IMG/VR virus record: IMGVR_UViG_3300031555_001743
Source of the DNA: a virus
DNA: 47,977 nucleotides
Reading direction: 5' to 3' (one strand)
How positions within the stretch are numbered: the first letter of the stretch is position 1; every line of letters starts with the position of its first letter. The position numbers and the translations under genes are program-made. Below, piece by piece: positions 1-47,977 of this stretch. The notes under the pieces were generated by a model. The model was not told the DNA's origin. It saw only the letters and a program-made list of their open reading frames with translations, and searched no databases.

Positions 1-127
1 TGTGGCTTGTTAAATTTAACTTTCATACACTATCTCCGCTGACGGTCCTTTGCCTACTGTCTCGCAGCTGACTGTGCATATCATCGTTATGATCATTGCC
101 ATTGCAAATAATACCTTCTTCATCCTT
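1..127. repeat. Terminal direct repeat copy 1 (identical to 47851-47977); circular-assembly overlap
   Basis: All 127 left-end bases recur exactly at the right end. Gene 47655-47876 runs across the junction (its first 26 nt equal bases 26-1). Unique length is 47,850 bp. Confidence 0.9.
16..123 (-). CDS. small signal-peptide/lipoprotein-like protein (35 aa)
   Basis: Hand translation: MKKVLFAMAMIITMICTVSCETVGKGPSAEIVYES. GAAAGGA SD upstream. Its end overlaps the ATG of the HTH gene across the circular junction. Below the 60-aa track cutoff. Confidence 0.35.
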   Translation of the reverse strand: MKKVLFAMAMIITMICTVSCETVGKGPSAEIVYES

Positions 128-137
128 CATCATCCTT

Positions 138-293
138 TCAATTATGATAATGCAAGTCTCCGATATCTACGGACACATTGCTTTTCTCTACGTGTACTCC
201 CGGAATGTTATTCAACCCCTGACTGTGTGTTAAAAATGCCGTGCCTGCAAGTATCAGCAGGAATACAACTATTCCATTCGGTTTATTCTTCAT
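138..293 (-). CDS. small membrane protein (51 aa)
   Basis: Hand translation: MKNKPNGIVVFLLILAGTAFLTHSQGLNNIPGVHVEKSNVSVDIGDLHYHN. One hydrophobic helix, AAGGG SD, tightly packed with neighbours. Confidence 0.35.
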   Translation of the reverse strand: MKNKPNGIVVFLLILAGTAFLTHSQGLNNIPGVHVEKSNVSVDIGDLHYHN

Positions 294-296
294 CCC

Positions 297-437
297 TTAC
301 CCTTCTTTCTTTCCGCTTAACGCTATCAACCCGAATGCCACCATGCACAGGAAAGTTATATTACTATCAGCATTGAATTTGTTTCCTGCAACAATGATCA
401 GCACTATCCCGAGTATAGCAATTGAATATCTGTTCAT
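297..437 (-). CDS. small membrane protein (46 aa)
   Basis: Hand translation: MNRYSIAILGIVLIIVAGNKFNADSNITFLCMVAFGLIALSGKKEG. Two hydrophobic segments; weak AAGGG SD. Confidence 0.35.
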   Translation of the reverse strand: MNRYSIAILGIVLIIVAGNKFNADSNITFLCMVAFGLIALSGKKEG

Positions 438-501
438 ACTCTCACGCCCTTTAAAATGCTTTCTAAGCCATTCTGTTTCGGGTAGTATAGTTATATACCC
501 T

Positions 502-669
502 TTACTCGTTATCGCTGTTGTGGTGCAATTCTGCCTTTATCTGAGCGATTCTCTGTTTGATTAATGAATTCTCTGTTTCATCTGCTTCTTTAGCGGCTTT
601 TGCAAGTGAAAACATCATTACGATAGTCATAGCACCGCCGCCAAGAAGTACGCCTATAATAAACTCCAT
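502..669 (-). CDS. small membrane protein (55 aa)
   Basis: Hand translation: MEFIIGVLLGGGAMTIVMMFSLAKAAKEADETENSLIKQRIAQIKAELHHNSDNE. GGGAGGA SD 5 nt upstream; ATG abuts the TAA of the 670-849 ORF. Confidence 0.4.
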   Translation of the reverse strand: MEFIIGVLLGGGAMTIVMMFSLAKAAKEADETENSLIKQRIAQIKAELHHNSDNE

Positions 670-849
670 TTATATCCTCCCAACTGTAGAGCAGAGCTGT
701 TCATATAAAGCATCTGCGTTCATGTTATCCGTATAATCCGACCACTTTGCTTTGTAAATCAAGTCTCTTGACTTCTTTGCTAAATCTTCAAGCTGTGCTA
801 TGTAAGCTTTCAGCTCTGGTTCTGAGTATTCTTTGTTGTGTAGGTTCAT
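670..849 (-). CDS. hypothetical protein (59 aa)
   Basis: Hand translation: MNLHNKEYSEPELKAYIAQLEDLAKKSRDLIYKAKWSDYTDNMNADALYEQLCSTVGRI. The AGGAG SD lies in the last codons of gene 856-1497. Confidence 0.4.
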   Translation of the reverse strand: MNLHNKEYSEPELKAYIAQLEDLAKKSRDLIYKAKWSDYTDNMNADALYEQLCSTVGRI

Positions 850-855
850 TCAATA

Positions 856-1497
856 TCATCTCCTATCAGCTTTAAATGCTTTTCCTAATTCCCATTTATA
901 TTTGAATATTCTCGAATATAATGTACTATATGGGATTTCTTTGATTCTGCTCCATTCTGAAATAGTATGTGTTTCACCGTTATATGCTAATTTAATATTT
1001 CTTGTTGTGTTGTTTGCTTGCTCTATATTATTACTCCATCTGCAATTAGACGGCTCATAATTACCATTATTATCAATTCTGTCAATGCTGAGAGTATCGG
1101 AATATCCATTATTAATTACCCAATTCTTAAACGTTGCAAAATCGTTTTTCCATTCATCACATACAATTACGCCTTTTCCACCATAATTATTATATTCTCT
1201 GAATTTAATGGAATAACATCGTTTTTTCATTGAACTCCATATGCGATATAATCTTGTATATGAAGATCTGTGCGTTGAATTAGCTTCAATTGAACCTCTA
1301 AGCTGAGCACACCCACATGATTTACTATATCCACCTGTAAGATTATATCCGACAATCGAAACTGTCTTTCCACACTCACACTCGCATAACCACTTAGCAC
1401 AATGTTCACCCGAAGGCTTGATATAATCTTCTGTTTGTTCTATCACTTTTAAAATTCCAAATCTTTTTCCTCGCAAGTCTTTTTTTGCTTTTACCAT
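856..1497 (-). CDS. HNH-like / zinc-ribbon DNA-binding protein, paralog of 10412-10867
   Basis: 213-aa ORF. N-terminal WLCECECG...SCGC cluster, then a YxxWxxMxxRC ... VCDEW ... DRIDNNGNYEPSNCRW ... YNGETHTISEWS block shared with the 10412 ORF. The degenerate-HNH assignment is from memory. Confidence 0.5.
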   Translation of the reverse strand: MVKAKKDLRGKRFGILKVIEQTEDYIKPSGEHCAKWLCECECGKTVSIVGYNLTGGYSKSCGCAQLRGSIEANSTHRSSYTRLYRIWSSMKKRCYSIKFREYNNYGGKGVIVCDEWKNDFATFKNWVINNGYSDTLSIDRIDNNGNYEPSNCRWSNNIEQANNTTRNIKLAYNGETHTISEWSRIKEIPYSTLYSRIFKYKWELGKAFKADRR

Positions 1498-1501
1498 ATT
1501 A

Positions 1502-1855
1502 TCATCCCTTTTCCAACAGTTTTAAGGCTTCGGCTTCGTGTTTCCAATGACAGTGATTATCATAAATGCAACAACATTCATCACAGTGTGCTTCGTAACA
1601 ATCAACATAGGAATTTATATCCTTAACCGCAGCTTTCAGAAGTCTCTTTGCTTCTTTAAGTTCCGTCAGCCATTCTGCAAGCTGCTCGTGATACTCTGCT
1701 CTTGTTTCAGCATCTCTCGCAAGTCCTTCGCAGTCTGCATAACTTAAAGGATTTGTTTCATCATTTTCATCTCTTTCGGCTGCCCAAAAATTCTGCTCTT
1801 TCCTATTGTCTTTTGCCCAGTCTGTAAATTCTTTTATAGTTTCATCAAGAGTCAT
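1502..1855 (-). CDS. hypothetical protein (117 aa), Cys/His-rich C-terminus
   Basis: The track ORF is 1502-1903. I prefer the ATG at 1855 (MTLDETIKEF) behind a CAGGAGGA SD. C-terminal CYEAHCDECCCIYDNHCHW. Confidence 0.6.
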   Translation of the reverse strand: MTLDETIKEFTDWAKDNRKEQNFWAAERDENDETNPLSYADCEGLARDAETRAEYHEQLAEWLTELKEAKRLLKAAVKDINSYVDCYEAHCDECCCIYDNHCHWKHEAEALKLLEKG

Positions 1856-1982
1856 TTTCAAAATCCTCCTGTTCATCATCAAGGTCTTGACAGTGACCGC
1901 CACAAATCTCTATGGTATCTAATCCGCATCTGCCGTTTTCATAGTACTTGCAGAAATCATAATCGCATATTACTTCTGTCAT
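1845..1982 (-). CDS. small Cys-rich protein (45 aa)
   Basis: Hand translation: MTEVICDYDFCKYYENGRCGLDTIEICGGHCQDLDDEQEDFENDS. ATGA overlap with the stop of 1979-2227; fills an otherwise empty gap. Confidence 0.35.
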   Translation of the reverse strand: MTEVICDYDFCKYYENGRCGLDTIEICGGHCQDLDDEQEDFENDS

Positions 1983-2227
1983 TCTTCATCGTCCTCCTCG
2001 CACCAGCCGTATAATTTAGCTTTTTCTATCAACTCTGCTTTTCGCTTCTGTCTCTGCTTATCTGTTTCAATACCGCACAGAATGCCAGAAATGCCGGTAG
2101 CCAATGGAATTGAAAGCAAACCTATTCTCTCGGTGTCATGTCGAGCTAAAAGAATTATAGTTCCTGTAACAGCAAGCAGAATATTAATAATGCCTAATGT
2201 TAATTCGCATTTATTTGTAATTCTCAT
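1979..2227 (-). CDS. small membrane protein (82 aa)
   Basis: Two hydrophobic helices (LTLGIINILLAVTGTIILLA; LLSIPLATGISGILCGI) and a charged C-terminus. Confidence 0.6.
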   Translation of the reverse strand: MRITNKCELTLGIINILLAVTGTIILLARHDTERIGLLSIPLATGISGILCGIETDKQRQKRKAELIEKAKLYGWCEEDDEE

Positions 2228-2403
2228 TCCGCATCACCGTCCTTTTTTGTTATTGTTCTAAGCAATATCAATGCACTATGAACAGCTTCTGAACATTCAG
2301 CGCACATATTTGCCCTAAATAGTTCTGATTGGAAACGTGTTTTATCATTTACTGTTAATACGGTTTCTCCGCACTCTTTACCGCAGAAATAGCATTTATT
2401 CAT
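2224..2403 (-). CDS. zinc-ribbon protein (59 aa)
   Basis: CYFCGKEC ... CAEC pairs. Start chosen at ATG 2403, overlapping the stop of 2396-2758. The longer track ORF (to 2544) would overlap that gene out of frame. Confidence 0.5.
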   Translation of the reverse strand: MNKCYFCGKECGETVLTVNDKTRFQSELFRANMCAECSEAVHSALILLRTITKKDGDAE

Positions 2404-2758
2404 TTGCATCACCGTCCTCAACCTCTGCACCACATTCAATGCAGTAATTTCCACCATATCTTTGGCCGATAAATCCCAAGTGTATATGTAACTGACAGTT
2501 TGTGCAGAAGAAAGTGTCGGTATAACCTCGACAATCAGGTTCAAGTGGTATCATTCTGCAATATCTCTTTTCCTGTGGATCCATGACATACCTCTGCTGA
2601 TTGTATATCGTGTCTTTTGCCTTAAACAAAGTTCTTACCATTGTACCTGTCGCAGCTTCATTAATCAGGTTGTCTATCGCAACGATTGTGGTATCAAGTC
2701 TTATATATTCATCATCCATTTGTATCACCTCACTCATACTCCTTTTATTGCTTTCCAT
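2396..2758 (-). CDS. zinc-ribbon protein (120 aa)
   Basis: FFCTNCQLH ... YCIECGAE Cys pairs; in series with neighbouring small genes. Confidence 0.6.
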   Translation of the reverse strand: MESNKRSMSEVIQMDDEYIRLDTTIVAIDNLINEAATGTMVRTLFKAKDTIYNQQRYVMDPQEKRYCRMIPLEPDCRGYTDTFFCTNCQLHIHLGFIGQRYGGNYCIECGAEVEDGDANE

Positions 2759-2781
2759 CGTTCGCTCAATACCTTCCCTCC

Positions 2782-3117
2782 CTATTCATAAAATGAGTCC
2801 ATATCATCCGTTCTGAACCGCTTCATTATCTGACTTCTCAGCATTGCATTTTCTCTCTTCAATCTCTCATTATCCTGTTTCAACGTGCAGGCTGTTTCCA
2901 TGCCTGCGTTAAATCCCTTTGTGTATCCTTCTCGGAAGGACTGTTCAACCGTATCATCAACTTTGAACTCCGTCTGCGGTTCTGCTATCGGTATAGGCTT
3001 ACAGGCTTCAAACATTGTTGATTCTGTTGCGCCGCAGTTAGGGCAAATCAAAGCTCCTTCTGGTATCTCAGCACCGCATATTATACATAGATTTTCTGGA
3101 TATTTTATAATCATCAT
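2782..3117 (-). CDS. zinc-ribbon protein (111 aa)
   Basis: CIICGAEIPEGALICPNCG. Start set at ATG 3117 behind a GAGGAGG SD, with an ATGA overlap with the upstream stop. Confidence 0.6.
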   Translation of the reverse strand: MMIIKYPENLCIICGAEIPEGALICPNCGATESTMFEACKPIPIAEPQTEFKVDDTVEQSFREGYTKGFNAGMETACTLKQDNERLKRENAMLRSQIMKRFRTDDMDSFYE

Positions 3118-3317
3118 TCTTCCTCCTCGTTGAGCCAACGCTGAATACATTCTTCGCAGGTATCAAGCATACACACCTTTTCATCTGGACAATGGTAATC
3201 CTTGCCTGTCAAAGCTTCGATAACGCATAGATAAGGCTGTGATGCAATTGCAGCCTGTATCTGCACAAGCATATCACATTCATTCCTCTGCAAGATATAT
3301 CTGTCTCGATTTTTCAT
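3114..3317 (-). CDS. hypothetical protein (67 aa), Cys-rich
   Basis: AGGAGAAG SD 5 nt before the ATG; CPDEKVCMLDTCEEC motif. Confidence 0.55.
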   Translation of the reverse strand: MKNRDRYILQRNECDMLVQIQAAIASQPYLCVIEALTGKDYHCPDEKVCMLDTCEECIQRWLNEEEE

Positions 3318-3594
3318 CCCACTTCTCCTGCTTGATACGCTGCAGCTGACGTTTCAGCTTTTTGTTCATGATCTTGTCAATCTCATCCTCACCGAGAAGA
3401 TATCTAAGCTGTGAAGCAACCACAAGTATATCTGCCACTTCTTCCTTGATATTCTTGTATGCTTCGGACTTGCCCCTTCTCAGCTTATTCAATGCCACCA
3501 TGTACTCAGCCGCTTCTTCAATCAGCATATCAGCCTGACTTGAAAAGCCGTAGTAATCAGCTATTTTCTTTATACGTTCATCCATCTGTTTCAC
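3280..3594 (-). CDS. MazG-like nucleotide pyrophosphohydrolase
   Basis: About 100 aa and all-helical, with paired acidic motifs LIEEAAEYMVA and EEVADILVVASQL typical of MazG/NTP-PPase. Confidence 0.6.
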   Translation of the reverse strand: MKQMDERIKKIADYYGFSSQADMLIEEAAEYMVALNKLRRGKSEAYKNIKEEVADILVVASQLRYLLGEDEIDKIMNKKLKRQLQRIKQEKWDEKSRQIYLAEE

Positions 3595-3932
3595 CGCCTT
3601 ATTTTATATCGCTTGCAGTATTCGTCAAGCGTTTCCATCTTGACGTTGATTCTGTCAAAGTCAAGGTCATACTTCTTAGCGTATTCTGCCATCATTTCAT
3701 TTGAACACATCTGCTGTCCGAATATCTCAGGCATTTCCAGAACCATGAGAACATCATTGAACCACTGCTGTATATACCGCTTTGTGTATCTGCGCTTTTC
3801 ACATACTGCTATCATAGCGGTTATAGCCTGTTTCATCATGTCGTTCATCACAGCTTCATACAGCTGATACTGGAATAGTGCGTTCTGTAATTCCTGCTCT
3901 TTTCGGAAGTCTTTAAGTCCTCGGCTTTTCAT
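3591..3932 (-). CDS. hypothetical protein (113 aa)
   Basis: ORF in series on the coding strand; stop/start overlaps with neighbours. Confidence 0.6.
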   Translation of the reverse strand: MKSRGLKDFRKEQELQNALFQYQLYEAVMNDMMKQAITAMIAVCEKRRYTKRYIQQWFNDVLMVLEMPEIFGQQMCSNEMMAEYAKKYDLDFDRINVKMETLDEYCKRYKIRR

Positions 3933-4293
3933 ACAGCTTACTCCTCATATACTTGTCAAATTCCGATGCATCCGCAGTAATCATGTATACGTCATTGCCT
4001 GTCTCGTCAACATGAGATAAAGACATGGTAACGCCTTTTGACGTTGTTCTTGCTATGCCTTTTGTGTACCTGATAAGTGTCTGGTTGTCTTTATCCTCTT
4101 TCATGGTTGTTGTTCCGATAACTGCGTATTCGCTTATCAGTTCCTTTACCTTGTCGATACTCGTTGTGACTGTATATCCCGATGCTCTGAATTCAACTGT
4201 CTGCTTTGTGGTATCAACTTCAATCGTTGCGACTGTCGGATTCATGCCCTGCCTGTCCGTCACAAATCCCCTTGTTCTGAATATCTTGCTCAT
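3913..4293 (-). CDS. hypothetical protein (126 aa)
   Basis: ORF in series on the coding strand. Confidence 0.6.
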   Translation of the reverse strand: MSKIFRTRGFVTDRQGMNPTVATIEVDTTKQTVEFRASGYTVTTSIDKVKELISEYAVIGTTTMKEDKDNQTLIRYTKGIARTTSKGVTMSLSHVDETGNDVYMITADASEFDKYMRSKLYEKPRT

Positions 4294-4295
4294 GA

Positions 4296-4388
4296 TTACT
4301 TCTCCTCAAACTTCCTGTCTGAATTTGTGAACGCTATCGCCGTGCAGATAACTCCGCAGACGAAGCCTATCAGTGTATATCCTAACAT
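4296..4388 (-). CDS. micro membrane protein (30 aa)
   Basis: Hand translation: MLGYTLIGFVCGVICTAIAFTNSDRKFEEK. AAGGAG SD 7 nt upstream; stop lies 2 nt before the next ATG. Confidence 0.35.
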   Translation of the reverse strand: MLGYTLIGFVCGVICTAIAFTNSDRKFEEK

Positions 4389-4400
4389 AGTATCACTCCT

Positions 4401-4733
4401 TTAGTATCTCGCCCACAGCTCGACACCGCAGGCCCTTGCTAATTTCTCAGCATTCTTTGTAAACGTGCTGTTTGTCGCAACTGCCGCTCTTGTAGCGTGA
4501 TAGTATCGCTTTGCAGCGTATATCTCCTGTACTGCTTGTACTCCGACTTTGCCCTTATAATTTTTACACTGGACAACGATTCTGCCGAAGGGGAAACACA
4601 TAGCTGATACGTCACATCCATAGTCTGAGGACTGTCCCCGAACCCTTATCATGAAGAATCCGTGAAACCTCATCTTCCATGCAACGTGATGTTCGTATTT
4701 ATCACCCTTGCGTTTTGTATTCTTCTTTCTCAT
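4401..4733 (-). CDS. Mrr-cat (restriction-endonuclease fold) domain protein, 110 aa
   Basis: GDKYEHHVAW ... SSDYGCDVSA ... VVQCKNYKGKVGVQAVQEIYAAK ... ATNSTFTKNA follows the D...(Q/E)xK order of the Mrr N-terminal catalytic domain (recalled, not searched). Confidence 0.55.
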   Translation of the reverse strand: MRKKNTKRKGDKYEHHVAWKMRFHGFFMIRVRGQSSDYGCDVSAMCFPFGRIVVQCKNYKGKVGVQAVQEIYAAKRYYHATRAAVATNSTFTKNAEKLARACGVELWARY

Positions 4734-4918
4734 TTTTCCAGTGCCTTTATGTCATTGATGAGCTTGCGGATAATAGCCGCTTCTTCATCGTATTTCTTCA
4801 ACTTCTGGTTCTCGCTGAGTGTAAGTATCTCTGCTATGTTCATGCCCTTCTTGCTTTCGATTGATACCTCACTGATTCCAAGTGCAAGCGCAACAGCTGC
4901 CGTATTATATACTTTCAT
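4730..4918 (-). CDS. hypothetical protein (62 aa)
   Basis: ORF in series; a possible short HTH (AVALALGISEVSIES). Confidence 0.5.
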   Translation of the reverse strand: MKVYNTAAVALALGISEVSIESKKGMNIAEILTLSENQKLKKYDEEAAIIRKLINDIKALEK

Positions 4919-5240
4919 AATCTATACCTCTTTTCTGATCATCAAGCTTTCTTTCAAGCTCTGCTATGTATTCCTTTTGTATCTGGATATCCCTGCGGTA
5001 AACGTCTAAGAACGACCGCATTTCTTTCATGGATTTCCTGCGATTCTGTTTGAATTTATCCTGCCGATACACTCCGTTCTCCTTTTCTACTCTCGCCGCA
5101 CAGTCAGGACAGTATTTCTGACGTATCAGTTTGTAAAAGGATTCTGAGTATTCATCCCCGAGCCGCTTTCCGCAGATGCAACAATGTGCTGTTAGCACTC
5201 CGTCAACACGGCTCAATGCAGGATTCTTGTATCTTGCCAT
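4905..5240 (-). CDS. zinc-ribbon protein (111 aa)
   Basis: CCICGKRL ... CPDCAARV. Start set at ATG 5240 (MARYKNPAL) behind an AAGGGGAGTG SD. Confidence 0.6.
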   Translation of the reverse strand: MARYKNPALSRVDGVLTAHCCICGKRLGDEYSESFYKLIRQKYCPDCAARVEKENGVYRQDKFKQNRRKSMKEMRSFLDVYRRDIQIQKEYIAELERKLDDQKRGIDYESI

Positions 5241-5329
5241 CCGTTCACTCCCCTTCTTAACTCTCATTCTTTCCGTTTCGTTTCCGTTATTAACACATCG
5301 TTAGCAGATTTTAAAAAAATAATAGGGGA

Positions 5330-5701
5330 TTAGTTGTCCCTGAAAGGTATCCTGAACCGAAAGCTTGCTTTTCCAAGTTCCTTGTAAAGCCTTTCTTTCT
5401 CCCCTTCACATAACAGCTTTAACATTCTTGAATTCGGCTTGACTGGTATCTTCACTTCCCGATTTTCACCGCCTGCGAATGCACTGTACTGCATATACAC
5501 ATATATCTCCAAATCAGGATTTGATTCAACCATTTTCACCATTGTTTCAAAGTCCGAAACGCTGTCATATGACTTTCTCAGTTCTTCCATTCTCAGCATT
5601 GTATCATGCTGCCTTGCATAGTTAAGTCTGCGCCATGAGAAGCCTTTGCATCCCTTGTAAAAAATGAATACACTTCCTGCGCTCAGACAGAACCAAATCA
5701 A
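5330..5701 (-). CDS. hypothetical protein (up to 123 aa), start uncertain
   Basis: The track start is a TTG without an SD. Hydrophobic N-terminus. An internal ATG (MLRMEELRK) is an alternative start. Confidence 0.45.
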   Translation of the reverse strand: MIWFCLSAGSVFIFYKGCKGFSWRRLNYARQHDTMLRMEELRKSYDSVSDFETMVKMVESNPDLEIYVYMQYSAFAGGENREVKIPVKPNSRMLKLLCEGEKERLYKELGKASFRFRIPFRDN

Positions 5702-5904
5702 GTCCGTGAATGTTATCCCATAGTCTCACCACCAATAGAAAAAGCCGTGTCATGTACTGAGTGACGGTCAAATACATGAACGGCTCTGCCGATGTTATCT
5801 GTGCTTTCCGATGCTGAATCCGTCACACTCAAACATCGGCTTTTCTATACTTCAATTATATCATTTTCAGCCGTAAATTTATATTCGTAAAATAGCAAAA
5901 CAGG

Positions 5905-5946
5905 GTCTAAGATGTTAGACTGCATTTAGCTATATTTCGTTATTGT
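5905..5946. promoter_or_regulatory. Second copy of attP-flanking motifs: GTCTAA-N4-TTAGAC palindrome plus a 23-mer
   Basis: GTCTAAGATGTTAGAC (5905-5920) resembles GTCTAATATATTAGAC at 20523-20538. ATTTAGCTATATTTCGTTATTGT (5924-5946) matches 20408-20430 at 21 of 23 positions. Confidence 0.5.
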
Positions 5947-6827
5947 CACCATAAGGATAATTGTTCATTTGCTGTTACTGCTCTTGCATTCTTTTCAGCC
6001 TGTTTATAATAGCTGTCTTTAAGTTCAACACCTACTGCTCTGCGACCGTTCTCAAGTGCTGTTACAACCTCAGAACCGATACCCATGAAGGGAGTTAACA
6101 CAACATCATCTGGATTCGTCCAAAGATTCAAAGCTCTGCGTATAACTGTCAGCTGCAAAGGACATATATGCTTTTCGTCTTCATTGTCTCTCGCACTTCT
6201 GTATTGCAGAGTATCGGAAGGGTTGATATCTGTCCATATAGGACTTGCATATCTCTGCCATATATCAACAGGGAACGTTTCGTTTGTATGTGTTATCGGC
6301 TCTGGATTATCTCCGGGCTTACGCATTACAACTAAGTAATCAGGAATACCCTGTCTGCACATCGCACTGTCCTTTTTTATCTGCTTGTGCAACAGTCCGA
6401 GTGCCTTTGTTCGCTGCATTGCTATAACAGGGTCTTTCCAAATGCAAACTTCTGAATGATAAATGAATCCTGCCTGCTGATACATCCTTATCAAATCACC
6501 TCTGAAATCGTCTATGCCAATGAATCCGTCACGGCTCTTTGATGTTGGAAGATTCATGCAGTGTACAGCCATCAATCTTCCGGGCATAAGCACTCGATAC
6601 AGTTCCTTTACTATGAACTCAAAGTGCTCATAGAATTCATGTTTATCCTTGCTGTTTCCTAAGTCTCTCTCACTGTTGCTGTATGTGTACAGACTTGCAA
6701 ATGGTGGAGAATAAATCTCAAAATGTACACTATCAGAAGGGATCTCTGTCAACACTTCGCAGCTATCACCGTGATACAATGCCATTCTCTCATCAACATA
6801 CTGATTTTTTACTTTCATCACTTTCAC
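5946..6827 (-). CDS. DNA methyltransferase, N4/N6 (PF01555-like, beta-class order)
   Basis: IYSPPFASLY (S-P-P-F catalytic motif IV) precedes TPFMGIGSEVVTALENGRRAVGVELKDSYY (SAM-binding motif I). Confidence 0.8.
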   Translation of the reverse strand: MKVMKVKNQYVDERMALYHGDSCEVLTEIPSDSVHFEIYSPPFASLYTYSNSERDLGNSKDKHEFYEHFEFIVKELYRVLMPGRLMAVHCMNLPTSKSRDGFIGIDDFRGDLIRMYQQAGFIYHSEVCIWKDPVIAMQRTKALGLLHKQIKKDSAMCRQGIPDYLVVMRKPGDNPEPITHTNETFPVDIWQRYASPIWTDINPSDTLQYRSARDNEDEKHICPLQLTVIRRALNLWTNPDDVVLTPFMGIGSEVVTALENGRRAVGVELKDSYYKQAEKNARAVTANEQLSLW

Positions 6828-8217
6828 TCCTTAACCATATCGGCAAACGCATTTCTTCAACTGCTATATATTTTTCTGATATCCTTATCGTTCCTTTGAT
6901 TTCGCTTGACAGGATATCTTTTGTGTACTTCACAAGTTCTGCAGTCATATGTTGTGCTTCTGCTTGTTTTCTTTCGATGTTCTGCTTTACCGATATCTCA
7001 GCTTCTGATGTTATGATATACACATCAACAGGCTTTTTCTGTCCGAATCTCCAACATCTTCTGACTGCCTGATAATAACTTTCAAAGCTATCAGATAAAC
7101 CGCAGAATATAACCGTGTTACAGTTCTGCCAGTTCATGCCCCATCCTGCTATCTTCGGCTTACTTATAAGCCTTTTTACTTCTCCCTGTGAGAAATTGAT
7201 CATTGATGTTTTTTTGTGATCGTCACTGTCAGCACCTTTTACTTCAACGCTATCGGGGATTATTTCTGATAATAACGCTGATTCATCATTGAAGTCACAC
7301 CATATCAGTGACTGTCCGTCAGCCTGTTCTGCGATTTCCTTTGATTTCTCAGCACGTCTTTCAAGGCTTTCTTTCCTTGCTTCTCTGCGTTCTGATAAAC
7401 TCTCTGCAACTTCTGCATAGAACATCATCTGTCCATCCTCATTCTCTGTGTTACCACTCTCGACCTGTATCTCATGAATGTTCAGCGGTGGAAGCTGATA
7501 ATCCTTGCCATCATATCCTAAATCGGCAGGAGAAGTCATGCAGCAAGCCCATGATGCTATCCATTCAAAGAACTTATCCTTTGCGTGTCCTTTAAGTCTC
7601 CATTTCGATGTATTTTTGCCATCGTGAACAAAGTATGTAGCAAGCATTTCTGTCTGTGTCATAATGCCTAAGAACTCAGCATGATTTCCGATTTCCATAA
7701 AGTCATTTGGTGCAGGTGTTGCTGTACAGCATAACTTATACGGTGTATCTTTGAATTTTTCCGTTAAGGCAATTCGTGTAGCACCTGTTGAATTCTTCAA
7801 AATCGAACTTTCATCAAGAATTATGCCGCTGAATGTACTCTCGTCAAAATGATCTATCATCTCATAGTTTGTGATATTGATTCCTTGCTTGACATCATCC
7901 TGAGTACGGCAGATATTTACATCAATTCCAAACTTCACGCCCTCGGCTTTTGTCTGCGCTGCCACTGCAAGCGGTGCTAAAATCAGCACATTTTCACCAG
8001 TATGCTTGTAAACTTCTTCTGCAAATGATAACTGCTGTAAAGTCTTACCGAGTCCACAGTCCTCAAATAAGCAGGCTTTTCCCTTTTTCAAAGCCCAATG
8101 AACAATATCTCTCTGCCAGTCAAAGAGATTTTTGTTGTACTGTGATTTATCACTTTCAAATCCGCTTGACTTTATCTGTGTCAGCTTCGATTTGATGAAC
8201 TCTTTGTAATCGTTCAT
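6793..8217 (-). CDS. SNF2-family helicase
   Basis: DCGLGKTLQ (motif I), ILDESSILKN (motif II), CCTATPAPND (motif III), RCWRFGQKKPVDVY (motif VI). Confidence 0.8.
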   Translation of the reverse strand: MNDYKEFIKSKLTQIKSSGFESDKSQYNKNLFDWQRDIVHWALKKGKACLFEDCGLGKTLQQLSFAEEVYKHTGENVLILAPLAVAAQTKAEGVKFGIDVNICRTQDDVKQGINITNYEMIDHFDESTFSGIILDESSILKNSTGATRIALTEKFKDTPYKLCCTATPAPNDFMEIGNHAEFLGIMTQTEMLATYFVHDGKNTSKWRLKGHAKDKFFEWIASWACCMTSPADLGYDGKDYQLPPLNIHEIQVESGNTENEDGQMMFYAEVAESLSERREARKESLERRAEKSKEIAEQADGQSLIWCDFNDESALLSEIIPDSVEVKGADSDDHKKTSMINFSQGEVKRLISKPKIAGWGMNWQNCNTVIFCGLSDSFESYYQAVRRCWRFGQKKPVDVYIITSEAEISVKQNIERKQAEAQHMTAELVKYTKDILSSEIKGTIRISEKYIAVEEMRLPIWLRSESDESKKSVC

Positions 8218-8432
8218 TTTTTTGATATCCTTTCAAATTAGTTTCATATTCGCCCTGTAAGCCCTTGCAAGCGTTCATAGTATAATTACACTACCTTGAC
8301 ATTACAAAGGCATTACAGCGCATTCTGGATGCTCTCAGCTATATCTCACGTATTCTTATTATCCATGAATCCCAGTTCAGTGGCTGTCTGCCTGCCGCTA
8401 AACATCCGACACAGTATGTCTGTCCGTTGCCG

Positions 8433-8882
8433 TTATGTTTGATTATTTTCATTGCTTTTGTCCTCCCTCTTGACTATATCATAGCCCTGATATTCTAACG
8501 CCTGCTGAAATCTGAAAACAAAATCCTGCAAGAAAGAAGGGATTTCATCACCCATTTCACATCTCAGAAGATCATTGTTCAGGCCTTCGTGTGCAAATAC
8601 AACTTCTGACAGTTCGCAGGCGTTTCTAACAGCTTCTTTCACCGCTTGCTCTTTTTTCATTTCGGCTTCATACCATTCCCCGATTCCATCCCATCTGTGT
8701 GCTTCATAGTCATCATGTATAGCAAGCTTTTTCTCGATTGTAGCCAGTCTATGTCTGCACCCGAGCGAACCGTCTTTGAACTCAAAGCATTCGTCCTCAC
8801 CGTACACGCAGCAGTATGTTTCCGGATACTCATATCCCTCTGTTCTAAGTGCAGGGCAGTTGTCACATTTCATGTTCATCAC
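8433..8882 (-). CDS. hypothetical Cys-rich protein (149 aa)
   Basis: KCDNCPAL ... YCCVYGEDEC ... GCRH; ORF in series. Confidence 0.6.
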   Translation of the reverse strand: MMNMKCDNCPALRTEGYEYPETYCCVYGEDECFEFKDGSLGCRHRLATIEKKLAIHDDYEAHRWDGIGEWYEAEMKKEQAVKEAVRNACELSEVVFAHEGLNNDLLRCEMGDEIPSFLQDFVFRFQQALEYQGYDIVKREDKSNENNQT

Positions 8883-9589
8883 TCCTCGAAAAATGATAGT
8901 TGTTTATCCGCCTGCCCTGTAAGGTATGCAGACCATTGTTGTGCCATTGCTTGTGCGATGCCTTGAAACGTTTTGCTTCTCACTTTTGCTGAACCGCCTT
9001 TCCGTGATACACCCTTGTATTTTGCATCATGCGTTTTAGAATACATTCCTGATACAACGTATGGAATAGGGTTGTTAATCACTTTTGTTGCGTTTAATTC
9101 GGGAAGACCTTTAAGCCACAAACAAGTTTTTTTGCTGTATATCTCCCCAAACCAATACGGCTGTATTACCTGCGTATACTTTGGCAGTTCATAAACGGAT
9201 GAAGGTATAGGATTTTCAACTGCAATATGTTCGCATTTTGCATTGTAGCATTGCATAAAGAACTCTTTACCTTTTAGCCCTTTTTTAAAGCGTTCTTTAT
9301 TCAACTTGTGACCTTTCCACAAGCTGTTTGCTCCCGCATTGCTGAGATACGTACAAGGCGGATGGGCAATGATTAAATCCCACTTGTCAACAGTATGCTT
9401 TTCACCGTCCATAGTCTTGAATTTTCCGCCATTCAGAACCTTAAGAACGTCTCCGAGAATATGCCACTCAGGATAACCGCCCGAAGGTTCTTGTATATCT
9501 GCGCTGTATGCTTCATGTCCTAATTTCCTGAACTCGATGCACACCCTCTGTGATTCTTCACAGGCTATAAGAACTTTAAGTGGCATCAC
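8879..9589 (-). CDS. divergent C5-cytosine-methyltransferase-like protein
   Basis: AHPPCTYLSNAG resembles the PC motif IV and IAVENP resembles the ENV motif VI. No clear FxGxG motif I, so activity is uncertain. Confidence 0.45.
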   Translation of the reverse strand: MMPLKVLIACEESQRVCIEFRKLGHEAYSADIQEPSGGYPEWHILGDVLKVLNGGKFKTMDGEKHTVDKWDLIIAHPPCTYLSNAGANSLWKGHKLNKERFKKGLKGKEFFMQCYNAKCEHIAVENPIPSSVYELPKYTQVIQPYWFGEIYSKKTCLWLKGLPELNATKVINNPIPYVVSGMYSKTHDAKYKGVSRKGGSAKVRSKTFQGIAQAMAQQWSAYLTGQADKQLSFFEE

Positions 9590-9804
9590 CTATCATCCCC
9601 CCTCCGTCTATCCCTGTTTGCCTTTGCAATCTTAGATTTGACTGCTCTCACAAAGGTTTCAGTTTCGTTCTCCTTCTTGATTTCTGTTCTTCTGCGTTCA
9701 AGTTCTTGCTTATACTCCGCATAGTCTCCACAAGTCGTATGGCATCCGATACAGCGATCAGTGCAGTTCTTGCAGGGAGACATTATTGTTGTTGAGATTA
9801 TCAT
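9586..9804 (-). CDS. hypothetical Cys-rich protein (72 aa)
   Basis: CKNCTDRCIGCHTTCGDY followed by a basic helix; AGAGGGG SD. Confidence 0.55.
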   Translation of the reverse strand: MIISTTIMSPCKNCTDRCIGCHTTCGDYAEYKQELERRRTEIKKENETETFVRAVKSKIAKANRDRRRGDDR

Positions 9805-10078
9805 GTGAATACCCCTCTTTGATTAATTCCTGATATCTTTTACAGATATCACAGAACTGTTTGTAATCGTCCTGATAACGTTTGTACATGATCATTGCAT
9901 AGCTTTTCCTTTTCTGTGCTTCTTCTCTGCTTATCCGCTTTGAATGATACTGTGCATATAGCCCTGACAGCATATAGAACAACATTGTCTCGGGCGGTTC
10001 AAGATCTTTCGGACAAGGCTCTCCATGAGCTGCATCATGCTCTATCTTCTGTAACAATTCTGACTGCATCTTCCACAC
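9758..10078 (-). CDS. hypothetical protein (106 aa)
   Basis: ORF in series; overlaps both neighbours by about 45 nt, so the start is uncertain. Confidence 0.5.
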   Translation of the reverse strand: MWKMQSELLQKIEHDAAHGEPCPKDLEPPETMLFYMLSGLYAQYHSKRISREEAQKRKSYAMIMYKRYQDDYKQFCDICKRYQELIKEGYSHDNLNNNNVSLQELH

Positions 10079-10415
10079 TCCTTGCTATGCCGGCTTTGCA
10101 TCCGTACCGGTTCTGCATCTGATCTATGAAGTTTATCTGTTCATCACTTGCAACACCGATCTCAGTCTTTACCTCGATGAATGCTATTTGTCCGTCCTTA
10201 ATAGCTGAGAGATCGCTGCGTCCCTTAGCAGCACCTGTCATAAAGTAAGGAACCTTGTCGAGCTGCGTCCGAAGCTCCGAAGGGACTGCACGTTTCAGTT
10301 TATCCATGAGCTTCTTCGGTATCAGGTATCCTGCTCCGACGTTGATACGCTCTGTGTAGTATCCAAGCTCTGAGAGCTTCAAGCGGATAGCGTTTTGTAT
10401 TGAATGTTCATTCAT
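10035..10415 (-). CDS. VRR-NUC domain nuclease
   Basis: GRSDLSAIKDGQIAFIEVKTEIGVASDEQINF gives a D...ExK core, with a C-terminal ARSVEDA helix, as in VRR-NUC proteins. Confidence 0.6.
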   Translation of the reverse strand: MNEHSIQNAIRLKLSELGYYTERINVGAGYLIPKKLMDKLKRAVPSELRTQLDKVPYFMTGAAKGRSDLSAIKDGQIAFIEVKTEIGVASDEQINFIDQMQNRYGCKAGIARSVEDAVRIVTEDRA

Positions 10416-10867
10416 GATATCTTCCTTCCTCTCATATTACCTTTGATTGAAAGTGCTTTTTCATATCCATGATTGCGAATTCTCAGTAGTAATGTATTCC
10501 TTGCTATTCCTAATTCACGAGACCATTGAGAAATAGTCATTGTTTTACCGTTGTATGTATAGTACACGTTTCTACTCGTATTACTGTTCTGAACAAATCT
10601 ATCAACCCATCGACAATTATCTGGACTGTAATTTTTATTTGAATCTTTTCTGTCGAGTGTTAAGTCTTCACGATAGCCATTATTCATTGCCCATTCATAG
10701 AAGTTTGGAAATACTTTCCACTCGTCACAGACACTGATGCCTTTTAAGCAATAGTTTTTAGCGGCCTTTGAATTTGGGTTTTCGCATCTCTGTATCATTC
10801 CGTGCCAGACACCATATAATTTTGTGTAGCTTTTTCCGTGCCTTTCGTACTTCTTATGCTCGGTCAC
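10412..10867 (-). CDS. HNH-like DNA-binding protein, paralog of 856-1497
   Basis: Shares YTKLYGVWHGMIQRC ... VCDEW ... LDRKDSNKNYSPDNCRW ... YNGKTMTISQWS with the 856 ORF. Start set at GTG 10867 behind an AAAGGTGGTG SD. Confidence 0.5.
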   Translation of the reverse strand: MTEHKKYERHGKSYTKLYGVWHGMIQRCENPNSKAAKNYCLKGISVCDEWKVFPNFYEWAMNNGYREDLTLDRKDSNKNYSPDNCRWVDRFVQNSNTSRNVYYTYNGKTMTISQWSRELGIARNTLLLRIRNHGYEKALSIKGNMRGRKIS

Positions 10868-11081
10868 GTTTGCACCACCTTTCAAATTCTTTCAGTTCTT
10901 CTTCGGTCGGTTCATCTTCTGGTCTGCCCTGATCATATCCGAGAGTGCATCCAGATTCAAAGGTACAGTCTGCTAAGTCCTCAGCAGTTTCAACCCATTC
11001 GGGATAATGAACCCATCCCCAACGGCACTCCTGACAGAATTTAATAACAGGATCAATGCATCTTGTAGGTTTATCTATCAT
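10854..11081 (-). CDS. hypothetical protein (75 aa)
   Basis: ORF in series; Cys/Trp-rich N-half and acidic C-half. Confidence 0.55.
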   Translation of the reverse strand: MIDKPTRCIDPVIKFCQECRWGWVHYPEWVETAEDLADCTFESGCTLGYDQGRPEDEPTEEELKEFERWCKRDRA

Positions 11082-12436
11082 ACTCCTATCAACTCCCTCA
11101 TGTATGAATATTTGCTCGGAATCGGTACATCATGCGCAGCTGCATACCTGATGCACCATGCAAATTTATACTTGTGCAGTTTCTGAAACTCAACTATCTC
11201 AGGCCATGTTTTTAAATCTGCATCTGCGAGTTTTGTATTTCTGATATCATCCTGTCGCTGCATCTCAACAAGATCAATCTCAACTGTCTTCTTCTCCTTG
11301 CGTTGTATCTCCTTCACCGCAGCACATCCGCAATACGGACACTTCTGCATTGTAGGAGGATACACGGCAAAGCACATCGGGCACTCTCTGATCTTGACTG
11401 TATTTGCCTGTTTAGCCTTGTTTTCAAGTGTCCACTCTCGATCATCATCGGGAAGGCCATGAAGATAACAGTTACCAACGTGATCTATAATTATCGCTGT
11501 CTTATCAGGCATATACCGCATTGACCTCATGCTTTGCTGTATGTACAGCGTCAGGCTCTGTGTCGGTCTGAGGAGGACCGTACATTCACAGTCAGGCACA
11601 TCCAGACCTTCACCGAATAACTCACAGTTCGTCAATATCATGATCTTACTGTCTCGGAAGTCCTGCATGATCTGTGTTCTCTGTTCCTTCGGTGTACTGC
11701 CACTAAGTGAAGCTGCTGTATATCCTGCCTGTCGGAACTGCTCTGCTGTCTCCTCAGCTGCTTCAACTGATGCACAGTAAGCAATGGTTTTTTTATTCTT
11801 AGCCAAGCGTTCCCACTGCTTCACGGTCTCTCCGTAGATCTCACTGTTCTGCATCAGCTCCGCTACCTCGTCTGCCTTGTAGTCGCCTGCCTTGATGTGC
11901 AGGCCTGATGTATCGGCAAGTTTAACTGAATAATACTTGTAAGGCGAGAGATAATGATTATCAATCAGCCATTTAGTTGATACTGATGTTATCAGCTTGT
12001 CGTATACCTCACCGAGACCGCCTGCATTAAGTCTGCATGGTGTTGCTGTAAAGCCTAACCTCAAAGCGTTCGGGAAAGCATTATAAATCTTCTTGTAGCT
12101 GTTCGCAGTGCTGTGATGTGCTTCATCCGTAATGATGATCTTCGGCTCTGGAATCTTGTCTATGTGTCTGCTTACTGTCTGAACCATACTCACCGAACAG
12201 AGATCCATATCCACGCCCTGCGCCGTGAATGTGTTGGTTATCTGCTCACATAATTCCTTGCGATGTACTAAAAATAACACATTGTTTCCCTTGTCAGTTG
12301 CTGAATGTGAAATTTCAGCCTGTATCACCGATTTACCGCCACCGCAGCCAAGAACCGAGACTATTGATTTACTACCATGAAGAGCAGCAAGTCTTATCTT
12401 GCCTATAAGATCAGCCTGATACGGTCTGAGTTTCAA
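11078..12436 (-). CDS. SF2 DEAD/DEAH-box helicase (ResIII-like) with C-terminal zinc ribbon
   Basis: GCGGGKS (Walker A), ITDEAHH (DEAH), GFTATPCR (motif III), CPMCFAV...CPYCG. Start set at TTG 12436 (MKLRPYQ) behind a GAGAGGAGTG SD. Confidence 0.8.
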   Translation of the reverse strand: MKLRPYQADLIGKIRLAALHGSKSIVSVLGCGGGKSVIQAEISHSATDKGNNVLFLVHRKELCEQITNTFTAQGVDMDLCSVSMVQTVSRHIDKIPEPKIIITDEAHHSTANSYKKIYNAFPNALRLGFTATPCRLNAGGLGEVYDKLITSVSTKWLIDNHYLSPYKYYSVKLADTSGLHIKAGDYKADEVAELMQNSEIYGETVKQWERLAKNKKTIAYCASVEAAEETAEQFRQAGYTAASLSGSTPKEQRTQIMQDFRDSKIMILTNCELFGEGLDVPDCECTVLLRPTQSLTLYIQQSMRSMRYMPDKTAIIIDHVGNCYLHGLPDDDREWTLENKAKQANTVKIRECPMCFAVYPPTMQKCPYCGCAAVKEIQRKEKKTVEIDLVEMQRQDDIRNTKLADADLKTWPEIVEFQKLHKYKFAWCIRYAAAHDVPIPSKYSYMRELIGV

Positions 12437-12696
12437 CGTTATCACTCCTCTCAAAAGTTGGTTACGCACTTGATTACACGGGTAAACCGCTATATTTCGG
12501 CAAATCCTTTGATTAGTGTAACCAATGAAACTAAAACTCCTTATATATTACAAATTTCACAATATTTCACATATTATAAAATATCGTATTTTTATTATTT
12601 TCTTTATATTTTGGTTACAGTGGTTACAAATAAGGATAAAAGGCTATAATAAGCGAAACCAACCATGTAACCAAATTTGTAACCATGTTACCAAAA
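12437..12696. other. putative replication origin (iterons plus AT-rich tract)
   Basis: TGGTTAC at 12459, 12612 and 12621. Inverted GTAACCA at 12518, 12667 and 12679, plus GTTACCA at 12687. ATTTCACA x2 and an AT-rich stretch at about 12530-12610. Sits between the helicase and primase genes. Confidence 0.45.
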
Positions 12697-14163
12697 TCAA
12701 AGTAAAATATCTTCATAATCGGTCATTCTTGTGCATTTCCACCATTTTTGTACACCATATTCGGGAAAACGTTTGACAACCGACTGTTTCTCCCACTCAG
12801 GAAAATTGCCCGACAAAATCAGTGCAATGTCGATGCTCTCTTTCTTCGATGGTTTACTTTCACCGTTCTTCAAAGCCTGTTGCCAGAGTTCAAGAATGCA
12901 AACCTCATCTCTACCTTCGAGATAGTCCTGAATCATTCCAACTCTGAAATCATCCTCGACTGCTTCTGCCTGTTTCTGTCTGATAATTCCCACAAGTTCA
13001 TGTTTAGCATAAGGCTGCATGAAGTCTGTGGTGAATTTCGCTTTCGCTTCTGCCCAACACTGCCTGATGTACTCTTTGATCTCATCCTTATGCTCAAACA
13101 GTTCATATCCGGTCTGCCCCACTCGCACAGGATAGAAGCGGCGGTTTCCTGTCTTGTCCGTCAGGAACTGCTCCTTATTCGTTGTGCCGATGAATATGCA
13201 CTGTCTCGGATGATCTGTAATGCGCTTGTCATAAGGCATTCTGTAACGATCATTCAGACGTGTCAGAAAGCTTTTAACAGCTTCTTGTTCCTTGACCTTA
13301 GTCATAGCCAACAGTTCAGATACCTCGCATATCCATGCACCTTCCAGGGCTTCTATGCCTTTCTGACCATCGAACTCATTGACTTCTGTGAAGTAATCAT
13401 CTTTCATGGCAAGCCAACGAACAAGCGTTGACTTGCCCTCACCCTGCTTCGTGCCGATAAGCACAGGCATATCATCGAACTTGCAGCCCGATTGATAAAG
13501 CCTGTGGATACCGCCTGCAAATATAAGCCTGCTGACTTCCCGTACATACGGAGTATCTTCACACTTAGCAGCATAATGCAGAAAATAAGAAATACGGTCC
13601 TGTTTATCCCATACCAGACTATCAACAAGATCACGGATAGGATGATACTCGTTCCTTCCGAATACCACTCTAAGCGCATCATCGCACTTCTGAGAGTTGT
13701 GGATTTTATACTTGAATTCGATGAAATGACGTGTTTCAGCATCGTCCTTGTCAGTCCATCGGCACATCTCTCCCTCTCGCTCTTGTTCGGGCGAGTAAGT
13801 CAGGAGATTGAATTTAAGCCCTTTGAACTTCTCATCGTGTTCCAGAATGCGGATGAAGTTCTCGGTTGACGATATGCGTTTACCATCTTCTCCACATTCC
13901 AGTTCAAATTTTTTATTTATACTGCTTTCGTACTGTTTTCGACAGGATTTTTCAAAAACCTTATACAGTGTCTTAAAGTTCTGCATACCGAACTTTTTAG
14001 CTTCTTTCGCTAATTCTTCAAGCCTTTGAAGCCTGATAAAATCATCATGAATTATGATAAGTTCGTTATACGGTTCATTCCCTTTAAAATCGTCCTTGTC
14101 ATAATTGAATCGCCATTCGAGACCATTCATTTCTTCGGGCGATACACCGCCATTTTTTGCCAC
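12697..14163 (-). CDS. VirE-family primase-associated P-loop helicase (possibly extending to 14364)
   Basis: GTKQGEGKST Walker A and the hallmark TGNRRFYPVRV. The track start is a GTG with no SD. The frame stays open for a further 75 codons upstream (see finding). Confidence 0.8.
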   Translation of the reverse strand: MAKNGGVSPEEMNGLEWRFNYDKDDFKGNEPYNELIIIHDDFIRLQRLEELAKEAKKFGMQNFKTLYKVFEKSCRKQYESSINKKFELECGEDGKRISSTENFIRILEHDEKFKGLKFNLLTYSPEQEREGEMCRWTDKDDAETRHFIEFKYKIHNSQKCDDALRVVFGRNEYHPIRDLVDSLVWDKQDRISYFLHYAAKCEDTPYVREVSRLIFAGGIHRLYQSGCKFDDMPVLIGTKQGEGKSTLVRWLAMKDDYFTEVNEFDGQKGIEALEGAWICEVSELLAMTKVKEQEAVKSFLTRLNDRYRMPYDKRITDHPRQCIFIGTTNKEQFLTDKTGNRRFYPVRVGQTGYELFEHKDEIKEYIRQCWAEAKAKFTTDFMQPYAKHELVGIIRQKQAEAVEDDFRVGMIQDYLEGRDEVCILELWQQALKNGESKPSKKESIDIALILSGNFPEWEKQSVVKRFPEYGVQKWWKCTRMTDYEDILL

Positions 14164-14404
14164 TTCAAGGCATCTGTTGAATATATCAAGATTGTTTGTT
14201 TGTTTGCTGACGTTTCTAAGAAGTGTAAGATTATTTGTAAGATTATCTTGATTTTCGCTAAAATACGCAATATCTTGAATGCAGTTTATAACTGCATCAA
14301 AAATTGCATTTTTATTGTCATGTGCAAAACACGCTTTCGCTTGTTGCTGTGTGATCCTATAAATACTAACACCTTCTTTCAGCTGATATCACCGAAAGAC
14401 TGTA

Positions 14405-15070
14405 TTAAAACGGCACATCCCCATCTGAAAGAATAACCTCAAAATCACTGAGATTATCGTAAGACATAGCTGCAAGCTGTTCAGGTGTCTGATATGCGTT
14501 CCCCATGCTTGCGAGTGAAGGAGATTCGGCTCTGTTTTTAAGCAGTTTATCATCAGGAATCTTGAAATTTCCTGAACGTATACTTTCGATACTGCGAGAA
14601 AATCTGCACTTTGTAACGAACTTGCGTTCTCCCTCTTTAGTCTCAAATTCTTCTCTGCCGAATACACCGCCAAACATCTTACCTTTAAGGCTGAGTTCGT
14701 TCCAGTCCCACATATAGCCATCATTCGACTTCTCAACCGAGGTTATAAATCTCTTGAAAGACTGCTTTGTCTTTTCATCGTTCTCTGTGCCATCATCTCT
14801 CGGAATGAAAACATCAAACACACCGCCCCACTTAGCATCGGGATTCTGTGCTTTAGCAGCCTTGAAACGTGTGCTGTAAATGCCTGCATACTGTTCGTGA
14901 TTGATGATATCGAATGCAACCTTCATGATCTCACCTGTTGCACCTGATGCCTTTGAAGTGTACTGTTCAACCTTTGCACCGATGATCTGTAACTCATAGC
15001 CGCCCGGTTCGATGCTTGCACCGCCCTCAAACACCTGGATTTCGTCATAGCCATTAAACTTCTTAATCAT
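14405..15070 (-). CDS. DUF669-type phage single-stranded-DNA-binding protein
   Basis: Size and position beside Sak4, and a C-terminal SDGDVPF tail like the bacterial SSB tip (D-I-P-F). Confidence 0.6.
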   Translation of the reverse strand: MIKKFNGYDEIQVFEGGASIEPGGYELQIIGAKVEQYTSKASGATGEIMKVAFDIINHEQYAGIYSTRFKAAKAQNPDAKWGGVFDVFIPRDDGTENDEKTKQSFKRFITSVEKSNDGYMWDWNELSLKGKMFGGVFGREEFETKEGERKFVTKCRFSRSIESIRSGNFKIPDDKLLKNRAESPSLASMGNAYQTPEQLAAMSYDNLSDFEVILSDGDVPF

Positions 15071-15073
15071 TGA

Positions 15074-15730
15074 TTATTTCTCCTCGTTTTCGTAGGCTTC
15101 AAGAGCCTTAATTACTTCTGTGATATCGTTCGGGATCTCATCTTCTTCAAATAATCCCATTGGTGACTTTGCTGTGCTGTTCTTAGCGTGAGTTTCAAAG
15201 ATATACTGTCCTGCATTGCACTTAGCTATCAGGACCGTTGTGAACTTGCTTTCAAGACATATCTTTTCAAGCTTTTTACCGCTTGTTTTGATACGTGTAA
15301 AGAGATATCCGCTATCATCACGCTCTGTCTGTGTGTGCGCCATGAAAATAACTGTAAGATCAGAACGAAGTGTATATGCAACATCGACTAACTGCCAGAT
15401 GCACTGTGCAAGATCCTGCCACTTGTCATATCCTTTTTCTTTCATGCGGCGCATTTCGTCAGCAACCATAATACTGCCGATAGTGTCAATTACTATTGTC
15501 TTGATATCGGGTCTATTCTGCGCAATTCCTATCATATACGCAAGAATCTGCTTTGCATCATCACTGCAATAGTAATTCTTATTCTCTGTGTTGTACTGCT
15601 TTTTCCATCCTCTCCATGATAACCCTTTCTTATCGGCATCAAAGATATATGTTGACTTCGGATCAAGGTTTCTCAGGGAAGTGGTCTTTCCGCTGCCTGA
15701 TTCTCCGCAAACACAAATTACCTTAGCCAT
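15074..15730 (-). CDS. Sak4-like AAA_24 ATPase (RecA-like recombination protein)
   Basis: VCGESGSGKTTS Walker A near the N-terminus, hydrophobic-D Walker B (TIVIDTIG), about 220 aa, flanked by Gp157 and the SSB-like gene. Confidence 0.7.
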   Translation of the reverse strand: MAKVICVCGESGSGKTTSLRNLDPKSTYIFDADKKGLSWRGWKKQYNTENKNYYCSDDAKQILAYMIGIAQNRPDIKTIVIDTIGSIMVADEMRRMKEKGYDKWQDLAQCIWQLVDVAYTLRSDLTVIFMAHTQTERDDSGYLFTRIKTSGKKLEKICLESKFTTVLIAKCNAGQYIFETHAKNSTAKSPMGLFEEDEIPNDITEVIKALEAYENEEK

Positions 15731-15745
15731 ATTATCCTCCTTTGT

Positions 15746-16222
15746 TTACTTGATCATGATTGATTCGCTTTCTTTCAGCCTTGCGCCTGCTATTTCCTTA
15801 CCCTCTTTAAGTTCGGCAAGTATAGCCTTTTTATCTATCTTTGCAGGCTGTGGGATAAGATACTGTTCAGGTATCTTTGTTTCGTCCGTAAGTTCACATG
15901 ACTTTGAACTTCTGCGGCTAACCGTGAACAGTCCTGTTCCTGTTTTCTTCTGGTCTGTCGCTCTCATGTAGTCGAGAATAAGTTTTTTCATGTTGTCAAC
16001 AGCTTTTTCCGCTGCCTGTTTCTTCTCGGTCAGTCTGTCGGCTTCTGCCTTGAATGCTTCTGCTTCTGCCTGCTTGTTACGAATAGCCTTGACAACATCG
16101 TCAATAGCGTTTTCAGCCCCGAGAGAATCAACGGTATCCTTGTATACATCCTCTGGTATTTCGCCTTCAGAAAGCATTTCTAAAAGCTGCTGAGTGCTCT
16201 GTGTTATCTGGTAAAGGTTCAT
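15746..16222 (-). CDS. Siphovirus Gp157-family protein
   Basis: About 158-aa coiled-coil protein ending KIDKKAILAELKEGKEIAGARL...IK, typical of the Gp157 family next to Sak4 (recalled). Confidence 0.6.
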   Translation of the reverse strand: MNLYQITQSTQQLLEMLSEGEIPEDVYKDTVDSLGAENAIDDVVKAIRNKQAEAEAFKAEADRLTEKKQAAEKAVDNMKKLILDYMRATDQKKTGTGLFTVSRRSSKSCELTDETKIPEQYLIPQPAKIDKKAILAELKEGKEIAGARLKESESIMIK

Positions 16223-16431
16223 TCTTCTTCCTCCTTGTTTTCCGCATACTTCCCGAAATCATCCATGCATCCCTCACAGATGTTGAATGTCGGATACCCC
16301 TCTATCGGTATCTCAAAGTAATGCTCTCCTGTGTAAATGTCGCATCCGCAGCTGTCACATACATTCAGCGGCTTTTCAGTGCTGTTCGGACAGTGCCTTG
16401 AACATGGATGCTGTCTGCATATATCACACAT
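16219..16431 (-). CDS. Cys-rich zinc-finger protein (70 aa)
   Basis: MCDICRQHPCSRHC ... CDSCGC ... CEGC. Start moved to ATG 16431, which overlaps the stop of the newly found 16424-16585 ORF. Confidence 0.5.
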   Translation of the reverse strand: MCDICRQHPCSRHCPNSTEKPLNVCDSCGCDIYTGEHYFEIPIEGYPTFNICEGCMDDFGKYAENKEEEE

Positions 16432-16585
16432 CCTTGATGCACATCCTTTCATAAAAAAACATGATTTCTTCAAAAGTTGCTTTTTCAAGCACATGATAAC
16501 CTGTTATCTGATTTCCGAAGCGGTTTATCTTGTTGATCTTAGCAGCTACGTCCTCAGCGATCAGCTTAATACTTTTTTCGTTCAT
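16424..16585 (-). CDS. hypothetical protein (53 aa)
   Basis: Hand translation: MNEKSIKLIAEDVAAKINKINRFGNQITGYHVLEKATFEEIMFFYERMCIKDV. ATGA overlap with the stop of 16582-16812; fills the gap. Confidence 0.45.
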   Translation of the reverse strand: MNEKSIKLIAEDVAAKINKINRFGNQITGYHVLEKATFEEIMFFYERMCIKDV

Positions 16586-16812
16586 ATCACTCTCACGTCT
16601 CCTTCAAGCAGTGTTTCAAGGCTTACACCGCAGTATATTGCAATTGCCCTGAATTCGTCATAGCTGAACTGCCGCCAAGGTTCACGCATCTTGTTGAACC
16701 AAGTTGCCCTCTTGATTCCGCAGGCATCCATTAGCTCTTTAGCCGAATATATCTTCTGTAGCAGCTTTAGATTTTTCAAAAGCCTTGCATGGTCTTTCCG
16801 CACATCTTTCAT
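16582..16812 (-). CDS. small HTH protein (76 aa)
   Basis: AKELMDACGIKRATWFNKM helix-turn-helix-like segment. Confidence 0.55.
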   Translation of the reverse strand: MKDVRKDHARLLKNLKLLQKIYSAKELMDACGIKRATWFNKMREPWRQFSYDEFRAIAIYCGVSLETLLEGDVRVI

Positions 16813-16823
16813 GGTATCACTCC

Positions 16824-17213
16824 TTACTTATATTGTATAAAGTCCTCACCGTACAACTTGTTCAGCTCGTCAAATACGTGCCCCATGCCAAGGCCTCTGC
16901 TGTCCGGCTTCCATATTCCGTCACTGTCATACGCTCCGCCGTTTATACAAAAGTCGTACTGTTTCGGATGTGTGCGTTTTAGTCTTTGAAACCTTGTTTC
17001 TCCTTTTTCAAGATGTGCTCCAAAGCCACAGAAGATACATCCGGTTCTGTCACAACCTGTAGTACAAAGATAATGTATACTTAAGTCGCAGCCTTCAAGA
17101 GGCATCTGCCCCCCATAAAAAGATATTTTGCCATACACGGAAGCCATCGGTATGTTTTTCTCCTTTATGTACTGTAAAACATCATGTTCAGTCCAGAAAC
17201 TTATCCGTTCCAT
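16824..17213 (-). CDS. PAPS-reductase/DndC-like protein, C-terminal Cys-rich part (split gene)
   Basis: ISFWTEHDVLQYI ... CTTGCDRTGCIFCGFG ... THPKQYDFC. The ATG lies within the last 13 nt of the PP-loop ORF, in another frame. Confidence 0.55.
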   Translation of the reverse strand: MERISFWTEHDVLQYIKEKNIPMASVYGKISFYGGQMPLEGCDLSIHYLCTTGCDRTGCIFCGFGAHLEKGETRFQRLKRTHPKQYDFCINGGAYDSDGIWKPDSRGLGMGHVFDELNKLYGEDFIQYK

Positions 17214-17653
17214 TCAACATCACCATTAAGCTTTGCAATACACCTCTTGCTTCCTCGTTTGGCCTGCTGAATTGTGTAGGATATCTCCTTACTTATGACA
17301 GGATATCCATACTCACATATAACTTGAGTAAATGTCTTTTCCGGGTAAAGAATCCGCACGTTGTCGAAAGTCTTGACAAATCTCTGTATTTCAGGATATT
17401 CAAGCCCTGTATTCACGAATACAGCTTCAACGTCTGGATAAAGCTCTCGCACCAAATGAAGGAGAACTGTACTGTCTTTGCCGCCACTGAATGATACATA
17501 CACACCGTCAACTCCATAATGTGTCACCCACTCTCTTATGCGCTGCTGTGTTTTTAGTATTTTAACTTCGAGCGGCAATGATTGTAACATTTTTAATTCT
17601 TCAGGCGTTCGCACTTTTTCGTCTGTTGACATAATTTTCTCCTTTCCGCTCAT
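17201..17653 (-). CDS. PAPS-reductase-like PP-loop ATP pyrophosphatase, N-terminal part (split gene)
   Basis: VSFSGGKDSTVLLHL is the SGGxDS PP-loop. The ORF ends after about 150 aa, where family members usually continue. Confidence 0.6.
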   Translation of the reverse strand: MSGKEKIMSTDEKVRTPEELKMLQSLPLEVKILKTQQRIREWVTHYGVDGVYVSFSGGKDSTVLLHLVRELYPDVEAVFVNTGLEYPEIQRFVKTFDNVRILYPEKTFTQVICEYGYPVISKEISYTIQQAKRGSKRCIAKLNGDVEWNG

Positions 17654-17877
17654 TTTCCCATTTTCGGGAATTCATCAGCAAAAAAAATATCGCAAATGTC
17701 AGAGTTAGTTATGCTCAGAACGCTCTTTGCTCTATCAACTTCATCAATAGTGAACTTCGTCTTTCCGTTCATTCGTGAAGTAAGCGCATTATGAGAAATG
17801 CCTATTTTCTCAGCAAATTCGCCCTGAGTTAATTCAGCCCTGACAATTGCGGCTTTCAGTAAATTCGGATAAAACAA
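17650..17877 (-). CDS. Cro-like XRE-family HTH regulator
   Basis: LTQGEFAEKIGISHNALTSRMNG HTH; first gene of the leftward operon, divergent from the CI-like gene. Confidence 0.7.
   Translation of the reverse strand: MFYPNLLKAAIVRAELTQGEFAEKIGISHNALTSRMNGKTKFTIDEVDRAKSVLSITNSDICDIFFADEFPKMGK
17655..17670. promoter_or_regulatory. operator-like inverted repeat O1 (TTCCCA-TTTT-CGGGAA)
   Basis: Same 6-4-6 architecture as O2. Lies in the last codons of the cro-like gene. Confidence 0.45.
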
Positions 17878-17896
17878 TCAAATCACTCCTTTTTAT

Positions 17897-17912
17897 TTCC
17901 CGTTTTCGGGAA
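17897..17912. promoter_or_regulatory. operator O2 (perfect TTCCCG-TTTT-CGGGAA)
   Basis: The half-sites are exact reverse complements. Followed by TTTCTAAAT, as is O3. Lies just downstream of the leftward -10. Confidence 0.55.
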
Positions 17913-17923
17913 TTTCTAAATAT

Positions 17924-17952
17924 AGAATATCACATTATTTTTGATTTGTCAA
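17924..17952 (-). promoter_or_regulatory. leftward early promoter (TTGACA-17-TATTCT with TG extension)
   Basis: Minus strand reads TTGACA aatcaaaaataatgtga TATTCT, with a TGa preceding the -10. Confidence 0.5.
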
Positions 17953-17966
17953 CCCTTTTTCGGGAA
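17951..17966. promoter_or_regulatory. operator O3 (AACCCT-TTTT-CGGGAA, weaker left half)
   Basis: Shares TTTTCGGGAA...TTCTAAAT with O2 and overlaps the leftward -35. Confidence 0.4.
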
Positions 17967-17992
17967 AAATTCTAAATTTTTTGTGAAATATA

Positions 17993-18021
17993 TTGCAAAT
18001 GTGGGAAATTCATGTTATAAT
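17993..18021 (+). promoter_or_regulatory. rightward repressor promoter (TTGCAA-17-TGtTATAAT)
   Basis: Extended -10 with a perfect TATAAT at 18016-18021. The spacer contains a TGGGAA half-site (18002-18007). Confidence 0.6.
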
Positions 18022-18052
18022 AAAGGCACATCCATGAAAGGAGGGGCTGATA

Positions 18053-18457
18053 ATGGCAAAGGATGAAACAACATTAAGAGAACAACTTGAAAAAGAAATA
18101 GCTGAGCGCATGGTAGAACGCAGAAAGAGACTGAATGAAGCTGTGCAGACAAATCATCTGACATTGATAGAAATGGAAAAGCTGACAGGTATCGGTAAAT
18201 CTACCATACAAAGATATCTCGCAGGAGAGACAACCAAGATACCTATTGACTTCTTTGAAGCTATGGCAAAAATTACAAATTATCCTGTTGAATATTTAGC
18301 TTGCCTTGATAACGAAAAAAACGCCCCGATTCATGCGAATCGAAGCGAATTGACAGAAGTTATGAACAAATTATCGGAGAAGAATGAAGGTTTAGTCAAG
18401 GACTATGCTGACTTTCTTCTTCTAAAACAACAATCCCAAGTTCAACAAGACGATTAA
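18053..18457 (+). CDS. CI-like repressor (XRE HTH)
   Basis: LTLIEMEKLTGIGKSTIQRYLAGE HTH, AGGAGGGG SD, divergent from the cro-like gene. Confidence 0.7.
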   Translation: MAKDETTLREQLEKEIAERMVERRKRLNEAVQTNHLTLIEMEKLTGIGKSTIQRYLAGETTKIPIDFFEAMAKITNYPVEYLACLDNEKNAPIHANRSELTEVMNKLSEKNEGLVKDYADFLLLKQQSQVQQDD

Positions 18458-18663
18458 TAATTTCTTGAATCAAAGCATCCATATTCTACCACCCTTTAAA
18501 AAGATATGAGCCGCCAGTGGTGAGACTGTGGTAAAAGTAATTGATCGGAGGTATTTGCGATTGTAGTAAATGTTGACGGCTTAACTATATTATACTCATA
18601 CAGCGTTCTATAAGAGCGATTTTATGAAAAAATACCGTTTTGATATGAAAAAGGAGTGATTAC

Positions 18664-19254
18664 ATGAAAAAGATTATCGCAGTTATAGCATTATTATCCC
18701 TCTGTTCATGCGGTGCTCAGACACCAGAACCGACCGCAAGCGCACCACAAACAACAACAGAAGCTGATACAACCGTAGTTTCCGAAGATGAATCGGAAGA
18801 AGATCCCGTTCCGGAAGAAACAGAGGATGAAAGCTTAGAAGAATTTATATCACAGTTTGACTATTTTTGTCAGTCTGACCTTGAAGAACCGAAAAATCTT
18901 TATGAAGATGATAATATAACAGTCCTTCACGATTGGTGGGTTGTTGCCGATGATGTTGTATCTGTGCGCCTTATCGTTGAAAACAAGAGCAATTCAGACA
19001 TAGTTTTTGAAGCTGAGGACACATCTATCAATGATTATGATGTTGATATTTTCACCTATGAGAAAATATCAGCAGGCAAAAAGAAAGTTGTTTATGTCGA
19101 GAACCGCCCCGACGAATTGAAAGCTTGTCCGTTTAACGGCAGCGAGATAACAAATGTTGATATGCGTTTTTCTATCCGGAACGCAGAAGATCATAAAACC
19201 GAATACAAAACAGATATGATCAGCATAGACATTGAACAGGCTGAATCTGAATAA
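18664..19254 (+). CDS. prophage-encoded lipoprotein (candidate superinfection-exclusion factor)
   Basis: MKKIIAVIALLSLCSCG signal peptide with lipobox Cys, an acidic T/E/D-rich linker, then a beta-rich domain. AAGGAGTG SD. Confidence 0.65.
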   Translation: MKKIIAVIALLSLCSCGAQTPEPTASAPQTTTEADTTVVSEDESEEDPVPEETEDESLEEFISQFDYFCQSDLEEPKNLYEDDNITVLHDWWVVADDVVSVRLIVENKSNSDIVFEAEDTSINDYDVDIFTYEKISAGKKKVVYVENRPDELKACPFNGSEITNVDMRFSIRNAEDHKTEYKTDMISIDIEQAESE

Positions 19255-19262
19255 AAAATAAA

Positions 19263-19294
19263 ATCCCCTCTACCGTGCAACAGATAGAGGGGAT
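19263..19294. terminator. 10-bp GC-rich hairpin after the lipoprotein gene
   Basis: ATCCCCTCTA-N12-TAGAGGGGAT. The A-run is upstream on the plus strand, so the U-tract is on the minus-strand side. Strand of action is uncertain. Confidence 0.45.
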
Positions 19295-19369
19295 TGTTCA
19301 AGTATCGCTACCTGAACCGCTACAAGTTCATTGTAGCATACTTGACAAGCAATGTCAAGGAGTGATAAT

Positions 19370-20413
19370 ATGGCAGAAGCTAAAAAGTTACCATCAGGAA
19401 GTTGGAGAATCCGCATTTACGATAACGAACTGAAAAAACAAATCAGTTTTATGTCTGATCTGCCCGGAAAGGCAGGAAAGGCAGAAGCTGAGTTAATGGC
19501 TCGTGAGTATCAGCTCGGGCGAAAAAAGAAAAAGGAGCAGGGGAAAACAATAGGAGAGTGCATTGATGAATATATCGCATTGAAAGAGAATATTCTAAGT
19601 CCGACAACTATAAGCGGTTATCGAAAATACAGAAAAACAAGTCTCTCGGGCTTGTGTGATATCTTAATAAAAAATCTGACACAACAAGAAGTGCAAGCGT
19701 ATATAAACCGTCTTGCACTCACTATGTCCCCAAAATCCATACGTAATGCACACGGCCTGCTGTCTGCTGTAGTCAAGGTTTATGCTCCTGAGTTATATCT
19801 TAATACCACGCTGCCGAAAGTGCAGAAGAAGATCAAACAGCTACCCGAAGTGATAGATGTATGGAAAGCAATTCACGGCACGGAGATAGAATTGCCTTGT
19901 CTATTGGCTATGTGGTGTAGCCTGCGAATGTCCGAAGTCCGAGGATTGAAGAAGTCAGATATAAAAAACGGCATTATCACCGTTGAAAGAACCATAGTCA
20001 ATGCGGATAATGAGCATATCGAGAAGGACAGCACGAAAACAATTGAATCAACAAGGCAAATTGAACTTCCTGAGTACATTATATCGCTCATAGATGCCCT
20101 TCCAGAAGAACAGGAGTATATTACCCTTTTCAAAGATCATGCGCTTTATATGTGCTTTACAAGGCTATTAGAACGCAAGGGGATAAAACACATGAGTTTC
20201 CACGACCTCAGACACATGAACGCTTCTATCATGCTGATGCTCGGTATTCCTGACAAGTATGCAATGGAGCGAGGGGGATGGAGCACAAACAGCACCTTGA
20301 AAAGCGTATATCAGCATACTTTTTCGGCTGAAAGAAAAGCCGCAGACAAGAAGATCAACGACTATTTTAACAGTCTTTTAGACACGATTTTAGACACAAA
20401 CACCGATATTTAG
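19370..20413 (+). CDS. int: tyrosine recombinase / phage integrase
   Basis: Arm-binding-type N-terminus (LPSGSWRIRIY), LRMSEVRGL (Arg box), HDLRHMNAS (HxxR), GGWSTNSTLKSVYQH (catalytic Tyr). Start set at ATG 19370 behind an AAGGAGTG SD. Confidence 0.85.
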   Translation: MAEAKKLPSGSWRIRIYDNELKKQISFMSDLPGKAGKAEAELMAREYQLGRKKKKEQGKTIGECIDEYIALKENILSPTTISGYRKYRKTSLSGLCDILIKNLTQQEVQAYINRLALTMSPKSIRNAHGLLSAVVKVYAPELYLNTTLPKVQKKIKQLPEVIDVWKAIHGTEIELPCLLAMWCSLRMSEVRGLKKSDIKNGIITVERTIVNADNEHIEKDSTKTIESTRQIELPEYIISLIDALPEEQEYITLFKDHALYMCFTRLLERKGIKHMSFHDLRHMNASIMLMLGIPDKYAMERGGWSTNSTLKSVYQHTFSAERKAADKKINDYFNSLLDTILDTNTDI

Positions 20414-20437
20414 CTATATAGCGTTATTGTGTGGTTT

Positions 20438-20460
20438 TTCGAATCCCACCCACTGCGCCA
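20438..20460 (+). other. tRNA 3'-end fragment (putative attP core)
   Basis: TTCGAAT (T-loop) CCCAC (3' T-stem) CCACTGC (3' acceptor strand) G CCA. No matching 5' T-stem upstream, so this is not an intact tRNA. Confidence 0.6.
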
Positions 20461-20470
20461 GTAAAAAAGC

Positions 20471-20503
20471 CCCGATATACCGTATCAATTGCGATATATC
20501 GGG
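20471..20503 (+). terminator. 9-bp hairpin downstream of the tRNA fragment
   Basis: CCCGATATA-N15-TATATCGGG followed by AT-rich sequence. It could terminate the reconstituted tRNA after integration. Confidence 0.3.
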
Positions 20504-20608
20504 ATATTATTAGCATCGAGAAGTCTAATATATTAGACTACGTGTCTAATAAAACACGCCTATAATATATCATTTTAGACACAAATTAGACACGAAATTA
20601 GACACGAA

Positions 20609-20638
20609 ATCCCCTGCCAATCAGACAGGGGATTTTTT
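20609..20638 (+). terminator. rho-independent terminator (plus-strand polarity)
   Basis: ATCCCCTG-N9-CAGGGGAT followed by TTTTTT; abuts the stop of the last minus-strand cargo gene. Confidence 0.6.
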
Positions 20639-20967
20639 CATATTTCGTTCAACTTACGTATCACACCATTGTATAGCCGGGGCTGTATCGCTGATAGAAC
20701 AGATATCAATTCATCCATCACTGACAGAACATCCTTGATTGGTTTATCCTGCACTAACTGCCCAAATTCAGTCTCCGAGTAGTAGTCAACTGTTTCTTTG
20801 ATCGGCTCGGGAGCAGGCGCAGAAGAATATCCGCTTGTGTCAGGTTTGCCCTGTTTCTCACGGAGCAAAATGTAGTAAGCTGACAGTTTCATGCAAGTGT
20901 TAGCATTCGGGTTTCGTTCACCCTCGCATTCGGCTATTGCCGCTTTAAGATCGTCTATTGTAATCAT
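20638..20967 (-). CDS. cargo protein of unknown function (109 aa)
   Basis: MITIDDLKAAIAECEGERNPNANTCMKLSAYYILL...; last gene before attP. Confidence 0.65.
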   Translation of the reverse strand: MITIDDLKAAIAECEGERNPNANTCMKLSAYYILLREKQGKPDTSGYSSAPAPEPIKETVDYYSETEFGQLVQDKPIKDVLSVMDELISVLSAIQPRLYNGVIRKLNEI

Positions 20968-20983
20968 AGCGGCTTCACCGTCC

Positions 20984-21355
20984 TTACATTTCGTTCAGGA
21001 TTCTTTCAAGCTTCTTGCGCTTGTGTTCATCGGGCGCAGAATCAATAGCATCTTCCAGACGTTCCTTGAATTCGCTCTCGGCTCTGCTGTAGCCATCCTC
21101 ACGGCTGTAACGTCCCATGCTGTCACGGCGAGCGTTAGAACCTCTGCCACGTGCATTAGACATTCTGTGCATTGGCTCATCCCAATCACCCGAATATCCT
21201 TCTTCTTCCATTGCCTTGTTAGTGAGGATTGCAGTTTTAAACTTAGCCATATTCTTTCCGTCCTCAATATCGGCTCTGCTAAGCTTGCCGCCCATTGCGA
21301 CCTTATTCTCGAGTTCGTCAAGTTCCTTGTCGATGTATTTACAGATCTTATCCAT
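20984..21355 (-). CDS. cargo protein of unknown function (123 aa), Arg/Ser/Gly/Tyr-rich centre
   Basis: Helical ends flank ARGRGSNARRDSMGRYSREDGYSR. Confidence 0.65.
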   Translation of the reverse strand: MDKICKYIDKELDELENKVAMGGKLSRADIEDGKNMAKFKTAILTNKAMEEEGYSGDWDEPMHRMSNARGRGSNARRDSMGRYSREDGYSRAESEFKERLEDAIDSAPDEHKRKKLERILNEM

Positions 21356-21370
21356 ACTGTTTCACTCCTT

Positions 21371-21853
21371 TCATCTCAGCCTGTTCACGCCTGCATAATC
21401 GAACACGATTGAAGCGTTATTGATCGTTATATTCTGTGTACTTGCGTTGACAAGAGCCACGCTGTCACATCCGCAGAGGGATATAACAGGTACTATGATG
21501 CTTGTTCCAACATTGCCTGCAACCTCAACAGCCGCAGGAGTGAAAGACATAAGGCTTTCAGGAGCGATAACACCATCAACCGCAAGCGCAAGCTGTATTT
21601 CCTCAACTGTGCCGCCTGTCGGAATTTCGATGTTTGCGTGAACCTCAACCTCATAATTAGTCTCATAGATACGCCTGCAACCGCAGCCACAAGAGCAACG
21701 GTCCTGTGTAGGTGCGTTGCTTGCAAGCAAGAATACACCGCCTGATTTCTTAAAAACAAGTCCGTCATTGCAAGGACAAGGGCTGTTCAAGAATACGGCA
21801 GGCTGATTCGGTGCAAGATTCTGCGGTGTAACTATGCTGTAATTAGCTGACAT
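21371..21853 (-). CDS. Cys-rich protein, possible BclA-C-terminal/TNF-like beta-sandwich (160 aa)
   Basis: CPCNDG, CSCGCGC and CGCD clusters within an alternating beta-strand-like sequence. The fold call is a pattern impression only. Confidence 0.3.
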   Translation of the reverse strand: MSANYSIVTPQNLAPNQPAVFLNSPCPCNDGLVFKKSGGVFLLASNAPTQDRCSCGCGCRRIYETNYEVEVHANIEIPTGGTVEEIQLALAVDGVIAPESLMSFTPAAVEVAGNVGTSIIVPVISLCGCDSVALVNASTQNITINNASIVFDYAGVNRLR

Positions 21854-21867
21854 AGAATCACCGCCGA

Positions 21868-22779
21868 TCAGAAGTTATTACCGCATCCGCAGCTGTTATT
21901 GTTCGGGCAAGTAAAGATTGGCTGATTGCCATATACAGGCTGAGCCGGGATAGGACAACTGCGAAGCTCTGCCACAAGCTGATTTGCTGTTGTTGCCTGT
22001 GCAGCTCTGATTTCGGCAGTCTGAGCCACCTGCGAAGCCTGACCACGTGCATACATAAGTTCACTTCTGAGGTTAGCATTCTCTCTGCGTTCTGCATCAA
22101 GTCTATCCTGACAAAGATCATCCTTGATTGACTGAATGCCTGCTGTAAGAGCGGTAATGATGCTCTGTGTGTTCTGTGCAGCTTCGTAACGATCAGCACA
22201 GTTCTCCGTTGCTATGGTGTACTTGATATCGGCTGCCTGTGTTGCCTGATTGTAGCCATTCTGAGCAAGCTGTGCCTGAACATTGGTGAATCCCTGTGTA
22301 TTTGCTGTCTGCTCTGCGAACGATCTGTTCAGGCTTGCAAGTTCGTTAGCGTTCAGCTGCTGTCCGATTGCTACCTGTGCGCCGAAGATGCTGTTCTGAA
22401 TGCCATTTGCAGAATTAGCAAGATCATAACGCATATCACCGCAGCACTGACAAAGCTGTGTAGATAAGCCCTGCACACCGTCACGAATAGAGGTTACATT
22501 GCTGTTAAGCATCTGATCTCTGAAACCGTCATTGATGTTCTGCGAGTTGTTGAGCCACGGATAGAGACCGAAGCCCATGTCCATGCCGAGCATTCCTGCT
22601 CCCATCATGCCACCCATGCCATAGCCGCCCATGCCGCCCCATCCGAGCAACAGAAGCAGTAAAATCCATGCACCATCGCCACCGAAGAAACCGTTGCCGA
22701 AGCCGCCACCACCGTAATTCATGCCACCTGATGGCTGTACAAGCATTGTTGTACTCATGTTTTCATCTGTAAGAGCCAT
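21868..22779 (-). CDS. Gly-rich membrane-anchored Q/N/A-rich coiled-coil protein with Cys-rich tail (303 aa)
   Basis: N-terminus GGGGFGNGFFGGDGAWILLLLLLGWGGMGGYGMGG, a long Q/N/A-rich centre with spaced Cys, and a C-terminal SCGCGNNF. GAAAGGAG SD. Confidence 0.65.
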   Translation of the reverse strand: MALTDENMSTTMLVQPSGGMNYGGGGFGNGFFGGDGAWILLLLLLGWGGMGGYGMGGMMGAGMLGMDMGFGLYPWLNNSQNINDGFRDQMLNSNVTSIRDGVQGLSTQLCQCCGDMRYDLANSANGIQNSIFGAQVAIGQQLNANELASLNRSFAEQTANTQGFTNVQAQLAQNGYNQATQAADIKYTIATENCADRYEAAQNTQSIITALTAGIQSIKDDLCQDRLDAERRENANLRSELMYARGQASQVAQTAEIRAAQATTANQLVAELRSCPIPAQPVYGNQPIFTCPNNNSCGCGNNF

Positions 22780-22873
22780 ATTAAACTCCTTTCTCCCGAG
22801 AATTATTCGGGTAAGCGTTCACATCCTAAAGTGTGAACGGTAAAATTTATATCAAGGCTGTTGCCTTAATAGC

Positions 22874-22902
22874 TTGACAAATCCCCTGATCTATGCTATA
22901 CT
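22874..22902 (+). promoter_or_regulatory. orphan near-consensus sigma-A promoter (TTGACA-17-TGcTATACT)
   Basis: Perfect -35, 17-nt spacer and extended -10, on the strand opposite to all flanking genes. Confidence 0.6.
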
Positions 22903-22908
22903 TTCAGA

Positions 22909-22966
22909 TAAGATAAGAAAAGTTTTATATAAAGAGCGGCAGTCCTTCGGGGCTGTCGTTCTTTTT
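22909..22966 (+). ncRNA. candidate ~58-nt sRNA (promoter-to-terminator unit)
   Basis: Predicted TSS about 7 nt after the -10. A/U-rich 5' part, then a 9-bp stem CGGCAGTCC-UUCG-GGGCUGUCG and UUCUUUUU. There is no ORF. Confidence 0.45.
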
Positions 22967-22969
22967 GTG

Positions 22970-23173
22970 TCATTTGCTAAATGTAGAACAAAGAAGCTGC
23001 GCCATTTTCTCGTTACGTTCCTCAGCTTCATCTTCCCACTTTTTAGCTGCTTCATCTGCCTTTATTCTGCCGAGTTCGGCGGCAAGTGTCTGATAGTCTT
23101 TATAGCTAAGCTGTGTTTTGTTAAGTATAGAGTTGATGTGTGCTGTAAGCTTCTTTTCTATTTTTTCTTTCAT
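22970..23173 (-). CDS. K/E-rich coiled-coil protein (67 aa)
   Basis: Start set at ATG 23173 (MKEKIEKKL) behind an AAAGGGA SD. The track ORF extends into the repeat-rich non-coding region. Confidence 0.55.
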   Translation of the reverse strand: MKEKIEKKLTAHINSILNKTQLSYKDYQTLAAELGRIKADEAAKKWEDEAEERNEKMAQLLCSTFSK

Positions 23174-23222
23174 TTTTAATTTCCCTTTCAAAATTTTAAT
23201 TACTTTCGCAAAATTCAAGTTA

Positions 23223-23319
23223 TTTTGCGTTAACTTTCGTATTTCGCAAGTAGAGAAACGCAAAAACATTGCACATTTGCGTTTTATGAGCAATCTATAC
23301 GCATTTTATTGCACATTTG
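23223..23319. promoter_or_regulatory. repeat-dense control region inside the cargo cassette
   Basis: ATTGCACATTTG at 23268 and 23308. Inverted repeat TTTTGCGTT (23223) / AACGCAAAA (23257). Six TTGCG/CGCAA cores within 150 bp. Confidence 0.4.
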
Positions 23320-23321
23320 AG

Positions 23322-23555
23322 TTATCTTCTGAACATCCTCTGCATCATCTGCTGAGCCATAGTCAAGCGGCTCTGAGGTATACGGCCTGACTGTATAAGA
23401 TGCTGTATAATGCCCTGTGGGTTATTCTCCATGCCATCAGGGATAGATACACCTTGCTGTCTCAGAAGGTTCAAAGCCTGCTCCTTCGGGTTCTGTGGCT
23501 GTTGTGCAGGCTGTTGTTTGCTTAATCGCTGAAACATATCACTCATTGATATCAT
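23322..23555 (-). CDS. Gln-rich small protein (77 aa)
   Basis: QQPAQQPQNPKEQALNLLRQQG ... MAQQMMQRMFRR. Confidence 0.6.
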   Translation of the reverse strand: MISMSDMFQRLSKQQPAQQPQNPKEQALNLLRQQGVSIPDGMENNPQGIIQHLIQSGRIPQSRLTMAQQMMQRMFRR

Positions 23556-23940
23556 CCTCTCTCTTGATTATCGGCTGTATATTCAACTGCGAAAGTCTTT
23601 GTTCAAGCTTATCCCACGTTACAAATTCATCGTAATTTACTTTCTTTTCCTTTGCTTCTGGTGGCTCTTTAACAAATACATCAAGGTTCATTTGGTTATT
23701 TGCATAAACAGTTTTTATAAATATTTTGTCTTCTGTCTTATTTATCATCATCTGTGTGCCGCCAGTTTGAACAGGAAAGCTTTCCGCTTCGGCACGATCT
23801 CCGCTGATTTGAACAATTTCAGCGTGTATTGTCGGCTGAGAAAAATTTTGTGTTTGCGCCGAATTTTGATAATTCAGCATAGTCTGCTGATACTGCGGCA
23901 TATTGTATGTGTTATAGTTCGGTATATATCCATATGGCAT
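23539..23940 (-). CDS. protein with Y/N/Q-rich low-complexity N-terminus (133 aa)
   Basis: MPYGYIPNYNTYNMPQYQQTMLNYQNSAQTQNF followed by a small beta-rich domain. Confidence 0.6.
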   Translation of the reverse strand: MPYGYIPNYNTYNMPQYQQTMLNYQNSAQTQNFSQPTIHAEIVQISGDRAEAESFPVQTGGTQMMINKTEDKIFIKTVYANNQMNLDVFVKEPPEAKEKKVNYDEFVTWDKLEQRLSQLNIQPIIKREDDINE

Positions 23941-23944
23941 AATA

Positions 23945-24307
23945 TCACTCCCTCACAAAGTAGTATGATACGATCTCATCCGATGAATCCCAATTGTCCA
24001 GAAGTACGCCATCACGCACAACTGCAACGTGCGAGTCTGTCGCAACGATATACAAGCCGTCAGGATGCGTTGTAGTGAATTCTTCAAAGGTCATAGTATC
24101 AAGTATAGGGTATTTTTTAAAGCCCTTAGACTGCAAATATGCGCCCCATACGCTGTTCGATGAAGGCAAGTCGCATTGACATAAACCTTCTATGCATAAA
24201 TCTATATATGTTCGTTCCCATTGCTGATTAAGCGCAAGAGACAAAGCACGGACAACACAGTCACCGAGCCGCTTCTTGCAAGGATTGACATTCACAAATT
24301 CGTACAT
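23945..24307 (-). CDS. putative papain-fold cysteine peptidase-like protein (120 aa)
   Basis: GDCVVRAL (Cys) ... SHVAVVRDGVLLDNWD (His, Asp) occur in the order expected for a Cys-His-Asp triad. Confidence 0.35.
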   Translation of the reverse strand: MYEFVNVNPCKKRLGDCVVRALSLALNQQWERTYIDLCIEGLCQCDLPSSNSVWGAYLQSKGFKKYPILDTMTFEEFTTTHPDGLYIVATDSHVAVVRDGVLLDNWDSSDEIVSYYFVRE

Positions 24308-24337
24308 TTAAATCACCATCTTTATGATAAAACAAAA

Positions 24338-24369
24338 AAGGCTCTCTAACAATAGCGTTAGAAAGCCTT
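24338..24369 (-). terminator. bidirectional rho-independent terminator ending the late operon
   Basis: AAGGCTCTCTAAC-N6-GTTAGAAAGCCTT (one mismatch), flanked by an A-run and a T-run. The minus-strand reading is followed by TTTTTTGTTTT. Confidence 0.65.
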
Positions 24370-24394
24370 TTTCTTGTCATTATATAGCCATTTT

Positions 24395-24622
24395 TCAGCC
24401 TATAGCCTGCCATTCAGAACAGAGCTGATACAGCATAGCCGTGTATTTGTTTGTAATGCGGTATATCTGTTTCACCGACAGTTCAAATTCTTCGGCTATT
24501 CTCTCATGGGTTATCCCATCAAGAAGCCGCCGTTTCATGATTTTTCGATCACGCTCATTTTTTATCCATTCATCTATCAGTATTGATAAATCCGTATTAG
24601 AAATATTGTTGAATCTGTACAT
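24395..24622 (-). CDS. sigma-70 region-4-like HTH protein (75 aa)
   Basis: ERDRKIMKRRLLDGITHERIAEEFELSVKQIYRI resembles region 4.2 of ECF/sigma-like phage regulators. Confidence 0.5.
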   Translation of the reverse strand: MYRFNNISNTDLSILIDEWIKNERDRKIMKRRLLDGITHERIAEEFELSVKQIYRITNKYTAMLYQLCSEWQAIG

Positions 24623-24650
24623 AATATCTTAGTCCGTTGAAGTAGTGGGT

Positions 24651-25373
24651 TTATATCTTTTCCAGTGTTACTTTGTAAATTGTACCGTCTGACAGCTTTA
24701 ATTCTCCTGTCAGTCCGTCAAGTTCTTCGGGCTGTGTGGGAGCAGGCTGTTTTTCATAGCCGTTCAGCCCTGCGGATTTAATCAGTGCAGGATAATCAAC
24801 ATAACATTCATCAAGGTCAACATTTCCGTTTATGCCTGATACCTTACCTGTTGCCGAATACTGCCACATACCATAATCACCGCTGTATGACGGTTTAGAT
24901 ACGCCGTAATGAGCTACCCATATAGCATATCTCTGCTGTACTTCTGCGCTAACATAAGACTTAAGAGGAGAAGCTGACATATATATGCCCGTCCAGTATC
25001 CTGCTTTTTCCAGTTCATCGCAGAAAGCTTTGATAATGCGTGATACTTTTTCTTTTCCGAGAGAAAACTGTGAATTTTCCTCAACGTCGAAGTAAATAGG
25101 ATATTCAAACTGCTTACCCTTGATAACTTCAAGACACACTTTTGCTTCCTGCCTTGCAACATCTTCGGTTGTTGCATATGAATACCAATATACGCCACAA
25201 GGCATACCACAAGCCTTACAACCCTTATAATTGTTGTCAAACTGCTTGTCCTTCTGAGATATCGCTCTGCCGTATCCTGCTCTCAGTATAGCATACTGTA
25301 TACCGTCAGCCTTTACCTTCTGCCAGTTGATAACGCCCTGATGTTCAGATACGTCAATTCCTTTAATTGTCAT
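24651..25373 (-). CDS. endolysin, GH25 muramidase with C-terminal binding domain
   Basis: IKGIDVSEHQGVINWQKVKADGIQYAILRAGYG is the GH25 signature. Confidence 0.85.
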   Translation of the reverse strand: MTIKGIDVSEHQGVINWQKVKADGIQYAILRAGYGRAISQKDKQFDNNYKGCKACGMPCGVYWYSYATTEDVARQEAKVCLEVIKGKQFEYPIYFDVEENSQFSLGKEKVSRIIKAFCDELEKAGYWTGIYMSASPLKSYVSAEVQQRYAIWVAHYGVSKPSYSGDYGMWQYSATGKVSGINGNVDLDECYVDYPALIKSAGLNGYEKQPAPTQPEELDGLTGELKLSDGTIYKVTLEKI

Positions 25374-25408
25374 AAAATCACTCCTTTTCGTTTGTTAAAA
25401 TTACCTTT

Positions 25409-26428
25409 TTATGGTTTTAATGATGTTTTAGGGAAGATTTTCTTGTTGATGGGGAGGTAATATTGGGTTGAACCTGAACTGTAATAAATATTCTCACCGT
25501 CAGTCCATACATCGTTACCCCAAAAATTAGTTAGTCCATTCCACGTTTTATCATTCCATGTTGAAGTTGATTTATCAAGGATATAATGACTTGTACCATT
25601 ACTATAATAAATGTTATCTCCGTCAGTCCAGATTTTCCCCCCTGTAAAATTTATTGTTCCAGATATCCCAGTCCACGCCTTATTATTCCATGTAGAAGTG
25701 GATTTATCAAGAACGTATTGATTGGCATTATTACTAAAATAAATATTATCTCCATCAGTCCAGATATAATTTGAAGAAAAGTTCGTCAGTCCATGCCATG
25801 TTTTAGCAGACCAAGTTGATGTTGATTTGTCAAGGACACATTGATTTCCACTAAAACTATAATAAATATTCTCACCGTCAGTCCATACATCGTTACCCCA
25901 AAAATTAGTTAGTCCATTCCACGTTTTATCATTCCATGTTGAAGTTGATTTGTCGAGTACCTTTGATTCATTATAATTTAGTTCGTTAAGATATATGTTT
26001 TCGCCATCCGACCAAACATATCTGCCATCAAAACGATTAATGCCGTTCCATTTCTTTATAAACCACGTTGAAGTGGATTTATCCAGAACATAATGTGAAG
26101 TATTATTGCTGTAATAAATGTTTTCACCATCAGTCCAAATGTTATCATTGTGTAAATCTATATTTCCGTTCCAAGTTTTAGCAAACCATTCATTTCCAAT
26201 TTCTTCAACAGCATTTAACCTATACGTAGAAATAGTTGGATAAAAACCGCCAGTTTTAACTGGAAGCTGAGCTATAACTCTCTTATATCCATCGGCGTTA
26301 TCATCTGAAGCATTATAAGTTCCGTTTTCAGTAATGGTCTTATTTTTCAGCACTGGTTCAGGTGCAGGTTCACCGCCACCATCAGAACCGCACATCTTTG
26401 AAGCTTTGAGTAATTCGTATAACTCCAT
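25409..26428 (-). CDS. six-repeat (beta-propeller-like) putative receptor-binding protein
   Basis: Six units of about 42 aa: W-x-x-K-x-W-x-G ... W-T-D-G-(E/D)-N-I-Y-Y-S ... VLDKSTST. N-terminus ITENGTYNASDDNADGY is like tail-fibre shafts. Confidence 0.55.
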   Translation of the reverse strand: MELYELLKASKMCGSDGGGEPAPEPVLKNKTITENGTYNASDDNADGYKRVIAQLPVKTGGFYPTISTYRLNAVEEIGNEWFAKTWNGNIDLHNDNIWTDGENIYYSNNTSHYVLDKSTSTWFIKKWNGINRFDGRYVWSDGENIYLNELNYNESKVLDKSTSTWNDKTWNGLTNFWGNDVWTDGENIYYSFSGNQCVLDKSTSTWSAKTWHGLTNFSSNYIWTDGDNIYFSNNANQYVLDKSTSTWNNKAWTGISGTINFTGGKIWTDGDNIYYSNGTSHYILDKSTSTWNDKTWNGLTNFWGNDVWTDGENIYYSSGSTQYYLPINKKIFPKTSLKP

Positions 26429-26440
26429 AGTATCACCCCA

Positions 26441-27070
26441 TTACTTCTTTTCTTCTTCCTTTTTGGAATTGATGAATTTTGCAAATGGTGTGTTTGATAA
26501 GTCTATTTTGTTTCCACTTTTACTTCTGTTATTCGGAAGTTGTCCGTATTCAGCAAACCCAGCATATACGTTATCGTCTGATGTGATTACATATGATACT
26601 GATACTAATTTTCCATCATATTCAAAGGGGTCAGCTCCTAAAACTATACATCCGTTTCCGTCAAAAAGACTATCATTAAATCCACCTCTAACAGTAGATG
26701 TATAAACATCATCTAAGACCAAAGTTGATTCTCCGCTAATAAATTTTCCACTATCTAAAGCAGCTTTAATTTCATCATATGTCTTACTTATTTCACATTC
26801 GTAAGTTTGTGCACTATAAATAATATCAACCTCAAAATATTCCACTGTGCCACTACCTCCTCCACTATTCTGCTTTTTCCATGTTCCGTCTGAGCCTAAT
26901 CCGTAAAAGTCACCTGTGCTGACGTCCCATGCAATACTGCCCATAGTAAAATGATAGTTTTGGAAGCCCTCAACAGTCAGTTCAGCTGCTGAATCAATTG
27001 CAATTTCAGCTCTGATATGGTGTTTACCACTTTTGATTCCCTCTGATACACTTGAAAGAATTTTAATCAT
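26441..27070 (-). CDS. hypothetical fibre-associated protein (209 aa)
   Basis: ORF in series; the GSIAWDVSTGDFYGLGSDGTWKKQ segment resembles tail-fibre C-terminal motifs. Confidence 0.5.
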   Translation of the reverse strand: MIKILSSVSEGIKSGKHHIRAEIAIDSAAELTVEGFQNYHFTMGSIAWDVSTGDFYGLGSDGTWKKQNSGGGSGTVEYFEVDIIYSAQTYECEISKTYDEIKAALDSGKFISGESTLVLDDVYTSTVRGGFNDSLFDGNGCIVLGADPFEYDGKLVSVSYVITSDDNVYAGFAEYGQLPNNRSKSGNKIDLSNTPFAKFINSKKEEEKK

Positions 27071-27089
27071 AATAGATCACTCCTTATCA

Positions 27090-27329
27090 TTATTCGTCTA
27101 TCAAACCGCTCACTGTGTGCGTATAATCAACTACGTTCTGCGGTTCAATTCTTCTTTTTATGCGTATTTTCTCAACGGATTCCAGATGAATTTCAAAGTC
27201 AACATTATCTCCGCTGAGTGTTATTTTCAGCAATACTACTTTTTGTGAAACATACATATTGCTGATATAATCCTGATATGATCTGACTTCTTCTGCGGTC
27301 AGCTTGCCGCCTTCAACTATCACTGTCAC
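27090..27329 (-). CDS. hypothetical protein (79 aa)
   Basis: Start set at GTG 27329 behind an AGAGGGAGTG SD, just after the holin stop. Confidence 0.5.
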   Translation of the reverse strand: MTVIVEGGKLTAEEVRSYQDYISNMYVSQKVVLLKITLSGDNVDFEIHLESVEKIRIKRRIEPQNVVDYTHTVSGLIDE

Positions 27330-27333
27330 AGTA

Positions 27334-27525
27334 TCACTCCCTCTTATTCTTCTCATGCTGTGTTCCGAAGTAAAACCCGATAATCATAGTATAAATAGTC
27401 ATAAAGATTTGCGGCTCTATCTTCTCACACACTGAAAGATATACAAAAGCGGCTGTTAAAGCGAATGTAACGATTGTTTTCACATCAATTAACTTAGCTA
27501 TGCGTTCTCGTATTTTCACGTTCAC
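27334..27525 (-). CDS. holin (class II, two TM helices)
   Basis: 63 aa with TM1 IVTFALTAAFVYLSV, TM2 IFMTIYTMIIGFYFG and a charged tail TQHEKNKRE. Confidence 0.6.
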   Translation of the reverse strand: MNVKIRERIAKLIDVKTIVTFALTAAFVYLSVCEKIEPQIFMTIYTMIIGFYFGTQHEKNKRE

Positions 27526-27763
27526 ATACCTCCAATCGCCTTGTGACGTCTTTTATCTGCTCTTCTACTACAGGCATTCTTCGGGCAAAGTTGTTGTGCT
27601 CCCTGACTTCTGAGGTTAGGGAATCAAGCTTTGTCTCAAATACAGCCTGCTGTGTTTCAAGTTTGTGCTGTATCTCCCTGTTGCTAACTTTGGTATTGAT
27701 TATCACAGTTACTATAGTCACTAACCCAGTTATGATTGATACAATTACACTGCTATCCATCAT
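27494..27763 (-). CDS. XhlA/BhlA-like membrane coiled-coil lysis-associated protein
   Basis: N-terminal TM VIVSIITGLVTIVTVII, then a coiled coil. Start set at ATG 27763 behind a GAGGGTGAG SD. Confidence 0.45.
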   Translation of the reverse strand: MMDSSVIVSIITGLVTIVTVIINTKVSNREIQHKLETQQAVFETKLDSLTSEVREHNNFARRMPVVEEQIKDVTRRLEVCERENTRTHS

Positions 27764-28178
27764 TCTCACCCTCGCTTTCTTCTGGTTCTTCATCTTCGTA
27801 ATACTCGACTATTGTTCCCGGTGGAAATGACGTTGCATAGTAATGGCAATCAGAAGCAATAGTCACATGATTTATGCTTGTGTTGTAAAAGGCATATCTG
27901 CCTATAGACTTGACTGTGCTCGGTATCGACACGTTTATAAGTGTAGGCTGATTTGCAAACGCTCCAAGATATATCGGATCTGGCATTGACTTTGTTTGCA
28001 GGCCGTTATCCCCGATAACCCATGCTTTATTCTGCACAGGTGGATTCTTATGAAAGCCCGTAGCAGGACCGTTCTCCGTCATGCGCCATAGAGCAGGGGC
28101 AAGGGGATAAGAGGGAAATGATATCGCTTCTGGCTGTTCTGGTGTACATAATACGTCATTGTCAATTATCCATGCCAT
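27753..28178 (-). CDS. small BspA-type LRR-like tail protein with acidic tail (141 aa)
   Basis: VSIPSTVKSIGRYAFYNTSINHVTI resembles an LRR_5 repeat. Ends YYEDEEPEESEGENDG. Confidence 0.4.
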   Translation of the reverse strand: MAWIIDNDVLCTPEQPEAISFPSYPLAPALWRMTENGPATGFHKNPPVQNKAWVIGDNGLQTKSMPDPIYLGAFANQPTLINVSIPSTVKSIGRYAFYNTSINHVTIASDCHYYATSFPPGTIVEYYEDEEPEESEGENDG

Positions 28179-29048
28179 TTACTCACCGCCCTGCTGTACT
28201 TCCTCTTCTTCTGGTTCTTCCTCGACTTCTACATGGAATCCGATACCTTCAAGGTACGATGCATCAAGCATCTGAGCTGATGTAACGCCTGTAAAGCCTG
28301 ATGGTACACTTAAACCGCTTGCAAGCTTGTCGGTGTTTATCAGGCAAACCGTGCCGCTTGAATTGGTGTAGGTTGTTATTGTATCGATATCTGCATCAAT
28401 AACATTCTGTCCACCGCCGTTAAGTGTTAGCTTTCCCCACGGTATACCACCTATGAACTTACAATCATTTGCTCTTATTGTCTGTGTGCTTGTTGATGTG
28501 CTTGTACCATCGAAGTTAAACACGCTATGATACGCATATACTGCTGCGATTGAAAATAAGGCTGTACCTGTGAATTTCAACGAAAATGAACATCCCTCAG
28601 GGTCATTTTGTCCGAGAGCACCTGTCTTAAAAGTGTTGCTGCCACTATATACCTGTATGAAATTGCCGTTTTCGATAATTCCCGAAAAATCGCAGTTCCA
28701 CCACTCAAAATCACGCATATTCCATACACTTGACGAGGATGAAGTTTTTGCGATATCGAGAAAATTCATGTTTTTAAGCACCTTTGTTCCTGAGCCTGCT
28801 GCCTGAAAAAAGTGATTTGCCGAGCCGAATAGTCCTTTTATTGTAAGTCCTTTACCGTCAACGCTCGTCGCATTCCATGATACAGTTGAGGATAATCCGC
28901 TCGGAACTTCATTCGGAAAGTTCCATACAGATATCTGTGAAGTATCTACTTCAACATACACGCCAGACTGCGATACCGCAGTAATAAGGTCAGCCCATGT
29001 ATCGACAACGAATGGGTCTTGCTCTGTTCCTGTACCTGTTGTACTCAT
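28179..29048 (-). CDS. tail fibre / beta-helix-like protein with acidic tail (289 aa)
   Basis: N-terminal GTEQDPFVVDTWADL; repetitive N/S/G-rich body; ends VEEEPEEEEVQQGGE. Confidence 0.45.
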   Translation of the reverse strand: MSTTGTGTEQDPFVVDTWADLITAVSQSGVYVEVDTSQISVWNFPNEVPSGLSSTVSWNATSVDGKGLTIKGLFGSANHFFQAAGSGTKVLKNMNFLDIAKTSSSSSVWNMRDFEWWNCDFSGIIENGNFIQVYSGSNTFKTGALGQNDPEGCSFSLKFTGTALFSIAAVYAYHSVFNFDGTSTSTSTQTIRANDCKFIGGIPWGKLTLNGGGQNVIDADIDTITTYTNSSGTVCLINTDKLASGLSVPSGFTGVTSAQMLDASYLEGIGFHVEVEEEPEEEEVQQGGE

Positions 29049-31819
29049 TCAATTACCTCCGTTCCTATCGGCAATGCAACCTCTCTCATGTTCAAATCAC
29101 AGAAGGTTGTTGCCTTTACTGTTCTTAACATAGCTCCGTCAAATGTTCCAATAGTTATCTTTCGATGCTCATTACCGCTTGTATCAGCGATATATCGGTA
29201 TGTATCAGCTCTTTCAACATTGTCTAAGTCGTATCTTACCCATATAAAGTCAGATTCTGACGATGGTTCTATTGGTGGATCTGGGTCGTCTGACGGGTCG
29301 TAAGAACCTGCTTCAACTGTGGCATAGTTTCTGTCAATTGCTATGTTATAACCGCTTGGTCTTGTGAAGCTTCTCTCCGAGCCGATAACAACCTCTAAGC
29401 ATTCACCTGTTATCGCATCTTTAACAGTCTTTGATATCTCCAAGTCGTAGTATCTTTCGCCTTCATCGTCCCATACCTTGCCGATATCACCAACCTTAAA
29501 GCGGTAATTCACAAAGTCCTTGTAATCAGGATGATTTTTTAAATCCTGAACGTTGATTCGGAAGGATACCAACGGAGCACACATATGCTTAAAGTATTCG
29601 CCTACTTTTCGGGCAAGCATACCGAATTCATAGTAATCTTCATCAACATCAAAATGGAAGTTCTGCGAACGTACTATGTTATGCGGATACGCTCTCGGAA
29701 GAGTTCTCGGGTCCCATGCAATTGCAAACCAACCGCCGTATTCATCATACCCTCTAAAATACGTGCAGAACGTATTCAGGTCGATTGTTCTTGTTATGCT
29801 TGTGAGATTTAAGTCAGGATGCAGGATAAAAGCGTTATCAATAGCACCTTCCATACGTTCATTAATTGATATTTTAAAATTATCCCTGAATACCTCACCG
29901 CCGATTAATGATGTGAAACCGTTACTGCCTAATATCATCTCCCAAGGAGTATGACCTTCGGGCATTTCGTACCAATCACGAAAATCATCTGTACTGTCCA
30001 GATTTGTTGTGATATCGAAGGTGTATCTGAGATTGTTTTCCTGATCCCACGGAACATCCCACATCTGCGCTAAGATTGAGTTGATAAGGGTCTGTCCTCT
30101 GTAGCCTGCTATAGATGTTCCCGGAAAGAGCCAGTAATCGTTAAGGTGATAGCTAATATGCTCTGCATAAGCTGTAATAGATTTACTGTTTGCCCTGTTC
30201 GTTGTTGTTACCTTGCGGATGATAAAGAGCTGTCCGAGAGCCTTGATAATGTTCATTTCCAAGATTCTGCGCCATTTACCATCTTTATCCTTCGGATGCT
30301 CCATAGTCAGATTGTATCCACCATTAAGCTCCTCAGTGATTCTGCACAGTGTAGGTTCAAGGATAACGCCGTTGTTTTCAAAGCCGTCTTGCTCTGTATC
30401 CATATCGTATATAGTGATATAGTTTTCTTCAACGTCACCGCCGCCCGAAGGTTCTCCATGAAGCGGATAATACCAAAAGGGGATGAAAGGTATTCCGTCA
30501 TTAGTATCAGGCCAAATTCGCCTTGTATAATCACCTAAGACTGTGTACGAATATCCATCATCTGTTGCCTGATGTGGGTCGTATTCTGAATTCCATTGAG
30601 GTTGACGGAAGTTATCGTCTTCTATCAACTCAATTCCGTGGTCTGCCATGATATCAGGATTTCTCAAATCGCCGTACAGCTCTTTGATAGCCAATTCATC
30701 AGGAATATCAGTCCACGGTATATCTGATTTATTTGATACCCATACATTTTTCTGAGCAGGTGCAAAGTTGTCATACTTCTCACCATCACAGAATATGTAT
30801 TCGCTTCGTACATGGAATTCAAAGTCTTCTTCCCAATCTTCCGCTTCGTCTTGGAATTCTACTCTCAAATCGAAGATGTTGTGCATGAGTGACAAGAAGA
30901 CCTTTGAATATCTCAAATCATACTGCTGTGATGGTTCGCCGCCCCTGTTGTATCTGCCTGAGAACTCTAATTCCCAATCACTTTCAATCTTGATTTGTGC
31001 CGTAAATAGGCAATTCGTGAGATTTCCGACATTTACAGGGAACAATTCAAGACAAGTCCAATTCGGTTGCTGCGATAATGATGTGTCATAATCGTCCTCA
31101 GTCCACGACAAGGTATAGTCATAATTGATTTCGCAGTCATAATACCAACCGCCTACATCTGCTATTAACTGTGTGCTTTCTTTTCCGAGACCACCCAATG
31201 ATAAGCCTGCATTCTCAGCTCTGACGTTGACTATACAATGATAGCATCTTGGACAGTATGTGATATATATGCTGTTTTTACGCAAAGCTTTAATGCTTTT
31301 GACATATTCATCATAGTTGGTGTATCCGCTGCCGTTAAGCCATTCTGACGTAATTTCAACAGATGGAGCATAGATATCATAAAATTGGCAGTTTCTGAAC
31401 TCGATCTGTGCTTTGCAGAATGTAATTCGTGGATGTTCAAATACAATCTCGTCAATTGTCAGATTTCGGATGATTGTTCTTGTATGATTCCTATATACTG
31501 CATCATACAGCGGAAAACCGTTTATCCATTGCGCTTGTCGCACTAACGGCCTGTCTGCATCAAAGCTAAAACCTGCCTGAACAACCAATTTCTTAATATG
31601 CAGTCCGCAGAAGTCAATCTCACCGCATCGAATTGTAGCCTGTGGAACAGAAACTGACATATCCTGCGGATTCATAATCTGATATGTACAGATATCTTCA
31701 AACGTTACCTGATTCAATTCAGTCTGACCGCCCCATGCAACGATATCATTTGAACTATCAGTAATACCCCCTAACAGCTCTTGCCAATCGGAGACAATAA
31801 TCATTATATCTCCCTCCAA
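29045..31819 (-). CDS. tail-associated protein (Tal / prophage-tail family) with ~465-aa N-terminal extension
   Basis: ITIYDMDTEQDGFENNGVILEPTLCRITEELNGGYNLTMEHP normally opens such proteins but sits at aa 468-509 here. Position is directly after Dit. Confidence 0.6.
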   Translation of the reverse strand: MEGDIMIIVSDWQELLGGITDSSNDIVAWGGQTELNQVTFEDICTYQIMNPQDMSVSVPQATIRCGEIDFCGLHIKKLVVQAGFSFDADRPLVRQAQWINGFPLYDAVYRNHTRTIIRNLTIDEIVFEHPRITFCKAQIEFRNCQFYDIYAPSVEITSEWLNGSGYTNYDEYVKSIKALRKNSIYITYCPRCYHCIVNVRAENAGLSLGGLGKESTQLIADVGGWYYDCEINYDYTLSWTEDDYDTSLSQQPNWTCLELFPVNVGNLTNCLFTAQIKIESDWELEFSGRYNRGGEPSQQYDLRYSKVFLSLMHNIFDLRVEFQDEAEDWEEDFEFHVRSEYIFCDGEKYDNFAPAQKNVWVSNKSDIPWTDIPDELAIKELYGDLRNPDIMADHGIELIEDDNFRQPQWNSEYDPHQATDDGYSYTVLGDYTRRIWPDTNDGIPFIPFWYYPLHGEPSGGGDVEENYITIYDMDTEQDGFENNGVILEPTLCRITEELNGGYNLTMEHPKDKDGKWRRILEMNIIKALGQLFIIRKVTTTNRANSKSITAYAEHISYHLNDYWLFPGTSIAGYRGQTLINSILAQMWDVPWDQENNLRYTFDITTNLDSTDDFRDWYEMPEGHTPWEMILGSNGFTSLIGGEVFRDNFKISINERMEGAIDNAFILHPDLNLTSITRTIDLNTFCTYFRGYDEYGGWFAIAWDPRTLPRAYPHNIVRSQNFHFDVDEDYYEFGMLARKVGEYFKHMCAPLVSFRINVQDLKNHPDYKDFVNYRFKVGDIGKVWDDEGERYYDLEISKTVKDAITGECLEVVIGSERSFTRPSGYNIAIDRNYATVEAGSYDPSDDPDPPIEPSSESDFIWVRYDLDNVERADTYRYIADTSGNEHRKITIGTFDGAMLRTVKATTFCDLNMREVALPIGTEVIE

Positions 31820-32526
31820 TTCGTTTTGAGCTTCACAGCTTCAACAGTGCCTGTCCATGATACGGTATTATTACCGACTTCAAGCTCAGGTAAACGTCCG
31901 TTGTCTTTGCCGGCAAGCAGATTATAATTATCATCATACACGATAAAACGCTGTCTGTCGATGTAATACTTCTTTGGATTCTGTGCTGTACCTGCTTCTA
32001 AGCCGTATAAATCATAGTCAACGTCATTTACAGTGACTTTGATATCACCTGACGGATTTGTCAGCTCTATTGTTGGATATGCCTTTATCGTGCCGTTATT
32101 AGCCACTGTATCGCCGCTTGTGAGCGTTATCCAAGGATTTAACACTCCATATCGATACGGCTCTAAAGTGAGATTAAGCACATAGTCTATACGCTTATTA
32201 TCAGCTCTTTGAGATATCTGTGTTTCCATAGTCAGGATTTTAAAATAAATACCTTCCATAGTTGATAGCTGCAATGTGCCACCCTTGCTCAGAAATAGTC
32301 TCAGCTCCTTATCGTCAAGCGATGAAGGATAGAACTTGTGAAAGGCTATGCTGTATGGTATCTCATTGTATACGCCGTCTGGTATAGCGTATGGCTTGCG
32401 TGTAATGCCTGTTGTATACCTCTGCTGTGCGTGAGGTACAGGCTCTAATGTCTCTACAAATACGCCGTATGTATCGCTTGATACGCCGTCAATCGTAAAG
32501 CTGTATTCGCTTGTATAATCAGCCAT
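31804..32526 (-). CDS. distal tail protein (Dit)
   Basis: 240 aa, immediately after the tape measure gene. Confidence 0.65.
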   Translation of the reverse strand: MADYTSEYSFTIDGVSSDTYGVFVETLEPVPHAQQRYTTGITRKPYAIPDGVYNEIPYSIAFHKFYPSSLDDKELRLFLSKGGTLQLSTMEGIYFKILTMETQISQRADNKRIDYVLNLTLEPYRYGVLNPWITLTSGDTVANNGTIKAYPTIELTNPSGDIKVTVNDVDYDLYGLEAGTAQNPKKYYIDRQRFIVYDDNYNLLAGKDNGRLPELEVGNNTVSWTGTVEAVKLKTNWREI

Positions 32527-34537
32527 TGTATCCTGTACCTCCTATTGATCTATTCTGTAAAATATTCAGATCTGCAAGCTTTGTGGCTACTCTTTCAATA
32601 AATCTGTCAGAATCATAATCAGAAGAGATATTGCCACCCTCCATCTGTATTACAAGATTGCCTTGTATGATAGTGCCCGTATTGCTTTTATTAAGCTTTT
32701 CAGCAAGAGTATCAATCCATCCTGTATTACTGTCGAGCGGTAATAATAGCTCTCTGCCTGCTTCTCCGTAAACATCACCAAATCTATCATATGTTGGTCT
32801 TGTAAAAATACCGCCCTTTGCGTGTCTTTGGTGGCTTTTGCCTTTCTCTGGTATATGCCGCTTGTCCTGTGCATCGGATGCCGCTTTTGCGACAGCTTCT
32901 CCGACTTCCTGACCAAGTTTTAATGGGTTCAAAGTCAGCTGAATTTCTTCATCAAACCATGTTTTAAATTCATCCCACTTAGCTTTGAAGCCGTCCCACC
33001 ATTTTGAAAGAACATCATTGCCTGCCTGCCAGTATTCGCCCATTCCGAGTGCATCCGCTATCAGCCCACCGAGTTTATAAACAAATTCGCCGCCCTCACC
33101 GAGCAGAGAAGTGAATCCGTCTAACAGTGATGTTAAAATCTTGTCAGCGGCTTCTGCCATTTTCTCACGGTTTTCCTCGTCTTTGAAGTATTCTATAAGT
33201 TTATCTGATATCTTCAAAGCGGCATCTCCGAGCCTGTCAGAAGCTTTTACAATGCCGTCAATAAGATTGTCAAGGATAACAGGCGCACCTTCGATAATTG
33301 CATTGATGGTTTCCTCACTTGTAAAGCCTTCGATAAGTCCGTCTATGATATCAAATGCGGCATCTATCAGCGTTCCTGTATTCGATGGATCTGTGATACC
33401 CTTTGCAAACTCTACAACTGCATTTACTCCCTCGGGAATAAGAGCAGGCAAGTTGTCTTTTAGATATCCCGAAAAGTCAGATATCAGCGTAAAAGCTGTA
33501 TCTTTAAGCTTCGGAAGGTTGCTTTCGATGGTATCGCCAAGCATTCCGATAACCTCGCCGCCTGTCTGTAGCAGTGTCGGGATGTTCTCAATTATGCCTG
33601 TGCCGAGTGCTCCAACGATAGAAACGGATGCTTCCATGAGTGGTGGTGTTATCTTTGGTATTATTTTGCTGATACTTTTACCGATTTTCGGTGCAGCCTT
33701 TACAATGAGACCGCCCACACCATCAAGAGCCTTTTCAACTCTCGGGAGCATATTGTCAAATGCTGCTCCTGCGGTTTCAGACAGCTTGTCGAATGCTTCT
33801 CCTACATTGCCATCATCCTTCGATATCTCAACCTTAAGATTCTCCCATGCAGCTTTAACAGAACCGATTGAACCTGATATCGTGCCGGATGCTTCTTTCG
33901 CCGTAGTGCCTGTTATTCCCATTTCTTCCTGTACTACGTGAATAGCCTGTACAATATCGGAATAACTTGATATATCGTATTCTACGCCTGATATTTCCTG
34001 AGCCTTGTCAAGCAGATCCTGCATTCCCTGTTTAGTTCCTGCGAATCCTAAGGCGAGGTTATCGAGCATTGTGAAGTTCTGTCGGCTGAATCCTCTGTAT
34101 GCGTTCTGCACACCTTCCATGTTTGTACCCATCTTGTTGACGTTATCCGCCATATCAGTGATGGATAAATCCATGAGTTCAGCTGCCTTTGCCTGATCGC
34201 CGCCGAGTGAGTTGATAAGAGAAGCCGCACTCTGAATAGAAGTCTCCATGTACTCATTCATTGACTGCCCTGCTGTCTGGTATGCCTTTTCAGCGTTTTT
34301 CATTACAGTTTCAGCCGATGAACCGAAAAGCGTTTCAATACCGCCTGCAAGCTGTTCATAGTCTGCATAGGCTGAAACAGATTCTTTTACAATTGCCGAA
34401 ACTCCTGTTGCCGCTGCTCCGAGTGTTGCCGCTGAGAATTTCGCAAAATCTGCCAAAGTTCCCTTTATAGCGGATAAACCGCTTTTATATTCGCTATCAT
34501 CAAGCCTTATCTTTGCTTGTAAGTCAAAAACATCCAT
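32519..34537 (-). CDS. tail tape measure protein
   Basis: 672 aa, helical and A/G/I-rich, downstream of the frameshifted chaperone pair. Confidence 0.85.
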   Translation of the reverse strand: MDVFDLQAKIRLDDSEYKSGLSAIKGTLADFAKFSAATLGAAATGVSAIVKESVSAYADYEQLAGGIETLFGSSAETVMKNAEKAYQTAGQSMNEYMETSIQSAASLINSLGGDQAKAAELMDLSITDMADNVNKMGTNMEGVQNAYRGFSRQNFTMLDNLALGFAGTKQGMQDLLDKAQEISGVEYDISSYSDIVQAIHVVQEEMGITGTTAKEASGTISGSIGSVKAAWENLKVEISKDDGNVGEAFDKLSETAGAAFDNMLPRVEKALDGVGGLIVKAAPKIGKSISKIIPKITPPLMEASVSIVGALGTGIIENIPTLLQTGGEVIGMLGDTIESNLPKLKDTAFTLISDFSGYLKDNLPALIPEGVNAVVEFAKGITDPSNTGTLIDAAFDIIDGLIEGFTSEETINAIIEGAPVILDNLIDGIVKASDRLGDAALKISDKLIEYFKDEENREKMAEAADKILTSLLDGFTSLLGEGGEFVYKLGGLIADALGMGEYWQAGNDVLSKWWDGFKAKWDEFKTWFDEEIQLTLNPLKLGQEVGEAVAKAASDAQDKRHIPEKGKSHQRHAKGGIFTRPTYDRFGDVYGEAGRELLLPLDSNTGWIDTLAEKLNKSNTGTIIQGNLVIQMEGGNISSDYDSDRFIERVATKLADLNILQNRSIGGTGYNG

Positions 34538-34539
34538 GT

Positions 34540-35090
34540 TTATTCCTCCTTTCCATAAAAACTATCTCTAAGGACCTGAATGACTCTTTCGGCTTCTTCC
34601 TGCCTTTTCTGCTCTTCGTTTTCGCCGTTGATAAAGTCATACCATCGCTCTGGCACTCTTGCCAGATTGGATAAACAGTCGGTTATATATACCTTATAGC
34701 ATAGGTCCTCATTACGCTGATTCACTTTTGCTATTACGTATCGGATGAATCCTCTGACTGTTTTTCCTCGGTATTCGCCATAGCAGATATCGCAAACCTC
34801 GCATTCGTGCAGGCCTGCATAAAAAAAGGTGCTGTTTCCTCGTCCTTGAATATCTCAGCTATTATCCGTGCTACCGTAGAAACGAATTTCACGGCACTTT
34901 CAGGCTTTTCATCAAGTATACCCATAAGAGTATCAAAGCTTTCTTTGTGTGCCTTATAAAGCGGTGTAGCAGCTTCAATCCACGTCTTATCTTTCAGACT
35001 TGTGAAAAGTTCTGTATCTCCGAGAATATCATTTACATACGGTACGCATTCCATCAGCGTGTCTATTTCCTTGATTTCACTAAATCTCAT
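34540..35090 (-). CDS. tail assembly chaperone -1 frameshift fusion (gpGT-like, about 183 aa)
   Basis: A7 run at 34821-34827 (T7 in sense) in register X XXY YYZ. The -1 frame is open from there to the stop at 34540 (hand-checked). Confidence 0.6.
34734..35090 (-). CDS. tail assembly chaperone (gpG-like)
   Basis: 118-aa acidic protein between the major tail and tape measure genes; contains the slippery T TTT TTT site. Confidence 0.7.
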   Translation of the reverse strand: MRFSEIKEIDTLMECVPYVNDILGDTELFTSLKDKTWIEAATPLYKAHKESFDTLMGILDEKPESAVKFVSTVARIIAEIFKDEETAPFFMQACTNARFAISAMANTEEKQSEDSSDT

Positions 35091-35115
35091 ATTATCACTA
35101 ACCTTTCATTACAAA

Positions 35116-35139
35116 AATATCCCCGAATTATCGGGGATA
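35116..35139 (-). terminator. hairpin terminator/attenuator after the major tail gene
   Basis: ATATCCCCGA-ATTA-TCGGGGATAT, followed on the minus strand by TTTTTG. Confidence 0.6.
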
Positions 35140-35169
35140 TTCAATTTTTATTCAGTTGTTATGCTTGTG

Positions 35170-36042
35170 TTATGCTTCATCAGTCACAGTCAGCAATGCT
35201 GTCTTGCTGAATACTGTTGATGTAGCATCTGATACCTTACAACGGTATCTATTGCCGTCTGCATCGGTTGTAACATCACCTGCGGCAAGACTGAGGGTTG
35301 ATGTTGTCTTACCGCTGATATCAGTAAATACGCTGTCTGATGGTGTCATTACCTGCCACTGGTATGATAATGATGTACCTGTTGCTGTAACGCTGAATGA
35401 TGTTGCTGTGCCTTCCTCAACCGTTACTGACTGCGGATGTGCAGTGATATCAACTGTGCTGCTTGCCGAAGGGCTAAAACTGTAATACTCTATCTCAGCC
35501 TTTGTCTTGTCTTCGATAGATCTGAAAGCTGTTATAGTCAGTGACATTGTAGCTTTGCCGTTCTTAGTCGTTGTAATGCTAAGACCGCCTGTTGAAAGTG
35601 CGTTTGACATTACCAAAGCAACATATCCGCCGCCTACCTTCGGGAAAACAAGAGCGATATTCTCAAAGTCAGTTGACTTGTAATAAAGTCTTGTTGTTAC
35701 ATGCTTATCGTCCTGAGTATCAATATCGGCAGCGCCTAAAGCTCTGCGGATATCTTCTGCACCAAAATTCAAAGCAGTAACTGTTACAGTCTTAGCGGCT
35801 GAGCCTGTTATCACCTGTAACTCCTTGTACTGAAAGTAAATTCCGTTTACATCTTCGCCAAGATCAAGCGTATTGACATTATCATTAATGTTAATATCAC
35901 CGCTTGTAGCCATGAATACATCACCCTCGGCTGGTGGAGTGAAGGTTGTCGGGTCAAAATCCTTTACCAGAATAGCACCACCATAAGCCATAGATTCAAA
36001 GTCTTCTTTGGTAAGTATATCATAATCCATAAGATTAATCAT
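35170..36042 (-). CDS. major tail protein with C-terminal Ig-like domain
   Basis: 290 aa upstream of the chaperones. The C-terminal ~90 aa (AHPQSVTVEEGTATSFSVTATG...YRCKVSD...LTV) is Ig-like. Confidence 0.75.
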   Translation of the reverse strand: MINLMDYDILTKEDFESMAYGGAILVKDFDPTTFTPPAEGDVFMATSGDININDNVNTLDLGEDVNGIYFQYKELQVITGSAAKTVTVTALNFGAEDIRRALGAADIDTQDDKHVTTRLYYKSTDFENIALVFPKVGGGYVALVMSNALSTGGLSITTTKNGKATMSLTITAFRSIEDKTKAEIEYYSFSPSASSTVDITAHPQSVTVEEGTATSFSVTATGTSLSYQWQVMTPSDSVFTDISGKTTSTLSLAAGDVTTDADGNRYRCKVSDATSTVFSKTALLTVTDEA

Positions 36043-36061
36043 GCTTTTTTCTCTCCTTTCA

Positions 36062-36442
36062 TCAATAATTCGTATAGAAACGGACTGTAAAATTAAACAT
36101 CGTCCGTTTGATTAGATCATCTGAATCGTCTCCCATTCTTGTGGAGAAGGGAGATCCACGCATTACAAGTACATATCCCTCATCACAGGTCAGCATCTTG
36201 CCGCTTCTGCCTATCGTCTCGGCTATTTCCTTTGACTTCTGGACTGCGTTATACCATGAACTTTCTCTGTACCACGTATTCACGGTCATAGCAACATCGG
36301 TATTATCCCCGAAGTTATCATCTACTCCCTCATACGTCAGATAGGGGAATGCAGGCGGATTTTTCAAGGAGTAAATTGAATTTTCTTCGTATGCAGGCAG
36401 AAAGCCATTTAAAAACGTCTGTAATGCCGCTAATTTATCCAT
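36062..36442 (-). CDS. tail terminator / tail completion protein
   Basis: Position immediately upstream of the major tail gene. Start set at ATG 36442 (MDKLAALQ). Confidence 0.5.
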   Translation of the reverse strand: MDKLAALQTFLNGFLPAYEENSIYSLKNPPAFPYLTYEGVDDNFGDNTDVAMTVNTWYRESSWYNAVQKSKEIAETIGRSGKMLTCDEGYVLVMRGSPFSTRMGDDSDDLIKRTMFNFTVRFYTNY

Positions 36443-36509
36443 ATTCGCCGTTTCACTCCATTCATAGTATAATTGCACCCCTAAAGGTTAAAAGCCGTTA
36501 AAACGCATT

Positions 36510-36908
36510 TTAAGCGTTGATAGGCATATCAGAGGGAAGTTCCCACTTTTCAGCCTTTGCATAGCTGAACTGTAATCCTGCGCTTGCAGGAGTTTCTTTT
36601 TCAGTGTTGCTTTCCGTGATTCTGAATGTTTTCTCGTCCTTGTTTCTCATAAAGACCTGACCTTTTTTTAAGGCTATGCCTTTATCAACGCAGACGGTAT
36701 ACATTTTCTTCTCGGTTATCGCTTCTGCGACCTGTGCGCCGAGAGTTTCCTGAGGAATTAACTGTACTGTAATTACTGCACCTTTGTTGTAGCTGTAATC
36801 AACACCGCCGATGCCGCCGTATGGGTCAGGGCTGACCGTTGACGATTCGTCAAGCAGTGTTATTTCGGTGTTGTAGTCGTTGAGGATGCCGTTGTCAAAT
36901 ATGCTCAT
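36510..36908 (-). CDS. head closure / head-tail adaptor protein
   Basis: 132 aa, in the head-tail connector block. Confidence 0.5.
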   Translation of the reverse strand: MSIFDNGILNDYNTEITLLDESSTVSPDPYGGIGGVDYSYNKGAVITVQLIPQETLGAQVAEAITEKKMYTVCVDKGIALKKGQVFMRNKDEKTFRITESNTEKETPASAGLQFSYAKAEKWELPSDMPINA

Positions 36909-37384
36909 AATACCGATATCCTCCTGTATGGATTCAATCTGCTTGCAAACTGCGACATATATGTGACGGATGCACCGCCACCATTGCCGCTTGTTGCCCC
37001 TTTAGAGTAATTGTAAACGCCCTGTACGCTTTCGCTCTGGAAGGGAGACATATTTGCATTGCCGATGCTCTCATACTTTGTTCGCCATGCCGCTATATCA
37101 TCACATAACTGCACGAATGAGCGAGGTACGGACATAAGCCACACCTGACCAGTAAAGGTTTCATCCTGTAGCAATGCCAATGATTCAGCGGTATTGCAAT
37201 AAACACCGTCATTCACATCACTGTTAACGATTCGGAAGTATTGATTCGGTTTCAAGGTAAAAGAAGGCGATACGAATGCACCGCTTTCAATTGTAAACTC
37301 TCCCTTGTAGATATCAGTTAGCCCGATATAGTCTTTCAAGAAAAAGTTCTTGCAGTATTCACAGTATTCTGTGATATCGGTCAT
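36905..37384 (-). CDS. head-tail connector protein (159 aa)
   Basis: Start set at ATG 37384 (MTDITEY) behind a GAAAGGCGGTG SD. The track extension overlaps the previous gene. Confidence 0.45.
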   Translation of the reverse strand: MTDITEYCEYCKNFFLKDYIGLTDIYKGEFTIESGAFVSPSFTLKPNQYFRIVNSDVNDGVYCNTAESLALLQDETFTGQVWLMSVPRSFVQLCDDIAAWRTKYESIGNANMSPFQSESVQGVYNYSKGATSGNGGGASVTYMSQFASRLNPYRRISVL

Positions 37385-37403
37385 ATCGCACCGCCTTTCT
37401 CTA

Positions 37404-37670
37404 TTACTTTTTACGGCTTTTACGCTTCGGCTTTTCCTCTGCTGTTTCCTCAACCGCCGATTCTTCAACGGTCTCCGCAGATTCAGTCTCAGGAATTACC
37501 TCAGGAACTGCTTCAATTAACACTGTTCTCTGTCTGTTCATCACAGTTGACAGCATTTCGATACGCTCCGCAGAAGGCTCATATCCCTCACGGGGATATG
37601 TGTCACCCTCTGCGTATTTATAGCCGTGATCCTGTAAGTCTGTAAAATGCTTTACTACTCTGTAAGCCAT
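37404..37670 (-). CDS. hypothetical head-associated protein (88 aa)
   Basis: MAYRVVKHFTDLQDHGYKYAEGDTYPREG; acidic then basic tail; immediately after the capsid gene. Confidence 0.55.
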   Translation of the reverse strand: MAYRVVKHFTDLQDHGYKYAEGDTYPREGYEPSAERIEMLSTVMNRQRTVLIEAVPEVIPETESAETVEESAVEETAEEKPKRKSRKK

Positions 37671-37674
37671 GATA

Positions 37675-38745
37675 TCACGCACCTGTATCAGTTACTGTTG
37701 CAATGTACAGTGTTGACGGATTGTAGATAACAGGGATAAACAGAGCAGATGCCTTTGTCCAGAGTACAGCAGGGTCATTCTCTGTCCACTGATGGATATA
37801 AACGTAAGGAGATACGCTTGTACCCTCTGTCTTTGTGAGAGGATTTACAACCTCAGGAGGATCGCCCCAGAGACCTACACCAAGTCTGCCGTTTGGAGTT
37901 GTGGAGAAGAATGTGATCTTATCCTTTGGATAGTAGCGTCTTGATACAACCACAGGCTTGCCGGTTGTCGGGTCTATATCGGTGATATTTGCGTTGTATA
38001 CGTTATCCTGTGTGATAACTGTATCAATGCCGAAATCTGCAAGGTATGCGTTCAGTTCAGCGTTAGAAATGAACTTACCGCTTGCATTTACACCGTTTCT
38101 GTTGATCTGGATAGACTTATTGCTTCTCATCTTAGTGAGGTTTGCACCGCTTGTCAGCATACCGTTGATAACAACACCGTTTTCACGTGCATCATCGATG
38201 ATAGCCTGTAACTGTGATCCAACATCTGAATCAACGTTGAGGTCAACTGTATATGCCTTCTGTGCAGCTGCAACGCCGTAGTCGATTGTAAGGTTCAGAT
38301 TGTTTTCGCCGATAGTAACCTGACCTGTTGCAAGTGCTTCATTCTTAGCTACTCTTGCACGAACTTCAACGGCTCTTGCAAGTCTGATACCGTCACGGAT
38401 AACATATTCATACTGTGCATCATCGTTCACAACGCCCTGCTTTAAAAGCTGCTGCATACGCTCTGACTGATTCTGCTTTACCTTGATAAGGCCTTTTTCG
38501 ATGTAGTGCTGTGTAAGCACAGGTGATACGCTCTTGATAGCTTCTGTGTCAAAAGCATGGAACTGAGCCATTGCAGGGATAAGCTGATCTGCGCTGATCT
38601 CATCCCATCTTGCGCCGATGTTATCTGTTTTCTCGTTGCCGAAAAGTCTGTCGATAGGATCATTTGCAAGAACAGGGGGAGTGAAAGGAACACTCAGCCA
38701 GTCCTCTTTGCCGACCATACCGAAAATACCATTTTCCCAAGTCAT
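37675..38745 (-). CDS. major capsid protein (gpE-like)
   Basis: 356 aa. The order scaffold-decoration-capsid mirrors lambda Nu3-D-E. Confidence 0.75.
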   Translation of the reverse strand: MTWENGIFGMVGKEDWLSVPFTPPVLANDPIDRLFGNEKTDNIGARWDEISADQLIPAMAQFHAFDTEAIKSVSPVLTQHYIEKGLIKVKQNQSERMQQLLKQGVVNDDAQYEYVIRDGIRLARAVEVRARVAKNEALATGQVTIGENNLNLTIDYGVAAAQKAYTVDLNVDSDVGSQLQAIIDDARENGVVINGMLTSGANLTKMRSNKSIQINRNGVNASGKFISNAELNAYLADFGIDTVITQDNVYNANITDIDPTTGKPVVVSRRYYPKDKITFFSTTPNGRLGVGLWGDPPEVVNPLTKTEGTSVSPYVYIHQWTENDPAVLWTKASALFIPVIYNPSTLYIATVTDTGA

Positions 38746-38763
38746 AACTTTACTCTCCTTTCA

Positions 38764-39429
38764 TTAAGCCTTTGTGTCAGCAGTAGCAGAACCAGCTGCT
38801 ACTACAGCACCTGTGCTGTCTACAGATGCAACAGTTACCTTGTAAGTATCTGTTACTGTGTAATCGGTATCGTCTGTAAATGCAGACCATGTATTATCAA
38901 GTGGAAGACCGTATGTTACGGAAGGTGCTGTTGTAGCATTACCCACCTTGTAATAATAGCTTTCACCTGCTGTTGGTGTATAGCCTGATACTTCAAGATG
39001 TGTTTTTCCGCTTGCCGCACCCTCAGTTGATGTTACTGTGATCTCTGCAAGTGTTGCATCGTTTGTCCACTTAGGTCTTACAACCTCAGGAGATGTAGCA
39101 ATGAACTTGAATCCCTTTGCAATAAGTGCTGTCTTAGCATCGCTGTCAAGCTGTACAGGGAGTTTATCCTCATATACGATACCTTTAGTTACTACTGAGC
39201 CGGGCATATCGCCTGTTGTAACGTCTACATCTTCATAAAGAATTCCCTCTGCTGTTGAGTTATTTGCAGGGTAAATTGTACCCATAGGAACATACTTGCC
39301 GCCGCCTGCTGTTGTGCCGCCTGATGCAAGTATAGTGCGTGTCTCTCTTACGCAGTTTTCATCATCTTTTGCAAGGAAATAGCCGGGAGCATAAGCCTTG
39401 CCTGTTGTTGGTGTCTTAATAAACGACAT
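38764..39429 (-). CDS. head decoration protein with C-terminal Ig-like extension
   Basis: Start at ATG 39429 (MSFIKTP) behind a GGAGAG SD. GILYEDVDVTTGDMPGSVV resembles gpD-like decoration proteins. Confidence 0.55.
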   Translation of the reverse strand: MSFIKTPTTGKAYAPGYFLAKDDENCVRETRTILASGGTTAGGGKYVPMGTIYPANNSTAEGILYEDVDVTTGDMPGSVVTKGIVYEDKLPVQLDSDAKTALIAKGFKFIATSPEVVRPKWTNDATLAEITVTSTEGAASGKTHLEVSGYTPTAGESYYYKVGNATTAPSVTYGLPLDNTWSAFTDDTDYTVTDTYKVTVASVDSTGAVVAAGSATADTKA

Positions 39430-39430
39430 A

Positions 39431-40045
39431 TTAACTCTCCTTTCCTGATGAGTTATTGTTGTTTGCATCCGCAGAATTTACAGCGTTATCGCCATACATA
39501 GACTTCATAGTCTTTTCCCATATCTGCGCTGCTCTTGATGTTGTTTTCTTTTCGCCGCCTGTTGCTGTCTGATTCGGGACGTTTGGTGTGTGTGTAACCT
39601 TCGTTACATTTACCTTAAGCTCAGGGAACGCTTCATCAAGCCCCTTGAATACATCGTCAAAGTTCGTTGCTTTGCCTTCATCATCATACTTGATGCGTTC
39701 CATAGGATCATGTGCTTTGCTATCAAGATAATGTTTAATAGCATTATCACTGTATCCTCTTTTTTTCGCTTCGTCCTTAAAGCTTTTAAGCCTGTTTGCA
39801 GCAGTTTCTTTTGTTGCAATATCTGCTTTCAGCTTGTCATGTGCAGCCTTTTCGGATTCATACTTTCCTTTGTAATCGTCCTTTTCAGCGGCTGAGATTT
39901 TGGAATTTGCTTCATCAAGCTGTCTCTGTACATCGGACAGCTTTTCTGCATCTTCCTTGTACTTGTCTCTGTCCGCCTTGATTGCATCTGTGCTTTCAGT
40001 GTGCAGTTCAATGATAGAATCTATCTGCTCATCTGTTAAACCCAT
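39431..40045 (-). CDS. scaffolding protein
   Basis: 204 aa, highly charged coiled coil (K/E/D-rich), upstream of the decoration and capsid genes. Confidence 0.7.
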   Translation of the reverse strand: MGLTDEQIDSIIELHTESTDAIKADRDKYKEDAEKLSDVQRQLDEANSKISAAEKDDYKGKYESEKAAHDKLKADIATKETAANRLKSFKDEAKKRGYSDNAIKHYLDSKAHDPMERIKYDDEGKATNFDDVFKGLDEAFPELKVNVTKVTHTPNVPNQTATGGEKKTTSRAAQIWEKTMKSMYGDNAVNSADANNNNSSGKES

Positions 40046-40050
40046 TGCTT

Positions 40051-40608
40051 TCAGTGCTTTCCTTGTGAATGCGATAAGTCATCACTCCTTTTGTTATTTG
40101 AATATTTCCATATATAACCGCCTGCTGTATAACTCCATTCTTTCAGAACGTTATTAATCGCAGTACGACTAATGCCTGTGATAGCTGATGCGTAAGAAAT
40201 ACTTTTGTATTCAGCTATTAATTCACCATCTACTGAAAATTGCTGAACCGCCTTATTTTTGCTATATTCTATGTTGTATTGCCTATCGCACCATTCAAGA
40301 TTTGACACATTGTTGTTCAATGGGTTTTCATCTTTATGATTTACTTTGGGATAATTATTTGGATTATCCACAAAAGCTTCTGCGACAAGCCTATGAACAG
40401 AATAATGCTTAGACACTCCGTTTTTATTCAAAATAACAAATGCGTACTTTGAACCATCTCTACCACGTTTACCTTGTTTCAACGTTTTTTCTTTTGTTTG
40501 ATATTGCCCTTGTCCGTTTTTAACAATACGTGGAAGTGATATGATTTCGCCCTCATCGCTTATAAGGTACATTTCTTCGTACCCTTTAATTTCTTTCCAG
40601 TTTGCCAC
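40051..40608 (-). CDS. free-standing HNH homing endonuclease (NUMOD4 + HNH_3 + NUMOD1/IENR1-like HTH)
   Basis: WKEIKGYEEMYLISDEGEIIS (NUMOD4), HRLVAEAFVDNP...VNHKDENPLNNNVSNLEW (HNH), SAITGISRTAINNVLK (HTH). GTG start. Confidence 0.75.
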   Translation of the reverse strand: MANWKEIKGYEEMYLISDEGEIISLPRIVKNGQGQYQTKEKTLKQGKRGRDGSKYAFVILNKNGVSKHYSVHRLVAEAFVDNPNNYPKVNHKDENPLNNNVSNLEWCDRQYNIEYSKNKAVQQFSVDGELIAEYKSISYASAITGISRTAINNVLKEWSYTAGGYIWKYSNNKRSDDLSHSQGKH

Positions 40609-40700
40609 TGTTTTTTCTTATACCTCCGTTACTTTGTCGGCTGTTCCTCGCCGTTCGGTATTTATATTCAGCGGATTTACTTTACCGCTTATATGCAAAA

Positions 40701-40729
40701 AGAGGTCAACGATGGGATCGTCAACCTCT
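40701..40729 (-). terminator. rho-independent terminator upstream of the HNH gene
   Basis: AGAGGT...ACCTCT outer stem with ACGAT-GGG-ATCGT inner stem. The minus-strand reading is followed by TTTTTG. Confidence 0.5.
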
Positions 40730-40819
40730 TTGACCTTCTGACTAAACGCTTATAGTCAGGTGATAATATGGATGCTCGTTATCGGTAATTACCCGATTCT
40801 GAGCGTATATAACAAAAAA

Positions 40820-40848
40820 GAGCGCAGTTGATATAATCAACCACGCTC
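40820..40848 (-). terminator. rho-independent terminator after the 50-aa ORF
   Basis: GAGCG-ca-GTTGAT-ATA-ATCAAC-ca-CGCTC. The minus-strand reading is followed by TTTTTTG. Confidence 0.55.
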
Positions 40849-40869
40849 GGCATTCCAGTAATACTTTCA

Positions 40870-41022
40870 TTACTGCTTGTTCTTCGGTTTTTTCAGTTCT
40901 TCTCGCCTGATATCCATGATCTTGATGTTATCCTTTAAGGGGATAAGTTCAATTCTGTGCCCTTTATCAAGAGCGGCATGGATTCTTTCAAGCTGTTCGG
41001 GAGTAATTCTGTATTTGTCCAT
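40870..41022 (-). CDS. hypothetical protein (50 aa)
   Basis: Hand translation: MDKYRITPEQLERIHAALDKGHRIELIPLKDNIKIMDIRREELKKPKNKQ. Confidence 0.4.
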   Translation of the reverse strand: MDKYRITPEQLERIHAALDKGHRIELIPLKDNIKIMDIRREELKKPKNKQ

Positions 41023-41066
41023 ATTATAACACCTGACTTTCGATTTGTCAATACTTTTCGTATAAT

Positions 41067-41471
41067 TTAACGCTTCATAATAGCTTCAATTATGCGCTTG
41101 TATTCTTCTGTGTGTTCGGATGCGGCTTTTTTCAGCATATGATGTGGCTTTTGTCCTCTTGTAACGTGATATTTACCGTTTCGGTCATAATAGCCCCATG
41201 GAGACTTTCTGCCTTTTCCGTCTGATGCATAGATACCCGTTCCTAACTCAACGAACCCTGCATACGGGATATTTGATCCGATGTAAACATCATCGCCCCT
41301 GACAGCGTGTGTCATGCTGTTTCGGAGCGTTCCCAAGTCAACAGGGGTTGACCGCTTCGCAAAGCCCTCAGCCTGTATGCCGATTCCAGTCAATGCCGCT
41401 TTCTTCTTTTCTTCCAATGCTCTGAGTATCTCACCGCTGTTATCGGTTATCTGAATATCTATGTCGGGCAT
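41067..41471 (-). CDS. HK97 gp10-family protein
   Basis: AKRSTPVDLGTLRNSMTH ... GFVELGT matches my recollection of the gp10 family. Its position before the scaffold gene is unusual. Confidence 0.55.
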   Translation of the reverse strand: MPDIDIQITDNSGEILRALEEKKKAALTGIGIQAEGFAKRSTPVDLGTLRNSMTHAVRGDDVYIGSNIPYAGFVELGTGIYASDGKGRKSPWGYYDRNGKYHVTRGQKPHHMLKKAASEHTEEYKRIIEAIMKR

Positions 41472-41594
41472 TTAATCACCGTCCTTTTTATCCTCAGTCA
41501 TCTCCTTTAATGCCTGTGTTGCAATAAAGAAATTGTCTGCGGTTACTTCATCAAGGTCTTTTGCTTGCTCAGATTCTTTTTTCTTATCATCCAT
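41472..41594 (-). CDS. small acidic protein (40 aa)
   Basis: Hand translation: MDDKKKESEQAKDLDEVTADNFFIATQALKEMTEDKKDGD. GAAGGAAGTG SD; TAA abuts the next ATG. Confidence 0.35.
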   Translation of the reverse strand: MDDKKKESEQAKDLDEVTADNFFIATQALKEMTEDKKDGD

Positions 41595-41598
41595 ATTA

Positions 41599-43386
41599 TC
41601 ACTTCCTTCTCAGACTTTCAAAAATCTTGATAAGGTTCGGGTCTGCAAATTTCTCGCCCTTTTGCCACGATGCAAAGCTTTCAGCGATATACTCACCCTT
41701 TTGTGTTGTTGCATATCCTGAGATTTTAGGAGCATATGTCTGCATATCATTTTCGACTTTATCCCATAATTCATGTTTTTTGACTTGCTTTTCAAGAGCG
41801 TGACCGAATTCATGAGTTAAAGCTTCGGTTATATTGTCGGGGACTGTTCCTCGACCGCTTATCTTTGAATTCTCTATCACTGTTCTTGCCACCCTTGACA
41901 TTTTACTAAAGTCATATTTCTCAGGATGTTCAAGCATATCCTTCATCAGCTTGTTTTCTTCTGCAAAGCCCTTTTCGGCTATTTTAACCGACTTCAAAGC
42001 GGATTTGTTGAGAACAAAGCTATTTCTCATTGGCATATAGCCTGCAACAGCTTCATCAATAGCCTTGCCGAGTTTGGTATTCTTTGCAGGTGCTACAATA
42101 CCGCCGAATTTATCAACGTTGAATTCATTATAAAGCCGTGATATCGTTGCATTTATCTCATTTGCCGCATCAAGAGCAATGCCTTTATAGCTTACCTCAC
42201 GTAATGCTCCGAATTGGTCAAAGTCCATATACTGCATGATAAACTGCTCTGCTTCTTCAATCGTGCTTGCAGGCTTAAATTCTTCTCTCTGCGGTATCGG
42301 TTCATCCACCGCATCAGGTTTCTCGACCGTAGGAGCAGGCACTTCAACCTCGGCAGGCTTATCCTCTGCCTTTGGTTTCGGCTCGTTCTTCGGAGCAGGC
42401 GGTTCAGCATCATCCTGTTTCCGCTTTTCTTCTTTCCATTCCTCATAGGTCATATCACCGAGTTTATTATCTCTCTGTGATACGTCCGATAAGTTATAGT
42501 CAACTCCCTCGACTTCACCAACGAGAGTGCAGCGGCAGTTATACGTTAAATATGGTTCTGCGGCAGGGTCACCCGGGAAGAATATCTTTTCTCCCTCGAC
42601 CTCAAACGGCTCTCCGATTTTTCGTTTCTGTCCGTCAAGCTGTCTGTGTTCGTGTCTGGTTCGTGAATCGAGCGTTGCCATCCAGACTTGAAGCATCTTT
42701 ATTCCCATACCCTCAGCACGTTTATAACTGTCAATTCTGCCGCCGTTCTGTGCTGATGTTGTCATTGTTCGGGCGTTACGAATAGCCGATGTATGCGACA
42801 TATCCGTTACTGTTGCCGCAAGTCTCTGTGATATCTTATCTATGGATTCACCTTGCAAAATACCCTGTGTTATAGCTGAGTTGATGTGCTTCTTGTTCCA
42901 TAACTGGTCTTTCGGCACATTTACAGCCGCTTTTCGGGGGAGTAGATCGGGATTATCACGGATAAGCCGTTCAACTGTCTGCTTATCGTACATCGTGTAC
43001 TGTGTGTTTATCTTGCTACCTTTTTCGATCTCATAAGTGCCATAGTTATGATTCACAGCATATACTTCGGGGAGATAACCGTTTATCACAGATGCCGCTA
43101 TCTGGTTTGTGTGTGTCATATCAGCTGCAAGAGTATCAGCCATTTGATGATATCTGTTCCCCTGAAATACCTGTGTTCTTCTCCATCGCTCATATTCGGC
43201 TTTGTCAAGTTCGCCGTCTTTCACTTGCTGACGTTTCTTTTTATCCATCTCTCGGAAGGACTTCATAAAATCATCAGCGGTTTGTCTTGCTTCACGGTAT
43301 GCTTGTTTGTACACTTCATCAAGGCGTTTCTCCATATCACGGAGTATCTTGTCAGTTTCCTTGTGTGCAGGGTCTGGTTTCGGCAT
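41599..43386 (-). CDS. MuF/SPP1-gp7-like minor head protein fused to a C-terminal HEFGH zincin (lethal-factor-like) domain
   Basis: N-half carries FFPGDPAAEPYLTYNCRCTL (MuF). A P/E/K-rich linker follows. C-half carries THEFGHALEKQ ... GYATTQKGEYIAESFASW. Confidence 0.7.
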   Translation of the reverse strand: MPKPDPAHKETDKILRDMEKRLDEVYKQAYREARQTADDFMKSFREMDKKKRQQVKDGELDKAEYERWRRTQVFQGNRYHQMADTLAADMTHTNQIAASVINGYLPEVYAVNHNYGTYEIEKGSKINTQYTMYDKQTVERLIRDNPDLLPRKAAVNVPKDQLWNKKHINSAITQGILQGESIDKISQRLAATVTDMSHTSAIRNARTMTTSAQNGGRIDSYKRAEGMGIKMLQVWMATLDSRTRHEHRQLDGQKRKIGEPFEVEGEKIFFPGDPAAEPYLTYNCRCTLVGEVEGVDYNLSDVSQRDNKLGDMTYEEWKEEKRKQDDAEPPAPKNEPKPKAEDKPAEVEVPAPTVEKPDAVDEPIPQREEFKPASTIEEAEQFIMQYMDFDQFGALREVSYKGIALDAANEINATISRLYNEFNVDKFGGIVAPAKNTKLGKAIDEAVAGYMPMRNSFVLNKSALKSVKIAEKGFAEENKLMKDMLEHPEKYDFSKMSRVARTVIENSKISGRGTVPDNITEALTHEFGHALEKQVKKHELWDKVENDMQTYAPKISGYATTQKGEYIAESFASWQKGEKFADPNLIKIFESLRRK

Positions 43387-43439
43387 TGTATCACCGCCTT
43401 AAAAGCTTTTATTTGCCGTTCTATCTCTCAGGGGCATAA

Positions 43440-44834
43440 TTATACCTCTAAGCCATCAGAACCGCCATCAGCGTTATCCTGTGCGCTGCTGAACTGCATA
43501 ATCTGTTCAGCTGCTTTTTCTTTCATGATTTCTTCGATACGTTCTCCCGAGCCGTTAAGAATTGCAAGTCTCTTTGTGGTTTCGGTATCTCCGAGGTAAG
43601 GAGCTGACATTATGCTATTCTGAATAGCTTCTGTTGCGTTGATAGTCTCATAGTATTCTACCGTAAAGCGTTCACGTTCGGTAACTCCTGCGATTTTAAG
43701 GATTCCACGAAGGAACTTGAACACTCTGGATTCCATCATAGCAGAATAGTTCCTCTGCTTGCTGTATGCCGCCGCTATCGCTGTCGCTGTGAGGTTGCCT
43801 GCTTCTAAGGTTTCATGATTTACTCCGCAAAGATTATCAAAGATTATCTGCTTTATGCGGTTATATGCCGCATTGTTAGCTTCAAACGGTACTGTTATCT
43901 GATGCGGTTCAGCTGAACCATCATCATCAACATGAATAACGTGTGATTTTATCAGATTAACAATAAAATTAGCATCCGCAATATCATCCATGCCGCCGTA
44001 GTTCTTCAATACCCAGTACACCAATTCAGCCTGTGAAACGTTGTTGACAAGCTGTGAAGCCATGAGGTCAAGTGCAGCTAAGTCCTCACGAACACCGACA
44101 ATCATTGATTCGTTGTTGATGTTATAAAGCGGATAAATCGGGATCTCAGTTGATTCATCCGATGTGCTGTATACTCCCTCAACATCGTTCCATGTTGCCG
44201 AATAGCTGTAAGGTGTTTTCTCCTTGCTTATCTTCATAGCTTCGGATTCTTCTTGTATGTATTCGGTGTATCCATCTGGTTCAAAGAGAGACACACAAAG
44301 CGGTTTATCTGTATCTATCTGTGTAAAATAGATATAGTCTTTCGGTCTGCCTGTGTAATCGTCAAGAATCGGGATAGTGTTCAAGAATTTGAGATTCAAG
44401 ACCGTTTTTTCTCCGTCTGATTCTCCGTAATAGCCGTATGAAGCACCGCATATAAGAGCATCGGTATAGATTTCTTTGAGTGTATCATCGAAATCCTCAC
44501 CGAGTAGAGCCTTGTTATCTTCATTGTTGAATCCTATACCATTTGTAAGCAGATGGGCGCAGGATTCATTGAGGATATTCGGGAAATAGCAACATCTCAG
44601 CTTTGCGTTCGGGCTTATCAAGTCCTGATGTGCTATGCCTTTCATATCATAGATAACCTTTTCAACTGCTTCAATATCGGGATTCTCCTTGCGGTAATAC
44701 TTCATAGCTATATCAGCCGTTTTGTATGCATCCGACCGCTTAAAGTCGTTTATAGCCTGCTCAATAAAGGCTATACGCTTTGTATCATCATCACCGCATT
44801 TGAGTAAATCGTTGTGTGTAAGCATTTCAAACAC
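43440..44834 (-). CDS. portal protein (SPP1 gp6-like)
   Basis: 464 aa, between TerL and MuF. Confidence 0.8.
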   Translation of the reverse strand: MFEMLTHNDLLKCGDDDTKRIAFIEQAINDFKRSDAYKTADIAMKYYRKENPDIEAVEKVIYDMKGIAHQDLISPNAKLRCCYFPNILNESCAHLLTNGIGFNNEDNKALLGEDFDDTLKEIYTDALICGASYGYYGESDGEKTVLNLKFLNTIPILDDYTGRPKDYIYFTQIDTDKPLCVSLFEPDGYTEYIQEESEAMKISKEKTPYSYSATWNDVEGVYSTSDESTEIPIYPLYNINNESMIVGVREDLAALDLMASQLVNNVSQAELVYWVLKNYGGMDDIADANFIVNLIKSHVIHVDDDGSAEPHQITVPFEANNAAYNRIKQIIFDNLCGVNHETLEAGNLTATAIAAAYSKQRNYSAMMESRVFKFLRGILKIAGVTERERFTVEYYETINATEAIQNSIMSAPYLGDTETTKRLAILNGSGERIEEIMKEKAAEQIMQFSSAQDNADGGSDGLEV

Positions 44835-44859
44835 CCTCTTTCATAAAAATCCCATATTA

Positions 44860-46146
44860 TCACAAAATGGCTTGATACTGAACACCGCCATACAACTTGC
44901 GGATATAGCTTGCTAAACTATCCGGAGCATCATCATGCTCTGCAAATTCGTTATAGTCGCATATCTGCTGTATGTATTCTTTGTCAGTACCATCAACAAA
45001 TATAACGTTCGACCACTCCCATTTCAAGTATGTGACGATCTTCATATACTTGTTTTCACTTTCATGGTATGTGTTCGCTCGTTCTCCTTCGAGTTTCAGC
45101 ATCTTTGCAAGCATTCCCTTATCTGCGTTCTTTTCACAGTAAAAGCCACCTGCACAGAATTTTTGTCTAATCGCTATTATCTCAGTCTTAACATTGTCTA
45201 CCGCCTTATGCCATAATCTGCCGTAAACGTAGTATTTGCCGTTTATCTTTCGGCAGATAGTCAATGCTGTATAGTCCTTGTTGTCTTCATAAGCTGCATC
45301 AATGTGGACAAAACGAGCCTGATATACAAGTGTTTGCTCTCCGCCGATAACAGGATCTTTAAAGATTATATCCTCAGCTGCTATATGCTTCAACTCATAG
45401 TTGGCTGCAAAGAGTGAGGATAACATCCGCTCTTTAAGTTCTGCGAGTTCCTGTGATGTAATCAGCCCTGTTGTATAACAGTCGTACTTCTTCGGATTCG
45501 GCATCAGACAGAAACAATCCTCAACGTGCCACGGTGTACCAGTGTTGAAGATTCTGCCGCCCCTGTTCTTGATGTTCTGCAATTCCTGATAGACCGTCTT
45601 TGTGCGTTCTCTTTCAGCTTTTGACACTCTATCCTGAACATTTACGATATCATCAGTAAATATCCTATCAAAGTGTTTACCTGTCAGAGAACCTTTTGAA
45701 CCTTTACCGACTAACTGCGCCGTTCCTCTCGGGTCATTCGTCAGATTCGTAGTTAATTCAACTGCGCTTGATTTGATTATTTTCAGTTCAACACCGTATA
45801 TTGCAAATACAATCTGCTGTGTGACTGGATTTTCAAGTATCTTCTTGACCTGTGCAATGATCTCCTTAACATCATCATCAGACTTTCGCATAAACATTGT
45901 CTTATGATTCGGATAAAGAATAATGATAATTGCAAGGGCGATTGATACGGCTGTGGTCTTATAACTTCCACGATGTGCCTGTAACGTTTTATCATCCTTG
46001 CCGAATACCATTTCTTTTATCCATTTGTTATGCAGTTCAGTCAACAGTGTAAATCCTACGCTATGCCCGAATTTGAAAGGATAGTTACATAATACTTCAA
46101 TCGCTTTCGTTCTCGTCAGCTTCGTAGTCATTGATTGATTCGACAA
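44860..46146 (-). CDS. terL: terminase large subunit
   Basis: AHRGSYKTT (Walker A-like), RIFTDD (Walker B), NTGTPW, and nuclease Asp motifs VHIDAAY and DAPDSLA. The start may be a few codons downstream. Confidence 0.85.
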   Translation of the reverse strand: MSNQSMTTKLTRTKAIEVLCNYPFKFGHSVGFTLLTELHNKWIKEMVFGKDDKTLQAHRGSYKTTAVSIALAIIIILYPNHKTMFMRKSDDDVKEIIAQVKKILENPVTQQIVFAIYGVELKIIKSSAVELTTNLTNDPRGTAQLVGKGSKGSLTGKHFDRIFTDDIVNVQDRVSKAERERTKTVYQELQNIKNRGGRIFNTGTPWHVEDCFCLMPNPKKYDCYTTGLITSQELAELKERMLSSLFAANYELKHIAAEDIIFKDPVIGGEQTLVYQARFVHIDAAYEDNKDYTALTICRKINGKYYVYGRLWHKAVDNVKTEIIAIRQKFCAGGFYCEKNADKGMLAKMLKLEGERANTYHESENKYMKIVTYLKWEWSNVIFVDGTDKEYIQQICDYNEFAEHDDAPDSLASYIRKLYGGVQYQAIL

Positions 46147-46516
46147 GGCTGTTCACCTCGTTTCGTGTCTGATCGTCAATGTTGGCTGTTGTCACTTCCT
46201 GCTTGTCTGTCCACTTACACCAGTTCTTAAGAGCAAAGATGCTCATTGTAGGTTGATATTTGCCGAGCATTGAACCTTCTGCAATCACATCTGCTCTAAT
46301 AGCTTCAAAGTCCTTTTTGATATCGGGGAAAATCTTATTCAAACTGTTGTAAATTGTTTTTCTGTCTGCGCCTTCATAGTGAACAGTTAACCATTTGCAG
46401 AAAGATGTTTGAGAAGGAATTGTATAAAACTCAGCTTCAACAATTTCGTCACAAAACTCCTGCCATAATTCGATTAACTGTTTTGCACTCTTAAACTTTG
46501 TCGGTTTCGTTTTCAT
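46097..46516 (-). CDS. terS: terminase small subunit
   Basis: About 140 aa immediately upstream of terL. Start set at ATG 46516 (MKTKPTKF) behind a GGTGAAGGG SD. Confidence 0.65.
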   Translation of the reverse strand: MKTKPTKFKSAKQLIELWQEFCDEIVEAEFYTIPSQTSFCKWLTVHYEGADRKTIYNSLNKIFPDIKKDFEAIRADVIAEGSMLGKYQPTMSIFALKNWCKWTDKQEVTTANIDDQTRNEVNSLVESINDYEADENESD

Positions 46517-46520
46517 CCCT

Positions 46521-47150
46521 TCACCTACTCTCACTGTTGATTTTCCAATTTATTTTTTGCCCTTTTACTTGATTATCATGTGTTTTTAGTAATTGCAAAT
46601 TAGTATAATAACATAGTTTATTAACTTCGTCTATTGTTTCAGCAGTTGCCAAAGGTATTATATGATCGATTTGAACATTATCATTGTCAGTAAGCGTTTT
46701 ACCGTAGTTGTCCTGATATGTGTTTCTCAGGTAATTTATAAAACAATCTATATCACAACCAATTATTTTTTCAAGATTTCCTTTTTGGATAAACTTGTGC
46801 TGTTTAACGCTTGCTAAAATATTTGCTCTTATAACAAGTTTGTATCGATAGACTTCATCTTTCCTATATCGTTCTTTTATGTATTTGTTGTTATACGCAT
46901 TAATGCGCTCTTTTGTTTCTTTTCTGCTGTGATATTCTTTTATTTTTTCTTTATGAGTTTCTCGATATCTTATTTTGCCTGCTCGAATCTTTTCCTTGTT
47001 GTTTTCTCTGTATTCTTTGTTTCGTTGATTCATGCACTCTTTGCAATATACCATTAAGCCATCTTTTTTTCTTCTGTCTTTAGAATACATTTCTATACTT
47101 TTCCACGATTTACAGCTATTGCAATATTTTGCGTTTTTATTTATATCCAT
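46521..47150 (-). CDS. HNH endonuclease with N-terminal zinc finger
   Basis: CNSCKSW...YCKECMNQ; C-terminal DHIIPLATAE ... NLQLLKTHDNQVKG (H-N-H). Confidence 0.7.
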   Translation of the reverse strand: MDINKNAKYCNSCKSWKSIEMYSKDRRKKDGLMVYCKECMNQRNKEYRENNKEKIRAGKIRYRETHKEKIKEYHSRKETKERINAYNNKYIKERYRKDEVYRYKLVIRANILASVKQHKFIQKGNLEKIIGCDIDCFINYLRNTYQDNYGKTLTDNDNVQIDHIIPLATAETIDEVNKLCYYTNLQLLKTHDNQVKGQKINWKINSESR

Positions 47151-47597
47151 ATTATCACCGTCTAAAATGCATTCTAACCGCTTATATTTTTGATAGGGTA
47201 ATTATACCACCCTGTCACACAAAATGGCTTGTACGCCGTTCTATGTGCATATACAGCAAACCGCCACAACTAATGCTGTGACGGTTAACTGCTTCTCGCT
47301 CGGTTAGGAGGCAACACTAACCTATGCACGCTAAAATTATTGGATAAGAATGGAAATTAATCAAGGACGTTTTCCTTGTTGGTGCTTGATTCAAGTCATT
47401 ACCTCAAATCAAACATAGAAAAGGGGGATAAGGGGAGCGGAGACTTCACTCCCCATACCGAAAGGACGTGTAAAAAAGATTATGGGTTGTAGAACAAAAG
47501 AAAGGTACTCTTTAAATCATAAACCAATTATGAAAGAGACGTGCGGAAAGGCGAAAGGCATAGCCGCTAAACTTGCACATTCGCCATCCCTACGTTA
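47151..47597 (-). other. ~440-nt structured untranslated leader / possible ncRNA upstream of the packaging genes
   Basis: No ORF on either strand. Hairpins at 47302-47322, 47362-47378 (or 47359-47391) and 47432-47454. A second extended -10 (TGgTATAAT) lies at 47201-47209. Confidence 0.45.
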
Positions 47598-47626
47598 ATT
47601 ATAGCATCTTTCAACCGTTTTTTCAA
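47598..47626 (-). promoter_or_regulatory. near-consensus sigma-A promoter (TTGAAA-17-TGcTATAAT) facing the packaging operon
   Basis: Minus strand reads TTGAAA aaacggttgaaagatgc TATAAT. Located about 30 nt after the stop of the HTH gene. Confidence 0.6.
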
Positions 47627-47654
47627 CACATTCTTTCATACAGTTTGTATAAAT

Positions 47655-47876
47655 TTACGCTCCATCTTCCCAATCTGGATACGTTATCTCGTTAATTGTC
47701 ACGCCTAATCGGTCAGATATCAGCCATAGCGTTTCTGCTGTGAAACTGTCTCTGCTATTGGCCTGATATAATGCATTCGGGTTTATTCCGCATTCCCTCG
47801 CAAGCTGTTTTAGCGTCTTGATGCCGTTTCGCTTCATAGCGATTTTTAGCTGTGGCTTGTTAAATTTAACTTTCAT
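47655..47876 (-). CDS. XRE-family HTH regulator (73 aa)
   Basis: IKTLKQLARECGINPNALYQANS HTH; GGAGA SD. Spans the circular junction region. Confidence 0.7.
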   Translation of the reverse strand: MKVKFNKPQLKIAMKRNGIKTLKQLARECGINPNALYQANSRDSFTAETLWLISDRLGVTINEITYPDWEDGA

Positions 47877-47977
47877 ACACTATCTCCGCTGACGGTCCTT
47901 TGCCTACTGTCTCGCAGCTGACTGTGCATATCATCGTTATGATCATTGCCATTGCAAATAATACCTTCTTCATCCTT
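47851..47977. repeat. Terminal direct repeat copy 2 (identical to 1-127)
   Basis: Exact 127-bp identity with the left end. Confidence 0.9.

Follow-up and report, generated by a model that had tools for sequence, protein, structure and literature searches.

A recurrent, optional gene module in tailed phages of anaerobic gut and rumen Bacillota, tentatively read as a structural add-on of productive infection

TNF-like folds are functionally promiscuous and are used by lectins, cytokines and spore proteins. Among phage systems, the lysis cassettes of Firmicute phages contain additional proteins with no assigned role, for example XepA and XhlA, and thiol-controlled lysis proteins are represented by spanins and SAR endolysins. 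Here we analysed a cassette of the viral record IMGVR_UViG_3300031555_001743 that lies downstream of an endolysin transcription unit and encodes a protein with a TNF/C1q-like fold. A sequence-only reading had described eight minus-strand genes between two terminators. All eight ORFs and both strong hairpins were confirmed in the window, i.e. the whole stretch of 47,977 nucleotides, with the following features:

24395 to 24622, minus strand: sig75, sigma-70 region-4-like HTH protein, 75 aa (Pfam, NCBIfam TIGR02937, synteny)
24334 to 24373, minus strand: strong intrinsic terminator separating sig75 from p120 (scanner: 18 stem pairs, then a T-run)
24324 to 24352, minus strand: promoter-like element overlapping this terminator, TTGTTA-17-TATCAT (score 9/12)
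23945 to 24307, minus strand: p120, compact alpha/beta protein (alignment, AlphaFold2, Foldseek)
23539 to 23940, minus strand: p133 (alignment, synteny)
23322 to 23555, minus strand: p77, Gln-rich (composition, synteny)
23174 to 23321, no strand: repeat-dense intergenic region (repeat analysis)
22970 to 23173, minus strand: p67, K/E-rich, lineage-specific (tblastn)
22874 to 22966, plus strand: antisense-oriented promoter and terminator unit (promoter scan, fold)
22777 to 22869, minus strand: conserved p303 5' leader (DNA conservation, covariation)
21868 to 22779, minus strand: p303, head-rod-tail protein (alignment, composition)
21371 to 21853, minus strand: p160, TNF/C1q-like jelly roll (AlphaFold2, Foldseek)
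20984 to 21355, minus strand: p123 (alignment, synteny)
20638 to 20967, minus strand: p109 (alignment, synteny)
20598 to 20640, no strand: bidirectional hairpin closing the cassette at the attP side (fold at about 20606-20636)

The module consists of two blocks, p120-p133-p77 (block 1) and p303-p160-p123-p109 (block 2). The order of these seven families and a sig75-type HTH gene is kept in about 157 phage or prophage loci, of which 31 have the full order sig75>p120>p133>p77>p303>p160>p123>p109 and most of the other 126 have truncated versions. The p160 family occurs in 141-151 of the 157 loci, p123 in 117-144, p77 in 105-112, p133 in 97-108 and p109, always the final gene of the module, in 40; sig75 precedes p120 in 68. 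The eight genes had been taken as one set, of which the seven families stood, whereas p67, which grows to 107 aa if started at TTG 23293, was rejected as a member: it is missing from conserved gene clusters and tblastn matched it in only 2 of 81 loci, the two closest relatives. A lack of co-occurrence in other genomes had been named as refuting; the genes co-occur strongly, so this check does not refute the cassette. None of the seven families was matched in Pfam, NCBIfam or PADLOC or by a PDB sequence search (p133 in Pfam and PDB and p123 in Pfam and NCBIfam included; p303 returned only coiled-coil-type noise in Pfam, NCBIfam and PDB), and PHROGs lists all seven as "unknown function". The claimed low-complexity and Cys-rich composition was borne out by residue counts for p303, p160, p77 and p133, and the GC content, 47-48% over p303-p123 and about 41% in the window as a whole, is consistent with Gly/Ala/Cys-rich products. 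It is extremely improbable that these are unrelated, fast-evolving hypothetical ORFs that became neighbours by chance, as the missing family annotation and the lineage-specific p67, one ORF of the eight, might suggest; this is already contradicted by the synteny counts, the seven families being collinear in well over 100 loci of phages that differ in tails, lysins and integrases, and by a covarying RNA leader tied to p303.

As for its placement, the module is always co-oriented within late regions: it follows the lysis genes, separates them from tail-fibre genes, or sits in a head operon. In 52 loci the endolysin gene precedes the module and in 15 it comes after it, and all 69 loci with an endolysin recognised in the fetched flanks have the module next to the lysis cassette, mostly no more than a few hundred bases away. 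One locus (L006) has the order tail fibres, module, holin, amidase, with the last two directly after p123. Dulem virus 35 carries the module with a MuF-like minor capsid gene on one side and the major capsid gene on the other, in L139 it is downstream of a MuF-like gene, and in L078 and L151 other head genes (portal, a 3503-4996 homologue) are near it; in most loci it is far from head genes. Some copies adjoin SNF2 helicase genes and a subset is adjacent to tyrosine or serine integrases. The module was also found in prophages of Ruminococcus flavefaciens, as the last block before host genes, and of the diderm Negativicute Anaerovibrio lipolyticus, and in Butyrivibrio virus Ceridwen, a phage lacking both integrase and excisionase that was observed growing lytically only. 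The hosts thus include Butyrivibrio fibrisolvens, R. flavefaciens and A. lipolyticus, all described as non-spore-formers. The attP slot and lysogeny, to which the sequence-only reading had tied the cassette, do not define it: the module also occurs before holin/endolysin genes, in head operons and in Ceridwen. Two phages whose integrases are 79-80% identical and whose tail genes are related (L161 and L163) lack the module, and close relatives without it have ordinary holin-endolysin pairs. The module is optional, and we read it as a horizontally mobile one of tailed phages of anaerobic gut and rumen Bacillota, not as a one-off cargo.

The sig75 gene is the final gene of the upstream transcription unit, and its assignment as sigma-70 region-4-like held: HTH_7 scored 24.6 bits in Pfam (cut-off 23.8) and Sigma70_r4 21.3, just under its cut-off of 24.1, while TIGR02937 matched at E 3e-6, under cut-off. 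The terminator that follows folds at -23.3 kcal/mol (z -6.8) and is kept across divergent phages as a feature, not as a sequence, nearly every distinct sig75-p120 gap listed, Ceridwen's included, having a hairpin of -16 to -28 kcal/mol; it insulates the module from the late/lysis operon. In several relatives the hairpin loop carries a comparable TTGTNA, with TATACT or TATCAT past the T-run, and the overlapping promoter-like element would leave a leader of about 10 nt ahead of p120. At the other end, the attP-side hairpin has z -4.4 on the plus and -6.8 on the minus strand, with a clean T-run on the plus strand only and three copies of TTAGACACGAAA immediately beside it; the terminator scanner missed it because its loop is 9 nt. 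The control elements described inside the cassette were also recovered. The repeat-dense region contains two copies of a 16-nt direct repeat spaced by 40 nt, together with a 20-nt tandem pair and inverted repeats, and the 12-mer CAAATGTGCAAT is confined to it within the window; it may be an operator or promoter region, and its DNA is partly conserved in L002, L004 and L005 only. The antisense unit has a promoter at 22874-22902 (TTGACA-17-TATACT with a TG extension, 11/12), its hairpin folds at -25.6 kcal/mol (z -5.9), and it would encode a putative small RNA of about 55-60 nt; it has no Rfam match and its DNA is conserved only in L002. Terminator-insulated, equipped with its own promoter-like elements and missing in phages with closely similar integrases, the cassette is indeed self-contained and accessory.

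Block 2 starts with the p303 leader, which comprises a P1 palindrome/hairpin, the extended -10-like TGATATAAAT, the covarying hairpins P2 and P3, a 10-nt Shine-Dalgarno AGAAAGGAG(T) and the ATG. As claimed, this leader is structured (z -3.4). Across more than 25 loci its DNA keeps 73-88% identity, with p303 proteins that diverge far more, and RNAalifold returned compensatory changes in 10 of 15 pairs, with 91.7% of cells paired against 35-46% in slid controls and a covariation of 0.431 against 0.05-0.11 (0/500 shuffles). The covariance model matched 52 loci, every one abutting a p303 start, with no match elsewhere in 1.86 Mb; 16 of 22 exact IMG/VR matches to the leader pattern precede a p303 gene, and Rfam holds no family for it. 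Such a layout of promoter, two-hairpin leader and long Shine-Dalgarno would suit stable, high expression.

The p303 protein (phrog_16490) has homologues in at least 8000 clusters at 90% identity and in 576 clusters at 50% identity (E<=1e-3). It has a conserved N-terminal peptide (MALTDxN..MPVxP), a Gly/aromatic-rich, hydrophobic head with a Leu run and many GxxxG motifs, a Q/N/A-rich helical rod of about 200 aa and a tail with conserved cysteines (CPxP..PVYG..PIFTCPNNNxGCGCG), with 38 Gly and 9 Cys in total and neither Lys nor Arg in residues 1-85. Of its earlier description as a membrane, coiled-coil and Cys-tail protein, the Gly richness, Cys tail and rod stood; the membrane label is not established, because the hydrophobic run spans only about 10 residues, with a Kyte-Doolittle mean of 1.45 over the best 19-residue segment. 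This bears on a function at lysis or in superinfection exclusion, in which the p303 head, inserted into the cytoplasmic membrane through its Gly zipper and Leu run and acting with cytoplasmic partners, would tune holin triggering, envelope breakdown or DNA entry. The contact with the lysis cassette in those 69 loci, the L006 gene order, the GxxxG-rich head, conserved cysteines that recall thiol-controlled lysis proteins and the extra proteins of Firmicute lysis cassettes all speak for it. We nevertheless consider it quite unlikely, as the run is below the usual transmembrane threshold with no flanking Lys or Arg, close relatives dispense with the module, copies lie in head operons far from lysis genes, and seven genes with a high-expression design exceed the needs of a lysis regulator.

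The alignment of p120 (phrog_3754, with homologues named "putative peptidase" in Bacillus phages) showed invariant Asn8, Asp16-Cys17, Arg20, His93 and Asp104. In the AlphaFold2 model (pLDDT 96.7, pTM 0.88) Cys17 is at a helix N-terminus and His93 and Asp104 are on strands. The papain-like label fits this triad and model, whereas the best Foldseek matches (Josephin, PLpro, ComA C39) are weak and not significant (best E 0.04); p120 is predicted to be a papain-like cysteine peptidase or a cross-linking enzyme. Among the small partners, p133 has a Y/P/Q/N-rich N-terminus, a small conserved beta domain (xVxxExxAxxYPVAPG) and a helical C-terminal tail; p77 (phrog_22984) has 16 Gln in 77 aa and a conserved, helical C-terminal half; p123 carries, between helical N- and C-terminal segments, a conserved core (RGRGxNARRDSMGRYS) and an APDE motif; p109 has a conserved head (MITxxDLxxAIAECxGERNPNANTCIKLAAYY) and tail (PRLYxGVMRKL). 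The products might be packaged in the head close to the MuF-like protein and enter the cell along with the DNA, p303 being a membrane conduit, p123 a basic DNA-associated protein and the peptidase a remover of targeting peptides. The loci with MuF-like or other head genes close by, the hydrophobic Gly-rich p303 head and the RGRG/RRDS core would agree with such ejected proteins, which we hold to be very unlikely given the usual distance from head genes, the oddity of a TNF-like trimer as an internal protein, the module's own terminator, promoter and regulator, and the lack of similarity to known ejection proteins.

The p160 protein (phrog_20016) is a stand-alone TNF/C1q-like jelly roll (AlphaFold2 pLDDT 68.6, pTM 0.61; a moderately confident model whose low-confidence parts are the Cys loops only) with 8 Cys and the Cys-rich loops PCPC, CSCGCGC and CGC. 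Its best Foldseek PDB matches were ExsF (9h3d), BxpB (8d02) and ExsFA (7r1m) at E 6e-6 to 1.6e-5 and TM about 0.6, followed by BclA-CTD, BC2L-C, Ena3A, C1q and the Sf6/HS1 knobs; BFVD matches include "BclA protein" and collagen/C1q phage proteins. The p160 protein presumably forms a trimer. These matches lend genuine support to the exosporium likeness of p160, so that the idea of an exosporium-like cargo is borne out in part, and a general spore-surface role of the module is excluded because the hosts include described non-spore-formers. The sequence-only reading had proposed a lysogenic-conversion moron that remodels the envelope or the spore surface. Spelled out, the cassette would be expressed from its own promoters in the prophage and would act on the cell envelope or, in spore-formers, on the coat or exosporium, for which it would deploy an enzyme of the YabG or Tgl kind, matrix proteins rich in Cys and the ExsF/BclA-like protein. 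This idea draws on the terminator-promoter-genes-terminator architecture, a p303 promoter that may work without an activator, the position ahead of host genes in R. flavefaciens, the adjacent integrases, the optional presence, the p160 fold, and a coat-like composition with no signal peptides, as in coat proteins made in the mother cell. It appears unlikely in view of Ceridwen, of the copies embedded in late operons before holin/endolysin and in head operons, of the non-sporulating and diderm hosts, and of the lack of any match to the exosporium leader TIGR03720, collagen repeats, BclA_C or coat families in the module proteins. Neither a spore-surface device nor one purely for lysogenic conversion is probable.

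The co-oriented late-region placement and the presence in a lytically growing phage point instead to a dispensable, mobile and highly expressed structural add-on of productive infection, with a virion rod-plus-knob decoration or fibre as the leading sub-case, a reading that we put forward tentatively, at somewhat less than an even chance. It is atypical of virion genes to have a strong terminator, a promoter of their own and a dedicated regulator, an arrangement that fits a moron with independent expression, and Q/N/Y/G-rich low-complexity proteins are likewise atypical of virions. For the assembly, stoichiometry, timing and role of the add-on we infer the following scheme. Signal peptides are absent from all products, and canonical transmembrane helices were likewise not found in the partner proteins; the absence of signal peptides suggests that the products are made in the cytoplasm, where they would assemble into an abundant structural complex, cross-linkable through its cysteines. 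The likely regulator would be the sig75 HTH, p303 a rod-like scaffold and p160 a trimeric cap or anchor of the ExsF/BclA kind, the two possibly interacting, as their adjacency and shared CxC motifs suggest. The p123, p109, p133 and p77 proteins would act as low-complexity adaptors and p120 as a dedicated Cys-His-Asp maturation peptidase or cross-linker. In comparison with known systems, the p160 fold is nearest to the exosporium proteins ExsF/BxpB and BclA, and it also resembles phage fibre knobs.

The window corresponds to an entire metagenomic contig (47,977 bp) from a temperate tailed phage. The eight minus-strand ORFs of the cassette, named by their length in amino acids as p120, p133, p77, p67, p303, p160, p123 and p109, run in this order from 24307 down to 20638, with the following features around and within them:

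47 to 28 kb, minus strand: packaging, head and tail genes
27334-27525 and 27494-27793, minus strand: holin-like small membrane proteins
24651-25373, minus strand: GH25 endolysin
24395-24622, minus strand: sig75, a 75-aa HTH protein
24373-24334: strong terminator in the gap between sig75 and p120
24324-24373: terminator with a promoter-like element, compared with the sig75-p120 gaps of loci L001-L158
22777-22869, minus strand: p303 leader, directly upstream of p303
about 20606-20636: bidirectional hairpin closing the run of eight ORFs
attP-like region, with TTAGACACGAAA three times in the plus-strand reading
19352-20413, plus strand: tyrosine integrase
after the tyrosine integrase, plus strand: cI-like HTH gene

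The eight ORFs, both flanking hairpins, the repeat-dense region at 23174-23321, the antisense promoter-terminator unit at 22874-22966, the structured p303 leader and the composition of the cassette proteins had all been described by the sequence-only reading and were confirmed. No tRNAs were detected in the window, no Rfam family reached the gathering threshold across its whole length, and near-identical phage DNA was not found among GenBank phages.

Some further observations concern the neighboring genes. Two non-lysis genes stand between the holin-like genes and the GH25 endolysin, the holin candidates (27334-27793) lying about 2 kb from the latter. A 339-aa protein encoded in this interval (25409-26428) consists of 3.8 copies of a 123-nt repeat with the motif DKSTSTWxxKxWNG...TDGxNIYYS and is possibly a receptor-binding protein of beta-propeller type. 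The TTAGACACGAAA element occurs in 3.1 repeats at 20575-20610, adjoining the hairpin, with more TAGACAC copies near 20390-20400, and probably represents the arm-type integrase binding sites of attP. The first gene of the early region (17201-17653) encodes a PAPS-reductase/PP-loop domain (E 6e-11) that could serve in DNA modification or anti-defence.

The co-occurrence of the gene families in other genomes, set beforehand as a test of the cassette, was evaluated on 157 loci carrying p303, namely 80 from IMG/VR, 75 from genomes or MAGs, Butyrivibrio virus Ceridwen and a Ruminococcus flavefaciens prophage. Families were counted by profile searches of all ORFs of each locus and by all-against-all clustering, the two figures of a range being out of 157 loci:

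p160: 141-151 loci
p123: 117-144 loci
p120: 129-132 loci
p77: 105-112 loci
p133: 97-108 loci
sig75: 68-69 loci
p109: 40 loci

The families do co-occur, and many of the missing members are accounted for by contig ends. The full order sig75>p120>p133>p77>p303>p160>p123>p109 was present in 31 loci and truncated forms of it in most of the others, while the alternative order p303>p160>p123>p120 marks a divergent subgroup. The p303 family itself comprises at least 8000 relatives, counted as clusters at 90% identity, and 576 clusters at 50% identity. The proposal that the eight genes form one cassette thus holds for seven families, here called the module together with the upstream sig75, and fails for p67, whose homologues were confined to the two nearest relatives.

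Additional genes were found inserted in or near the module. Homologues of a 185-aa ORF from the head region of the window (40051-40608), one of them annotated as 'endonuclease' in Dulem virus 33 (locus L167), occur inside or beside the module in either orientation in a dozen or more loci (L167 6389-6940; L005, L016, L025, L060, L107 and others) and look like homing endonuclease genes. A different insert of 207 aa, Cys-rich and located between p303 and p160 in locus L006 (6951-7574), was taken for a putative HNH-type endonuclease. In Clostridium phage XP41-N3 (L166, 5072-6876) a shorter p303-like gene of 211 aa, matched weakly and with small ORFs on either side, stands between an antirepressor gene and Gam/Erf recombination genes, an arrangement possibly representing a shortened form of the module placed among early genes. 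P0462, a protein of 954 aa whose head resembles that of p303, was left out, its remainder looking unrelated and the gene call being probably chimeric.

The position of the module was then compared among phages. An endolysin was recognized near it in 69 loci, upstream in 52 and downstream in 15, the types being GH25, CHAP, NlpC/P60-ELLD, Amidase_2 and choline-binding. In L006 the order is tail fibres, a 176-aa protein, p120, p133, p77, p303, the HNH-like gene, p160, p123, holin and amidase, with overlapping or almost touching junctions. In a prophage of Anaerovibrio lipolyticus DSM 3074 that has Baseplate_J and DUF2612 genes, the module comes after the amidase, and in R. flavefaciens it is the final prophage block ahead of pyrH and frr. 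Dulem virus 35 carries it between a MuF-like minor capsid gene and the major capsid gene, a MuF-like gene lies upstream of it in L139, and other head genes are close to it in several loci of the divergent subgroup. These neighbors would suit capsid-internal or ejected proteins, and the many loci with an endolysin beside the module point elsewhere; we consider that reading very unlikely. Genes downstream of the module encode tyrosine or serine integrases, SNF2 helicases, an endolysin or a glycosyltransferase.

In all loci examined the module was located in late regions, in the same orientation as the structural genes. Ceridwen, whose growth observed so far is lytic only, carries the full module and no integrase; its p303, p160 and p123 homologues are QHJ73768, QHJ73769 and QHJ73771. 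Conversely, L163 and L161 are devoid of the module although their integrases share 79-80% identity with that of the window and their tail proteins are related, the order in L163 being tail, holin, an apparent M23-type endolysin (judged from sequence), attP and integrase. Since its placement varies and these relatives do without it, the module is optional and mobile. It shows no fixed link to attP or to lysogeny, contrary to what had been proposed from its position in the window, as it occurs in Ceridwen and inside late and head operons. The module behaves as a moron in being present or absent among close relatives, whereas Ceridwen, the SNF2-helicase neighbors and the late and head operons show that it is not restricted to temperate phages. 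Being optional and yet strictly ordered, it must give a real advantage in infection or carriage, and that these genes constitute no system at all has a negligible probability.

The regulatory signals of the module were investigated at two sites. A strong intrinsic terminator occupied nearly all the distinct sig75-p120 gaps examined, in very divergent phages and with sequences unrelated among themselves; the gaps were often just 47-72 nt long, and often fewer than 30 nt separated the terminator from p120. In several gaps the loop of the hairpin contains a -35-like TTGTNA and the T-run is directly followed by a -10-like box, which together make a candidate promoter. Either a terminator and a promoter overlap here or the site serves antitermination, and an overlapping promoter seems at least as likely as Q-type antitermination. 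The upstream sig75 contains a region-4-like HTH alone, without region 2, and scored 21.3 for Sigma70_r4 (cut-off 24.1) and 27 for TIGR02937 (cut-off 42.9), passing only for HTH_7 (24.6 against 23.8); it does not qualify as a sigma-70 factor, defined by regions 2 and 4 and a score above the cut-off. As far as sequence evidence goes, the terminators of the module are strong and its promoter-like elements conserved; the latter might serve as the promoter of its own by which a moron is recognized.

The second site is the DNA just upstream of p303, the most conserved of the locus, which keeps 73-88% identity among loci whose proteins share 45-88%. The leader consists of a palindrome P1, TGATATAAAT, a hairpin P2 with an AGGA loop, GCTTACC, a hairpin P3, AGAAAGGAG and the ATG, and includes an extended -10-like box and a 10-nt SD. 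P2 and P3 covary, with compensatory changes at 10 of the 15 pairs called by RNAalifold; 91.7% of the cells in the alignment are paired against 35-46% with slid partners, the covariation score is 0.431 against 0.05-0.11 for slid partners, and none of 500 shuffles reached either the pairing or the covariation value. A covariance model of the leader returned 52 matches in 1.86 Mb, all abutting a p303 start and none elsewhere, and 16 of the 22 exact matches to the core pattern in IMG/VR preceded a p303 gene. No Rfam match was obtained in the leader region at E<=1. These data strongly support a real RNA structure; the leader is a cis-acting element not previously described.

The long SD and the 5' hairpins of the leader suggest a stable and strong expression of p303. 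Leaders that stabilize the 5' end of mRNA are known in Firmicutes, e.g., the STAB-SD of cryIIIA and 5' stem-loop stabilizers. The p303 leader resembles them in the hairpins at the start of the UTR, the SD-like AGGA in the P2 loop and the very long true SD before a gene expected to be highly expressed, and differs in sequence and structure, with no Rfam match. Alternatively, it could be a protein-binding regulatory element. On the opposite strand, between p67 and p303, a putative antisense-oriented transcript of 55-60 nt (22874-22966, plus strand) has a near-consensus, TG-extended promoter (11/12) and a hairpin of -25.6 kcal/mol; it gave no Rfam match and is kept only in the closest relative, L002.

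The proteins of the module were searched against the databases. None of the seven families had a meaningful match in Pfam, NCBIfam or PADLOC or a sequence relative in the PDB, PHROG matches were all of 'unknown function' apart from a lone structural label (scaffolding, E 0.89), and member-by-member scans of the p120, p303 and p160 alignments returned coiled-coil noise only. No signal peptides were found in the module proteins; cytoplasmic products would fit. Among the smaller proteins, p133 combines a Y/P/Q-rich head with a small beta domain, its similarity to an S4 domain (E 1.5) being discarded as not significant, p123 shows a conserved RGRGxNARRDSMGRYS core and an APDE helix, and p109 has a conserved Cys pair in AIAECxGERNPNANTC.

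Structural models were calculated by AlphaFold2 from alignments of database proteins. The model of p120 (85 diverse sequences) reached a pLDDT of 96.7. Asn8, Asp16-Cys17, Arg20, His93 and Asp104 are invariant residues, with Asn8, Cys17, His93 and Asp104 unchanged in 60 and in 85 sequences, and in the model Cys17 caps the N-terminus of a helix while His93 and Asp104 lie on adjacent strands. The predicted placement of the Cys, His and Asp is thus that of a papain-like (clan CA) catalytic centre. Like clan CA peptidases such as Josephin deubiquitinases and C39 leader peptidases, p120 has a helix-capping Cys, His and Asp strands and an upstream Asn; unlike them, it is just 120 aa long, and no similarity to it in structure or sequence reached significance. 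The top Foldseek matches were to Josephin, PLpro and ComA C39, the best being Josephin-2 (E 0.04, probability 0.91, TM 0.53) and none reaching E<=1e-3, and no Pfam or PDB sequence match was returned. The Cys-His-Asp triad is also used by transglutaminases. Homologues of p120 occur in Bacillus Tsamsa-like phages, some under the name 'putative peptidase', in GBK2 and in Lak megaphages. As a separate observation, p120 of the window (23945-24307) is without the NxCPxCYT insertion found in about 90% of the family, and p303 (21868-22779) is without the CCCENR cysteine triplet typical of most homologues; judging from these alignments, the lineage of the window has apparently lost two family Cys motifs.

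The p160 model (68 sequences) showed a pLDDT of 68.6 and a pTM of 0.61, with low confidence only in the Cys loops 28-59 and 125-130, and is predicted to fold as a TNF/C1q jelly roll. Foldseek against the PDB returned 23 matches at E<=1e-3, the top seven being ExsF/BxpB/ExsFA (TM 0.55-0.61), followed by BclA-CTD and F-BclA, the BC2L-C lectin, Ena3A, C1q and the tail-needle knobs of Sf6 and HS1; a viral structure library yielded numerous phage proteins, including ones annotated as BclA or collagen/C1q. At the sequence level, p160 and 46 homologues gave no Pfam or NCBIfam match, BclA_C and similar families included, and p160 had no PDB sequence or profile match and nothing in common with ExsF or BclA. 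The modelled structural kinship with ExsF/BclA is real all the same.

The p303 protein has a conserved N-terminal peptide (MALTDxN..MPVxP). Its head, of Gly/aromatic type, includes a Leu run; the helical rod that follows is Q/N/A-rich and keeps cysteines in the motifs QLCxCC, ENCADR and LCxD, and the tail is of the form CPxP..PVYG..PIFTCPNNNxGCGCG. The membrane segment assigned to p303 earlier consists of this Leu run, about 10 residues long, within a Gly-rich stretch, with hydropathy under the usual TM cut-off. As this run is short and below the cut-off, and Lys/Arg are absent from the first 85 residues, membrane insertion is no more than possible. A membrane-associated device for the lysis stage or for exclusion would make use of such an insertion and of the frequent endolysin neighbors, and the hydropathy argues the other way; we judge it distinctly unlikely. 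A spanin analogy was set aside as a general explanation, the hosts being mostly monoderm and the module dispensable. Two further candidates for the p303 N-terminus were rejected: a double-glycine leader cut by the C39-like p120, since by eye the hydrophobic and acidic positions misfit the consensus and the GG position is unconserved, and a type IV pilin-like N-terminus, as there is neither a Glu5 nor a pilin-type helix.

The exosporium leader, with its LVGPT core, docks into ExsF (PMC12357932). Some p303 homologues begin with MLVGPT, which recalls this core and is treated only as a lead. When 53 p303 homologues were compared with NCBIfam (E<=10), 52 families were matched and TIGR03720 was absent from the 25 matched most often, a weak result for a motif of about 25 aa, and an exosporium leader in p303 was therefore not adopted. 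By analogy, p160 and p303 might dock in a manner resembling ExsF and the exosporium leader. Collagen GXY repeats were found in no module protein. Butyrivibrio fibrisolvens, R. flavefaciens and A. lipolyticus, hosts of module phages, are species that we take to be non-spore-formers. The likeness to spore-surface proteins proposed by the sequence-only reading therefore stands for the fold of p160 and not for leader, collagen or coat signatures, and since the hosts also argue against it, the spore-specific version of that proposal is unlikely. A prophage-expressed moron acting on the envelope or on the spore surface would agree with the strong terminators, the promoter-like elements and the variable presence, and disagrees with hosts not known to sporulate and with the missing signatures; on the whole it seems fairly unlikely, and the original interpretation is supported in part.

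An optional, ordered late-region module, its carriage by a lytic phage, the types of its proteins and its expression signals make a dispensable structural assembly, produced during productive infection, the best fit, and this is the reading that we tentatively prefer. The leading sub-case would be a virion-attached decoration or fibre made of rod and knob. In the assembly, p160 would act as a TNF-like trimer, p120 as a Cys-His-Asp enzyme, p303 as a Cys-rich rod and the four others as low-complexity helpers. As a long shot, the module might be an unrecognized phage-built coat or matrix, very late, hyper-expressed and cysteine-cross-linkable, in which a rod protein resembling keratin or silk, a TNF trimer of the ExsF/BclA type and low-complexity cement proteins would come together with a dedicated peptidase or cross-linking enzyme. 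Its expression would be under the control of the sigma-region-4-like factor and the new structured leader RNA, and its assembly would take place in the cytoplasm, encasing or decorating virions or remodelling the dying cell. If so, it might offer an exosporium-like or occlusion-like protection that lets phages infecting strict anaerobes withstand oxygen and pass from host to host. The probability not taken up by the readings considered here lies with functions of other kinds.

Seven uncharacterized families travel jointly in a large share of the phages of rumen and gut Clostridia, Bacilli and Negativicutes, and the module is explained by no existing annotation; no description of it was found in the papers and sequence libraries consulted beyond 'hypothetical protein' entries. 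The p160 fold, being that which anchors the exosporium nap, provides a concrete entry point, i.e., the possible docking of a rod-protein peptide by a TNF-like trimer and the final location of such a complex. Since a cultured pair, B. fibrisolvens DSM 3071 and phage Ceridwen, carries the module, its function is directly testable. Virion-associated products would define a new class of gut-phage decoration, and products acting on the cell a new type of phage-directed envelope remodelling.

Finally, the module was compared with known systems. With the ExsF(BxpB/ExsFA)-BclA-ExsY anchoring of the nap in the B. cereus group (PDB 9h3d, 8d02, 7r1m, 1wck; PMC12357932) it shares the nearest fold of p160, Cys-rich and low-complexity partners and the lack of signal peptides, but it is phage-borne, one carrier was seen growing lytically and it occurs in hosts not known to sporulate. 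Viral fibres in which a coiled-coil or collagen shaft bears a TNF-like knob (the Sf6/HS1 knob, PRD1 P5 and collagen/C1q fibre proteins) resemble the module in the pairing of a helical rod with a presumed TNF/C1q-like trimer, in the late-region location and in dispensability; in the module, however, rod and knob are separate polypeptides, the p303 rod bears a head that is hydrophobic and rich in Gly and a tail with CGCGC, and the whole is insulated from the structural operon. Classic morons are single, sporadic genes. Like those of lambda (bor/lom) and of HK97 type, the module is a putatively autonomous unit that lies between terminators and carries promoter-like elements of its own. It is found within late operons or at their end, is variably present in close relatives and has a GC content unlike that of its flanks. 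Unlike them, it comprises seven or eight genes in strict order across hundreds of lineages, occurs also in a phage seen growing only lytically, and comes with a probable regulator dedicated to it and with a conserved RNA leader. The architecture of the cassette is that of a moron, already known, whereas its content, i.e., seven uncharacterized families in fixed order, the HTH protein and the new leader RNA, has no known counterpart.
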